Source of the DNA: Mobula hypostoma | Lineage: Eukaryota | DNA length: 64,000 bases | Direction: 5' to 3' | NCBI RefSeq assembly: GCF_963921235.1 | Contig: NC_086097.1 | Location: 17,236,001 to 17,300,000, forward strand | In this document: positions 1 to 64,000 of the stretch, piece after piece | Layout: every line of letters begins with the position of its first letter | Numbering within the stretch: the first letter of the stretch is position 1 | The notes under the pieces: generated by a model | The model's database searches: none | Told to the model about the DNA's origin: nothing | The model's input: only the letters and a program-made list of their open reading frames with translations | Translations under genes and position numbers: made by a program

Positions 1-922
1 TCGCTCTGACTGATCAACTTCTGCCTTAAATATACGCATGGACTTGGCCTCCACCGCTGTCTGTGACAGAGCATTCCACAGATTCACTACTCTCTAGCTA
101 AAACAAAATTCCTTCTCACCTCTGTTCTAAAGAGTTGCTCTCAATTTTGAGGTTGTACTCTTTAGTTCTGGATGTCTCCCACCAGAGGAAACAACCTTTC
201 CACATCCACACTATCTAGTCCTTTCAACATTCGGTAGGTTTCAATGAGATTCCCCCACATTCTTCTAAATTGCAGTGAGTGCAGGCTCAAAGCTGCCAAG
301 TGCTCCTCATATGTTAACCCCTTCATTCCTGGAATCATCCTCACGAACCTACTTTGGACTCTCTCCAATGACAACACATCCTTTCTGAGATATGGTGCCC
401 AAAACTGTTGACAGTACTTCAATGGTAGCCTTATTAGTGTCTTATAAAGGCTCAGCATTATCTCCTTGCTTTTATATTCTATTCCCTTTGAAGTAAATGC
501 CAACATTGAAATTGGCTTCTTTACCACAGACTCAACTTGTAAATTAACCTTCTGGGAGGCTTGCATGAGTGCTCCTGGGTCCCTCTGCACCTCTGATGTT
601 TGAACCTTCTCCCCATTTAGATAATAGTCTGCACTATTGTTCCGTTTACCAAAATACATTATCATACAGTTCCCAAAACTGTATTCCATCTGCCACTTTT
701 TTTGCCCATGCTTCCGATTTGTCTAAGTCCTGCTGCAATCTCATTGCTTCCTCAGCACTACCTACCCCTCCACCTATCTTGGTATCATTTGCAAACTTTG
801 CCACAAAGCCATCAATTCCATTATCTAAATCATTGACAAACAATGTGGAAAGCAGCAGTCCCAATACTGACCCCTGAGAAACACCACTAGTCACCAGCAG
901 CCAACCAGAAAAGGTCCCTGTC
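1..922 (-). mobile_element. CR1-clade LINE, 3' part of ORF2 (RT C-terminus), degenerate, runs off the window
   Basis: ORFs 646..924 (SGVSQGSVLG...KFANDTKIGG) and 162..689 (LYKTLIRLPLKYCQQFWAPYLRKD) are CR1 RT/C-terminal motifs, broken by frameshifts. Confidence 0.9.
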
Positions 923-924
923 AT

Positions 925-1225
925 GGCGCAACCAAGTATCCAGCGGTATAACTGGGCAGGCAGGCTGGGCTCATCAGCCTTGGTAGGTAGCCAGCCTAGG
1001 AGAAGAACAACTCTGATCTAAACCTGGGTAGGTGGGACTCGTTAGCCTTGCCAGGCAGTCTGTCTAAAAGAAGGAAAACTCCAATACTCGACCTACAGCC
1101 TTGCAGTTGCCCCAGTCATCACGGCTCGCTGTGCCGTTGTGGAATGCCCCCGGCCTAAAGAGTGGAATCAGTCCGTGCGCACGGATCCTCACTATAAACC
1201 TATGTAGCGCAGGCGGGAAGAAGCA
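925..1225 (+). mobile_element. RTE-clade 5'UTR-like fragment with a tandemly duplicated motif
   Basis: Two ~68-bp-period copies of a 'ggctc.tcagcc.tgg..ggca.c...ctaggagaaggaaaactc' motif; the same motif is on the minus strand at ~25365-25420. Confidence 0.5.
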
Positions 1226-3497
1226 AAATCCTACAGCGATGGAGGAGGGACACCTCTACGGTCACCAATGATTGCGCTGTTGCTCCTGAGGATTCTTCTT
1301 CCCTCCTGATCTTCACAAGCAAAGAACCAACCATCATTGTATTCTTTAAGCTTATTGTGTTTCTTAGGAGACATCTGATCCAGAATAGCAATCATTTTGT
1401 TCCCTTTACACTCGTGTACTGAAGAATGCCAACAAACAGACTTGAACCTTGAATCTTGAATTAGTGACCATGCTTAAGAAATCTGATTCCATTGATGTGG
1501 TGGTGCTAAAATCCTGTCGTGGAATATTAGTTAATATCTTCAAAGATCGTAGAATGCTGACAGGATTAGGGGAGGCTACTTTGCCCATTGAGTTCAAATT
1601 GGCACTGAGTATGACCACTACACATAATATTGTCTTTTGCGCATTGCACATTGCACATTGTTTGCTTTTCCATCACTGTAGTGTGCAGTTTTTTAATTGT
1701 TTCTTTTGAGCTTCTTTCCATTTATTCCAAGCGCTCATAAGAAAATGAAACTCAGGGCAGTATATAGTGACTTATATGCACTTGGATAATAAATGTATTT
1801 GAACTTTGAACTTTGAATCCCATTCCCCCAACTACTCCCTGGAGACTTTATTTCCAGATAGTTATCCAGGTCCCTTTTCAACTGTAGTGGAACCTTATGC
1901 TCTTATTACTGGTGGTTTACTCCAAACTCTAAATATTCGCTTTAAAGATTTATTGGAAAACTAATCCAGGAGACAACTTATTTTGACACAAGTGATGACA
2001 GTGAAAAATACACATGGCCTGGGGAAAATATTGTGACTATAGGAAAGAAAGCAACTTCTTCATTAAATTCCATTTGGGACATATTAAAAAGCTTTCATGA
2101 TCATTGGACTAGATTGGAATACCAGGAAATGAAACAGCCAATTTGCGCCCAGTAACATGAATGAAGTAAATGAAGGATCAGGAAGCATCTCTGGTGGAAG
2201 AAATGGGGTCAACTTTCATTGTTCCAGAGAAAAGTCAGATAAAATAAGTTGATAGTTGTAAAGAAAGTGGTTAGGAGATGATAGAAGAGAAGAAAAAGAG
2301 GGAAGACAGATGCTATAAAGGCCAATTGCATGTCTGGATGCCCAATTGCATGTCTGGATCTTTTTGACTGCTTGACTAAATTGTGAAAAATAATGATTAC
2401 TGCAAAGAAAACAAAATGATGAAACTTTGCATACCAATTGTCTTGTGTAATTATAAACCAGTTCAAGGATGGTTTGGGAAAGAAAACCTTGTAAATAACT
2501 CAGCAAATGCTTGGCATTTTTTCAATAATGACACAAACTTTAGCTGGCCAACATCCTGTACTGAGACCATAATTTCTGACTATAATGCACAATTTTGCTC
2601 TTAAGTAGTTGAGACCATCTACTTAACGACCTACCACTTTTCTAAAGTTCATGAAGTTCATTTCAATGTCAATGCAATCAAGCAGGTGTGATTCATATGT
2701 ATCTGATGGTTATGTGTGGTGAATTGCAAATTAGAATTACTTAAAAGATGTTTTGAAAACTCTTTTGTGTTTCCTGTCTAAGGGGGTGTTCCACCATATG
2801 TGAATTTCGGTTTTTGAATCTCCTTTGTGTTACAGATTTATTAAAATATATAATAGTCTGTGGTGAAAGAGAGTGATACAGGAATTAAACGAGAAACCAA
2901 ATATTGGTATGGAGCAGGTTTGAATAGGAAAAATGAATATTTGCTGTGTCACATGGAGAATGCAATTTTAATATTGAGGTTATCCACAACTTTGCTGCTG
3001 GGTTCTAAATCCCATTCACTAACCTCTCCTTTGTTTATTCACCTGCATTGGCCCCTGGTTAATGAATGCTTCAACATTAATGTTACAATTCTCTCTGCAA
3101 ACACAGCCATATTTATTTCTGGAATTTATTCCAGCACTTGATCAGAGATGTTCATGTCTTCAGCTGCTGAAACACCAATTTTCTACCATCCAGGCCATGT
3201 TCTGTTCTCGCTGCTGTCATCAGGAAGGAGGTACTGGAGCTGTAGGTCCCACAACAGCAGGTTCAGGAACAGTGACATGTACATACTTCAATAATAAATG
3301 TATTTTGAACTTTGGACTTTCTAGATCTTACCTCAGCTCAAATTACTTTTCTCACTCAAAACATTAATGATAACCAATATAAGATCAAGCTTTTGGTCAC
3401 CCATTCTAATATTTTCTTACATGCCTCGATGTCAAATATTGGTTAGGGAAAATCACTTCTGAATTATTTGCAGTATTTTTCCTTTTTAAATTTTGGG

Positions 3498-6180
3498 GCG
3501 GGCGGCATGATGGTATAGTAGTTAGTATAACACTACTACAGTCCCATCAGCCTGCAGTCAATACCTGCCGCTGTCGATGTTCACCCTGTGACAGCTTGGG
3601 GTTCCTCCAGGGTCTCCAGTTTCATAGAAACATAGAAAATAGGTGCAGGAGTAGACCATTCGGCCCTTCGAGTCTGCACCGCCATTTATTATGATCATGG
3701 CTGATCATCCAACTCAGAACCCCGCCCCAGACTTCCCTCCATACCCCCTGATCCCCGTAGCCACAAGGGCCATATCTAACTCCCTCTTAAATATAGCCAA
3801 TGAACTGGCCTCAACTGTTTCCTGTGGCAGAGAATTCCACAGATTCACCACTCTCTGTGTGAAAAAGTTTTTCCTGATCTCGGTCCTAAAAGGCTTCCCC
3901 TTTATCCTCAAACTGTGACCCCTTGTTCCGGACTTCCCCAACGTCGGGAACAAACTTCCTGCATCTAGCCTGTCCAATCCCTTTAGGATTTTATACGTTT
4001 CAATCAGATCCCCCCTCAATCTTCTAAATTCCAACGAGTACAAGCCCAGTTCATCCAGTCTTTCTTCATATGAAAGTCCTGCCATCCCAGGAATCAATCT
4101 GGTGAACCTTCTTTGTACTCCCTCTATGGCAAGGATTTCTTTCCTCAGATTAGGGGACCAAAACTGCACACAATACTCCAGGTGTGGTCTCACCAAGGCC
4201 TTGTACAACTACAGTAGTACCTCCCTGCTCCTGTACTCGAATCCTCTCACTATAAATGCCAGCATACCATTCGCCTTTTTCACCGCTTGCTGTACCTACA
4301 TGCCCACTTTCAATGACTGGTGTATAATGACACCCAGGTCTCGTTGCACCTCCCCTTTTCCTAATCGGCCACCATTCAGATAATAATCTGTTTTCCTATT
4401 TTTGCCACCAAAGTGGATAACTTCACATTTATCCACATTAAATTGCATCTGCCATGAATTTGCCCACTCACCCAACCTATCCAAGTCACCCTGCATCCTC
4501 TTAGCATCCTCCTCACAGCTAACACTGCCACCCAGCTTCGTGTCATCCGCAAACTTGGAGATGCTGCATTTAATTCCCTCATCCAAGTCATTAATATATA
4601 TTGTAAACAACTGGGGTCCCAGCACTGAGCCTTGCGGTACCCCACGAGTCACCGCCTGCCATTCTGAAAAGGTCCCGTTTATTCCCACTCTTTGCTTCCC
4701 GTCTGCCAACCAATTCTCCACCCACACCAATACCTTACCCCCAATACCGTGTGCTTTAAGTTTGCACACTAATCTCCTGTGTGGGACCTTGTCAAAAGCC
4801 TTTTGAAAATCCAAATATACCACATCCACTGGTTCTCCCCTATCCACTCTACTAGTTACATCCTCAAAAAATTCTATGAGATTCATCAGACATGATTTTC
4901 CTTTCACAAATCCATGCTGACTTTGTCCGATCATTTCACCGCTTTCCAAATGTGCTGTTATCACATCCTTGATAACTGACTCCAGCAGTTTCCCTACCAC
5001 CGACGTTAGGCTAACCGGTCTATAATTCCCCGGTTTCTCTCTCCCTCCTTTTTTAAAAAGAGGGGTTACATTAGCCACCCTCCAATCCTCAGGAACTAGT
5101 CCAGAATCTAACGAGTTTTGAAAAATTATCACTAATGCATCCACTATTTCTTGGGCTACTTCCTTAAGCACTCTAGGATGCAGACCATCTGGCCCTGGGG
5201 ATTTATCTGCCTTTAATCCCTTCAATTTACCTAACAGCACTTCCCTACTAACATGTATTTCGCTCAGTTCCTCCATCTCACTGGACCCTCTGTCCCCTAC
5301 TATTTCTGGAAGATTATTTATGTCCTCCTTAGTGAAGACAGAACCAAAGTAATTATTCAATTGGTCTGCCATGTCCTTGCTCCCCATAATCAATTCACCT
5401 GTTTCTGTCTGTAGGGGACCTACATTTGCCTTTACCAGTCTTTTCCTTTTTACATATCTATAAAAGCTTTTACAGTCAGTTTTTATGTTCCCTGCCAGTT
5501 TTCTCTCATAATCTTTTTTCCCCTTCCTAATTAAGCCCTTTGTCCTCCTCTGCTGAACTCTGAATTTCTCCCAGTCCTCAGGTGAGCCACTTTTTCTGGC
5601 TAATTTGTATGCTTCTTCTTTGGAATTGATACTATCCCTAATTTCTCTTGTCAGCCACAGGTGCACTACCTTCCTTGATTTATTCTTTTGCCAAACTGGG
5701 ATGAACAATTGTTGTAGTTCATGCAACCTTTAAATGCTTGCCATTGCATATCCACCATCAATCCTTTAAGAGTCATTTGCCAGTCTATTTTAGCTAATTC
5801 ACGTCTCATACCTTCAAAGTTACCCCTCTTTAAGTTCAGAACCTTTGTTTCTGAATTAACTATGTCACTCTTCATCTTAATGACGAATTCCACCATATTA
5901 TGGTCACTCTTACCCAAGGGGCCTCTCACGACAAGATCGCTAATTAACCCTTCCTCATTGCTCAAAACCCAGTCCAGAATAGCCTGCTCTCTAGTTGGTT
6001 CCTCGACATGTTGGTTCAAAAAACCATCCCGCATACATTCCAAGAAATCCTCTTCCTCAGCACCTTTACCAATTTCCTTGCACATTCCAAATATGTATTA
6101 GTAAGTTAATTGGTCACGTGTGTAATTGGATGGCAGAGGCTCATGGGGCAGAAAGGCTTGGTACTGTGCTGTATTTTTAA
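3498..6180 (+). mobile_element. tRNA-derived V-SINE (HE1-like), split by a CR1 insertion (pieces ~3498-3623 and ~6076-6180)
   Basis: A-box-like head 'ggcatgatggtatagtagttag' and V-core 'cctccagggtctccagtttc'; resumes as 'cacattccaaa...ttaattggtcac...gtgctgtat'. Confidence 0.75.
3624..6075 (-). mobile_element. Young 5'-truncated CR1 LINE (end of endonuclease region, RT, C-terminus, 3'UTR)
   Basis: Abutting ORFs 5666..6085, 4296..5726 (KSPGPDG, NYRPVSLTS, LDFQKAFDKV, GVPQGSVLGP, KFADD) and 3714..4208; (TTTCTATG)n tail at ~3624-3638. Confidence 0.97.
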
Positions 6181-6269
6181 GAAAAAAAGAAAACGTTTTG
6201 TCTAAATTCATATTGAGAAGTTGAAAAGCAAAAACAGTCAATGCTTTAACACTAATGTTTAAAAAAAGG

Positions 6270-6410
6270 CTAGAAGAACTCAGCTGGTCATACAGTATCT
6301 GTGGAGAGGGACGGGTCAATAATACCATGAAAGGTCATCAGCCTGGAATGTTGACTTTGTTTCCCTTTCCCCTGCATGCTGCCGGGCACGCTTCTAGCAT
6401 TTTTTGTTTT
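6270..6410. mobile_element. Degenerate inverted pair of Penelope-type terminal repeat
   Basis: Weak similarity on both strands to the 9693-10001 family ('gaactcagc...tca..cag.atctgtggagagg' / 'catgaaaggtc...gaatgttgact...atgctgcc'). Confidence 0.45.
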
Positions 6411-6796
6411 TAAGCTGCAAACTCTTCGAAATTGCAGTTCTGGCCTCATAGCTACGTTCATTGTTTCACGTCTGATCCAAGAGCCAGCACTCCCAGCATT
6501 GAAGCATCTGTGTTCAACTATGCTCTAGATATGGTGGCATGGGAACCTCATGAGATACTTTAATGGTTTTAATCCCAAAGTATATCACGATGTGATAAAA
6601 GTTTAAATCCTCCTTAAGCATTTACTGGGCTGACATTTCAAAGAAAATAAATTAGGATTCTTTAACCATGGAAAATCAATTAGCACTTTAACCAATATAA
6701 CTGTAAATATTGTCATTTTTCAGTAAACATCTATAAGGCATAGAACATGTCTATTACACAGAACGTCGAAACACATCTACCTATTTGGTCATTCCT

Positions 6797-7165
6797 CATG
6801 TGCTGTATTGTATGACATGGGCAATCATGGATTTCTCATGACTGTGATTGTTCTTGGTTAATTTTTCTGCAGAAGTGGTTTGCCACTGCCTTCTCCTGGC
6901 AGTGTCTTTGCAAGATGTGTGATCCCAGCCATGATCAATACTCTTCAGAGATTGTCTGTCTGGCATCAGTGGTTGCATAACCTGGACTTGTGATGTGCAC
7001 CAGCTGCTTGTACGACCATCCACCATCTCCCCCCGGTGGCTTCACATGACCCTGATCGGGGCGGGGGGAGGGGTGCTAAGCAGATGCTATACCTTGCCTA
7101 AGGATGACCTGCAGGCTAGTAGAGGGAAGGGTTGCCTAGTAGAGACATTTCCCCACACCACCACC
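6797..7165 (-). mobile_element. Non-autonomous SINE-like element with BovB/Bov-A-like (RTE) 3' part
   Basis: Homologous to 32585-32960; contains reverse complement of 'agaaggcagtggcaaaccacttctgcag'. Confidence 0.65.
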
Positions 7166-8035
7166 CCAAATCAAATTGTCCTTGTTATATGACTGAGGCT
7201 GTTGCTGGCGTGTATGGCATTGCAACTCTGATGGAGATGTGTGTGTGTGTGGTCACAGTGATGTTGGTAAATAAATGTTATTGATGCCACTGCTAGTGGT
7301 GCTGATGGACACAAGCTGGCTGCTGAATATTCACTCCTGCTGCTGACACTCATGAGGGTGATTTGTCTTGTTTGGGAAGTAAGCCAGGGCTTCTTCGTAA
7401 ACTGCACATCAAAGTCATATAGATCCTTGCATTAAAGCGAACTGTGTAGAGCTCGAGAGATGGCTTCAGCTGAGATCCAGAAACACACATGAGCTACCCT
7501 GGAGCACTGATAAAACTGGAAGTGTCTATGTTTGAGTTTCAAAGTTCAGAGTAAATTTATTATCAGAGTACGTCTATGTCACCATGTACTACACCGAAGT
7601 TCACTTTCTTGCAGGCATTCACAGTAGAACAAAGAAAAACAATAGAATCAGTGAAAAACTGCACACAAGGACTGACAATGGACTAAATTAAGACAAACTG
7701 CGCAGATACAAAAACAATAATAAAGAAATAAATACTGTAAATAAACTCACTCTCTGAACCCATCACTTTCTGGAATTGCAGATCCCTGGAATGATTATGG
7801 ATTCATTCTGGTTCTTGCAGTTATTTTGGCTGTGACAACACTGTCTGGGGGGTGAATCTGGTTAGTGCTGTTATTTTGCTTGTGAATGTGATGTGTAAAT
7901 TACTTATTCTGTTTACTGTGGTTGTGGGATCAATGGGTAAATGCTGCTCACAGCATCTGAGGTTATAACATTGCAGGACAACTGCTAATTCTGTCATTCC
8001 TAGTGCCATTTGTGGTCAGTGAGGACAATTGTTGT

Positions 8036-8134
8036 CCATTTTACTGATTAATCTATAGTGGTGATCAATAGTGGTCCACCTTACTGATTAATCTACAGTA
8101 GTCAACAATAGTGCTCTATCTTACAGATGAATCT
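8036..8134. repeat. 40-bp-period tandem repeat, ~2.4 diverged copies
   Basis: Units start at 8041, 8081, 8121 (ttactgattaatct / ttactgattaatct / ttacagatgaatct). Confidence 0.85.
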
Positions 8135-8974
8135 TTTCAAATGCACTTCCTTGTTAAGGAAGAGGAGCAGGAAAGCAACAGTCTTTTGCCTCTACACCTT
8201 TGCTTTAAGAAATCATACCACAGGAAATAACAAGTACAGTTTTATGTATTGTGAATTGTATAAATAAAGGCAAAGAAAAGCAAACAAAAAGTGAAGAAAT
8301 GTCATTATATTCTTGCAAACAGATCCATCTGCTACAAAACAACTCTCAGTCCAAGTCGGAACCCTAGCAACCTGCAAACAAACAGACGGACGGACAGACA
8401 GAAAATCTGACACACAGGCGCTGTTGAAGGGGGAGACGTGTTTTGGATGAAGTGCTTCTTATTGTTCTCACGCAGAGTTTTTTCATACTTTGGGGGACAT
8501 TTTATCAGAGGGTTAAATGATTGTTTTAATTTAACACCTGGAGAGGAAACATTAACACATTTGTTTTTGCATATTTATGCATACATTTGTTTTTTTTTAA
8601 ATTCTTTTAAGAATTAAATCTGTATTTTATTTTTGCATAATGCAATGATTCCAACTCCTTGGCATGCACTCTGGCTTCGACTTGCTCACTCACTCGTGTC
8701 CCTTTCTTTCTCTCTGTCTCCTTCACTGATGTTTCTTGATCTTATTCTTTGCATTTCTTTTATTTTCACTGTCCTCTCTGTTTTTGCTTCTTTTGTTCAC
8801 ATTATGTGCTTACAGCCATCCAATTCCACACAGAATGAGTCTTCAAACCTAATGTCAAATCCACCCTGGATATCAACATTCAAACATGCAGATCTCCTCT
8901 CCTCAGCTAGTACTCATTCCCAACACCAGTTTCCCCAGTACAAACCCAAAGGTGGGCATTTGTGTGAACATGTG

Positions 8975-9672
8975 TCAGTGTGGACATGGTGGAGGATTAC
9001 AAATACCTGGGATATGAATTGACAATAAGCTGGACTGGTCTAAGAACACTGAGGCTGTCTACAAGAAGGGTCAGAGCCGTCTCTATTTCCTGAGGAGACT
9101 GAGGTCTTTTAACATCTGCCGGACAATGCTGAGGATGTTCTACGAGTCTGTGGTGTCCAGTGCTACCATGTTTGCTGTTGTGTTCTGGGGCAGCAGGCTG
9201 AGGGTAGCAGACACCAACAGAATCAACAAACTCATTCGTAAGGCCAGTGATGTTGTGGGGATGGAACTGGACTCTCTCACGGTGGTGTCTGAAAAGAGAA
9301 TGCTGTCTAAGTTGCATGCCATCTTGGTCAATGTCTCCCATCCACTACATAATGTACTGGGTGGGCACAGGAGTACATTCAGCCAGAGACTCATTCCTCC
9401 GAGATGCAGCACAGAACGTCATAGGAAGTCATTCCTGCCTGCGGCCATCAAACTTTACAACTCCTCCCTTGGAGGGTCAGACACCCTGAGCCAATAGGCT
9501 GGTCCTGGACTTATTTCATAATTTACTGGCATAATTTACATATTACTATTTAACTATTTATTACCATTTTCTATTACTATTTCTATTACTATTTATTATT
9601 TATGGTGCAACTGTAACGAAAAACAATTTCCCCCGGGATCAATAAAGTATGACTATGACTATGACTATGACT
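8975..9672 (+). mobile_element. Rex1/Babar LINE 3' fragment, young family with (TATGAC)n tail
   Basis: ORF 9126..9497 (LRMFYESVV...SHPLH...RHRKSFLPAAIKLYN), AATAAA then (tatgac)4; near-identical to 53511-54270 and 46764-47128. Confidence 0.92.
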
Positions 9673-9692
9673 AAATCATGCAAGTCCTCAGA

Positions 9693-10001
9693 GTTTTAAA
9701 ATGCAAACACGAGGAAATCTGCAGATGCTGGAAATTCAAGCAACATACACAAAAAATGCTGGTGAACGCAGCAGGCCAGGCAGCATCTATAAGAAGAGGT
9801 ACACTCGACGTTTCGGGCTGAGACCCTTCGTCAGGACTAACTGAAAGAAGTGATAGTAAGAGATTTCTCCCACTTTCAAATCTCTTACTATCTCTTCTTT
9901 CAGTTAGTCCTGACGAAGGGTCTCAGCCCAAAACGCCGAGTGTACCTCTTCCTATAGATGCTGCCTGGCCTGCTGCGTTCACCAGCATTTTTTGTGTGTG
10001 T
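9693..10001. mobile_element. Inverted (back-to-back) Penelope-like terminal repeat insertion with 14-bp TSD
   Basis: 127-bp arms 9740-9866 / 9878-10004, 11-nt spacer; TSD tgcaagtcctcaga at 9679-9692 and 10002-10015; each arm carries a hammerhead motif. Confidence 0.8.
9803..9838 (-). ncRNA. Minimal type-I hammerhead ribozyme motif
   Basis: Minus strand reads aguc-CUGACGA-a-ggg(ucucag)ccc-GAAA-C-GUC/gagu: intact core, stem II, palindromic ACGU in place of stem III, short stem I. Confidence 0.75.
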
Positions 10002-10142
10002 TGCAAGTCCTCAGAATTCCTCAGCTGCAGTGATTAACCGAGAATTATAAAGCAATGAGGAGGGAAATAAAGGCAAAATTTCAGGTGAATTATCCCTCAT
10101 CAGTCCAAGGGGATGCAAAAGGGATTGCTTGCTAAATTTATA

Positions 10143-10550
10143 TACACACATTGGCCACTTTATTATGTGCTTCCTGTACCTAACAGTGGCTACTGAGTGT
10201 GTGTTCATGGTCTTTTGCTGCTGAAGCCCATCCACTTCAAGGTTTGATGTGTTGTGCATTCAGAGATAATCTTTTGCACACCACTGTTATAGCGTGTGGT
10301 TATTTGAATTATTGTTGCTTTCCTGTCAACTTGGACCAGTCTGGCCATTCTCTTTTGACCTCCCTCATTCACCAAGTATTTTTGTTCCAGGTCTGCTGCT
10401 CAATTGATTTTTTTTTTGTTTCTCGCATCATCCTCTGTAAACTCTGGAGACTTTTATGCATGCAAATCCCAGGAGATCACAAATTTCTGAGATACTCAAA
10501 CCACCCCATCTGGCACCAACAATCATCCTATCGTCAAAGTCACTTAGATC
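10143..10550. mobile_element. Partial non-autonomous Tc1/mariner-type element
   Basis: Starts 'tacacacattggccactttattatgt'; homologous to 56988-57817 and 46705-47330. Confidence 0.7.
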
Positions 10551-10562
10551 CAGGTGATTGGT

Positions 10563-11252
10563 TAATGTTCCCTTTAATTTATAATGACCAGTGTGAGCAA
10601 AAAGCTTGTGCTGTGCAATTTTTTGCCCAATGGCAATAACACGTGCACACTGAATAATTTCTTCAATAGAAACAAAATAAATAAGACAGCTCTAAAATCT
10701 GCAGACAAATCATTGCGAACTCCATGTTGACAGCACTGTCCACGTCAAAAACTGGAAAAGGAAATGTGATTGTGTACAATCGTGAAATATATTTAACATG
10801 TCGATGTGGTCGAGGGTGACAACCTTTCGTGCACAGTTTAAATTCTCTTGCGCGCTAGTAGCAAAAGATGAGTGTGCCCACACACAGGCAAACCTTAGAT
10901 AGAATGTCGTCACTGAGAGGAACGGAGTTGACGACATTATTGAATGTATTTGATTTAAGATATTGGTGCGGCCTTTTTTTGGTCCGTTTGCTTTCTTTTT
11001 GGGTTTAGTATTTATTTTTTTTATGTTTTTGGGGGGGTTTTCTTTGCATTTTTTTCCTTTTTATTTCTTTTTTCTTTATAATTAACTATATTAAGAGTTA
11101 GGAAGTCTACTACACCTGTATTATTTGAAGTCTTTTTTGTACATGTTTATCAACAGTAAGATAATTCCAATCTCCTTTGTATCAATATTGTTATTCTGTT
11201 TATAATTTTAGAAAATTAATAAAAAGATTTAAAAAGAAAAGAAAGAACGTTG
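10563..11252. mobile_element. Probable MITE (TIR aatgttccct.taa / ttaga..gaac.ttg) with an L1-like 3'UTR and A-rich tail (~10908-11243, +) inserted in its right end
   Basis: T-rich tract, AATAAA and 'aaaaagaaaagaaa' tail; agaatgt (10901) and agaacgt (11244) flank the insert. Confidence 0.4.
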
Positions 11253-11324
11253 TTGCTGGTAGTGTGAAACGTTTATACAGATCTAATATCTGTAGAGATA
11301 TTAGACTGACTTCCAGTGAAGAGT

Positions 11325-11551
11325 CAGATTCATATTCAGACTCAGATTCATTTTATTTATCATATATACGTCAAAACATGCAGTTGCAGTAACAGCTAAT
11401 GCAAACTAAGGATGTGCTGGGGTCAGCCTGCAAATGTCGCCGCACTTTCCGGCACCAACATGGCGTGCTTACAATGCTCCGCAGAACAACACAGAACACA
11501 CACAGCAAAAGGAAAACAGCAAGCAGCAACAGCAAATCAACCCCCCCCCAC

Positions 11552-11593
<42 letters not shown>

Positions 11594-11640
11594 GTCCTCC
11601 AACCCCAGAACAGGCTGTCTCCTCTGCCAGTGGAGCATCA
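11325..11640 (-). repeat. Dispersed retroposon 3'-tail family with internal (CA)n; other copies ~13660-13800, 26420-26570, 40835-41190
   Basis: Shared 'aggatgtgctggg...gcc.gcaa.tgtcgcc...ttccggc.ccaacat.gc' and short-repeat tail. Confidence 0.65.
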
Positions 11641-12094
11641 ACTACTTATTCCTATTCAAAGATGCAGCCTGAGTTCCTCCAGCAATTTTGTGTGTTCCTC
11701 AAGATTTCCAGCATCTGCAGAATCTCTTGTGTTTATTGAAATTAAAGTATTACTAAAATAACTTTGAAGTTTTTTTTCATGGCATGCAGGTGAAGCGCTC
11801 CTCTCTTTTGCTCTCTCTACTTTCAACCATCCTGTTACGTCTGCTAAGTACTTCTTAAGCTTTCATTTTTTAGTTCGTCTGATTCAAGTGGGATAGGTTG
11901 AAGGAAGAATGCTGGCCAATACAGTACAGGAAATCCCTTATCCAAAGCAATAGATAAACTTAGATTTATTGAATAATCCTAGGCATACACATTGCAGTAA
12001 TGTTTCAGTATAATGAAAGGGCCATCATTGTAATCAGAAAGATTATTTACTGATCTTAAATATTTTGAAATATGTAAATACGAAATGTTATAAA

Positions 12095-12282
12095 GTCATT
12101 GGGTATATTTAAAGCAGAGGTTGATAGGTTCTTGATTAGTCAGGGTATCAAAGGTTAAGGGGCGAAGGCAGAAGAGTGGGATTGAGAGGGATAATAAATC
12201 AGCCATGATGGAGTGGCTGAGCACTTTCAATGGGCCAAAAGGCCTAATTCTGCACCTATGTCTTTTGGCCGTATGGTCTTAT
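12095..12282 (+). mobile_element. CR1 3' end fragment
   Basis: 'tatatttaaagcagaggttgataggttcttgattagtcaggg...ggcctaattctgc.cctatgtctt' also ends the other CR1 copies. Confidence 0.8.
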
Positions 12283-12861
12283 TTCAACAAGGATGGCAGG
12301 TATAGGGGATGACCACAAACTTTCCTAAACATGGAACATTTTCCAATCAGAGCAGAATCTCTGGGAGTCTCAATCAAGCATTATAGGATTAAGAGGTCAT
12401 TTCAACCATCCTGTGCATGTTGACTCCTGGAGAGCAATGCCATCAGTCCCTCACCTCTGCTCATTCTCTTCAGATGTTAAATTATTCTCTCCCTATATAT
12501 TCCCATTCTGAAACCAGAAATGATTCTGATTTCACCACAATTTTTCAGGCTGTGAATTCCAGTTCATAACTGCTCTCCGCATATTTTTTTTTTACATCCC
12601 TTTTGTAATTCTGTCCTTACTTGCTTCTGAACAATTTGTTAATGGATACAGCTTCTCTCCAAGTAACTACTAATGATCTTGTATGTCTCTATCCAATCTC
12701 CCTGTAACCATAGGACAAAAAGACAATGAGATATAGGAGCAGAATTAGGCCGATTGGCTGTGCTATTCCATCATGGCTGACTCATTATTCTTCTCAACCC
12801 TATTCTGCTATCTTCTCCCATAATATTTGACACCATTACTAATCAAGAAACTATCAACCTC

Positions 12862-13650
12862 ATTCTCCTCATAAAGTGTAAACGCTGCTGTACCTTCTTG
12901 ACTAATGAGGAGGTGTTGTGGCTCTAGGCTAGATCGTTCATTATGTGCACACCAAAGAACTTTGTGCTCTTCACTCTCTCCAAAGCAGAGCCATTAATGT
13001 ACTATAGAGAGTGATTGACCTGCACCTTCCTGAAATCCACAATCATCTCTTTTGTCTTGTCCACATTGAGATTCAGGTTGTTGTTCTCACGTCACTTGAC
13101 AAGCCTCTCTATGTACCCTTTGTACGCCGACTCCTCATTGTTGCTGATGAGGCCAACCACTGTGGTATCATTAGTGAACCTGATGATACACTTTGAGCTG
13201 GATCTGCAGAGCAGTGATGAGTCAGCGGCAGACTGAGCACACAGCCCTGGCGGGGGTGGGTGGGGGGTCACCAGTGCTCAGAGTGATGGAGCTTGAGATA
13301 TTGCTGCCAACTTGGACTGACTGTGGTCTTCACGAAGTCCAAGATCCAGATACAGAGTGAGGTTACATCCCAACAAGGTCAGCTTAGCTACCAGCCTCTG
13401 GATGATCACGTTAAGCACTGAGCTGAAGTCAATGAACAACATCCTAGTGTATGAGGCATCATTTTCTAGATGGGACAGGAGTGGTCGGTGAACTGGAAAT
13501 GGTCCAATGTAGCTGTAAGATGGGATTTTATATGATCCATTACCAGCCAATTAAAGCACTTCATGACTGATGAGGGCAATGCCACTGTGCAGTAATTGTT
13601 TAGGCCAGTAATCATTGCTCACTTGGGCACCGGAATGATGGTGGCTGCCT
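12862..13650 (-). mobile_element. Old Rex1/Babar RT fragment
   Basis: ORF 13278..13550 contains [24 protein letters not shown]; downstream DDTTVVG-like remnant. Confidence 0.75.
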
Positions 13651-14269
13651 TAAAATCTTGTGTTCCATGTTTTCAGCTGGGCGTGCTATATTGGCACTGG
13701 AATGTGAGGCGATTCTTGTGGGCTGCCCTTCACATCCTTCAGTGTGTTGGCTGTTAACGGAAATGATGCATCATTCGGTGTACATGTGATAAATAAATCT
13801 GAGGTCCCCTCATTCAAAACTCTCCCACTTGAAGAAACATCCCAACATCCGCCTGTCATTCCACCTTAGGACCACCTTTTATCCTTCTAATCTTCCGAGA
13901 CTGAAGTCATTGTGCAAGTGTGTGAGAGTGAGGAGAAACAACAAACCAATGCTTGTTAAACATTCTTGCTAAATGTGCTCGTGATGGCAGGAAAGTGTGA
14001 CTGAGCCTGGTGATCACTAGAGAGATCTGACTTGTGAAATCTATTCACTGTCCTCTGTTGGATCATTTTATCAACTTGTGACTGCATCCTTGTCCTTGGG
14101 TTGTGTTTCTTGTGCTCTGACCCCCATTATAAAGTCTTCCCATTGCCTCTCAACCCTTATTTAAATGTTCCTGATCCCCTGAATATGCAGGGTATCCCTT
14201 CCCCTTTCCAGGTCCTACACCATGGGTCCAATGAAGTGTCACAAGCCCAGAAGCTCTCACTCTCTTGCG

Positions 14270-14555
14270 TGTCCAGCATCTCTGAAGATCCATCCTGGGA
14301 TCAGCATATTGATGTAATGATGGAGAAGACTTATCAGCAGCTAGATTTCACTAGGAGGTTGAGAAGATTCGTTATGCCACCCTAGACTCAGGCAAATTTC
14401 TACTGATGTACCATACAGACCATTCTAACTGGTTACACCACCGTCTGGTGTAGAGCAGTCCACTGTGCAGGATCAGAAAGAGCTGCAGATGTTTACAAAC
14501 CCAGCCAGCTCCATCATGGGGTCAATCCTCCCCAACAGCAAGGGCATCTTCAGAA
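14270..14555 (+). mobile_element. Rex1/Babar fragment
   Basis: ISEDPSWDQHIDVMMEKTYQQLDFTRRLRRF in ORF 14101..14385. Confidence 0.75.
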
Positions 14556-16851
14556 GGCTGCTGGATCCTGATGTTTTTGATCCGAGGTTCTTTTGGAAGT
14601 CAGGAAAGAGGCACAAAACTTGTTGCTTCATGATCATTTTATTAAGCCCTAATAGAACAAAGAAATTTTTAAAATAGAGAGTGATAGAAATCCAGTAAGT
14701 GAAGGGAGAGGAAGCAAAAAGTTGATAAAAACTCATGGTCAGCTCTTTTTATACCCCATAGATAAAAAACATATCCATTCAAATTCCCAAGTAAGAGTTA
14801 ACCAATCAGATAACCTATATTCAAATATTGCAATGCCAAGAGTAGCTTCTAGAATCGTAACCATCAGGGGACACATTGAACAATTGCATATACATACTGT
14901 GACTACCAGGAAACACACTGAGCAGTTACATGTATATAAGTAGTTATAAAAATTGCTCACTGCAAATTTGTTAAGCTGCAAAGAAAATAAAATAACGGAG
15001 ATTGAGCCTATTTCTCTATATTGCTCTCTTTTTTCACTACTTTTCTAATATATATTAATGAAATTAGTGCAAAAATAGTGAGGTAGTACTATATAGATAG
15101 AAAGATAGATACTTTTTTACGTATTGCACTGTGCAAAGCAACAAATTTCACGACATATATCAGTGATATTAGTCTTGATTCTGAGTATTGACTCTTTCCG
15201 AGGTCAGAATGCCTGCACACACCTGCTGCAGGCACTGTGTACTTTCTCTTAACAGGGTAGCTGTAAGCATGTGGGGTCGCTTTAAGCAGGGGAAGTTAGT
15301 AATAATATTGGGAACCCCGATAAAACTTGCAGCCAATGAATGCTGCACAAAGGAGTTATTATAATGAGCAGGCTGCAAGATGTTGGCTAGCTGCCTGTTT
15401 TGTACTCAACGGGCATGAGCTAATCATGCACTGCGATCGCCTTGCCCACTTTCAGTGGCCAACCATGCTAGCCCACAGGAAACTTGGAACAGAATTAAAA
15501 CCCTGCTTGAAGAGCTGGAACCAGCAGCAAGCACGATGGCATGATTCCCTTCTGTAATAGTCCTGAGATAACATGTTAGCAGGTGTCCTGTGGCATTGTT
15601 CACAGTGTTTCCCAGGTGAGATTCTTCTTGTCCTGAAGGCAGTTTATGTTACATGTCCTGGTAACGTGGTGTATATCTGGAAATGAAAACTTCCATGCTG
15701 TAACCTCCTGTGGACACTGGCTTATCATTCCTATAAGGCGCCCTGGTGCAGAAGCCAAACTGCTAATGCTCATTAACCTGAGGCTAAAGTTAATGTTAAC
15801 AACAAATCCTGTAGTCTTATGGAATCCCGCTGTGAGGTGAGGAAGGGGTGAGATTATTTCAAGGAAATTAAAGGACTCAAAACCAAAACTAAAGTTACCC
15901 TTTGGGAACATCTGTTTGAGGTTAAGTTCTTCATCGAACTGTGATCTCACAGATATCATAATGGCAACAAAACCTGTTGTATATTCGCTACCGATTTTAC
16001 ATATTGAGTTGGGCAGGATTGCTTTCATAGAAATATTTTCATGCGAAGATCACTTTTAAGCCCTCTAAAAGCACCTATTAAATTAAAGAAAAGCTATATT
16101 TAGTCCAAGTTTAGCCCTTGATTTAAGAAAGAAATGTACATTTAATCCAAAATCGGTCATTAAATAAAAAAATCACAGCAGGCTTTTTCTTCCTCAGCAT
16201 TTTAAAATAGCTATATTATTATTCATAAAGAAATGTCTACAAAAGTAAAGTTTCTGATGATGAATGCAAATTGTTTTCCTTCATTTGTCTAACATTAAAG
16301 GATCTTTATTGAAACATTTGAAAATTATCTGCTAATTGGTTAATTTAAAGAATATATACAATTCGCCCTCAATGATCGATAGGACCAGAGCGTACCTGAT
16401 ATCAATATGACTCTTGAAATTTGCTCTTTAGAGAAGCTTATTTGAGATAAGTAAGTAAATAAACTGGTTATTACATTATTGGATTTTAATAAACGTTCAG
16501 GGACATAAGATGTAATGAAATTAAAGTTCATTAGACTGGTGTATATACTTAAAAAAAGCAATTCACAGCATAACTTAATACTGCCATTTGCAAACAACTT
16601 CAATTTAAACTGAAAGTTGGATTCTTTTTCAGTCCAATGTATATAGATCTACAGTATATTCAAGTTATGATGAGATTTTTCTTTACATTCTTGTTAAGCT
16701 CAATAAATTTTCTTTCAATTTTTTCTTGTCCTTCCATGAGGTTAATTGCATAAAATATGGCAGCAAGGTCATGTTTCTCAGAAACAGCTCTGCCAAAGCC
16801 AGGTGCACTGGGATACCCTGGATAACAAGCTGTTTACTTACCCCTCATCTA

Positions 16852-17592
16852 TTTTCTAAATGGAGAAAAAATTCAAAAGTCTGAGGTGCAAAGGGGCGTG
16901 GGAGATTTTGTGCAGGATTCCCTAAAGGTTAATTTGCAGATTGAGTCAGTGGTGAGGAAGGCAAATGCAATGTTAGCATTCATTTCAAGAGGACTAGAAT
17001 ATAAAAGCAAGAATATAATGTTGAGGCTTTATGAAGCACTGGTGAGGCCTCACTTAGAGTATTGTAAGCAGTTTTGGGCCCCTTATCTAGGAAAGGATGT
17101 GCTGACATTTATTCAAAGGAGGTTAATGAAAATGATTCCAGTATTAAAAGGCTTAACACATGAGGATTGTCTAATGGTTCTGCTCCTGTACTCACTGGAA
17201 TTCAGACAAATGAGGGGTGACCTCATTGAAACCTATCGGAAGTCGATGGGCTTCGCCAGAGTGGATATAGAGAGGATGTTTCCTATGGTGGGGGATTCAG
17301 GACCAGAGGACACAGCCTTAGAATAGAGGGGCATTCTTTTAGAACAGAGGTGAGGAGGAATTTCTTTAGCCAGAGAGTGGTGAATCTGTGGAATTCATTG
17401 ACGGCTATGGATGCCAAGACATTGGGTGTATTTTAGGCAGAGGTTGATCAATTCCTGATTAGTCAGGGCATGAAAGGGTACAGGGAGAAGGCAGAAGATT
17501 GGGGCTAAAAGGGTAAATGGATCTGCCATGATGAAATGGCGTAGCAGATGATGGGCCAAGCAGCCTAATTCTGCTCTTATACCTTATGGTTA
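16852..17592 (+). mobile_element. CR1 3' fragment
   Basis: ORF 16886..17326 (KANAMLAFISRGLEYKSK...LVRPHLEYC), followed by CR1 3'UTR. Confidence 0.9.
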
Positions 17593-17859
17593 TCTCTAGA
17601 TTCGAGATTCTAGATCATCAAGATTCAAGATTATTTAGTATCATTCTTCAGCACATGAATGTAAGGGAGTGTAAACAATTATGATTCTGGACTGATGCAG
17701 CTTTAAAAAATTCAATAAATGTAAATAGAAAAGCAATGTTATAAAACACAATGTACAAGTAACTGTTGAGTGTGACTGTATATGCATAAGATTTGCTTAT
17801 ATGCATGGACAGATTGTATGTACATAAAATGACACTAGGTATGGGCGTATCTGTACAAA

Positions 17860-18555
17860 AGTGGAGAGAGTGAGCAGTTTCAAATTCCTCAGTGTCAAGA
17901 TCTCTGAGGATCTAACATGGTCCCAACATATTGATGTAGTTATAAAGAAGGCAAGACAGCAGCTATACTTCATTAGGAGTTTGAAGAGACTTGGCATGTC
18001 AACAAATACACTCAAAAACTTCTACAAATGTACTGTGGAGAGCGTTCTGACAGGCTGCATCACTGTCTGGTATGGGGGGGTGGGTGCTACTGCACAGGAC
18101 CAAAAAGAAGCTGCAGAGGGTTGTAAACCTAATCAGATCCATCTTGGGTACTAGCCTACAAAGTACCCAGGATACCTTCAGGGAGCGGCGTCTCAGAAAG
18201 GCAGCGTCCATTATTAAGTACCTCCTACTCCCAGGGAATGCCCTTTTCTCACTTTTACCATCAGGCAGGAGGTACAGAAGCCTGAAGGCACACACTCAGT
18301 GATTCAGGAACAGCTTCTTCCCCTCTGCCATCCGATTCCGAAATGGAAATCGAAACCTTGGACACTACCTCTCCTTTTTAAATATACATATTTCTGTTTT
18401 TTGCATGTTCTTTTAATCTATTCAATATACATATACTGTAATTGATTTACTTATTATGTTTTTTCTATATTATGTATTGCATTGAACTGCTGCTAAGTTA
18501 ACAAATTCACGTCACATGCCGGTGACAATAAACCTGATTCTGATTCTGATTCTGA
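17860..18555 (+). mobile_element. Rex1/Babar 3' fragment with (ATTCTG)n tail
   Basis: ORF 17861..18154 (ERVSSFKFLSVKISEDLTWSQHI..KKARQQLYF); aataaacctgattctgattctgattctg. Confidence 0.9.
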
Positions 18556-19180
18556 CAGGAAATGCTAAAGTGACAAGGTGACTCCTGGTAGCAGCGGGCC
18601 ATATAGAAATGCAGTTGAACAGTGACTGCGCAGTGTCGGTATGAGGTGTGGAGTATAATCATTAAATGGCAATGCATTGGGGAATGAAGGGTACTGAGTG
18701 GCTGTGGAAAGGCGTGGCTGATGGGATGTAGTGGTGGTGAGGAGTGGTGGGATGTGTTAATTGGTGTATATGGGTTAATGGCCCTACAAGGAAGAACCAG
18801 CTTCTGTCCACCACAGAATAAAGAAGTAAAGAAACAAGGCAGAGTATTATGTGGAACCTACCCTCCAAGTAAACAAGTTTAAAATACTGTAGGTGCTGCT
18901 CGTTCTGCTGGGGATTGAAGCAAAGAAGCCCAACAAGTAAATGTGCAGTAGTTTGATTGGTTGAAGCAGTAGGAATGTTGATTTTCATTGGGTGAGTCAT
19001 AATGGAGTGATTGACCTAGTAAATTTTGGAGAGCTAGCAGTAGTATGTACTAATGTTATGGAAGATGAATGAAGTTGTTGAACGCAGACCGGAGTTAATA
19101 ACAGAACTTGGATAGCAATTTTGATTGCTGAGGTATCAGACTTATAGAGAAGACTTCACTCAGGATAATTTATGAGATGA

Positions 19181-19331
19181 GGAACACACACATGAAGGGT
19201 CCCGATGAAGAATTTGGCCCGAAACGTCGACTGTTTATTCGTCTCCATAAATGCTGCCTAAACTGATGAGTTCCTCCAGCATTTTGTGCGTGCTTTTCTC
19301 TGGATTTCTGGCATCTGCCGAATCTCTTGTG
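19181..19331 (+). mobile_element. Penelope-type terminal repeat copy with mutated hammerhead and 12-bp TSD
   Basis: ggtc-CCGATGA-agaatttggccc-GAAACGTC-gact at 19198-19232; TSD tttatgagatga at 19169-19180 and 19332-19343. Confidence 0.7.
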
Positions 19332-20134
19332 TTTATGAGATGATGAAAAAGCCCAAAGCACAAATCAATTTGGCAGAAAGCCAAATAGCTATGAAGAAAG
19401 AACATTTGATATTAGCAATTCAGAAGTGTGACTCTAGTGAGCAACACGTTACACCGATTATGCGTTCCAAGCATCGCCGGTTGATATTAGAAATTCTTTC
19501 TCCACTGAAGACTTTTATAAGTATTGGCAAGATTCCTCACATTTTACTGTGACAGAGGAAGAAAAATGATTCTTCAACAATTTTTAATTTTGACTTTGCT
19601 TCATTTAGCTTGGCAGAAGGCTGAAAGGCTGCCTTTCTCCTCGACTAAAGAATAATGCACAAAGAAAACAGAGAACGAAAAGAGGGAAGGATTATGTTAA
19701 ATCTGAAGATATTCTGGTGGAGTGAATCAGAATTTTTATATTGCTACTTTATGTAAAGTTCCACCACTTAGTACTTCAATAAAAATCTCTTCATGCAAAT
19801 TCACAATGTGTTTGAGGCAGTTTATAGATGGACTCACAGCTGTCCAAAAATCTGTTTAATGATTTATATCTATCACCTGAGGAGGCTGGATATTCAAATC
19901 AGAAATATCGCATTTGCTCTTTTGTGGCTTAAAGTAAGAACATTCATATAGCCAAGCAAAGGAGTTACCTCATGCTTACTTCATTGTGCTTCAGGTCTGT
20001 TTCATTTTAAGCTGGAAGTATACAACTGCTGCATTGCCTAAGATTTCCAAGCTAAAATAAATACAGAAATGCAGAAGGTCAAAGATCTCATCTGAATAGA
20101 TATGGCCTACTTCTGTCTATGGGGAGATTTTACA

Positions 20135-20290
20135 TTTTCCTGCGTGTGTTTTCTCTGGGTGTTCCAGTTTTCTCCCTCATTCCAAAGATGCACCAGTTCC
20201 TAGGTTAATTGGTCACATGGGTGTTATAGGGTGGTGTGTGCTTGGGCTGGAAGGGCTTGCTACTCTGCTGTACCTCTAAATAAAATAAAA
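20135..20290 (+). mobile_element. V-SINE (HE1-like) 3' part
   Basis: 'ttctctgggtgttccagttttctccctcattccaaagatg...ggttaattgg...gaagggc...tgctgta'. Confidence 0.7.
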
Positions 20291-21071
20291 AATAATGGCT
20301 TGTCACTGAGTTGGAATCTTTACATGAGAAATATACTGGCAAACAAAATATTTAAATTTAATGAAAGCGCCTAAAAACACCTCCTCTGCTCTCATGTCTT
20401 ATATTTGTCAATGAATCATTCACAAGTCAGTATCTTCTAAGTGTGATATACTATCAGGTTAAAAAAAAAGGTGTAACTTATTGATAGAGTGTGTCCTTTA
20501 AAAGAATGCAGAAACAGATTCTGAATGCTGATTACATAGACATCCACATAAGCTGTCTCAGTAAATTGAAGCAAAACAGAATTGGCATTTATTTTGGGCC
20601 TCGTTCATGTCCAAAGTGTATGGAAAACTCTTTGTTAATTCCTTTTGCAGGGTGTAGATGTCATTTGCTAAGCCAGCAATATATTGCCCTGGGCCTAGTG
20701 GTTTCCTATTGTTTTCTGGAAGGCAGTTAAGAGTTATGCACAAACATGGAAGTACACTCCCTTTCCCTTGGAGCCAGAGTGTTTCACTGCCCTGAGATGG
20801 CACACTAGCAAAGGATGATCTCCCTCACATCAGTAGCAGCTCTTCTCACGTGTCTTGACCTTTGTACCAATCCCTCTCATGCTTGCTTTTGGCGTTCCCA
20901 CCTTTCACCCACATGCAGCATTAATACTGGCATTAAAACCCGGACAAAATTCTTTCCCATCTTTGGGCGTCACCACGACCAATGTAGTGAATATATGCAC
21001 ATATTCAAAAGTCAATTCTTGAGTCCTTACTATATTTGTATTTTGTTAAACTGCACATGTTAGTTCTAAAC

Positions 21072-23535
21072 AAACTGAGCGATGTAATCAACAGGCATGA
21101 AACAGTGCAGCCTGATGCCTTCCCTATTGTTTTGGGGGATTTTAAACGGGCCAGCTTGAAAAAATCTCTAAATAATTAGTACCAACAAATCATTTGTAGA
21201 ACCATGAGAACCAACACATTGGAGTACTGTCATACTACCATCAAAAGTGTTTACTGTGCTATCCCACACCCACACTTTGGAAAGTCTGATCACCTGGCTG
21301 TACTTCTACTCCCTGAGTACAGGCAGAGTCTGAAGACTGCAGCACCAGTAGAGAGGCCCAGGGAGGACAAGGGAGGCGCAGGAGTGCTTACAGGACTGTT
21401 CTGAATCGGTGGTCTGGACTGTAATCAGGGATTCATCCTCAAGTCTGAATGAATACGCCACAGCTGTCACTGACTTCATTAAAACCTGTGTGGATGAGTG
21501 TGTGCCTACGTGCCCAAACCGAAAGCCGTGGATGAACCAGGAGGTTTGTAGTCTGCAGAGGGCTAGATCTGTGGCATTCAAGTCTACTGGCCCGGGACTA
21601 TACAAGAAAACGAGGTGGGACTTGCGGAGAGCTACCCCAAGAGCAAAGGAAGAATTCTGAACGAAGTTGGAGGCAGAATCGGATGCACGTCAGCTCTGGT
21701 AGGGTTTGTAGGCTGTTACTTCCTACAAAGCGAGCCTAACACCATGAATGGCAGTGATGTTTCACTCCCAGATGAGTTCAAAGCCCTTAATGCTCACTTT
21801 GAAAGGGAAAATGAGACCACAGCTACGAGGACCCCTGCAGCACCTGCAGACCTCGTGATCTCTGTCTTGGCTGCTGACGCCAGACTGCTTTCGTGAGGGT
21901 GAACTCTCGCAAGGTGACAGGACCTGATGGAGTACCTTGTAGGGCTCTGAAGCCCGTGGCTACCAAATGGTGTGTGTTCAGACATTTTCAATCTCTCAAT
22001 GCAACAGTTAGAGTTCCCACTGCTTCAGAAGAGCAAAATTCATACCAGTGCCCAAGAAGAGCAGTGTGAGCTACCTAAAGACATCATCCAGTAGCACTCA
22101 CGTCTATGGTGATGAAGTGCTTTGAGCGGTTGGTTCTGGCTATAATTAACTCCTGTCTCATCAGATTTCTGGATCCACTGCAATTTGCCTATTGGCCAAT
22201 AGATCTACAACAGATGCAATCTCGTCAGCTTTTCATATTCCCTTGGATCACCCGGATAATACAATTATGACAGGATGCTGTTTACTGACTACAACCCAGT
22301 GTTCAACACAATCATTCCTACAGTTCTGATTGGAAAGCTCTGGAACCTGGGCCTCTGTACCTCCCTCTGCAACTGGATCCTTGACTTACTAACCTGAAGA
22401 CCACAATATGTACGGATCAGAAATAACACCTCCACCTTACAGACGATCACCACTGGAGAATCTCAGGGATGTGTGTGTAGCCCACTCCTCTACTCTCTCT
22501 ACACCCACAACTGTATGACTAGGCACAGCTCAATTGCCATCCATAAATTTGCTGATGATGCAACCTCTGCTGGCAGATTTTCAGATGGTGACGAGAGGGC
22601 GTACAGGAGTGGGATATACCAACTAGTGGGGTGGTGTCCTAGCAACACCCTTGCACTCAATGTCAGTAAAACCAAAGAGCTAATTGTGGGCTTCAGGAAG
22701 GGTAAGATGAGGGAACACACGCCAATCCTCACAGAGTGGTCAGAAGTGGAAACAGTAAGCAGTTTCAAGTTCCAGGGTGTCAATATCTCTGAGGAGCTAT
22801 CCTCGGCCCAACATATCGATGCAGCCACAAGGAAGGTATGACAGCAGCTATATTTCATTGGGAGTTTGTGGCTATTTGGTATGTCACCAAAGACACTCAC
22901 AAATGTTTACAGGTATACCATTCTAACTGGCTGCATCGCTCTCTGGTATGGGGTGGCTATTGCACAGGATCAAAATAAGTTGCCTAGAGATGTAAACTCA
23001 GTCAGCTCCATCATGGGCACCAGCCTCCCTAGTACGCAGAATACATTCAAGATGCGATGCCTCAGAAAGGCGGCATCCATCATTAAGGACCTGTATCACC
23101 CAGAACATGCCCTCTCATTGCTATCATCAGGAATGAGGTACAAGAGCCAAAAGGCACACAGTCAACGATTCAGGAACAGCTTCTTCCATTCTGCCATCCA
23201 ATTTCTGAATGGACATTGAGCTCATAAAAACTACCCTCACTACTTTTTTTTATTTTTACTTTTGCACTATTTATTTAATTTAACTACTATTATATATAGT
23301 TTTCTCAGTCTTGGTTTGTCCTGTGTTTTGTGATATCACACCGGAGGAAATATTGTATTATTTCTTAATGCATGCATTACTAAATGACAATAAAAGAGGA
23401 CTGCGTGTCTTCATAATCTAAATATATACTGTAATTCATATTTTTTCTATTGTGTACCGCATTGTACTGCTACCACAAAGAAAACAAATTTCACCACATA
23501 TGCTGGTGATATTAAACCTGATTCTGATTCTGATT
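21072..23535 (+). mobile_element. Long degenerate Rex1/Babar LINE (end of endonuclease, RT, tail)
   Basis: PHFGKSDHLAVLL, PNRKPWMNQEV, SPLLYSLYTHNC..KFADD, LNVSKTKELIV in successive broken ORFs; (attctg)n tail. Confidence 0.92.
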
Positions 23536-23944
23536 ATGAGCATTTGATTCAGAAATGTGCCAAGATTGCAAGTTCAAGATAGCTAAATCAAAACAAGTAT
23601 GTAATCACTAGTTACGTCACCTGACCCTTGGCTGTAGGTTCTGTAATGTTGTGAATGTATTCTCTAAAGGTGGTGATTTAAAATAGTTATGTAATTTCAA
23701 TGTCACCTCACTGAAGCTTATCTCTAACAATAAGATTGCTTTTTACTCCCTCGTATGGAGTGGTTTGAGCAGAGACACTTCTGCCTTCAGAACAATAGTT
23801 TGCCCTAGAGACTATCTGCATCTGTCCTACTTGAGAACTAAAGGACTTCTGCACTTTATCATAAGCAATAGCTTCCCAAAATTGCCAGATCCAGTCTTGG
23901 CTGCAAAATCATATCTTTACAATTAAAAGGCTTAATAGTTAAAG

Positions 23945-24560
23945 GGCTTTTTTGGGTTCAAAAATGTACATTATTCATAAAATTTTCAAAAATATAATAC
24001 AATGCATTCATATGTTTCCATTTGGAGTATAAGTCATATCATTCCACTTGCTTGCATACTTTATATTAGCAAAAAGGTAATTTTTTTCTTTTATTTGCCT
24101 TCTGTCAGCTACAAGTTTGAAGGTTCAACCCTTTAGTGTACAGTGCCTTACACTGTGGTCTTTCTCTGGAAACTCTTACGATAAACTTTAATGCCTAAAA
24201 TGTAGTTCTGCATCTTGAAATGTGCAGTCTGCAAAATTTGGTCCTGATAACTCCTTGTACAGGAAGTCTAGTAAACTTTGGCCAGAACAAGGCGTGATTT
24301 TGACCCAGCTGGTCATCTTCAAGTAGCTGTTGTGTGCATCCCATAGAACACAGACTCCTGTGTAACACAGCTCTTCCAGATGATCGTTGACATCTATTGG
24401 GATCATCCTGGTAAGTTTGCATTCCAGAGAGAAAAGGGTGACAGCTTCATCCTCTCTGCAGTTGGATTGAGGGCAGTGGTTTAGTGATGTCGAGATTTCA
24501 GCTGCTCAGGAAGGATTCGACAGGGAGGGCCCTTCTCCACACAAGTCAGTTACGGCCCTG
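23945..24560 (-). mobile_element. Degenerate L1/Tx1-like 3' end
   Basis: Broken C-terminal-like residues (VTQESVFYG-like, Cys/His remnants), then an AT-rich tail. Confidence 0.4.
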
Positions 24561-24789
24561 TCATAATTGATTCATATTCTACTAAATAACCTTGATGATT
24601 TTAACAGTAACAATGTTTGGTGATCAGGTCAGAATGCACAACCTTTCATATTGTCTGTGTTTGAGTCTGATCTTGAACCTTTGATATTCAGGTCTGAATA
24701 TTAAAGTAACTGAGATTAAAAATCCATTTCAGAATCACCTACCACTACGAGTTAATGCCATTTGATGTATTTCATCAGTCGTGTACGAT

Positions 24790-26010
24790 AGACAGCAAAA
24801 AGGGTTGTCAGAGGATACAGCGGGATATAGATCAGTTGGAAATCTTGGCAGAGAAATGACAAATGAAGTTTAATTGGGACAAATGTAAGGTTGTTGCCTT
24901 TCAGAAAATTAACTGGAAAAGGCAAGTAAGTGGCAAATGGCAAGACCGACATCAGCATTTGTATACAGAGGGATCTTGGCTTACAAGTCTATAGCTCTTT
25001 GAAAGCATTAATATAAATGGATACAGCATGTCCATTAGTCAGACCAGTGAACATTAAAGTCAGGAGGTTATGGTGCTGCCTTGGTCAGGTGATATTTAGA
25101 GCAAGGCCTCCCATTGGTTGGGGTTGACCACGGATATTGCATCCCAGCTGTCAGGCCAGTATGGTTCAGAGATCCCATGCAGCCAGCACCCCCTCTCCAC
25201 ACAGCTGATACAGTTTGGCTCCAGCAGTGTCGCGGGGTTGCCAATCAACGTTGAACCTAACATAGGGCTGCCTTTGGGACTCCAGCTCCGGACCTTTTCC
25301 TCTGAGTTTGCTTCCGAAGCCTTCCCCATGAGTGGGTACAGCCACAAGGCAGTGGAGATTCAAGATCGGAGTTATCCTTTTCCTAGATGAGTTGCCAAAC
25401 ACGGCTGACGAGCCCCATCTGCTCAAAGCAACTGGTTTTAAGGCAGCAGTAACCCTCCTTTTCCCCTTCTCCTGTCAGTAGAAACAATTCTGCTGGGTCT
25501 CATAGCTAAGGCACACAAGAAGGCCAGGAGCTGGACTTGGTTGTCAGAAGTTATATGAAGCACGTGCCATTGGGAGTATTTAATATGAATGGTGGGAGTC
25601 TATCCCCAGTACCTTCCCCATCCAGCCTTAAGGAATCACAGTTAGAGTATTTTGTGCATTTCTGATGACAGGATGAATGTAGGGGCTTGGGAGAGTGTGC
25701 TGAAAAGGTTCACCAGGACCTCACCTGGTTTAGAATCTATGAGCTATAAAGGAGAAGTTGAATAAACTTGGATTGGTTTTTCTGGAATGTTGGAGGCTAA
25801 GGAGCAATCTAATAGAAGTATATAAAATTATGAAAGCATAGACAAGGAGGTTAGAGTATTTTTCCCAGGGTGGAAATGTCAAATCCTAAAGGATGTAAGT
25901 GTAGGTAAGAGGGGGAAATTTTAAAGGACATGTGCGACGCATATTTTCATTCAAAGAGTGTCAGCTGACTGGAACACCCTACCAGTGGAGCTGGTAGAAG
26001 GCGTGATCAG
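24790..26010 (+). mobile_element. Old CR1 3' fragment interrupted by an RTE-derived element
   Basis: CR1-like DNA ('atacag.gggatatagatcagtt', 'gttagagtatt.tgtgca.ttctg', 'tttttcccagggtggaaatgtcaaa'). Confidence 0.7.
25100..25626 (-). mobile_element. Non-autonomous RTE-derived element
   Basis: Minus strand 'gggctcgtcagccgtgtttggcaactcatctaggaaaaggataactccga' matches the motif at 967-1085; GC-rich; interrupts CR1 at 'ttagag'. Confidence 0.55.
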
Positions 26011-26419
26011 GAAGGTCACAGTTGACAAAGAGATTAGTGGAGTTGTCGACAGTGTTGAAGGTGACTGTAGGCTGCATGGTATTGGCTGTGGCGCGGCAAG
26101 GTGGTGTCCATTATCAGTAACCCCACCATCTGGGCCATGTTCCCATCCCGATGCTGCTATCAGGCAGGATGTACAGGAGCCTGAAGACCCACATCGCAAG
26201 TTTAGCAGCCATTTCTTCCCCATGGCCACCAGTCCTTGAACCAACTTGAAAAACTTTAACAGTACATCAGACTATATTTTTCTTTCCTTTCCCAAACTTG
26301 TAGCAATGCCATTGGGCTTATCTTGTTGCTTATTTTGCACATGTGTATGAAGTACATCATTAATGTTAATTAAGTTCATGTTAACCTATGTTTGGCATGG
26401 TCTTGAGAAGAAAGAGTTT

Positions 26420-26720
26420 AAAGATTAGCTTTATTTATCGGATGTATATCAAAACATACAGTGAAACGCGTTGTTCTGTGTCAAATCACATCAGTGAAGA
26501 TGGTGCTGGAGGTAGCCCGCAAGAGTCGCCATGCTTCCGGCTCTAACATGGCATGGCCACAACTTACAAACCTTAACTCTATGTGCTTGGGATGTCTGGA
26601 GGAAGCTGGAGCATGCCTAAGGGAAATCCACACGGTCATCGGCAGTCAGCTTACAGTCAGCAGCGGGAATCGAACCCCAACCTTCTAGCTGGCTGCTGTA
26701 ATGTATTGCACTAACCGCTA
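26420..26720 (-). mobile_element. tRNA-derived SINE
   Basis: Reverse-strand head with B-box 'ggttcgattcccgc' (~26662-26677) and A-box 'tgtagcggttag'. Confidence 0.7.
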
Positions 26721-26814
26721 CACTGCCGTTCCTGGCCAATACTGCGCCGTTGCTGCAAAAAGCTAATTTTTATTTCATTTATATGCCAGTGACAATAATG
26801 AACTTGAACTTGAA

Positions 26815-27800
26815 CTATTGATATGTTGGTGAAATGGGTTGAGGAATAGCAGGTGGAGGTTAATCCTGAACAATGTGAGGTAATGCATTTTGAAGGCACC
26901 AGAGAGGCATACACCACAAATGGTAAGGTCCTATGGAGTACTGGGCAATAGAAGGACCTTTGCCGATGCGTCCAAAGATCACTGAAAGTAGCACTGCAGA
27001 TCGATAGTGAATGCAGTTAAGGAAACATATAGGATACCGGCCTTGAGTTGGGACCTTGAATACAAGTGTAGGGAGGGCATGCTCTAACTTTGTAAAACAT
27101 TGGTCAAATCTCAGCTGGAATACTGCCTGAGGTTCTGTTCATCACATGGTAGGAAAGATGGGTTAGTGCTGGAGTGGCTCACCAGGACATTATCTGGGAT
27201 GGAGTGTTTCAGTTATCAGGAGAGACTGGAGAGGCTAGGTCTGTTTTCCCTGAAGATGTTGAGAGTGGCCATGACTGAGACATATAAAATTTTGAGGTGT
27301 GCAGAGAGGTGAGATTGCAGGAATCTTATCTCCTTATCAGAACAGAATGAGACCTTTAGGCATACAAGCAGAATTAGGCCATTTGGCCCATCTAGTCTGC
27401 ACAGCCATTCAATCATGGCTGATTTATTTTCCTCCTCAATCCTATTCTCCTGTCTTCTCCCCATATTTTTTGATGCCCTTACTGATCAACGAGCTATCAA
27501 CCTCTGCTTTAAATATACTCAATGGCTTAGCCTTCACAACTGTCTTTGCTATGGATTCAACAGATTCTCCTTCCTCTAGCTAAAGAAATCCCTCCTTATC
27601 TCTGTTCTAAAGGGACATCCCTCTATTCTGAAGCTGTGCGCCAGACCCTCCCACTATAGGAAACATCCTCTGCTCATCCACTAGGTCTTTAAATTAAGTT
27701 AGAGGTTGTAGAATTAGGATGTTGGTTGTAGAGGTTGTAAGGAGTAAGAGATTTAAAGGGGGTCTGAGGAGGACTATTTTCACCCAGGTTGTGGTGATAC
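26815..27800 (+). mobile_element. Old CR1 fragment with an opposite-strand CR1 3' end (~27345-27685) inserted
   Basis: ORF 27100..27312 (QLEYCLRFCS..SYQERLERLGLFSL); insert begins 'agcagaattaggccatttggccca'. Confidence 0.75.
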
Positions 27801-29699
27801 CTGAACTCAATCAAATCTGTGAGACAGTTTCCCCCTTGACAATCTTTACCCATATCCATAGCCAACTGACTATCCCTAATAAGTCCATGTTTTCCCAAAT
27901 GGAGTAAATCCTCTACTTTGGAGATGTTTGAAGAAGTAGATAAGCTCTTAAAAGATGGGGGGAAAGAGAGGATTCCATGGTTTAGGCGGGAAGAATAGAG
28001 GCCTGAGGCAGACCAACAACAATTACATTGAGTAATTGAATATACTTGAAGAGTCATTTGGCCTGCTGCTATTCCGATCTTCTTGTGACCTCCCTCCCGG
28101 CATGTGTCTCACCCCTTCAGACTTCTGTCTCTTTCCTTAATCATAGAAGTTTTGTCAATTGCCCTGTGAACCTCTCTTTCCTGCACGGCAGACATAGTGT
28201 GTAATGCTGGTGTTTAGTCGAATGTGCCTTTAAGTCCTGATGTCCTTGTCATTCTGGTCTGAAGGAAATTGGAAAAATTGTATTCGAGTGAGCCAGATCC
28301 TGTGCGGAACTGTGCAGGGCTGGTCTTCACACACTTCTGGGCATAAATCACACTAATGTCTTTTTGGCAAAAATCAGAAGATTTTTTCAGGGTTCGTAAA
28401 ATACAACACCTGCTCAGGTCCCCCATAAAGGGTAAAAGTTAATTTCCAGACAATTGTGTTTATTTTTAATTGTAAGTTTCAATGTGTAAATGTAATCATT
28501 ATCTTCACTGCCATGCAAGACGTTTCCTGTCTGATGTTGCATTTTGCCTCCCTGCCATCGACCCCTGTGCGCCCCCACCCTTAGCTGCGTTTCCACCTTT
28601 CATTTGCTCCTATTTGCTTATGGAATGTAAAATACACAATCAGGATTGCTTTCCGTCTTCTTCCCATTCCGGCTGCGCTGAGAAAACAGAAGAGCTGCAG
28701 GTGGCAAATGAAACATCTGCAGGTCCTGTCCGTTCTCTGCTGCTTTCCACAGCTGCTCAAACTTCATGGCAGACATTAATTATGTCTGGAACAGGTGGGA
28801 GTCTCCTGAACAGAATTAAGTTGGCTCGGAGCGGGACCATTATGATGTCAACACCCCTTCCCACGAAACCACCTAATTGACACCACTTCCTGTTCCCACC
28901 TTCTATCACTCGGTGCTACATGTTCTGTTGTAATGTTATTTTAAAATATATTTAGCCTTTCTCAGAGGGAGAAATGGTGACATCTTTTCTGCAGTAATCT
29001 GTGAATTTTTTGATTAATATAAGTGGTCCCAATTGTTTCCATGGTTTCGGAGGTGCCCAGGGGCTTTTGCAAATGCAGTTGCTTGTTGAGTTTAAAGTTC
29101 AAAGTAAATTTATTATCGAAGTGGGTACATATTACCATATATTACCTTCAGATTCATTTTATAGCAAGCATTTACAGTAAAAAAACACTTATGATAGACT
29201 TTCAGATAGGCACATGGATGACAGAAAAATGGGGAGCAATGTAGGCAGAAGAGTTGTATTGATTTTAGAGTAGGTTAAAAGATTGACACAGGGCCTGCAC
29301 AATGCTGTAATGTTCTATGTTTTAATTTTACAAAAAACTCTAATAAGCAGACAAAGACTGACAAATCCAGGCAGCAGGTCAGGGGTCTCCAATTTTCACA
29401 CAAAGATGTGGGAGTAGGTAGGTTAATTGGCTGTTGTAAAGTGCCCCGAGTGTGTAGGTGGTTGGTGGAATCAGAGGAGAGCTGAAGTTCGTTTTTGATT
29501 TGTTGACCGATGTGTTTCCCATGAAAAAGAAAAGGGCTGAGTATTAATGTGCATCACGATAGCCAGAACAACCAGCCTATTGGGTCCATTCAAATTCTTC
29601 AGGGAGGAATGCCATTTGTTGCATCTGCCATCTCCTTATTTTCCTGCATGCCTGCAACACGTGCCCATCAAATCCCCTTTCATACAACTTTTTATGTAA

Positions 29700-29870
29700 G
29701 TAACCTTCACTAATCTGTAAATCTTTGGGATAAGATAGGAAAACAGAGCACATGGAGGAAATCTATACATTCAAGGAGAGTATGTGCAAACTCAACTTGG
29801 ACAGTGGCAAAGGTCAGGGTTAAACCTAGGTCCCCTGGAGCTGAGATAGCTGTCACTGACTGTGCTGAAA
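29700..29870 (-). mobile_element. Degenerate V-SINE
   Basis: 'ggaaaacagagcacatggaggaaatc...ggagagtatgtgcaaactc...aacctaggtccctggagctg'. Confidence 0.6.
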
Positions 29871-30394
29871 ACACTATTTGATGTCCATATTTCCCTGTTT
29901 TCACTTACCTCCATGCAACTGAAGGGAGTCCTCCGGCTTTGGTCTGTGTATTTGTTTCTCAGACAGGGAGGCAAGCAGGAACTGTAGATCCAAATATTTT
30001 CTAATATTCTGCCTGCTTTTGAAAACTTGTACAAGATGTTCTACTTTATTTGTAATTATAGCAACGGGATCTTTTGAATAGAGCATTGATCCGGACAACA
30101 TGAATTGATTTCTACCTTGGCAGCTGGGAATTTGAAGTCATTTAATCAAAATAAAACTGGAATTTAAGAAAAAAGATGTCATAATTATGGTATTCATGAA
30201 GCTAATGCATTGTCCTTAAACAAAACCCATCTGATTTCTAATGTCCATCAGAAATACCTAGGCTGGCTCCATTGTGGTTGGAACGACCTCTTTGTTTGAG
30301 AGCAACAAAGATGAATTCTGACAGTCTGCAGTGACCACATCCTAGGTACCAATGAAAAAAAAATGGTGCGTGATTTTCTTGGAGTCAATAAGTT

Positions 30395-30810
30395 CAAAGT
30401 TTAAAATCCAAAGTAAATTTTATTATCAAAATACATATAAGTCATCATAAAACACTCCATGATTCATTTTCCTGCGGGCATACTCAGCAAATCTATAGAA
30501 TAGTAACTATAACAGGATCAATGAAAGATCAACTAGAGTGCCGAAGACAACAAACTGTGCGAATACCAACATAGATAAATAGCAATAAATAATGAGACCA
30601 TAAAACAACAACATACAGAATCCTTAAAGTGAGGCCATTGGTTGTAGGAACATCTCAATGGATGGGCAAGTGAGTGTAGTTCGAGAGCCTGATGGTTGTG
30701 GGTAGTAACTATCTTGAACCTGGTGGTGTGGGTCCTGAGGCTCCTGTACCTTCTACCTGGTGGCAGCGGTGAGAAAAGAGCATAATCTATGTGGTGGGTT
30801 CTCTGATGGT
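30395..30810 (-). mobile_element. Rex1-type 3' end with (TTTGAAC)-type tail; similar tails at ~1640-1816, 7535-7740, 45610-45745, 50808-51050
   Basis: 'caaagtaaatttt.ttatcaaa.tacata' tail and 'gaggctcctgtaccttctacctg.tgg' (PSGRRYRS) end. Confidence 0.7.
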
Positions 30811-30987
30811 GGAGGTTCTGGCAAAGATGACATGGTCAACATCAGTATTACTGTCCCTCAATACTGGGCAACACTCCGCTCTTGTGTCTGTGCTTTGTGC
30901 TGATTGAAACTCCAGTGCCATTTCCATCATTTTCAACTGTAAGGCCTGGAGTACTAAAGGACTTGGTCTATATTCACTCACTGATTT

Positions 30988-31445
30988 AGACCATAAGACA
31001 ATAAGACCATAAGACAATAAGGAGCAGAATTAGGCCATTTGTCCCATCGAGTCTGCTCTGCCATTTCATCATGGCTGATCCATTTTCCCTCTCAGTCCCA
31101 ATCACGTGCCTTCTCTCCATATCCCTTCATGCCCTAATCATTCAAGAATCTGTCAACATCTGCCATAAATATACACAAAGGCTTGGCCTCCACAGATTCA
31201 CCATTTTCTGGCTAAAGAAATTCCTCCTCATCTCCGTTCTAAAAGTACACCTCTCTATTCTGAGGCAGTATCCTTTGGTCTTAGACTCCTCTGCCATAGG
31301 AAACATCCTCTCCGCCTCCACTTTATTGAGGCCTTTCAACATTCGATAGATTTCGATGAAGTCACCCCTCATTCTTCTGAATTCCAGTGAATACAGGCCC
31401 GGAGCCATCAAACACTCTTCATATGATAAGCGTTTCAATCCCAGA
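30988..31445 (-). mobile_element. CR1 3' fragment with (ataagac)n tail
   Basis: ORF 31142..31504 (GLYSLEFRRMRGDFIEIYRMLKGL...FRTEMRRNFFSQ). Confidence 0.9.
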
Positions 31446-31759
31446 TTAATTTCTGTGAATTTTATGTACATAAAGTGACACCAGGTACAGGAGTTTCTGT
31501 ACATTAGGTGACTCTGTTAAGAAATCATATAGTGCTGGTTGGGGTTGTGATGGGGTAGGTTATTGGGTGGAGGTATTGATCAGCCTTACTGCTTGTTTTT
31601 GAGTCCAATTACTTTATGAGAGGGACATTAACCACACTGCATGACAATCAGACTTATAAAACCTGACATTCCTTTCTCATGGATATAGCATTTTGTTCTT
31701 CAGTACTTTTGCCTGTGACTTCAACAAGATTGTAAGCGTTGATGAAAATACTCGTGTTT

Positions 31760-32175
31760 TCAGAATCAGATTTATTATCACTGGCTTATGATGTGAAATT
31801 TGTTGTTTTATATCAGCAGTACAGTACAAGGGCGAAGTCACTGTATATTACAAAAGAATGAGGAGGTAGTGTTCATTAGTTCGTGGATCATTCAGAAATG
31901 ATGGCAGAGAGGAGAAGCCCTTCCTGTATCAGTGGGTATGGGCTTTTTGCTTCTGTACCTCCTCCCCAGTGACAGTAATGAAAAGATGGAGAAGGTCTTT
32001 AGTGATGGATGCTGCCTTCTAGAGGCACTACCTCTTGAAGATGTTCTTGATGCTGGGGAGGATGGTGTCTGTAATGGAGCTGACTGAGTCTGCAGCCTTT
32101 GGCAGCTTCTGGCCATCCGGGGCATTGGAGCCTCCATACCAGCCTGTGATGCAACCAGTCAGAATGTCTGCAGCT
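31760..32175 (-). mobile_element. Rex1/Babar 3' fragment
   Basis: (cagaat)n tail at ~31761; LLSLGRRYRS remnant. Confidence 0.75.
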
Positions 32176-32584
32176 GTTACTGGTCACTTACCGAATCTTA
32201 CATGTGTATCCATCTTTCTGATGTATCAATCTGTACCATCTTGTTTTGAGCCCCCTTTAAATGCATGACTATTCTCTTTGGTATTTAGTGATTAAGTTAG
32301 CTTTTTTAAACTTTCTTTAAATTGCAGACTTACAAATCTCTGTTACATCTCATCTTTATTGCCTGTAATGAATTTGGATTCTTGTACCATACTGTGGAGT
32401 ATAACATAACTCACTAAGACTGGAACATCAAGAAAGTGTGTCTAATTATTGTAGCAGACTACTCTCAAATGAAGCATGGTATATATAATGATGACGCAAT
32501 GGTTAATGATGTGATCCAGTTTCTTAAGGGAGCAGCAACCCTCAACAACCTTAAAGTTACATTTTTTACTGTGTATATGAGTGA

Positions 32585-32960
32585 CGGGGTGGAGATACAT
32601 CTCTACCAATGGAGGAGTAAGGAGCTCCTTCCCTCCACTAGCCTGCAGGTCATCCTTGGGCAAGGTGTAGCACCTGCTTAGCCCCCTGATCAGGGTCACG
32701 TGAAGCCATGGGGGCAGGTGGTGGACGATTGTGTGAGCAGCTGGTTATCACAAGTCTTGTTTATGTGACCACTGATGCCAGGCAGACAGGTTATCAATAA
32801 TAATATCAATAATACTCTGAAGAGTATTGATAACCTGTCTTGTAAAGACAGTGCCCAAAAGAAGGCAATGGCAAGCCACTTCCGTAGAAAAAATTGCTAA
32901 GAACAATCATGGTCACGGAAAGACTATGATCGTCCACGTCATTTGGCACGTAATGAATGA
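32585..32960 (+). mobile_element. Non-autonomous SINE-like element with BovB/Bov-A-like tail
   Basis: Second copy of 6797-7165; 'agaaggcaatggcaagccacttccgtagaaaaattgctaagaacaatcatgg', ends (aatg)n. Confidence 0.65.
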
Positions 32961-33829
32961 AGAAACATGATGTATATAAACCACAGAAATAAGCAATTAT
33001 TACAAATTATAATCCATCACTCAAGCCCGTTGTTGCTCCTGTATTTCACGAATACAAATCATCCTTTGCCATCGGGGGCTAATCTATAAGTCACTAGAAG
33101 CTGACAATGTGAACTTACTTGTCATCATCCTGTGGATTCTCTTCTTTTGCAGGGAAGCAGGCAATTCCTGCGGATGGCATAAATTATGAGGCGGCTTGTA
33201 TGTTACAATTGCTGTACTTAATTTCACATTTAGAAAATTTAACTCTTACTTACCAAAGATGAAAGTATAATCCTTAAGCCACAAACTCTTTCAAAGGGCA
33301 TGTGGGGAAAGTGCTTTGAATGGATGGCTTGTGAAATGAATGACTAAAGCAGGATGTGGAATCTGTGGTCAGAGGATAGTAAGAGTGTTGAGGTTGGAAA
33401 AATGATGAGCTTCGGTTTTGCATTTTAACGTTGCTTGACAGAGTGTGATTGGCAAACTTGAGAATTGAGAGGTTCTGGATTCTGGATAGCAACCAGACTT
33501 TTAATTTGAAGATAGCGATGTATGTCAGGATAAATGGCTTTTGCTGATGTAGTATGAGCAAGATGTTAATTCTACAAAATATTTGTTAAAATGGGACTTC
33601 CTTTTCCTCATATAATCATGTTCCTGGGAGACAAAGCAGGTCATTATAGTGTTGTGGTTATCATGAATAGCAATAAGGTGAAAATTACAGTATGAAGAGA
33701 TAAGATCTATATTTAGACTGGAGGCCATAGTGTCTCTTCTTACTGTGTGTGCAAACACCTTAGGCACATATACATAGCTAGGCAGCCTAAGACTTTTACA
33801 CAGTACTTTAGTAATTTAATTCTCCAAGA

Positions 33830-34222
33830 GGACAGCAACCTTGTCCTGGTTTGGAGGCTTGCGTGCCTCACTGACCCAGAGAGCTATGTTGGCTGAAGTC
33901 CAGACTTTATACTCTGCCTCTTGGTAGGGTCACTCATGCCAAACAGGTCAAAGGGTAGAGGTCAGACTAAGAGCTGTCTACCGGTCCTCCATGTTAGAGG
34001 GTTCAGCTCAGGACTAACAACGTTCACTGGTAAAATAGAATTGTAATGGAAACAGCAATGAAGAATTGTTCTACACCTGAGTCTCCACCCAGGACCTGCA
34101 GGACTGACAGTAGTGAAAAACTGAGTGGAAGCTACTGCCACAATGAAGGAAGCCCTGAACACCACCACAGATGGAAGACCTTTATTGCTGCCCTAAACCC
34201 CAGTGGCATTACAAGCAGTAAG
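33830..34222 (+). mobile_element. Bipartite non-autonomous RTE (Rex3/Expander-like 5'UTR joined to RTE 3' end)
   Basis: 'ccttgtc.tggtttggaggcttgcgtgcctca.tgaccc...ggtagggtcactcatgccaaacaggtcaaagggtagagg'; ends WKTFIAAL-coding DNA and taagt; second copy 44608-45070. Confidence 0.65.
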
Positions 34223-37074
34223 TTAGCTAATTTTATGTATTGCACTGCACTGCTGCCACAATAAAAAAACAGATTTCATGACATATGTGAGTGATGATAA
34301 ACCTGATTCTGATATGGATCCCTACTCTGAACTGAAAGTGGGAAGGGTGCAGGGAGAGAGGAATCATGGTTGGGAAATGGGGAAGGGAGAGGGGTGGGAG
34401 TGGGAAGCAACAGTGAGATACACCATAATGATTAATAAACCAGTTGTTTAGAAACAATTGACCTTGGGTGTCTGCACCCAACCCACCCCCTGCCCCTGGT
34501 ACTCCTTCTCTGCTGCCTGTCCCACACCCCTCCCACGGTGCTACACCCTTGTCATTCCAACCATCCTTTGCTCCCACCAGATTTACAAACTCGCTGTCCC
34601 CTCCAAGTTGATAAATGTAGTTCTGTGCAGTAGTCTCAGGATCTTAGCTATATATATATGTTCCCAAGGCTTTTGCGCAGTACTGTATGTCACATGCTTG
34701 GGTATTCAGAGTAAACTTAACAAGGCATCCAGATGCCTCATGAAAGAACTATTTGGTTGATACTTGTGCTTTGTTATGGTAAAATAAAATCTAACTCAAA
34801 ATGAAGGTTAAGTCGATTTTCAAACATTTAAACATTTTGGTTGCAATTTATTTATGCTTTGAATCTTATTAGTGAAGAAACTTCTGTTAATTTCTGAGAA
34901 TGTTTATCTGCTGAAACCTTGTGCATGACTCCTCAGCCAGAGGAAATACTCTTTCCAATTCATGAAATGTTGTTTTTGTCAGTTTTATGAGGTGCAGATA
35001 CCTTCAACTGTGGTCTTATGCTTTTCATATAAATAATTCATTATTTTTGTTTTACTTCTTAGCAAATGTTTATGGAAGTCAAAACCTTAATGACCTTTTC
35101 ATGTCTCTTGCTTTCAGGATGTAGCCATTTGTATCGTTGAGTCTTTCTTCACCCTCGTTTTCAATGTGTTTCCTGTTTTTTTTAAGAAGTATTTCACGCT
35201 TCAAAAATTGTTTCTGTCATCTGTGTAGGCACCAGTTTTAAAAAGTGAGCAGGGCCTGTTGGGACTTGACTGTGGAGTGGGAGATTGCTTCGGTTAATAG
35301 TAGCTAACATTAGTTAGCAAGGGCTAATAAAAAGAAGTAGGATTTAAATGAGACAACAATTGTTTGGGTTACCATTGGGTGAGTGGACACTGTTAGAATG
35401 GTCAGGCTTTGGCTCAATAGGCTTTGGTGAGAACAGGTGCAGGCTAGAACTGAAGTTAAGTTAGAGGCATAACTAGTGTGGGCAGCATGGTAGTTCAGGC
35501 AGTGGAAGGCTCCTCCTGTGAGATGTGGGATGTCAGAGTACTTGACGGTCTCCTTGACGACTGCATCTGCAGGAAGGGCACCCAACTTCAGATCCTGACT
35601 GACAAGGTCAAGGAACTGGTGCTGGAGCTGGATGGACTCAGGACCATCTGGGAGGCTGACAACTTTATAGATGAGCCTTTACTTCAGAGTGCAGGCTTCA
35701 GATAGTAAATGGTGGACAACCAGGAGAAGTAGGGGCAGTAAGCAGTCAGTGCAGGGTTTCCTTGTGGTCATTCCCCTCAGCAACAAGCGTACTCTTTGGA
35801 TAATGTTGGTGGGGGATGACCTATCAGGGCACAGCAGCGGCAGCAATGCTGGTGGCATTGTGGATAGTTTGGAGGATCAGCAGGGAAAGGTAAGGTCAGG
35901 CAAAACAGTAGTGATAGGAAATCAGAAATGTGGAGGACAGACAGGAGATTCTGTGGCCACGAAAGAGAAGCCAGGATGGTGTGTTGCTTCCCAGGTGCCA
36001 GGGTCCAGGATGTCTCAGGGCTACTACAGAAGACTCTCAAGAGTGATGGTGAGCAGCCAGAGTTGGTGGTGAACATTTGCACCAATGACATAGGTAGAAA
36101 GGCAGAAGAGGCCTTGCGTAATGCGTATAAGGAGTTAAGGAAACGGCAGAAGAATAGGACTTCCAAGGTCATAATCTCTAGATTACTCCTAGCGCCACAT
36201 GCTAATCAGGGCATGAATAGGATGACAGTTCAGAAGAACGCATGGCTGAGGAATTGGTGGGGGGAGGGGCAGGGTTTCAGATCTGGATCACTGGGATTTC
36301 TTCTGGAGAAGCTATGACTTATACGAAAAGGACAGATTATACCTGAACCCAAAGGCGATCAATATCCTTGTGTGCAAGTTTGATGGAACATTTGGGAGGA
36401 TTCAAACTAAATTGGCAGGGGAATGGAAGCCAGATTGATAGGGCTGAGGACGGGGCAGCTGGTATATAAGTCAATGCAGTGTGTAGGGAGACTGTGAGGG
36501 AGGATAGGCAGATGTTAGGGCAAAATTGTAAGTGTAACATGGGAGCAAAATTGAAAAGAGAGATGAGCATAGGACTGAAAGTGTTATATTTGAATGCACG
36601 CAGTATACCAAATGAGATAGATGATCTTGTAGAGCAGTTAGAGATCAGGAGGTATAATGTTGTGGGCATCACTGAGATGTGGCTGAAAGGAGATTATAGC
36701 TTGGAGCTTAACATCCAAGGATACACATTGTGTCAAAAGGACAGGCAGGTAGGTGGAGTGGATGGCATGGTAGCGTTGGTAAAAAAAAATGAATTAAATC
36801 CTTAGAAAGATGTGGTATAGAATCAGAAGGTGTAGAATCCCTGTGGGTAGAGTTAAGAAACTACAAGAGTAAAAGGACCCTGATGGGGGGGGGGGGGTTA
36901 TATACAGAATTCCAAACAATTGACAGGACATGGGATATAAATTTCAATGGGAAATAGAAAAGGCAAAAGAGCAATATTGTGGGGGATTTTAATATGCAGG
37001 TAGTTTGCAAAATTTGGTCTCGGATCCCAAGAGAGGGAATTTCTACAATGCTTATGCGATGGCCTTTTAGAATG

Positions 37075-38290
37075 TAAGACCATAAAATATAGGAGCAGAA
37101 ATAGGCCACTTGGCCAATCAAGTCCACCCTCCATTTCATCATGGCTGATCCACATTCCCTCTTAGCCCAATCTCCTGCCTTCACTCCATATCCTTTCGCG
37201 CCCTGACTAATCAAGAATCTATCAACCTCTGCCTTAAATATACCAAATGACTTGGCCTCCACACCTGCCTGTGGCAATGAATTCCACAGATTGATCACCC
37301 TCTGTCTAAAGAAATTCCTCCTCCTCTCCATTCTAAATGGATGTACCTCTATTCTGAGGTTGTGTACTCTGGTCTTAGACTCCCTCGACATGGGAGATAT
37401 CCTCTCCAATTCGACTCTATTTAGGCTTTTCAATATGTAAATAGTTTCAATCAGATCCCACTTCATTTTCCTGAATTCCAGTGAGTACAGGCCCCAAACC
37501 ATCAAACACTCCTCATATGATAAGCCTTTTAAACCCAGAATCATTTTCATAAATCTCCTTTGAACCAATGTCAGCACATCCTTTCTTAAATAAAGGACAC
37601 AAAACTGCTCACAATACTCCAAGTGACACTGCAGCAAGTACCTTATTAAGCATCAACATTACATCCTTGCTTTTATATTCTAGTCCCCTCAAAATTAAGG
37701 CTAACGTGGCATTTGCTTTCCTCACTTCCAACTCAACCTGCAAATTAACCTTTCGGGAATACTGCATGAGTACTCCCAAGTCCTATTGCACCTCAGGTTT
37801 TTGAATTTTCACTCCATTTTAAAAAATAGTCTACAATTTTATTTCTTCGACCAAAGTGTGTGACCATAAACTTCTGAAAACTGTGTTCTAACTGCCACTT
37901 TTTTTCCCATTCTCCTAATCTGTCTAAGTCCTTCCGTAGTCTCTCTGCTTCCTCAATACTACCTGCCCCTCTACCTATCTTTATATTGTCCACAAAGTTG
38001 GTCACAGAACCATCAATTCCATATTCAAAGTCATTGTCATATAATATACAATATCCCAAAACAGACTCCTGTGGAAAAACATCAGTCACCAACATCCAAA
38101 CAGAAAATGCTCCCTTTATTCCTATTCTTTGCCTCCCGCTAATCAGCCAATGCTCTATCCATGCTAGTGCCTTCCCTGTAACACCACTGGACCTTAACTT
38201 GTTAAGCAGCCTTATGCATGGTACCTTGTCAGAGACCCTCTGAAAATCCAAGTACAGAACATCTACCAATTATCCTTTGTCTATCCTTAT
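37075..38290 (-). mobile_element. CR1 3' fragment nested antisense in the long CR1
   Basis: ORFs 37793..38269 (LDFQRVSDKVP) and 36861..37637; tail at ~37075; 'tttaga' on both flanks. Confidence 0.9.
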
Positions 38291-38895
38291 TGTTATTTCT
38301 TTTAGAGTAGCTTGTGGTTGAGCCCAGCAGTGAAAAAGCAATTCTGGACTGAGTTTTGCATAATGAACCAGAGCTGATTAGGGAGCTTAAGGAAAAGGAA
38401 CACTTAGGAAACAGTGATTATAATATGATAGAATTCACACTAAGTTTGAGAGGGAAAAGCTAAAGTCAGATGTGTCAGAATTACTGTGGAGTAAAGGAAA
38501 TTACAGAGGCATGAGAGAAGAGCTGGTCAAATTGATTAGAAGGGGACACTAACAGGGATGATGGTGGACTAGCAATGGCTGGAGTTTCTGTTGGGCAATT
38601 CGGAAAGTGTCCAATAAATACATCCCAATGATGAAATAAATATTCTAATGGAAGGATGATGCAACCGTAGGGGACAAGGGAAGTTAACAACAACATAAAA
38701 GCAAAAGGGAAGATGATAAGCCTTACAATATACAAAAATTAGTGGGAAGTTAGAGGTTTGGGAAGCTTTTAAAAATCAACAGAAGGCAACTAAAAAAGCA
38801 ACAAGGAGAGAAAAGATAAAATATGAAGGTAAGTGAACTAATAATATAAAAGAGGATACCAAAAGGTTTTTGCAGATTTACTGTATGAAGAGTAA

Positions 38896-39155
38896 CTAGC
38901 GGGGCACTGTCTACGCCACCCCAAGCTACCTGTCGGCCTAGTCATCATATGGGAGGATGAACCCTGGGCGCCCTCCCAAGACTATGGTCAACATGCTCGT
39001 AGAAAACAGCGGCGTGGCTAATGTAGATGAACTGAACACACTGATGAGGGAGAGGGAGATGTGGAGAGTTCGTCATTGTGCCCGACGCCGGCCCCCTAGG
39101 CCTGAGTCGACATAGTAGTAGTAGTAGTAATATAGTAGTAGTAGTAGTAGTAGTA
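38896..39155 (+). mobile_element. RTE/RTEX-type 3' end with (TAG)n tail and 13-bp TSD
   Basis: Encodes LAGHCLRHP..., GRPPKTMVNML..., ELNTLMREREMWR; TSD gtatgaagagtaa at 38883-38895 and 39156-39168. Confidence 0.8.
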
Positions 39156-42059
39156 GTATGAAGAGTAAAAGAGAGGTGAAAGTAGATATTGAATTACTGT
39201 AAGTGACACTCAAAAGTTAGTATTGGGGAACAAGGTGAACGAAGACAAAGTATTTTGCATAATTCTTGGAATTCTGTGGAAGACACTAGTTGTATGCCGG
39301 AGGTTCAGCAGTGTCAGGGGCAGAAGTGAGTGTAGATGCTATTACTAAGGGATTAAGTACTTGGGAAGCTGAAAGATCTGAAGGTAGATAGTCACCTAGA
39401 CCAGATTGGTACACCCCTGGGTTCCGAAAGAGATGATGGGGGTGTTATTAATGATCTTTCAAAAATCACTTGATTCTGGAATGGTTCCAGAGGACCCAAA
39501 GATTGTCTGAGTGGCATGAGGCAAAGAGTGGGAATAAAGGGAGCCATTTCTGTTTGGCTGCTGGTGACTTGTGTTCTACAGGTATCGGTACTGGGACCAC
39601 ATCATTTCACGTTATGTGTCAATGATTTGGATGATGGAATTGCTGGCTTTGTGGCCAAGTTTGCAGATGATACAAATGTATGTGAAGGGGCAGGTAGTGT
39701 AGAATGGGCAAAGAAATGACAGATAGCATATATTGTAAGGAAGTGTATGGTCATGCACTTTGATAGAAAGCATAAAAGTGCAGTCATTTTTCTAAATGGG
39801 AAGAAAATTCAGAACTCAGAAGTGCAGAGTGACTTGGGAATCCCTGTGCAGCTTCCCTGAAGGTTAACTGGAAGGTGGAGTTAGTGGCAAAGAAGGCAAA
39901 TGCAAAGTTAGCATTCATTTTGAGAGAACCAGAATATTAAGGCAAGGGTGTGTTGCTGAAGTTTATAAAGCTTTAGTCAAACCGCACTTGGAGTGTCGTG
40001 AGTAATTTTGGGACCCATATTTAAGAAAAGATTTGCTGGCATTAGAAAGGTCCAGAAGTGGTTCACAAGAATGATTCTGGGAATGAAAGAGTTAATGTAC
40101 GAGGAGTGTTTGATGGCCCTGGGTCTGTACTCACTGGAGTTTAGAAAAATGATGGACTATCTTATTGAAACCTAACGAATATTAAAAGGCCTAGACAGAG
40201 TGGATGTGGAGTGTATGCTTCCCAGTGAGTGAGTCTGGGATCAGAAGGCACAGCATCAGAATAGATGGGCGTCCATTTAGAAGAGATAAGAAAAAATTTC
40301 TTTAGCCAGAGGGTGGTGAATCTGTGGAATTCAATCTGACGGACACCTGTGGAGGCCAAATCATTGAGTATATTTAAAGCCGAGGTTGATAGTTAGTCAG
40401 GGCATCAAAGGTTACGGGGAGAAAACAAGAGAATGTGGTTGAGAGGGATAATAAATCAGCCATGATGGAATGGTGGAGCAGACTTAATGAGCTGAGAGGC
40501 CTAATTTTGCTCCTATGTGTGATGGTCTTATGGCCATGAATTCCCTCACCAATCAACTATCCTGCAACCCAGACAAATAAATTGTTTCAATAGTATTTGT
40601 GATACAGCTTTTAGAGGAACAAACAGGGTCACTGAGTGAAGGTGTTAGTACAATGGAAAGCAACACCATCGTGCTGTGGACACAGACATTAATGTTCAAA
40701 GTCCAAAAATGTACTATCAATGTTTGTAGAACTGTCTTGAGATTTATTTTCTAAGTGGTCTATGCCAACCAAGATGCCCAGCTAAGGTAGTCCCATTTGC
40801 CCACATTTGACCAGTATACCTTTGAACCTTTCTTCAGATTCAGATATCACGTATGTATTAAAACATGCAGTGAAATACGTTGTTTGCATTAACAACCAGC
40901 ATTACCTAAGGATGCGTTGAGGATGGCCACACATTCTGGCGCCAACATATCATGTCCACAATGTTCAGCAGAACCACACAGAACACAACAAGCAACAAAA
41001 CAAGCCCTGCTCCTCCCTCCCTCTCACCCTCTCACTCACACAGATACACAATCTTCCAAACCCAGGACAAGCCATCTTCAGCCTCCAGTGGTCTCACTAA
41101 TTCACAGCCATCGGACTTCATCCTCCCTTCTAGACTCACAGGTTGAAGGCTCCAGCCATTGGGCCTTGACTTCCAGACTTCTGATCAACCTTCAACCTTT
41201 AATCTTCATGTATACTTGTACGTCTATCTGTTCAAGTGTCTTTTAAATGTTGTTAATGTCTCTTCCGGGAGTTTGGGGTGTTCAGGGAGGAGGAGGGTAG
41301 CACCTTTGGTGAATGGACTTGCCAGGTCCATTCCAGGGCAGCTCACTCACCTTTGACCCCCACCAGATACTCAGCTCTCGCCTGTGGCTTCCAGTAGTTT
41401 CTAGCATGCGACAGCGGCCACACTCCATCCAGTAGGTCCATACAACAGGCGGGCGATACCGGATGAGGCTAGCCGGTGGCTTCACAGCCCGGTGAGATAG
41501 AGACAGTATGTGAAGTCAGCTACGGCACTGCTGGTGGCGATGGGGGTGGGGAACAGGGTTAATGTTTTCTTTCTTTCTTTGCTGTCTATAGGGATGACGT
41601 ATATCAGGGTTGTATACTGCATACGTACTTTGATAATAAATGTACCTTGAATCTTGAATACTACTCCCCCTTCTCTGATGACATTAGCATTGTTGGACAA
41701 TGGCTACAGGAGGTAAGCAGTTCATTTCCTTTCCTCGATCTACTGTCAGGCAGCGGAAGAGTAAGAGAAGAAGACTTGTCATTTCACATCACAGCCACTC
41801 CACAGAAATATGTGTCAGTTGAAGATCCTGCCAAATACTGTGCCAACTCGGACGGTATACACTGCTGTTTCCAATAAAGTGCTCTTTGCCGCAAGCAATT
41901 ATTTTCAATTACTGTGGAATTTAGACGTTCTTTCTTCTGCTCCAAAATTCCAGGTTATTTTAATGTGTACACATAGAGAGTCACTGCGACTGGCTACAAC
42001 ACTCGCTAACTACCCGAGGGTGGAAAGCTTTTCCAGTTTTGGCAAGCAGCTGACAAGCT

Positions 42060-43320
42060 GACAGAAAATGTAACATTGGGTGAATCAGTGACATCTTCAC
42101 GGAAATCTTTAAAACATCACTCATCCAGGCTGCCGTCCCCACATGTTTCAAATCAGCCACCATCATCCCTGTACCACAGTACTCTACACCTTCAGAACTA
42201 AGCGACTACTGTTGGGTAGCACTGATGTCAATCATCATGAAGTGTCTGAACTGCTGATAATGGCTCATATCCATTCCTGTCACTTTGAACACTCACCAAA
42301 GTGCTTTCTGAGAACCTCTCTACAACAGATGCCATAGGGACCTATCATGCATGTGGCCCAGACATACCTAGAAAACTAGGACACTTACGTCAGAATGCTA
42401 TTTCTGGACTTCATTTCAGCATTCAACACTATTGTTCCAGAGACCTTGATGAACAAACTCCTACTCCTTGATCTAAATTAACCACTGTGCAACTGAGTGT
42501 TGAACTTCCTAGTGAACAGACCTCAGATAGTCAGAATGCACAACCGTTCCCCCCCTTTCCACCACCCTTAACAGGGCTGTATGCAGAGCCCATTGCTGTA
42601 CGCTCTGCTGACGCACGACTGCACGACTAAACAGCTGAGCATTCACATTATCAAGTTCGCCGATGACATGACGGCAGTGGGGCTCATCACCAACGATGAT
42701 AAGATGGTCTACAGAGAGGAGGTGGAAGAGCTCAAGGCTTGGTGCCAGACAAATAACCCCTTCCTCAATGTCAAAAAAGCAAAAAGAGATGGCTGTCAAC
42801 TTCACAACCCGCTTTAAGTCAGCGGCGCAGCAGTGGAAGCTGAAGCAGTTTTAGACTCCTGGGAGTGAACATCACCCACAACCTCTCATGATCCCAGAAA
42901 CATCCTACACAATCAGGAAAGCTCACCAGCACCTCTACTTTCTGAGGAGGCTGGAGAGAGCTAGTCTTTGCATATCCATGTTCGCATCATTCTATAGACG
43001 TGCAGTAGAGAGCATCCTAACAAGCTGTGTCCCTGCACAGTGTGGAAACCACACTGCAGCGGACAGGGAGGCACTACAATGGGTCAAAAGTGCCCAATGC
43101 ATCACTGGCACCAGCCTGCCTATCATCAAGGGAATATATCCAGTAAGGTGCTGGGAAAGGGCCAGTTACATTGTGAAGGATCCCACCCACCCTGCTCATG
43201 GACTGTTTACCCCACTCCCATCAGGGAGGAGGCTATGTAGTATCCACGCCAGGACCGCCAGACTCCAAAACTTTCCCCGAGCAGTAAGGCTCATCAACAC
43301 CTTCACCCACTAACTCCGCA
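42060..43320 (+). mobile_element. Old Rex1/Babar RT and C-terminal fragment
   Basis: SPLLYALLTHDC..IIKFADDMTAVGLI; RKAHQHLYFLRRL; DPTHPAHGLFTPLPSGRR. Confidence 0.9.
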
Positions 43321-43729
43321 ACTATACTGGTCTGTATGCTATGTTTTTAATAATGACAGAACACTCTTGAGACTCTGATCAGATCAGGCAGGATCTAATG
43401 GGAGAGATAGAAAGACAGAGAGGGAAAATGGAGGGTGTGGAGAGAGGGAGAAACAGGGATGCGGAGAGATGGAGAGAGAGAGAGAATATGTTTGTGAGAG
43501 AGAAAGGGAGCGTGAGAGGTCAGTAATGTCCGGTCGAAAACCCTACATTAGCACTGTAGCTTCTTTCTCTATACCCTTAAAGATTTGTTGCCACTCCTCC
43601 TCACAGACCATAGCATAATCAGATTATTTTAAACTTAACCTGCTAAAGTTGAATCACAATCATACAGCACAGGATCAAGGGCTTTGGCTACCATGTTCAT
43701 GCCAGCCCTCAAGTCCTATGTATACTTAT

Positions 43730-43912
43730 AATCTGCTGGAGGAACTCAGCACGTCAAGCAGTAACCGTTGGAGAAAAGATATTGTCAATAATTTCGGTTG
43801 AAGGCCTGCATTAGGGTTGGTCCTGAAACATCAACAATTCCTTTCCTTCCGCAGATGCTTTTGGATCCACAGAGCTTCTTCAAATTCCAGCATCTGCATT
43901 TTCTTGTGTCTC
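43730..43912. mobile_element. Degenerate inverted Penelope-type terminal repeat pair
   Basis: 'tgctggaggaactcagc...' on the left; '...cctgaaacatcaac...cagatgct...ttccagcatctgca' on the right. Confidence 0.55.
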
Positions 43913-44039
43913 CTATCTATACTAATTCTAGTTGCCAACACTTGGTCAATAGCATATTCTGCCTTGGCAATTCAAATACTTGTTCAGTATTTCTTAAAAG
44001 TTGTGAAAGTATTAACCTGCACCACCTTCTCAGGTAGTG

Positions 44040-44330
44040 TATTCTAGATTGCAACCATCCTCTGGTAAGAAGAAAGATCCCTTCTTAGATTCCCCCTAGG
44101 CCTCTTACACCTCACCTTAAATCTATGCGGTATGGTCTGAAACACCCATTCCATGAAAAGACAGTTTCTTCCCTTCTCCTCTCTCTGCGCTTTTCATAAT
44201 TTTGTACTCCTCTGTCAGGTTCCCCTGCCCCTCCCCGATGACCACCACAGGGAAATAAACACTGTATGTTCTGTCTCTCCAGATATCTAAAGCATTTTAT
44301 CCCAGGCAACATCCTGGTGAAAAGCAAGTC
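44040..44330 (-). mobile_element. Old CR1 fragment
   Basis: FTRMLPGIKCFRYLER in ORF 44112..44339. Confidence 0.65.
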
Positions 44331-44607
44331 CTGAAACAAGAATGTGGATAGATTGCAACAAAATATATATACACATATAACTTTGTCATCAGGTGTTTGT
44401 TATATTGAAGTGAACTTAATTAGAATGGATATGAAGGACTGGGGATAACTACAAAGAATGTTGTGGACAAACAGTGTGGAAAAGAAGAACTGAAATGAAT
44501 GGCTCTGATTGGACCATCACTATGACTGATAGAATGGTTTGAAAAACTCAAGACTTCTTTTCGTGCCTGTAGAATATTCTCTGGCTGTTTAATTGCATTC
44601 TTCCTCC

Positions 44608-45070
44608 AAGAGGACCACAACCTTGTTGTAGGTTACATGGAGGCTTACGTGTCTCAATGACCTGGAGAACTAAGTTAGCTGGAGACAGGGCCTTGGTGCT
44701 TTGAAGCTTGTTAGGGTCACTCATGCCAAATAGGTCAAAGGGTAGAGGACAGATTGAGTTGTCCAATGGTCCTCCAGGTTTTGGGGTTTCAGTTGAGGGC
44801 TAACAACCCTGACTAGTAACACAACATTATTATGGAAACAGCAATGAAGAATCCTTCTACATCTGAGTGCGATGATATGCCTGTGTCTCCACCCGGGACT
44901 TGTATGACTGACAGTAGTGAAAACCGAGAGCAAGCTATTAGCATGATGAAAGAAACCCTGAACACCATTAAGATCAAGACCAAAATGGGTTTTGATGGCC
45001 AAGGACAAACAGAATGGAGAATCTTCATTGCTGTCCTAACTGCCAATGGCATAATGAGCTGGAAGTAAGT
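44608..45070 (+). mobile_element. Bipartite non-autonomous RTE element (copy 2)
   Basis: Homologous to 33830-34222; ends EWRIFIAVL-coding DNA and (aagt)n. Confidence 0.65.
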
Positions 45071-45817
45071 AATTGTCATATAGTACAGAAACAGGCCATT
45101 CAGCCCACCATTTCATGCTAAGCAATGGACAACCATTCATGTTAAACCCATTTTCCATCTCTCGGTTCATTGCCTTCAATGCTCAGACCATTACAGGATT
45201 CACAGAGACACTTCTTCAATGCCAGCAGCTACTCTGCTTTCACTGCTCTCTCTGGCAGTGCGGTCCAGATACCAACCCACTTGCTGCGTGAAAGAGGTCC
45301 TCCTCAAATTCCCCCCTAGATCTTTGAACCCTTACCCCTTGCTTTTTTAAATGTATATTAATATAATTAATTCATTGGGTGCAGGCGTCACTGACAAGAC
45401 CAGCATTCAGTTTCCATGCTAACTACATTACAGAGTATGCTGGCAAGCTGCCTCTTTGAATACTTTTGGTTTCACACTGTTGTATTGAAGAGAACATAAT
45501 CAGGATAAAGATGAAAGATAAAATAAAACATTTGTTAAACTAACAAAAGATATGAGCGAATAACATGGAATGGATGGATCTGAATGGACCTCCACTGTAG
45601 TCCAAAGTTCAAGAAGTTCAAAGTTTAAAATAAATTATTGTCGAAGTGCATATATGTCACCATATACAACCCTGAGATTCATTTTCTTGCAGTCATACTC
45701 AATAAATCCATTATAGAATAATAACCATAATGAAATTAATGAAAGATGGAATGGAATCAGTGTCATATTCAGAGTAAGATTCATTTCCCACAGGATATGA
45801 GGATAGATGTGTTATAT

Positions 45818-46215
45818 TGGGGCACCATGGTAGCGTAGTGGTTATTGTGACACATGGGCATACAAGCTTGGAGTTCAAATGCCTTGCTGTATGTAAAAAG
45901 TTTATACATTCTTTCCATGACCAAATGGATTTCCTCCGGGTGCTCTGGTTTCCTCTCATAGTCCAAAGATGTACCAGTAAGTCAGTTAATTGGAATTGTC
46001 CTGTGTCTAGTCATAGTCATAGTCATAGTCATACTTTATTGATCCCGGGGGAAATTGGTTTTCGTTACAGTTGCACCATAAATAATAAATAGTAGTAGAA
46101 CCATAAATAGTTAAATAGTAATATGTAAAATATGCCTCGGGTTAAACAGGTAGGTTTGCTGGGCGGTAAAGCTCATTGGGCCGGAAGGGCCTTTTCTGTG
46201 CTGTATCTCAAAATA
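45818..46215 (+). mobile_element. V-SINE (HE1-like) interrupted by a Rex1 tail-only insertion (~46008-46135, minus)
   Basis: 'ggggcaccatggtagcgtagtggtta', V-core 'tttcctccgggtgctctggtttcctc'; insert has (agtcat)n and 'actttattgatcccgggggaaa'. Confidence 0.85.
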
Positions 46216-46704
46216 AAAATAAATGAAATTATGTTAAGGTTACTCTGTCAGAGCTGTTGCTGAGGATTTAGGAGATGTTATGCAAGTCTCGGCGAGTTGA
46301 TGCAATTGCAACTTGCAGAAAGATGAGTACATATGTCAACAACTTAAACTTATTAACCGGTTTTAGCAACAAAGCCGATTTGACAAGTGACATTTCCCTT
46401 CTGTCTGCCATCCATTTCGCTTTCGGTAATGAATTTCAACTTGAAATGTTATTCATCCCTTTGTACATAAAATTCAAAGGATGCACAAAAATAGGCTATT
46501 TATCCTAGTTGGTACATGTTTCTGTTAAGGTCTTCACAAGCCACCTCCCACATCTTTAATCCAGTTAGTAGTATTTGCAACTTCCTTTTACTTTTCTGTG
46601 TTTATACAGATTCTCCTGGAATGAATTCTTCGTGACCAGCCTACAATGGAGTGAATTTCATATTCCTACAACTGTCAGAATTCCCCGCATCCTCCACTGG
46701 ACTT

Positions 46705-47330
46705 GCACTCAGTGGCTACTTTTTTTTAGGTCCACCTGTACCCCTGCTTCTTAATGCAAATATAGTCATAGTTATACTTTATTGATCCCGGGGGAAACTG
46801 GTTTTTGTTACAGTTGCACCATAAATAATTAAATAGTAATAAAACCATAAATAATTAAATAGTAATATGTAAATAATGCCAGGAAATCAGTCCAGGACCA
46901 GCCTATTGGCTCAGGGTGTCTGACCCTCCAAGGGAGGAGTTGTAAAGTTTGATGGCCACAGGCAGGAATGACTTCCTATGACGCTCTGTGTTGCATCTCG
47001 GTGGAATGAGTCTCTGGCTGAATGTACTCCTGTGCCCAACCAGTACATTATGTAGTGGATGGGAGACATTGTCCAAGATGGCATGCAACTTGGACAGCAT
47101 ACTCTTTTCAGACACCACCATCAGAGAGTCAGAATTTATTGTATTTATATAATAAATATATAATTAACCAATCATGTGGCAGCAACTCAATGCATAAAAG
47201 CAGGCAGACATGGTCAAGAGGTTCAGCTGATGTTCAGACCAAACATCAGAATGGGGAAGAAATGTGATCTGAGTGACTTTGACCATGGAATAATTGTGGG
47301 TGCCAGATGGAGTGGTCTGAGTATCTTATA
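46705..47330. mobile_element. Partial non-autonomous Tc1-type element interrupted by Rex1
   Basis: TIR 'cactcagtggctacttt'; resumes 'ccaatcatgtggcagcaactcaatgcataaaagca' (antisense to 57360-57465). Confidence 0.7.
46764..47128 (-). mobile_element. Young Rex1 3' fragment
   Basis: ORF 46903..47121 nearly identical to the end of ORF 9126..9497. Confidence 0.92.
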
Positions 47331-48058
47331 AAAAAACTGGGTGTAATATAAATTGCATTTTACTCTGTATTATGCTGATCATCTTGCTTTAAATTGGTTT
47401 TGGTTTTATATTTTAGTTGTACAGATGTTACTTAATAAATAAATTTTGGTTGATTCATGGCTGGTTAAATTATATTGAACAAGATGGCTTCCTGAACCGT
47501 GTCTGCTCCTGAATTTCATTGCTCAAGTTTGCTGAGAGACCAAAAATACAAAGATGAGAAATGGAATGAGCAAAGGAAATTCTGCTTCCTTTCCTTGGTT
47601 TCTAGGAATTTTGCCATGTATTGAATCTGAAGTTCTTTCTTGGAATTTGTTTTCCACAGTCCCACCCTTCATCTTCCTACAATCTTCATGTGTCCCACTG
47701 CCTGGGGCTTCCAGGCTGAAAGGGTTTTGTATCTGGGATGAGAGAATTTCTGCTCCCTCCAACAAAACTAAAGGATGCATGGCCAAAGTAAATAAAATAG
47801 AGGCACTCAGCTCCTTTCATTTTCACAATGGTGGCCAGTGTTGAGGTACATCCAGATGGCAACCTCGAGAGTTTATCATGCAAAGTGGTGCAATTGGATG
47901 AAGAGTTGTGGAGTAGTCTGAGCTATTACTCACAGCAGTAAATCAGCACGAAACATATTTCAGGACTTCTTCACGACAGTGGTAGTTTAGGGCCGCTCCT
48001 ATTAGCTTCCATTCCCCCTTTGTATTTCTGAAGTAGTTTTCTTTCCTTAGGTAACATA

Positions 48059-49306
48059 GAGTGCCATGCAAAAGTTTGGGCACCCCTAGTCAAAATTTCT
48101 GTCACTGTGAATAGCTAAGCGAGTAAAAGATGAACTGATTTCCAAAAGGCATAAAGTTAAAGATGACATAGTTCTTTAATATTTTAAGCAAGAAAACTTT
48201 TTTATTTCCACCTTTTACAGTTTCAAAATTACAAAAAAGGAAAAGGGCCCGAAGCAGAGGTTTGGGCACCCTGCATGGTCAGTACTTAGTAACACCCCCT
48301 TTGGCAAGTATCACAGCTTGTAAACGCTTTTTGTAGCCAGCTAAGAGTCTTTCAATTCTGTTTGAGGGATTTTCGCACATTCTTCCTTGCAAAAGGCTTC
48401 TAGTTCTGTGAGATTCTTAGGACGTCTTGCATGCACTGTTCTTTTAAGTTCCAGCCACAGATTCTCGACGATGTTTAGGTCAGGGGACAGTGAGGACCAT
48501 GGCAAAACCTTCAGTTTGTGCCTCGAGGTAGTCCATTGTGGATTTTGAGGTGTGTTTAAGTTCATTATCCTGTTGTAGAAGCCATCCTCTTTTCATCTTC
48601 AGCTCTTTTACAGACGGTGTGATGTTTGCTTCCAGAATTTGGTGGTATTTAATTTAATTCATTCTTCCCTCTACCAGTAAATGTTCCCCATGCCACTGGC
48701 TGCAACACAAGCCCAAAGCATGATTAATCCACCCCCGTGTTTTACAGTTAGAGAGGGGTTCTTTTCATGAAATTCTGCACTCTTTACAACAGGATAATGA
48801 ACTTAAACACACCTCAAAATCCACAATGGACTACCTCAAGAGGCGCAAGCTGAAGGTTTTGCCATGGCCCTCACAGTCTACTGACCTAAATATCATCGAG
48901 AATCTGTGGATAGACGTCAAAAGAGCAGTGCATGCAAGACGGCCCAAGAATCTCACAGAACTAGAAGCCTTTTGCAAGGAAGGATGGGCGAAAATCCCCC
49001 AAATAAGAATTGAAAAACTCTTAGCTGACTACAAGAAGTGTTTACAATTTGTGATACTTACCAAAGGGGGTGTTACTAAGTACTGCCATTCAGGGTGCAC
49101 AAACTTTTGCTTCGGGCCCTTTTCCTTTTTTTGTTATTTTGAAACTGTAAAAGATGAAAATAAAAACAAAGTTTTCTTGCTTAAAATATTAAAGAAATGT
49201 CATCTTTAACTTTAAGTCTTTTGGAAATCAGTTCATCTTTTACTCACTTAGCTATTCACGGTAACAGAAATTTTGACCGGGGTGCCCAAACTTTTGCATG
49301 CCACTG
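48059..49306. mobile_element. Fold-back Tc1-like transposon derivative (two 3' ends), TA TSD
   Basis: TA at 48057-58 and 49307-08; TIR (c)agtggcatgcaaaagtttgggcacccc; arms ~48059-48577 / ~48786-49306 both encode QQDN..KH...WP.QS.DLN.IENLW; spacer encodes TVKHGGG. Confidence 0.95.
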
Positions 49307-49399
49307 TATGGTTTACTTTGTCCTGATGTTTGGTTTTGCAATTGTGTGAAAATCCAGGCTCAATAAGCCTCACTACTTCTGTACCTCTGCCCTGCATCT

Positions 49400-49698
49400 C
49401 TCTCACTTTTGCTCTGGTTATCCTTTTCCCTCTGTCCTCCCTCTCTGTCCCTCTTCCACCCTTCCTTTCTTTCCCCCTCTTACCCTCTCCCTCTCTTTCT
49501 CTCTCTCCCTCCTCTCTCACACCCACCCCTCCCTCCCTCTTTCTCCCTCTCCCTTACACTCACCCTCTCTCCCACTCTCTCTCCCTCTCCCCCTCTCTCT
49601 CTCCTCTCCTCCCTCTCTCTCTCCTCTCCCCCTTTCTGTATCCTTCTCCCTCTCTTTTACACTCACCATCTCTCCCATTCTCTCTCTCCCTTGCTCCC

Positions 49699-49735
<37 letters not shown>
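49400..49735. repeat. Polypyrimidine (CT-rich) low-complexity tract ending in (CT)n(CA)n
   Basis: Direct reading. Confidence 0.95.
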
Positions 49736-50185
49736 TTCTTACCAGGTGGCCTCTTTCAAATAATCCGAATCTGATTCATATTCCAAATACGTCTATATTT
49801 AAATAGTACATTGCCTTAGAGGAGAATTATGCATTCATCAAATAACAGTTACGCAGTTGAACTGAAAAAAAAAATCACTCCCTTTGCTAAAGAGATACTT
49901 TTATTGGAGTTGCTGGCTGTAACTCAACTACTTCCCTACAGCTCAATGAGAGAGGCAGATGTGGTCGACTTGCTTTCACATTTATCCAAGGCAGCAAACC
50001 AGACATAAAATATCCCTCTAGTCATTTTGTTACATCTCAGCTCTCCTTCACTGACTGCGTGTTCTAACATGGTGTTTCTCCAGACCGAATTCTAAGTAAA
50101 TAGATATGAAACGATTATGAGGATTTGAAAACCCTTACAGGCAAGCCAGTTTCTGGAACACCTCATTTAGAAAGCTCTGTTTGTG

Positions 50186-50214
50186 CAGCTGCCATATTAG
50201 GCATCTGGGAATGT
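50186..50214. promoter_or_regulatory. Candidate muscle enhancer module: E-box, CArG, E-box, MCAT
   Basis: CAGCTG 50186-91, CCATATTAGG 50192-201, CATCTG 50202-07, GGAATGT 50208-14, abutting, in non-repetitive DNA. Confidence 0.55.
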
Positions 50215-51154
50215 TTGACCATAGCAGATGTTGTATCTGTTGCAATACAAAATACAGTCTGCTTCTTATTCAATTACCAGTAGACATGATCACATCACCA
50301 GTCAGATCATATCTGTTTACAACCTTTAACAAGAAAATCATTTCACCGACGTGACACTTCTGAATTTCCCTTAAAATATCTTTACACTACTGTTACACCT
50401 TTAAACTGGGAGCAGTGTGGCCTCCAGAGGGAGGTACAGGAACACTCCGATAATTCGGTGTCCAATTATTCAGCTTCTGGCTCACTCGTTAGTCTGGAAT
50501 GTGAGCCTGGTCTGAACTACAGCCCAAGCCAGGGCTGGGGTCGGAATAACAGGAGTCAGGAATGCGAAGACAATGCTCTCTGCACTCTGTACCTTCCTAC
50601 TCCCTTTAAATTCACTGGAAAATTTAATACAATACTGCACAACATGTAAAAACCGTGAAATAAGAACATGTGTGGGTATTAATAGGAGTGACATCCAAAA
50701 ATCCAAAGAATCCAAAGATACCCTATTGGCATTTTACACCTTCTGCATAATTGCACGCATACTGTCACAGGCATTGTAATTAAACCTGTTCATATGGCAG
50801 CAGACCTTCAAAGTTCAAAGTACATTTATTATCAAAGTACGTATGCCATATACAAACTCGAGAGTCACCTTCTTGTAAGCAGTTACAAAAATTAGAAACA
50901 CAATAGAGTTCACGGGAAAAAACCCATACCACAAAGATGATCGTATAACCAAAGTGCAATAAAAAAAGGAAGAACAACTCATACAAACAATAAAAAAAGC
51001 ACTGAAACATGAACAGAACATGAACGCAGAGTCCCAGAATGTAAGCTCACAACAACATAGCCAATTCAGAACTGCAGCCGACCCAATGGCTCCTCTCAGA
51101 GCTCTCAGAAGGTCTGAGAGGAGCTATTGAATGCACTCTTCAGAAGTTCCCTAG

Positions 51155-51645
51155 AATCATAAGAACACACAGCACAGAAACAGGCCCATATGGCCCACTT
51201 TGTCCATGTCGATATAATCCCACATGCCAGCATTAGGCCTGTGTCCCATCCAAGCATCTGTCCAAATGCCTTTCAAATGCAGCAAGTTCATCCACCTTCA
51301 TCACCTCTTCTAGCAACGTTCCAGATATTTGCCACACTCTGCATGAAAAAAAAAGCTTTTCCCTCAAATTTCTCCCCTCTCACCTTAAAACTGTGCACTT
51401 TATTTTTTGACTTGTTGCTCTGGAAAACATCACCAATCTATTCCATTATGTCCCTCATATTCTTGTAAATCTCTGTATGGTCACCACTTCGCCTCCTACA
51501 TACCAGTGAGAATCAACTAAGTCTATCCAAGATCTGTTTGTTACTACAATCTTCCATTCCAGGCAACATTAGGTTGAATCACCTCTGCATCCTCTCTAAT
51601 GTATTCCTATCACACCCATTTTATAGTGTGGCAGCCAGAAATGCA
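51155..51645 (-). mobile_element. Old CR1/HER1-like 3' fragment
   Basis: 'cacagcacagaaacaggccc' tail and 'ccaggcaacat...tgaatc.cctctgca.cctctc'. Confidence 0.7.
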
Positions 51646-52692
51646 CATCAGATCAGGCAGCATCCATGGACAACAAAACTGAGGTAATACTGAAGGCTGA
51701 TAATCTTTTGTCAGAGCTTATTACAACAGTTCTGATGAAAGTTTATTTTTAATGTTGCGTTTCTGGTATCTGTGGTATTTTGTTGTTGAGGTGTATTGTA
51801 AGGATTACTTTCATTGAAACCTTGGTTTGGCGGGAGGTGAGGCTCCTCTCAGGGTCGTTGGGTAGCTGAGTTAGAATTGAGATGCAGGACTTACAATAAG
51901 CTACAGATCAACCCAGATCTAATTGGATTGTAAAAGAGAATAGGACAATCTAACGTACCTTCCTTGTTGCAATGTTCTTAATTATTATAGCATTAATGAT
52001 GGATATTTTATTAATTTATTTGTGGTACATTTTGTTTTATATGCTACGTGTGATATATGTATTGGGGTGCACCGTTAGGAATGTGGTTTCATTTGGTTGT
52101 ATACATGTACAGTCAGATGACAATGAACTTGAACTTGAGTGCAGGATGACAATAGGTTAAAATAAAACTTACCAGTAATGCTGCAATATGTGTCTAGTCT
52201 ACCTAACAGTATGCAACCAGAATATAATTCCAACAGCTGGCAATGAGGGCTGCAGGCAGAGACTTGTGTGAGCTCTATACGCTGAGCTGGGGAACTCACA
52301 GGGAAGGTTTTCCTTAAATTGAATCACAGACTAGTTACAGCACAGAAGATGCTCGTTTAGCCTTTTGAATCCTTGCACAAAATCAATCCAGTTATTTCCA
52401 TCAGACTGCTGGAGACCTGGCCAAGTGATACTTCATTGAAGTTTTTCTGCTGTGAAGTAATCCCGCTGGTGGACCGAGAAAAAGAACATCAGCACTTCTG
52501 TGCACCTGTGTTTTATTGAGCAAGTTAGCAGTCTGTCAGGGGTTCCTTTTACCTAGCTCCTGCACACCTTGGTAGACCAGCAGGAAGAAGTAAACATTTG
52601 AAAAGCAATATGACTTTTCAATGCCATGTTCTCAATCCTTTATCCCTGAAGAATAGCATGAAAGAGCCCTCAGAGATCTGTGCAACGTCAGC

Positions 52693-52877
52693 CTATAAAT
52701 AGCCTGACTGGATGTGGTCCAGTTCTCTGTAACTAACAGGGTCACTGCAGCGACACACAGCTGCAGATCCACTCTTCAGGGCTGAAAGGCTGGTGCTGTT
52801 GAATTCCTGCTGAGGCCTCTGCACATTGTCTCTATAATGGGGGTACTCATCACCACAGGCCAAGTAAGCAGGTGAGA
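52693..52877 (+). promoter_or_regulatory. Candidate TATA/MEF2 promoter with short first exon (ATG 52837)
   Basis: CTATAAATAG 52693-702; ataATGG; donors CAA|GTAAGC (after 52863) and CAG|GTGAGA (after 52871). Confidence 0.4.
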
Positions 52878-53199
52878 CATCTGCAGCCGGCTCCCGTCCT
52901 CGGGTTTCCGCCATTGTGGAACTCTGCAGGTTAAATCAACAATGTACAACAGATAATGCCTTGGGAATGGATGGATGCATCCTCTCTGCAATATTTGTAG
53001 CACACTTTACATTGTCTTATCCCCTAATGGCTGAGGACAAAACTAATTGTTCTTTTCATTGCCCCTTATCCAATCAAGTAAGCAAGCCGGAGACACAAGG
53101 AACTGCAGGTGCAGGAATCTCCACAATAGACAAGATGCTGGAGGAATTTGGCACGTGAGGCAGCATTTGTGGGGGGGGGAGGGAGTTGGAGAGTTATTT

Positions 53200-53482
53200 T
53201 TATTTATTTATTGAGATACAGCATAGAATAGGACCTTCTGGCCCTTTGACCTCCACCGCTCAGCAACTTCCTTATTTAACCCTAGCCTAATCACAGGACA
53301 ATTTACAATGAGCAATTCACCTACTAACTGGTATGTCTTTGGACTGTGGGAGGAAACCAGAGCACTCAGAGGAAACCCATGCAGGCATGAGGAGAACGTA
53401 CAAACTCCTTATAGGCATTGACGGGTATGAACCAAGGTCGCTGGTATTGTAAAGCATTGTGCTGACCACTCCACTACCATGC
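53200..53482 (-). mobile_element. V-SINE (HE1-like)
   Basis: 'tttggactgtgggaggaaaccagagcactcagaggaaaccca' V-core; head at ~53480. Confidence 0.85.
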
Positions 53483-53510
53483 CAATCGTATTTCAAGTTA
53501 AATCCCCCAT

Positions 53511-55090
53511 AGTCATAGTCATAGTCATACTTTATTGATCCCGGAGGAAATTGGCTTTCGTTACAGTTGCTCCATAATAATAAATAGTAATAGTAATATT
53601 ACTATTAGTAAATAGTAAATAGTAAATAGTCATGGAAATAATAAATAGTAATAGAATAGTAATAGAAAAATAGTAATAAATAGTTAAATAGTAATATGTA
53701 AATTATGCCAGTAAATTATGAAATAAGTCCAGGACAAGCCTATCGGCTCAGGGTGTCTGACCCTCCAAGGGAGAAGTTGTAAAGTTTGCTGGCCACAGGC
53801 AGGAATGACTTCCTATGACGCTCTGTGCTGCATCTCGGAGGAATGAGTCTCTGGCTGAATGTACTCCTGTGCCCACCCAGTACATTATGTAGTGGATGGG
53901 AGACATTGACCAAGATGGCATGCAACTTGGACAGCATCCTCTTTTCAGACACCACAGTCAGAGAGTCCAGTTCCATCCCCACAACATCACTGGCCTTACG
54001 AATGAGATTGTTGATTCTGTTGGTGTCTGCTACCCTCAGCCTGCTTCCCCAGTGCACAACAGCAAACATGATAGCACTGGCCACCACAGACTCGTAAAAC
54101 ATCCTCAGCATCGTCTGGCAAATGTTAAAGGACCTCAGTCTCCTCAGGAAATAGAGACGGATCTGACCCTTCTTGTAGACAGCCTCAGTGTTCTTAGACC
54201 AGTCCAGTTTATCGTCAATTTGTATCCCCAGGTATTTGTAATCCTCCACCATGTCCACACTGACCCCCTGGATGGAAACAGGGGTCACCGGTACCTTAGC
54301 TCTCCTCAGGTCTACCACCAGCTCCTTAGTCTTTTTCACATTAAGCTGCAGATAATTCTGCTCACACCATGTGACAAAGTTTCCTACCGTTGCCCTGTAC
54401 TCAGCCTCATCTCCCTTGCTGATGCATCCAACTATGGCAGAGTCATCCGAAAACTTCTGAAGATGACAAGACTCTGTGCAGTATTTGAAGGCTGAGGTGT
54501 AAATGGTGAAGAGAAAGGAAAGTGTTGCAAGCACACGTACTGTGGTCTGCCGGTCAGGTCATCAAGAATCCATGATACCAGGGAAGCATCCACCTGCATC
54601 GCTGTCAGCTTCTCCCCCAGCAGAGCAGGGCGGATAGTGATGAACACACTGGAGAAGTCAAAAAACATGACCCTCACAGTGCTCGTTGGCTTGTCCAGGT
54701 GGGTGTAGACACGGTTCAGCAGGTAGACGATGGCACCCTCAACTCCTAGTCGGGGCTGGCAGGCGAACTGAAGGGGATCTAAGTGTGGCCTGACCATAGG
54801 CCGGAGCAACTTCAGAACAAGTCTCTCCAGGGTCTTCATGATATGGGAGGTCAATGCCTCCGGTCTGTAGTCATTGAGGCCGCTAGGGCGCGGCGTCTTC
54901 AGCACAGGGACGAGGCAGGACGTCTTCCACAGTACAGGAACCCTCCGGAGCCTCAGGCTCATGTTGAATACATAGTGAAGTACTCCACATAGCTGAGGGG
55001 CACAGGCTTTGAGCACCCTGGTACTGACACCATCCGGTCCTGCAGCCCTGCTTGGGTTGAGACATTTCAGCTGTCTTCTCACCTGTTCAG
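53511..55090 (-). mobile_element. Young 5'-truncated Rex1/Babar LINE with an internal deletion in RT
   Basis: ORFs 54432..55082 (AAGPDGV, NDYRP.ALTS, MFFDFSS) and 53740..54534 (LQKFSDDSAIVG); PQG motif missing at ~54520; (agtcat)n tail; ccccat on both flanks. Confidence 0.95.
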
Positions 55091-55249
55091 CCCCATGAAG
55101 GGTCTTGACCTAAAATATCTTCTGTTCATTTCACTCCACAGATACTGCCTGACCCGTTGATTTCTTTCAGCATCTCTGTTGTTGTTCCAAGTATGTAGGC
55201 TGCTGTGAAACCACTCCCGACTTCGAGAATGGTGCCCCCATTGATAATC

Positions 55250-55810
55250 ATAAAATTATGGTAAACAGGAGGAAGGGGCCTTTTGAGCTTACTTCACCAT
55301 CAATAAGGTCACTGCTTGTCTTATCTTGTTATCAGATCAATTTCCTGCCTGATCCCCATAGCCCTAGACTCCTCTTGAGGCAAAACTCTATTCAGCTTGG
55401 CCTTGAATATGTTCATAGCTCCAAGGTAATGAGTTCCAAATGTTTAAAACTCTTGGAAGCGAAGTTCTTTCCTCATTTCCACCTTAAATGTGTGACTGCT
55501 TATCCTGAAACTATGCCTCCTGGTTCTAGGTTGTGCCATGAAAGGAAACGTTCTTCCCCAATCTCTCAAAACTTGTATGTTCAAACAAGATGATCCTTCA
55601 TTCTTCGAAACTTCAATTAGTGGAGTCCCAACCTTTGCTGAAAGACAACCTGCTCATCCCAGACATATACCAGTGAACCTCCTCCAAATTTCCTTCCAAC
55701 GCATTTGCATCCCTCCTTAAATAAGGATACCAAAATTATAATTATTCCAGACATGATCTTATCAACATGCTGTAGTGCTATGGTAGAAACTCTCTATATT
55801 CAATTCTCCC
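55250..55810 (-). mobile_element. Old CR1 fragment
   Basis: 'gaagttctttcctcatttcc.ccttaaatg', 'ccttcattctt..aaact', 'ccttaaataaggataccaaaa'. Confidence 0.65.
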
Positions 55811-56112
55811 TATAATAAAATAGAGCTCTGGAGTCACACAGATGCATGGAACCGTAATGGGCCGTTTGGTTCCTCATGCCCTTACTGAACCCTTTGCCTA
55901 GATACAATAACCTCATTTGCCACAATAGGTCCCCATCAATCTTGCACCTCATGGTCTACCTGCTCTGTGCTTTCTCTGCAGCTATCACACTTTCCTCTGC
56001 ATTATTATTGTTTTATCTTGTTCTACATACCTCAATACACTGTGTAGTTATTTGCAACTTTTTGCAACTCTACAAAGCACTTTTCCAACCACACTGGGAG
56101 TATTGTGTGCAT

Positions 56113-56275
56113 GAGAAAGTCTGCAGATTCTTGGAAATCCAAAGCAGCACACACAAAATGCTGCAGGAACTCAGTAAGTCCGGCTGGAAATGAATAAACA
56201 GTCGACGTTTCGTGCCAAGACTCTTCTTCAGGACTGGAAAGGAAGGGGGAAATGCTGGGAAAGGAGCATAGCTAG
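56113..56275 (-). mobile_element. Penelope-type terminal repeat carrying a hammerhead motif (56199-56236), nested in a CR1 remnant
   Basis: Minus strand caguc-CUGAAGA-a-gagucuuggcac-GAAA-C-GUC/gacug; 5-bp stem I, imperfect stem II. Confidence 0.7.
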
Positions 56276-56499
56276 AAGGTGAAGTCATATTGTGTGTAGT
56301 TCTGATTTAGCATGCTGTAGGCAGGATGGGTTGTGCTGGAGAAAGAGATGGGGGGGGTGAACGGGAGAGTTCACCAGGATATTGCTTGGATTGGAAGATT
56401 TTAGTTAGGAGGTGAGATTGGATAGGCTGATTATTTTCCCTGGCGTGAAGAAGACTGGGGTGTGACCTCAGTACAATTGACAATAATAAACCAATTTCA

Positions 56500-56960
56500 A
56501 TTCAAAATATTTAAGTACCCATTGTCACTATCTCTTCCATGTACTAATTGTATCTGCTTCCAGCGAGGTTCAGATGTCAACTACTTTGTGTAAAAAATTT
56601 CCCCTGAGATCCCCTTTAATATTCTGTCCTCTCACCTTAAGCCAATTCAGCCTTGTTTTTGATATCGTTACTATGGAAAAAATATTCTGATTACCTACCT
56701 ATGGAAAAAATATTCTGATTACCTCTCATAATCTTATATACCTCTATCAGGTCATCCCTCAGCCTTCCTCACTCCAGGGAAAAAAATAAATCAACCTCTC
56801 CAATTTCACCTCCTAACGAAAGTCTTCCAATCCAGTCAATATCCTGATGAACTCCACCACTGCCATCCCTCACCCAGATCCCACACTCTCTCTAGCACAA
56901 CCGCATCCTGAAAGCATTCTGTAAAATTGCAGCTGTTCCAGCTGTTATATTCTATACTAT
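56500..56960 (-). mobile_element. Old CR1 fragment with an internal ~28-bp tandem duplication
   Basis: 'cctctcataat.ttatatacctctatcaggtca.ccctcagcc'; ctatggaaaaaatattctgattacct occurs twice. Confidence 0.7.
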
Positions 56961-56987
56961 AACTTTTGAAGACAACCATGTCATATT

Positions 56988-57817
56988 CACTCAGTGGCCA
57001 CTTTATTATGTATTTCTGTACCTAATAAAGTGACCACAGGGTGTATGTTCATGATCTTCTCTGCTGTCGCCTATCCACATTGAGGATCAATGTGTTGTGA
57101 ATTCAGAGATGTTCTTCCGCACACCACTGTTGTAATGTGTGGTTACTTCAGTAACTGTTGCTTTCAGGTCAGGTCTGTTCATTCTTCTGGGACCTCTCTC
57201 ACTAACAAGGCATTTTTACCCACATAACTGGTGTTCGCTGATTGTTTTTGTTTTTTGCACCATTCTCTGTAAACTCTGAAAACTGTTGTGCGTGCAAGCC
57301 CCATGAGATCAACTGTTTCTGAGATACTCTAAACACTGCCACTGGTACCAACAATCATTCCACTGTCAAAGTCACTTAGATCACATTTCTTCCCCATTCT
57401 GATGTTTGGTCTGAATAACAACTGAACCTTTTGGCCATGTCTGCATGCTTTTATGCATTGAGTTACCTGTATACCTGTTCATTAATTTGCATTAATTCTT
57501 TCAATCCTGTGCAGTAGCCCCCTCCCCCCCTCCACCAGATGGTGATGCAGCCAGTCAGAATGCTCTCCACAGTATATCTGTAGAAGTTCTTGAGTGTTTT
57601 AGGTAACAAACCAAATCTCCTCAAACTCCTCATGAAATATAGCCACTGTCTTGCCTTCTTTATAGCTGCATCGATATGTTGGAGCCAGTTTAGATCCTCA
57701 GAGATCTTGACATGCAGGAACTTGAAATTGCTCACTCTCTCCACTTCTGATCCCTCGATGAGGTGATGCTATTAATGAGCAGGTATACATGTTACCTAAT
57801 AAAGTGGCCACTGAATT
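56988..57817. mobile_element. Non-autonomous Tc1-type element with both TIRs, interrupted by a Rex1 fragment (~57495-57762, minus)
   Basis: cactcagtggccactttatta ... taataaagtggccactga; ORF 57463..57744 (ERVSNFKFL..KISEDL) is the insert. Confidence 0.8.
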
Positions 57818-58354
57818 TATGTTCTTTTCCCCCTCTCGCTCCATAATTCCACTTTTGCAGAACTATTGATTTGTTCCCATGGCCCCTCAGTTCATCAGCA
57901 TTTCTTATGGCCTCATTACTTACTGTATATGTTCTACCCCTATGTGGTAGAACTCAAAATGACTTCTCAAAATGCGGCACCTTGTACTTGCCAAATTGAA
58001 TTCCAACTGCCTGTGCATTACGCAACTCTTTGTCTGCTGTATCCTTAGACAACCTTCCTTGCTTTCTTCCTTCTTGTTAAAAGAAAAGAAGGAAAAGCCA
58101 TAATATACCTTCCCAGGGCAATAGAAGTTGTTAGTTCACTTCACCTCCTCAATCACTTCCTCATGACGTGCACCCTGAGAAATTCGCTGTGTGTGGTCAC
58201 ACAGTCACACTCCTCTCAGATTAATGGACTGCTGCAGTGAAAATGATTGAGATCATTGTTCAGCAGGTGCAGACTTCCAAATGGTACATGAGGGCTTGCA
58301 TTGCTCCAAGGACACAGTAAAACCCCACTGGATTGGCTGCTCAGTCTTTCTCAG

Positions 58355-58435
58355 GCATACACCAGACGGCATGGGGATTGCAGAGGACAGGAAATCAGGA
58401 GCTTTGAACATGACTGCTTGCAGGATTTTTCAATG
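58355..58435 (+). other. Candidate host-gene exon (81 nt) or end of an alternative first exon
   Basis: ctttctcag| acceptor and ATG|GTAAGT donor; two open frames; strong-context ATG at 58371. Confidence 0.35.
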
Positions 58436-58646
58436 GTAAGTTTTTAAATCCACTTATATCTTTCATAAACTGAATTTACCCTTGGGTAGTGCACATTTTT
58501 ATTTAAAAAGCCCATATCCTTGAGATTTAGTTTTTTACAGCACAGGCAAAGTAGGAAAGTGGAAATGATGGTTGTCTTTCAAAGGAAGTCTGGTACACAA
58601 CGGTCTCCCTTTGGGGAGAGTTAATTAAAAGGCAAGATGGTGATCA

Positions 58647-59325
58647 GAGTCAGAATCAGGTTTAATATCACTGGCACATGTCATGAAATTTGTTAACTTA
58701 GCTGCAGCAGTACAATACAATTCATGATAAATATAAAGAAATCAATCAATTAGTTACAGTAAGTATATGCATGTACATTAAATAGTTAAATTAAAATTAG
58801 TGCAAATACAGAAAGAAAGTGAGATAGTGTTCATGGGTTCAACGTCCGTTTAGAAATCGGATGGGAGAGGGGAAGAAGCTATTCCTGAATCAACGGGTGT
58901 GTTCCTTCAGGCTTCCATACCTCCTTCCTGACGGTAACACTGAGAAGAGGGCGTCTCGTGGGTGATGAGCGTCCTTAATAATGGGCACTACCCCTCTGAG
59001 GTCCCCGCCCTTTGAAGATGTCCTTGATGGAGCTGACTAATCTTACAAGTTTCTGTGGCTTTTTACGAGCCTGTGCAGTACCCCCCTCACCCCCATACCA
59101 GACAGTGATGCAGCCTGTCAGAATGCTCTCCACGGTACATCTGGAGGTGTTTTTGAGTGTCTTAGGTGCCAAACCAAATCTCCTCAAACTCCTAATGAAA
59201 TATAGCTGCTGTCTTGCCTTCTTTGTAGCTACATCGATATGTTGGGACCAGGTTAGATCCGCAGAGATCTTGGCACCCAGGAACTTAAATGCTCACTCGG
59301 TTCACTTCTGATCCTTCTACGAGGT
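58647..59325 (-). mobile_element. Rex1/Babar 3' fragment with (cagaat)n tail
   Basis: ORF 58975..59187 (TVESILTGCITVWYG); same family as 17860-18555. Confidence 0.88.
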
Positions 59326-61059
59326 GATGCTACACACCTGGAAAAGGAAGAAGTGACTATATATACATAATAGTGTGGCTTTGACAATGAGGCTGACAAA
59401 AGGGCCTTGTGTTTGCACTTGACCTCCAAGTAAACCATGTCACACAAGAGAGTAAGACAGTGCCAAACACTTTCATTACAGAGATTAAACAAAGGTTAAA
59501 TAATAGGAACATTTCCTAAGGCCACTACAACACAGAAAGAGGACAAACAGTTGATCCAGTCTATGTTGGAATCCTGGTTTATTTCATTCACTGTGGTGGA
59601 TTTAGCTCCTAAACACAAATCCAAATCTCTGGCCTACCTTTAACCACTGCTATCAGCCCTGTGCAATACCCATTCCACTCCATTTCGAAACAACCAAATC
59701 TGTGATGAAAGCAGTAAATATGGGAAACACTCACCAGGTCAGGTAGAACCTGCGGAAAGAGAAACTGTCGAAATTTGTCAGAATTAAGGATGAAAGAAAG
59801 GCAAATTGGTTTTCAGTCATAGAGGAGGTAGGGACAGGCTGTGAAGAGCAAAGCAAATATCTTTGATTGGGTCAGACCCTGATGAGTTAATGAGGACACA
59901 ACAACATAGAAGGAGGACAAACAGTTGGTCCTGTCAATGCTGGGAAACCCGGCTGGAGGTACATTTTGCTACTTTGGCTGTGTAATGTGTTGTAAATGAT
60001 GGGACTGGGACATACCCATCAGGCTGGACTAAAATAAGAAAGAGTGATGAAAGGCAGAAATGGCCACTTCTGATACAGCCAGAAAGAAATAGTAATTTAC
60101 CTAAAGATGGAGCGCTTGATATCGAGCCTGGACGGCTGCAGTGTGCCCTCAAGAAGATGAAGTATTGTTAGTCAAGTTTGTTTTGGGCCTTGTTGTAATA
60201 GTGCAAATGGCCACAGGCAGAGAGTGCGGAATGGAATCGTTATGCAGAATTAATCTAAAGGCAATAGTACCTTTAAGGCAGAATCAGAGAAAGAGGTCTT
60301 GCAACTCCGTGAGGTCACTCCATCATTCGGCTAGAACACATTCGATCTGTTAGGTTGATAGGATGTCTTTCGCAGCACTATGGCGTTAGTGGAATTAGTC
60401 CTCCCCTGAACTTCAGCTGCTGCTGTAACTAGAATGTATGTGTACGACCATCTGATTGTCACTTCCATATTATTTACATTACTGAGCCTCTCTTGAGGCA
60501 CAGTCAGGGCTGGGAATGCTGACAAGGAAGTTTGGGATTAGCATTATTCAGAAGAACAAAGGATCAGATTGCTTCTGTGTTTCGGTTTTTCACAGACAAA
60601 GTTGCTTCTATGTTCTATGTTTCTCCACTTGTTTTTAACTCCATTCAAGAGCAGGACAAGGAAAACCTGCCCTCTGGTGCCTTAAAAGAAATGTATAAAA
60701 GATTGATTTCAGGACATAAACTGAGTAAACTAAGTAAAATTTTATAAAAGCCTTAGCCTGCAGGATTATCCTCCGCCCAACCTCATAGGTATTTAACAGA
60801 GGAAGGAATCATATTTTCAAGAAAGACACCAAGGTATGCCTTCAACATTGGAACTAAGACTCTACATACAGCATCTAGCGAGGAACTGCACAAGACATTT
60901 TTTTAAAACAGCGCAGACTTTTGGTAGATAATGCCAAGAGCTTTATGTTGTTAGATTAGATGCTAATGTTTTTTGCTGAGGTCTGTGGGGAAAAAATGCA
61001 TGTAATTAGATGAAAGAATAGCAGAGTAGAGCTGAACGACATTCAAAATTACAGGCAGA

Positions 61060-61835
61060 GAAATAGCAGATGGAGTTTAATCCAGGCAAGTGTGAGGTGC
61101 TACAACTTGGGAGATCAAATATAAAGGAGAAGTACGCAGCTAATGGCAGGACCATTGCTGTACAGAGGTATCTTGGGGGCCAAGTCCATAGCTACCTGTA
61201 AGCGGCCACACAATACATGGCATGCTTGCTTTTATTGGTCAAGACATTGAGTTCAACACTCAGCAAGACATGCTGCAGCTTTATAAAGCTTTGGGTAATT
61301 TGTGTCAGGAATATTGCATTCATTTCTGGTCTCCACATCTTATAAAGTATGTGGGGGCTTTGATGAAGGAGCAGTGGAAGTTTATCAGGATACTACCTGG
61401 ATTCGAGGACATTAGAGATCAGAAAAAACTAGGATTGTTTTCTCTGGAGCAGCCGAGGTTGAGAGGAGATCTGACAGTAGCATTATGAGAGAAATCGACA
61501 GAGTATCATTGTCTCTGAGTTAAAATGTCTAATGTTAGAGGGAATGCATTGAAGAGGAGAGGGGGGAAGTTCAAAGGAGATGTATGGAGTAAATTTTTTT
61601 ACATAGGAAGTGGTGGGTGTATGGAATGTGTTGCAGGGGCAGTAATGGGAAGCAAGCACAATAGATGGCTCATTTAAGAGACTCTTGGATATCCATACAT
61701 GAATATACAGAGAATGAAGGGATATCAACCATGTGCATGTGGAAGGGATTAAGCGTATTAGCTTAATTATTTCAGTACAGCATAATGGGCTGAAGGGCCT
61801 GTTCCTGTGCAGTACTGTTCCATGTCCTATGCTCT
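61060..61835 (+). mobile_element. Old CR1/HER1-like 3' fragment
   Basis: ORF 61222..61488 (MLAFIGQDIEF..MLQLYKAL..EYCIHFWSPH); tail 'gggctgaagggcctgttcctgtgc.gtactgttc'. Confidence 0.85.
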
Positions 61836-64000
61836 ATAATGGACTACAAGTCAGTTAGAATGAGTCACTAGTTTTCTTTATCATTCATCTTCAGGATCTG
61901 GCCATGGTTGGCAATGCCAGCGGTTACTGCCCAATGTTAAATGTCCATAAATGGACTTCTTGATCTGATGAGAATGTAGCAGTGATTCATGGATGGTTTG
62001 CCAGGCTGCTTCAGAGCTTTTTAACAGTCAAGCACATGGTGTGGTCTGGAATCAAAGGTATACAGGCCAGGCCAGGAGGGCAACTTTCTTTCCCTGAAGG
62101 GTATAACTGGACTAGGATGGTTTTTCTGACAACCTGGTTGGTTTTGTTGTACGTTGGTAAATTTGTTTATGATTGTCATGTGTGCTGAGATACAGTGACA
62201 AACTGTTGGTTGATAACTAGTGACCGTTAGTGAGATCAGTTGAAGTTAATTTAGATCCTCAGCTGGTCCTCAGGATTTCTTGGCCAGATCTGTGAATTAA
62301 TACTTTATTAATTTAACCACCAAACCAGGGCTTGACCTTCATTCAGTTCCTCATCACTATAAATGTACTGATGATGGAGTAAATGGAATAAAAACCAGTT
62401 TCTAATTGTTTTGCGCTCATCCAGAAATATAACCAGGCCCTTCTCAGCACGAGTCACTCATGTGATCGTAGTGTCTTGAGCTCTTCAGATAGTGCCATTC
62501 CCTACTGGAGCAGTGAAACTCGGCATCATTGCCTCAGTCGCCACCATTCTTGGACAGTCCCAGAATAACAATGTCATTGTGGGACTGGAACCCACAAAAA
62601 TAAATCCTGTTTAACCTTTTTATCATTTACATCTCTAAATTACCAGTTGTTTGATCAATAATCTGTGCAGCTCCAATCAGAGGTCTGTGAAATCTGATCC
62701 CTCCTTCCTCCTCAAACCCTAGACTCAACTCGGTCCTCGAGTTTCTGTTTATATCCTGATGAAGCACAATAGTGCATGAGTCCTTGGGCTTATGATTAAA
62801 CTGGCTGTTGATCCACTGCCTACCTACTAGGCCACAGAGACTTTCTTGGCTGCTCAGACTTTTTAAGAACCAATGGTGTCATCTGACCTGCATGAAGTAA
62901 CTCAGAGCAGCAGTTCCACTGGACCATAAATCCCATCGATGCATGAAACTGCTGAATATAAAAGGAATTAAAATTGAAAGTGCATGGCAACCAATTGAAG
63001 TTAAGAAGCCAGAGCAAACAACAACTTCCTTTAATCACAGGAAACCACAAAACTCATGTTGTCAAAGCTGATCATCAGCATTGCAGAAACCTTATGAAAA
63101 TTCAGACCAAATCTTGTGAACAATCTTACAAATCCCTGGTAATCTCCTGGAGCATTGGAAGCAGTGGGGATTTAGAAGGGGAATGAGAAGAATGGGTCTT
63201 TGTGCTCCTTCATGCGAAAGTGCAGAATATATATCGGTCCTCTAGGGCCTGTAACAGTTCCCAGTTATATCAGCTAACTTGCTTGGAATAGTATATGTGG
63301 GTCTAGATTTCTCTAACAAATCCACAACTTCACAGGAACAACTGAGATTCCCAGCTTTAGCTGGGTTGTTGTTGGACTAGTCTCATTCTTCAGTATTCAG
63401 TAAAATTAAGACAGCCTGTGCATTCTCCCCGCGGTATCTCTCTACAATAGGATTGCTTCAGTATAGGACAGATGAAACAAGTTTAGCCATTCACCAACAA
63501 CTTGCGGCACTTTAAAAAAACAATGTCTCTAACTTGAACTAAAACTATTCAAGATTGGGACATTGTATTTGTGGGCTGCCCTCATAAAGTCGATATGGAG
63601 GGTCTTTTTTTCAAATATGAGACTGACAATGTTGGGCTCATGAGAGATAGAGCCTGAACTAAAAGTTAAAAGATTGCACAAGAACAAAAATTAACAACCT
63701 CAGGAGGCAGTTAAACAAATGCTCCAGATTCCAATATCTGCAGTCTCCTGTGTCTTCTTCTAAAACCAGCAATGATGCAGGGAAGGTCATTGAATTGTTT
63801 GTGAAGCCTAACCAACAAGGTCACATCTGCGGTTTTAGAAAGATGATGGACTCATTTCTTTCTTCATCACCCTGACCTTTGAAGCTGTGAGACCTAAAAT
63901 GAACTCATCATGTACAAAAGGAGATCCAAAAAACTGTTGGTTCAGTAGGTCAACAACGGGGGCTTTCTTGACTTAACAGAGATTCTGATCATCATCCCTT

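What the first reader, a model, noticed from the sequence alone, without database searches (positions are those of the whole stretch)
9679..10015. Back-to-back Penelope-type ends carrying hammerhead ribozyme motifs, flanked by a 14-bp TSD
Seen: a 127-bp inverted repeat (about 5 mismatches by eye, 11-nt spacer) with TSD tgcaagtcctcaga. The left arm on the minus strand reads aguc CUGACGA a ggg-ucucag-ccc GAAA C GUC/gagu. This has all conserved hammerhead core residues, a stem II, and the palindrome ACGU replacing stem III. The right arm has the same motif with two core lesions (GAAA>AAAA, GUC>GCC). Established: Penelope-like retroelements carry such minimal type-I hammerheads, thought to cleave as dimers, and leave inverted terminal-repeat insertions. 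Inference: this is a non-coding, ribozyme-bearing retroposon family of elasmobranchs (a retrozyme-like or PLE remnant). No PLE RT/GIY-YIG ORF is in the window.
Basis: partly seen in the sequence, partly recalled or inferred. Interest (0 to 1): 0.8.

Follow-up and report, generated by a model that had tools for sequence, protein, structure and literature searches.

The report
Mirrored Penelope retroelement stump, dead hammerheads
This 310-base mirror-image insertion is real but ordinary: two cut-short ends of a very abundant, likely Penelope-type jumping gene, each carrying the small self-cutting RNA motif already known from such elements, both damaged here and predicted to be locked in a hairpin.

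Summary
In detail: a 127-nt inverted repeat (5 mismatches, 11-nt centre), a 14-nt target duplication, a complete minimal hammerhead core on the left arm and two core lesions on the right. Public contigs show a huge family whose 3' ends pile up at two sites 35-42 nt apart, which continues 5' of this copy, and which forms head-to-head joints at many other points. That is the published Penelope-like (PLE) signature: 5' truncation, inverted pLTR, one-sided 30-40-nt tail, minimal hammerhead. It is not a tandem retrozyme. Likely origin: both nicks of a staggered cut primed short cDNAs on uncut RNA. The link to an RT/GIY-YIG gene was not testable here. Earlier notes of this scan describe the same family many times in this and other genomes. 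New member of a known kind; low interest.

The parts
9679..9692 (+). Left target-site duplication, 14 nt (or 17 nt with one transition)
9693..9702 (.). 10 A+T-rich bases between the TSD and the modal family end; filler or a slightly longer template end, unexplained
   Evidence: family ends pile up at 9703-9705 (table 7)
9703..9739 (-). One-sided 'tail' (about 37-40 nt) between the family's two 3' end sites; ends in a predicted 6-7-bp hairpin
   Evidence: tables 2 and 7
9740..9866 (-). Left arm: 5'-truncated 3' end (pLTR part) of the element, sense on minus
9802..9839 (-). Left minimal type I hammerhead: core 9834-9807 complete, 4-bp stem II, palindromic remnant of stem III, stem I with G·G mismatch (9837/9804); predicted cut 9807|9806
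9867..9877 (+). 11-nt centre: family sense sequence present on the right arm only; junction 9866|9867 without microhomology
   Evidence: table 7 (loose ends before 9867 in X10 and X16)
9878..10001 (+). Right arm: second 5'-truncated copy, sense on plus, ending at the inner 3' end site (3-nt overlap with the TSD to 10004)
9892..9903 (+). Pyrimidine run ending in CAG, 6 nt before hammerhead C3; looks like a 3' splice site (untested)
   Evidence: sequence; parallel in D. virilis Penelope, PMC4209133
9905..9942 (+). Right minimal hammerhead, core 9910-9937, with G12>A (9930, a CpG site), U16.1>C (9936) and the same stem I mismatch (9940)
10002..10015 (+). Right target-site duplication
19199..19336 (+). 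Older related solo copy: damaged hammerhead core (U4>C) plus tail
56110..56235 (-). Older related solo copy: complete core, intact 5-bp stem I, weakened stem II
11669..11734 (+). Tail-only fragment of the older subfamily

Best explanation
This is one insertion made of two head-to-head, 5'-truncated ends of a very abundant repeat that is most likely a Penelope-like retroelement (PLE), each end carrying a damaged minimal hammerhead that is predicted to be inactive here. How it likely arose: the element's endonuclease nicked both strands 14 nt apart (inferred from the TSD); each nick primed reverse transcription inside the element's RNA, one at the outer start site (giving the left arm with its 37-40-nt tail) and one at the inner start site (giving the right arm) (inferred; the two end sites are shown in family data, and both-strand priming at two sites is shown in vitro for an Anolis PLE); both copies ran through the hammerhead, so the template was not cut there (shown by the sequence, unless the template was a re-ligated circle); both stopped 60-70 nt further on and were joined bluntly (inferred). 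Since then the arms have drifted neutrally (5 differences: 3 new on the left, 2 on the right). The hammerhead's job belongs to the parent element (likely dimer- or protein-assisted processing of tandem transcripts), not to this copy.
For: Anatomy. The left core fits the published consensus CUGANGAH-G...C-GAAAN-palindrome-NUH letter for letter (PMC4209133 supplement). Family size: 71,974, 41,707, 41,706 and 27,643 contigs laid in 4 of 4 runs of four organism codes. Outer end: 198-507 contigs per row leave the reference at 9703-9705 in 4 of 4 runs with unrelated A+T-rich flanks (agreement 0.38-0.40); inner end: 171 and 236 contigs leave at 9999 and 10004 in X10 (24 of 1,615 loose-end rows shown); spacing 35-42 nt against the published 30-40-bp tail at one end only (PMC8557442; PMC3846280) and two RT start sites (PMC11167929). 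5' truncation: 148 and 46 contigs continue upstream of 9867 with a shared sequence (agreement 0.66, 0.71). Other head-to-head copies: 14 of the 15 joints shown (545 in all) jump from left to right arm, 10 of the 14 within 16 nt of symmetric, at different points. Published PLE inserts with an inverted pLTR, tail and 8-10-bp TSD. Inactivity: arm-arm pairs at probability 0.997-1.0 and stem II below 1e-18 on either strand; MFE -253.5 kcal/mol, z -30.6. The PAc protein cuts and extends both strands, and ribozyme mutants insert normally.
Against: No RT or GIY-YIG gene could be tied to this family here: no genome is held, the window has none, and the 26 of 30 metagenome loci with a similar core that were examined gave no PLE domain in 114 open frames. 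No empty site was found, so the TSD is inferred from the filled site alone; 14 nt is longer than the 8-10 bp in PMC3846280. Both arms share a rare base at 9804/9940 (about 0.4% to at most 2.4% of X2 depth; about 0.003 expected from two independent hits) and their 5' ends lie within 11 nt of each other; this suits copying of one arm from the other at least as well as two independent primings. The inner end pile-up is listed for one run only. The 10 bases at 9693-9702 are unexplained. Confidence split: PLE-end identity about 0.9, both-nick priming about 0.55, inactivity of this copy about 0.9.
Confidence: 0.8

Rival explanations
1. Same element, different route to the mirror: the cDNA primed at the right nick folded back over an 11-nt loop and copied itself, then joined a short tail cDNA primed at the left nick (self-priming, in the spirit of PMC3846280).
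For: The 11-nt centre is antisense on the bottom strand, as a fold-back loop of the right-arm cDNA would be; near-coincident 5' ends; a shared rare base in both arms; 10 of 14 listed family joints nearly symmetric, one at a short palindrome (9790 to 9954) in 4 of 4 runs; PMC3846280 reads junction palindromes as self-priming.
Against: No priming complementarity at the junction; the left arm runs 37-40 nt past anything the right-arm cDNA could template, so a second template is needed anyway; a fold-back from the left cDNA is excluded by the orientation of the centre. The shared base could come from one source transcript or from later conversion between arms.
Confidence: 0.3
2. A separate non-coding, ribozyme-bearing family (non-LTR retrozyme or a hairpin 'retro-MITE') that moves as its own short RNA using PLE enzymes.
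For: All 4 related pieces in the window besides this one are short and non-coding; animal retrozymes are argued to derive from PLE pLTRs and occur in the one cartilaginous fish sampled (bioRxiv 10.64898/2026.07.22.740005); no ORF link shown here.
Against: No tandem units at the locus; minimal, not canonical, hammerhead (PMC7229834 separates the two); ends do not fall at the cleavage site, and no listed loose-end row does; the family continues upstream and centre junctions vary from copy to copy.
Confidence: 0.08
3. A DNA MITE or a microRNA/structural hairpin, the hammerhead likeness being incidental.
For: A long hairpin with TSD; sub-threshold Rfam hits to microRNA precursors.
Against: Arms are asymmetric (tail on one side), solo one-armed copies exist, the core pattern has 0 chance matches in 100 shuffles, all Rfam hits are far below gathering score, and a 14-nt TSD with variable centre does not suit a MITE.
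Confidence: 0.02

Closest known systems
Minimal type I hammerheads (min-HHR) in pLTRs of metazoan Penelope-like elements (Cervera and De la Pena 2014, PMC4209133)
   Same: Core CUGANGA, extra base before stem II, G10.1-C11.1, GAAA, palindromic 15.2/16.2 with no stem III, short stem I, U-rich 5' flank; massive dispersed single motifs from truncated PLEs; dual motifs 100-700 bp apart on opposite strands were already noted there.
   Different: Stem II is short (4 bp); no cartilaginous fish appears in the part of Fig. S3 seen (keyword search negative, file 1 not searchable); this copy has a stem I mismatch in both arms.
Insertion unit of endonuclease-bearing PLEs: pLTR, adjacent inverted 5'-truncated copy, one-sided 30-40-bp tail, TSD (PMC8557442; Pen2a_Av in PMC3846280)
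   Same: Head-to-head inverted ends, tail at one end only, TSD, 5' truncation.
   Different: Here nothing of the ORF is left (310 bp in all); TSD 14 nt against 8-10 bp in the rotifer examples.
PAc (Poseidon of Anolis carolinensis), Frangieh et al. 2024, PMC11167929
   Same: Two internal 3' end sites that bound the tail, A+T-rich flanks, copies that span the uncut ribozyme.
   Different: In PAc the ORF starts in stem II and the tail lies in the ORF; here the ATG after the ribozyme meets a stop after 16 codons and no coding role for the tail is shown.
Non-LTR retrozymes (PMC7229834; bioRxiv 10.64898/2026.07.22.740005)
   Same: Short, non-coding, type I hammerhead, PLE kinship.
   Different: Retrozymes are head-to-tail tandems of 150-450-bp units, mostly with canonical hammerheads, expressed as circles; this is a single head-to-head pair with minimal motifs and a PLE tail.

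Membership tests
Metazoan PLE minimal hammerhead | Core CUGANGA ... GAAA ... NUH | tested here: met
   Left arm complete; right arm has G12>A and U16.1>C; the family majority is complete
Metazoan PLE minimal hammerhead | Extra base between A9 and G10.1; G10.1-C11.1 pair; stem II | tested here: met
   Extra A, 4-bp stem II at pair probability 0.90-1.00 when folded alone; C11.1>U (G·U) is a common family variant
Metazoan PLE minimal hammerhead | Palindromic 15.2/16.2 in place of stem III | tested here: met
   A-C-G-U at 15.1-16.1
Metazoan PLE minimal hammerhead | Stem I of 3-5 bp | tested here: inconclusive
   Broken by a G·G in both arms of this copy; paired in 84-99% of family depth and in the copy at 56 kb
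Metazoan PLE minimal hammerhead | Covariation in stems I and II across copies | tested here: inconclusive
   One search lists single positions, unphased (40 rows shown, 8 hidden); the common core variants are CpG transitions; only one-sided changes seen (G-C to G·U; U·G here against C-G at 56 kb)
Metazoan PLE minimal hammerhead | Self-cleavage as dimer or with protein help | not testable with these tools
   Needs an assay; this locus is predicted to be sequestered
Endonuclease-bearing PLE (Penelope/Poseidon, Neptune) | ORF with telomerase-like RT and GIY-YIG endonuclease | not testable with these tools
   No genome held; none in the window; the link is claimed only in earlier AI notes on this genome, not checked here
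Endonuclease-bearing PLE (Penelope/Poseidon, Neptune) | Inverted 5'-truncated copy adjacent at the 5' end (head-to-head) | tested here: met
Endonuclease-bearing PLE (Penelope/Poseidon, Neptune) | 30-40-bp tail at one end only; two 3' end sites | tested here: met
   35-42 nt between end clusters 9703-9705 and 9999-10004; inner cluster listed for 1 of 4 runs
Endonuclease-bearing PLE (Penelope/Poseidon, Neptune) | Target-site duplication, no poly(A) tail | tested here: met
   14-nt direct repeat, no poly(A); empty site not found
Non-LTR retrozyme | Head-to-tail tandem units, each with a hammerhead | tested here: not met
   No such array in 8500-11000; arms are inverted
Non-LTR retrozyme | Canonical type I hammerhead with short stem III and loop-loop contacts | tested here: not met
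   Minimal form, no stem III (definition)
Non-LTR retrozyme | Expressed as small circular RNA | not tested
   No RNA reads were laid

The most novel reading that the evidence does not exclude
In this family the mirror arm is built at insertion by copying the first cDNA, and the turn is programmed just 5' of the hammerhead, at the edge of a splice-acceptor-like stretch; the hundreds of thousands of such stumps in one genome would then be a natural data set that decides between fold-back and twin priming for Penelope-like elements and ties a retained intron end to the ribozyme in a vertebrate, as in Drosophila Penelope.
Probability: 0.15. Interest if true: 0.5.

Novelty: new member of a known kind. 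Interest (0 to 1): 0.17.

Why it matters
As a single locus it matters little: it is a decayed insertion of a structure in print since 2013-2014. The family is of some use: it is extremely abundant (tens of thousands of contigs per run in four organism codes; the summed depth is of the order of 10^5 times the unique flank, which is not a copy number), so it likely supplies a large share of hammerhead-like motifs and long RNA hairpins in these genomes, and it offers many independent head-to-head junctions with which to test how PLE inverted ends and tails form, a point that PMC8557442 lists as open. Searches of the paper library showed no paper that describes this family in cartilaginous fish; Repbase and Dfam could not be searched and may hold it.

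Tried and rejected
Whole-genome search: no genome is held for this window. Rfam: no hammerhead model at E<=10; microRNA hits all below gathering score, rejected as generic hairpin matches. Exact family motif in viral, metagenome and prokaryote collections: 0 matches each. A looser core pattern gave 30 metagenome loci; none resembles the element beyond the core (best E 0.044); 4 G+C-rich loci were dropped as probable bacterial chance hits, and 114 open frames from the others (7 duplicates of one locus left out, one downstream frame added) gave no RT or GIY-YIG domain, only Ig and fn3 domains in L008, so this control neither supports nor harms the PLE link. Empty site: not found in runs X10, X16, X6, X1; lack of cover proves nothing. 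One X5 contig (organism B) carries the right flank plus 23 letters of the element, fewer than the 31 needed to count as bridging, and X6 of the same sample did not show it, so sharing of the insertion between organisms is only hinted. No RNA holder listed; no RNA run was laid. Coding role of the tail: the ATG frame stops after 16 codons; an 83-codon open frame across the arm has no Pfam hit. A structured domain in the tail region: z -1.43, not convincing. A decayed copy in the right flank: pairwise score reached by 46 of 500 shuffles, not significant. Protein database searches, structure prediction and covariance models were not run, as no protein or diverse alignment was available.

Full report
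Observation. The sequence is as described. The arms are 9740-9866 and 9878-10004, 127 nt, 96% complementary, 11 nt apart, with exactly five mismatches. The 14-mer at 9679-9692 recurs at 10002-10015 and nowhere else on either strand of the window; with one transition allowed it extends to 17 nt. On the minus strand 9834-9807 reads as a complete minimal hammerhead core; the pattern has 2 matches in 64 kb (this one and 56231-56204) and none in 100 shuffles. The right arm has G12>A (9930) and U16.1>C (9936). Rfam gave no hammerhead hit at E<=10, which is unsurprising for a form without stem III (inference).

Stem I is C-G, U-A, G·G, A-U, U·G in both arms. In public contigs the pairing base is the rule at that position: 98, 99, 84 and 98% of depth at 9804 and 98, 98, 94 and over 99% at 9940 in runs X2, X5, X10, X16. 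So even the 'intact' left motif is damaged. The two motifs lie on opposite strands, so one transcript holds one motif and its antisense; folded with flanks, arm-arm pairs form at probability 0.997-1.0 and stem II at below 1e-18 on either strand (MFE -253.5 kcal/mol). The insert is also asymmetric: the left arm runs 37 nt further to 9703, then 10 A+T-rich bases precede the TSD, while the right arm owns the 11-nt centre.

The family. No genome is held, so I laid public contigs on the locus. In 4 of 4 runs (organism codes A, B, C, E; X2 may be this DNA's source) 27,643 to 71,974 contigs were laid. Summed depth over the element is of the order of 10^5 times that of the unique flank; the tool warns that this is no copy number. 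Hundreds of contigs per run leave the reference at 9703-9705 into unrelated A+T-rich DNA; in X10, 171 and 236 contigs leave at 9999 and 10004, which mirror to 9745 and 9740 (24 of 1,615 loose-end rows shown). The two end sites are 35-42 nt apart. Upstream of 9867, 148 (X10) and 46 (X16) contigs continue with a shared pyrimidine-rich sequence, so this copy is cut short at its 5' side and the centre is family sequence. Of 545 joints, 15 are shown; 14 jump from the left arm to the right arm, 10 of them within 16 nt of symmetric and at several different points, one at a short palindrome in all four runs. These are other head-to-head insertions with their own centres; 9 of the 14 leave the left arm at 9836-9841 and one more at 9833, just 5' of the hammerhead, but older subfamilies diverge from my reference near there, so the clustering may be partly a detection effect. 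Common variants in the core are CpG transitions; the table is unphased, so covariation is undecided. The window holds three older, solo pieces at 19199-19336, 56110-56235 and 11669-11734 and a weak fourth at 43878-43909.

Comparison with print. PMC4209133 (read: abstract, results, discussion, start of methods; supplement file 2 part 2 of 3 and a keyword search; file 1 not searchable) defines the minimal hammerhead of metazoan PLE pLTRs, gives the consensus that the left arm fits, reports thousands of solo motifs per genome and pairs 100-700 bp apart on opposite strands, and found no cleavage by monomers and low cleavage by dimers. PMC8557442 (12 passages) and PMC3846280 (11 passages) describe the insertion unit: 5' truncation, adjacent inverted copy, head-to-head, a 30-40-bp tail often at one end only, TSDs of 8-10 bp in the rotifer cases. 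PMC11167929 (abstract, main text, start of methods) shows for an Anolis PLE that both strands are cut and extended, that reverse transcription starts at two internal sites bounding the tail, at A+T-rich targets, that the ribozyme needs the protein, and that cleavage is not needed for insertion. PMC7229834 (12 passages) and bioRxiv 10.64898/2026.07.22.740005 (main text; supplements not seen, and they may list this family for the one cartilaginous fish sampled) define non-LTR retrozymes as tandems. Searches (listings only for papers not named above) showed no paper on this family in cartilaginous fish; one search showed none applying twin priming to PLE inversions by title or abstract.

Mechanism. 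Shown: TSD, two truncated ends head to head, tail on one side, both arms spanning the cut site, damage to both motifs. Inferred: staggered nicks 14 nt apart; priming from both nicks at the two start sites; blunt joining of the two cDNAs (no microhomology at 9866|9867; 3 nt at the right junction, within chance). The fold-back rival is real: both arms share a base found in about 0.4% to at most 2.4% of family depth, where two independent hits would be expected about 0.003 times, and the 5' ends differ by only 11 nt. One source transcript, copying of one arm from the other, or later conversion between arms would each explain that. A pure fold-back cannot supply the tail, and fold-back from the left cDNA is excluded by the orientation of the centre. 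I put both-nick priming at about 0.55 and a fold-back hybrid at about 0.3. After insertion the arms diverged at about 2% per site each, three changes left and two right, with no one-strand A-to-G excess.

What stays open. The defining RT plus GIY-YIG gene was not tied to the family here: none lies in the window (motif scan of 791 frames of 40 aa or more; Pfam on 150 of 172 frames of 78 aa or more gave four RVT_1 hits, in frames that read as ordinary LINEs, and DDE hits, no GIY-YIG), and unrelated metagenome loci with the same core were uninformative. Earlier AI notes on this genome report GIY-YIG frames next to such hammerheads, a Neptune-type copy, about 156,000 motifs and many similar hairpins; these are leads that I did not check, and they show that the scan has met this family many times on other DNA. 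I had weighed priming from both nicks before reading them but had not written it down; note e1-8038364 firmed the wording. The assignment to sharks or rays is recalled and from those notes, not tested.

Verdict. A real, correctly spotted feature; an ordinary truncated, inverted PLE-type insertion with inert minimal hammerheads; not a retrozyme array. New member of a known kind, interest 0.17.

Noticed in passing
window 8974-9673 (+): The insertion sits 5-7 nt past the (TATGAC)n tail (9648-9673) of a young LINE 3' end that is 95% identical to 53636-54264 and 89% to 46762-47130; the frames carry Pfam ALKBH8_N and RVT_1 hits and read as Rex1/RTE-like (label recalled).
   Followed up: partly
window 9892-9903 (+), mirrored at 9841-9852 (-): Pyrimidine run ending in CAG 6 nt before the hammerhead core; the older copy at 56 kb also has a pyrimidine run and CAG at the start of stem I. 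In D. virilis Penelope the intron ends at helix I (PMC4209133). Possible splice acceptor.
   Followed up: no
window 9693-9702: Ten near-palindromic A+T-rich bases between the left TSD and the modal family end; a few contigs align as far as 9694 (table 8). Filler or longer template end, unresolved.
   Followed up: partly
window 10060-10105 (-): Decayed CUGAUGA...GAAA-like stretch in the right flank; contigs laid there in 3 of 4 runs continue with family-like letters, but the pairwise score against window copies is not significant. Possibly a much older relative.
   Followed up: partly
window 48055-49310: 530-nt inverted repeats (90%) around a DDE_3 transposase fragment (48724-49206; second hit 48344-48592, minus): a Tc1-like DNA transposon remnant with long inverted ends.
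   Followed up: partly
window 3631-6097 (-): CR1-like LINE with a 477-aa open RT frame (RVT_1 E 5.5e-34); many older relatives across the window.
   Followed up: no
window 56322-56468 / 56749-56910: A 76% inverted repeat of another repeat family just upstream of the older hammerhead copy at 56 kb.
   Followed up: no
window 35868-36314 (+): Weak GDSL-like esterase hit (E 0.0087), as in the first ORF of some CR1/L2 LINEs (recalled).
   Followed up: no
L001-L030 (metagenome contigs): About 26 of 30 loci hold hammerhead-like cores with the extra base and often a pairable stem II; several sit in low-G+C DNA and recur in near-identical form, probably host animal repeats in metagenome assemblies; L012/L015 have a long low-complexity frame starting 93 nt after the core.
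   Followed up: partly
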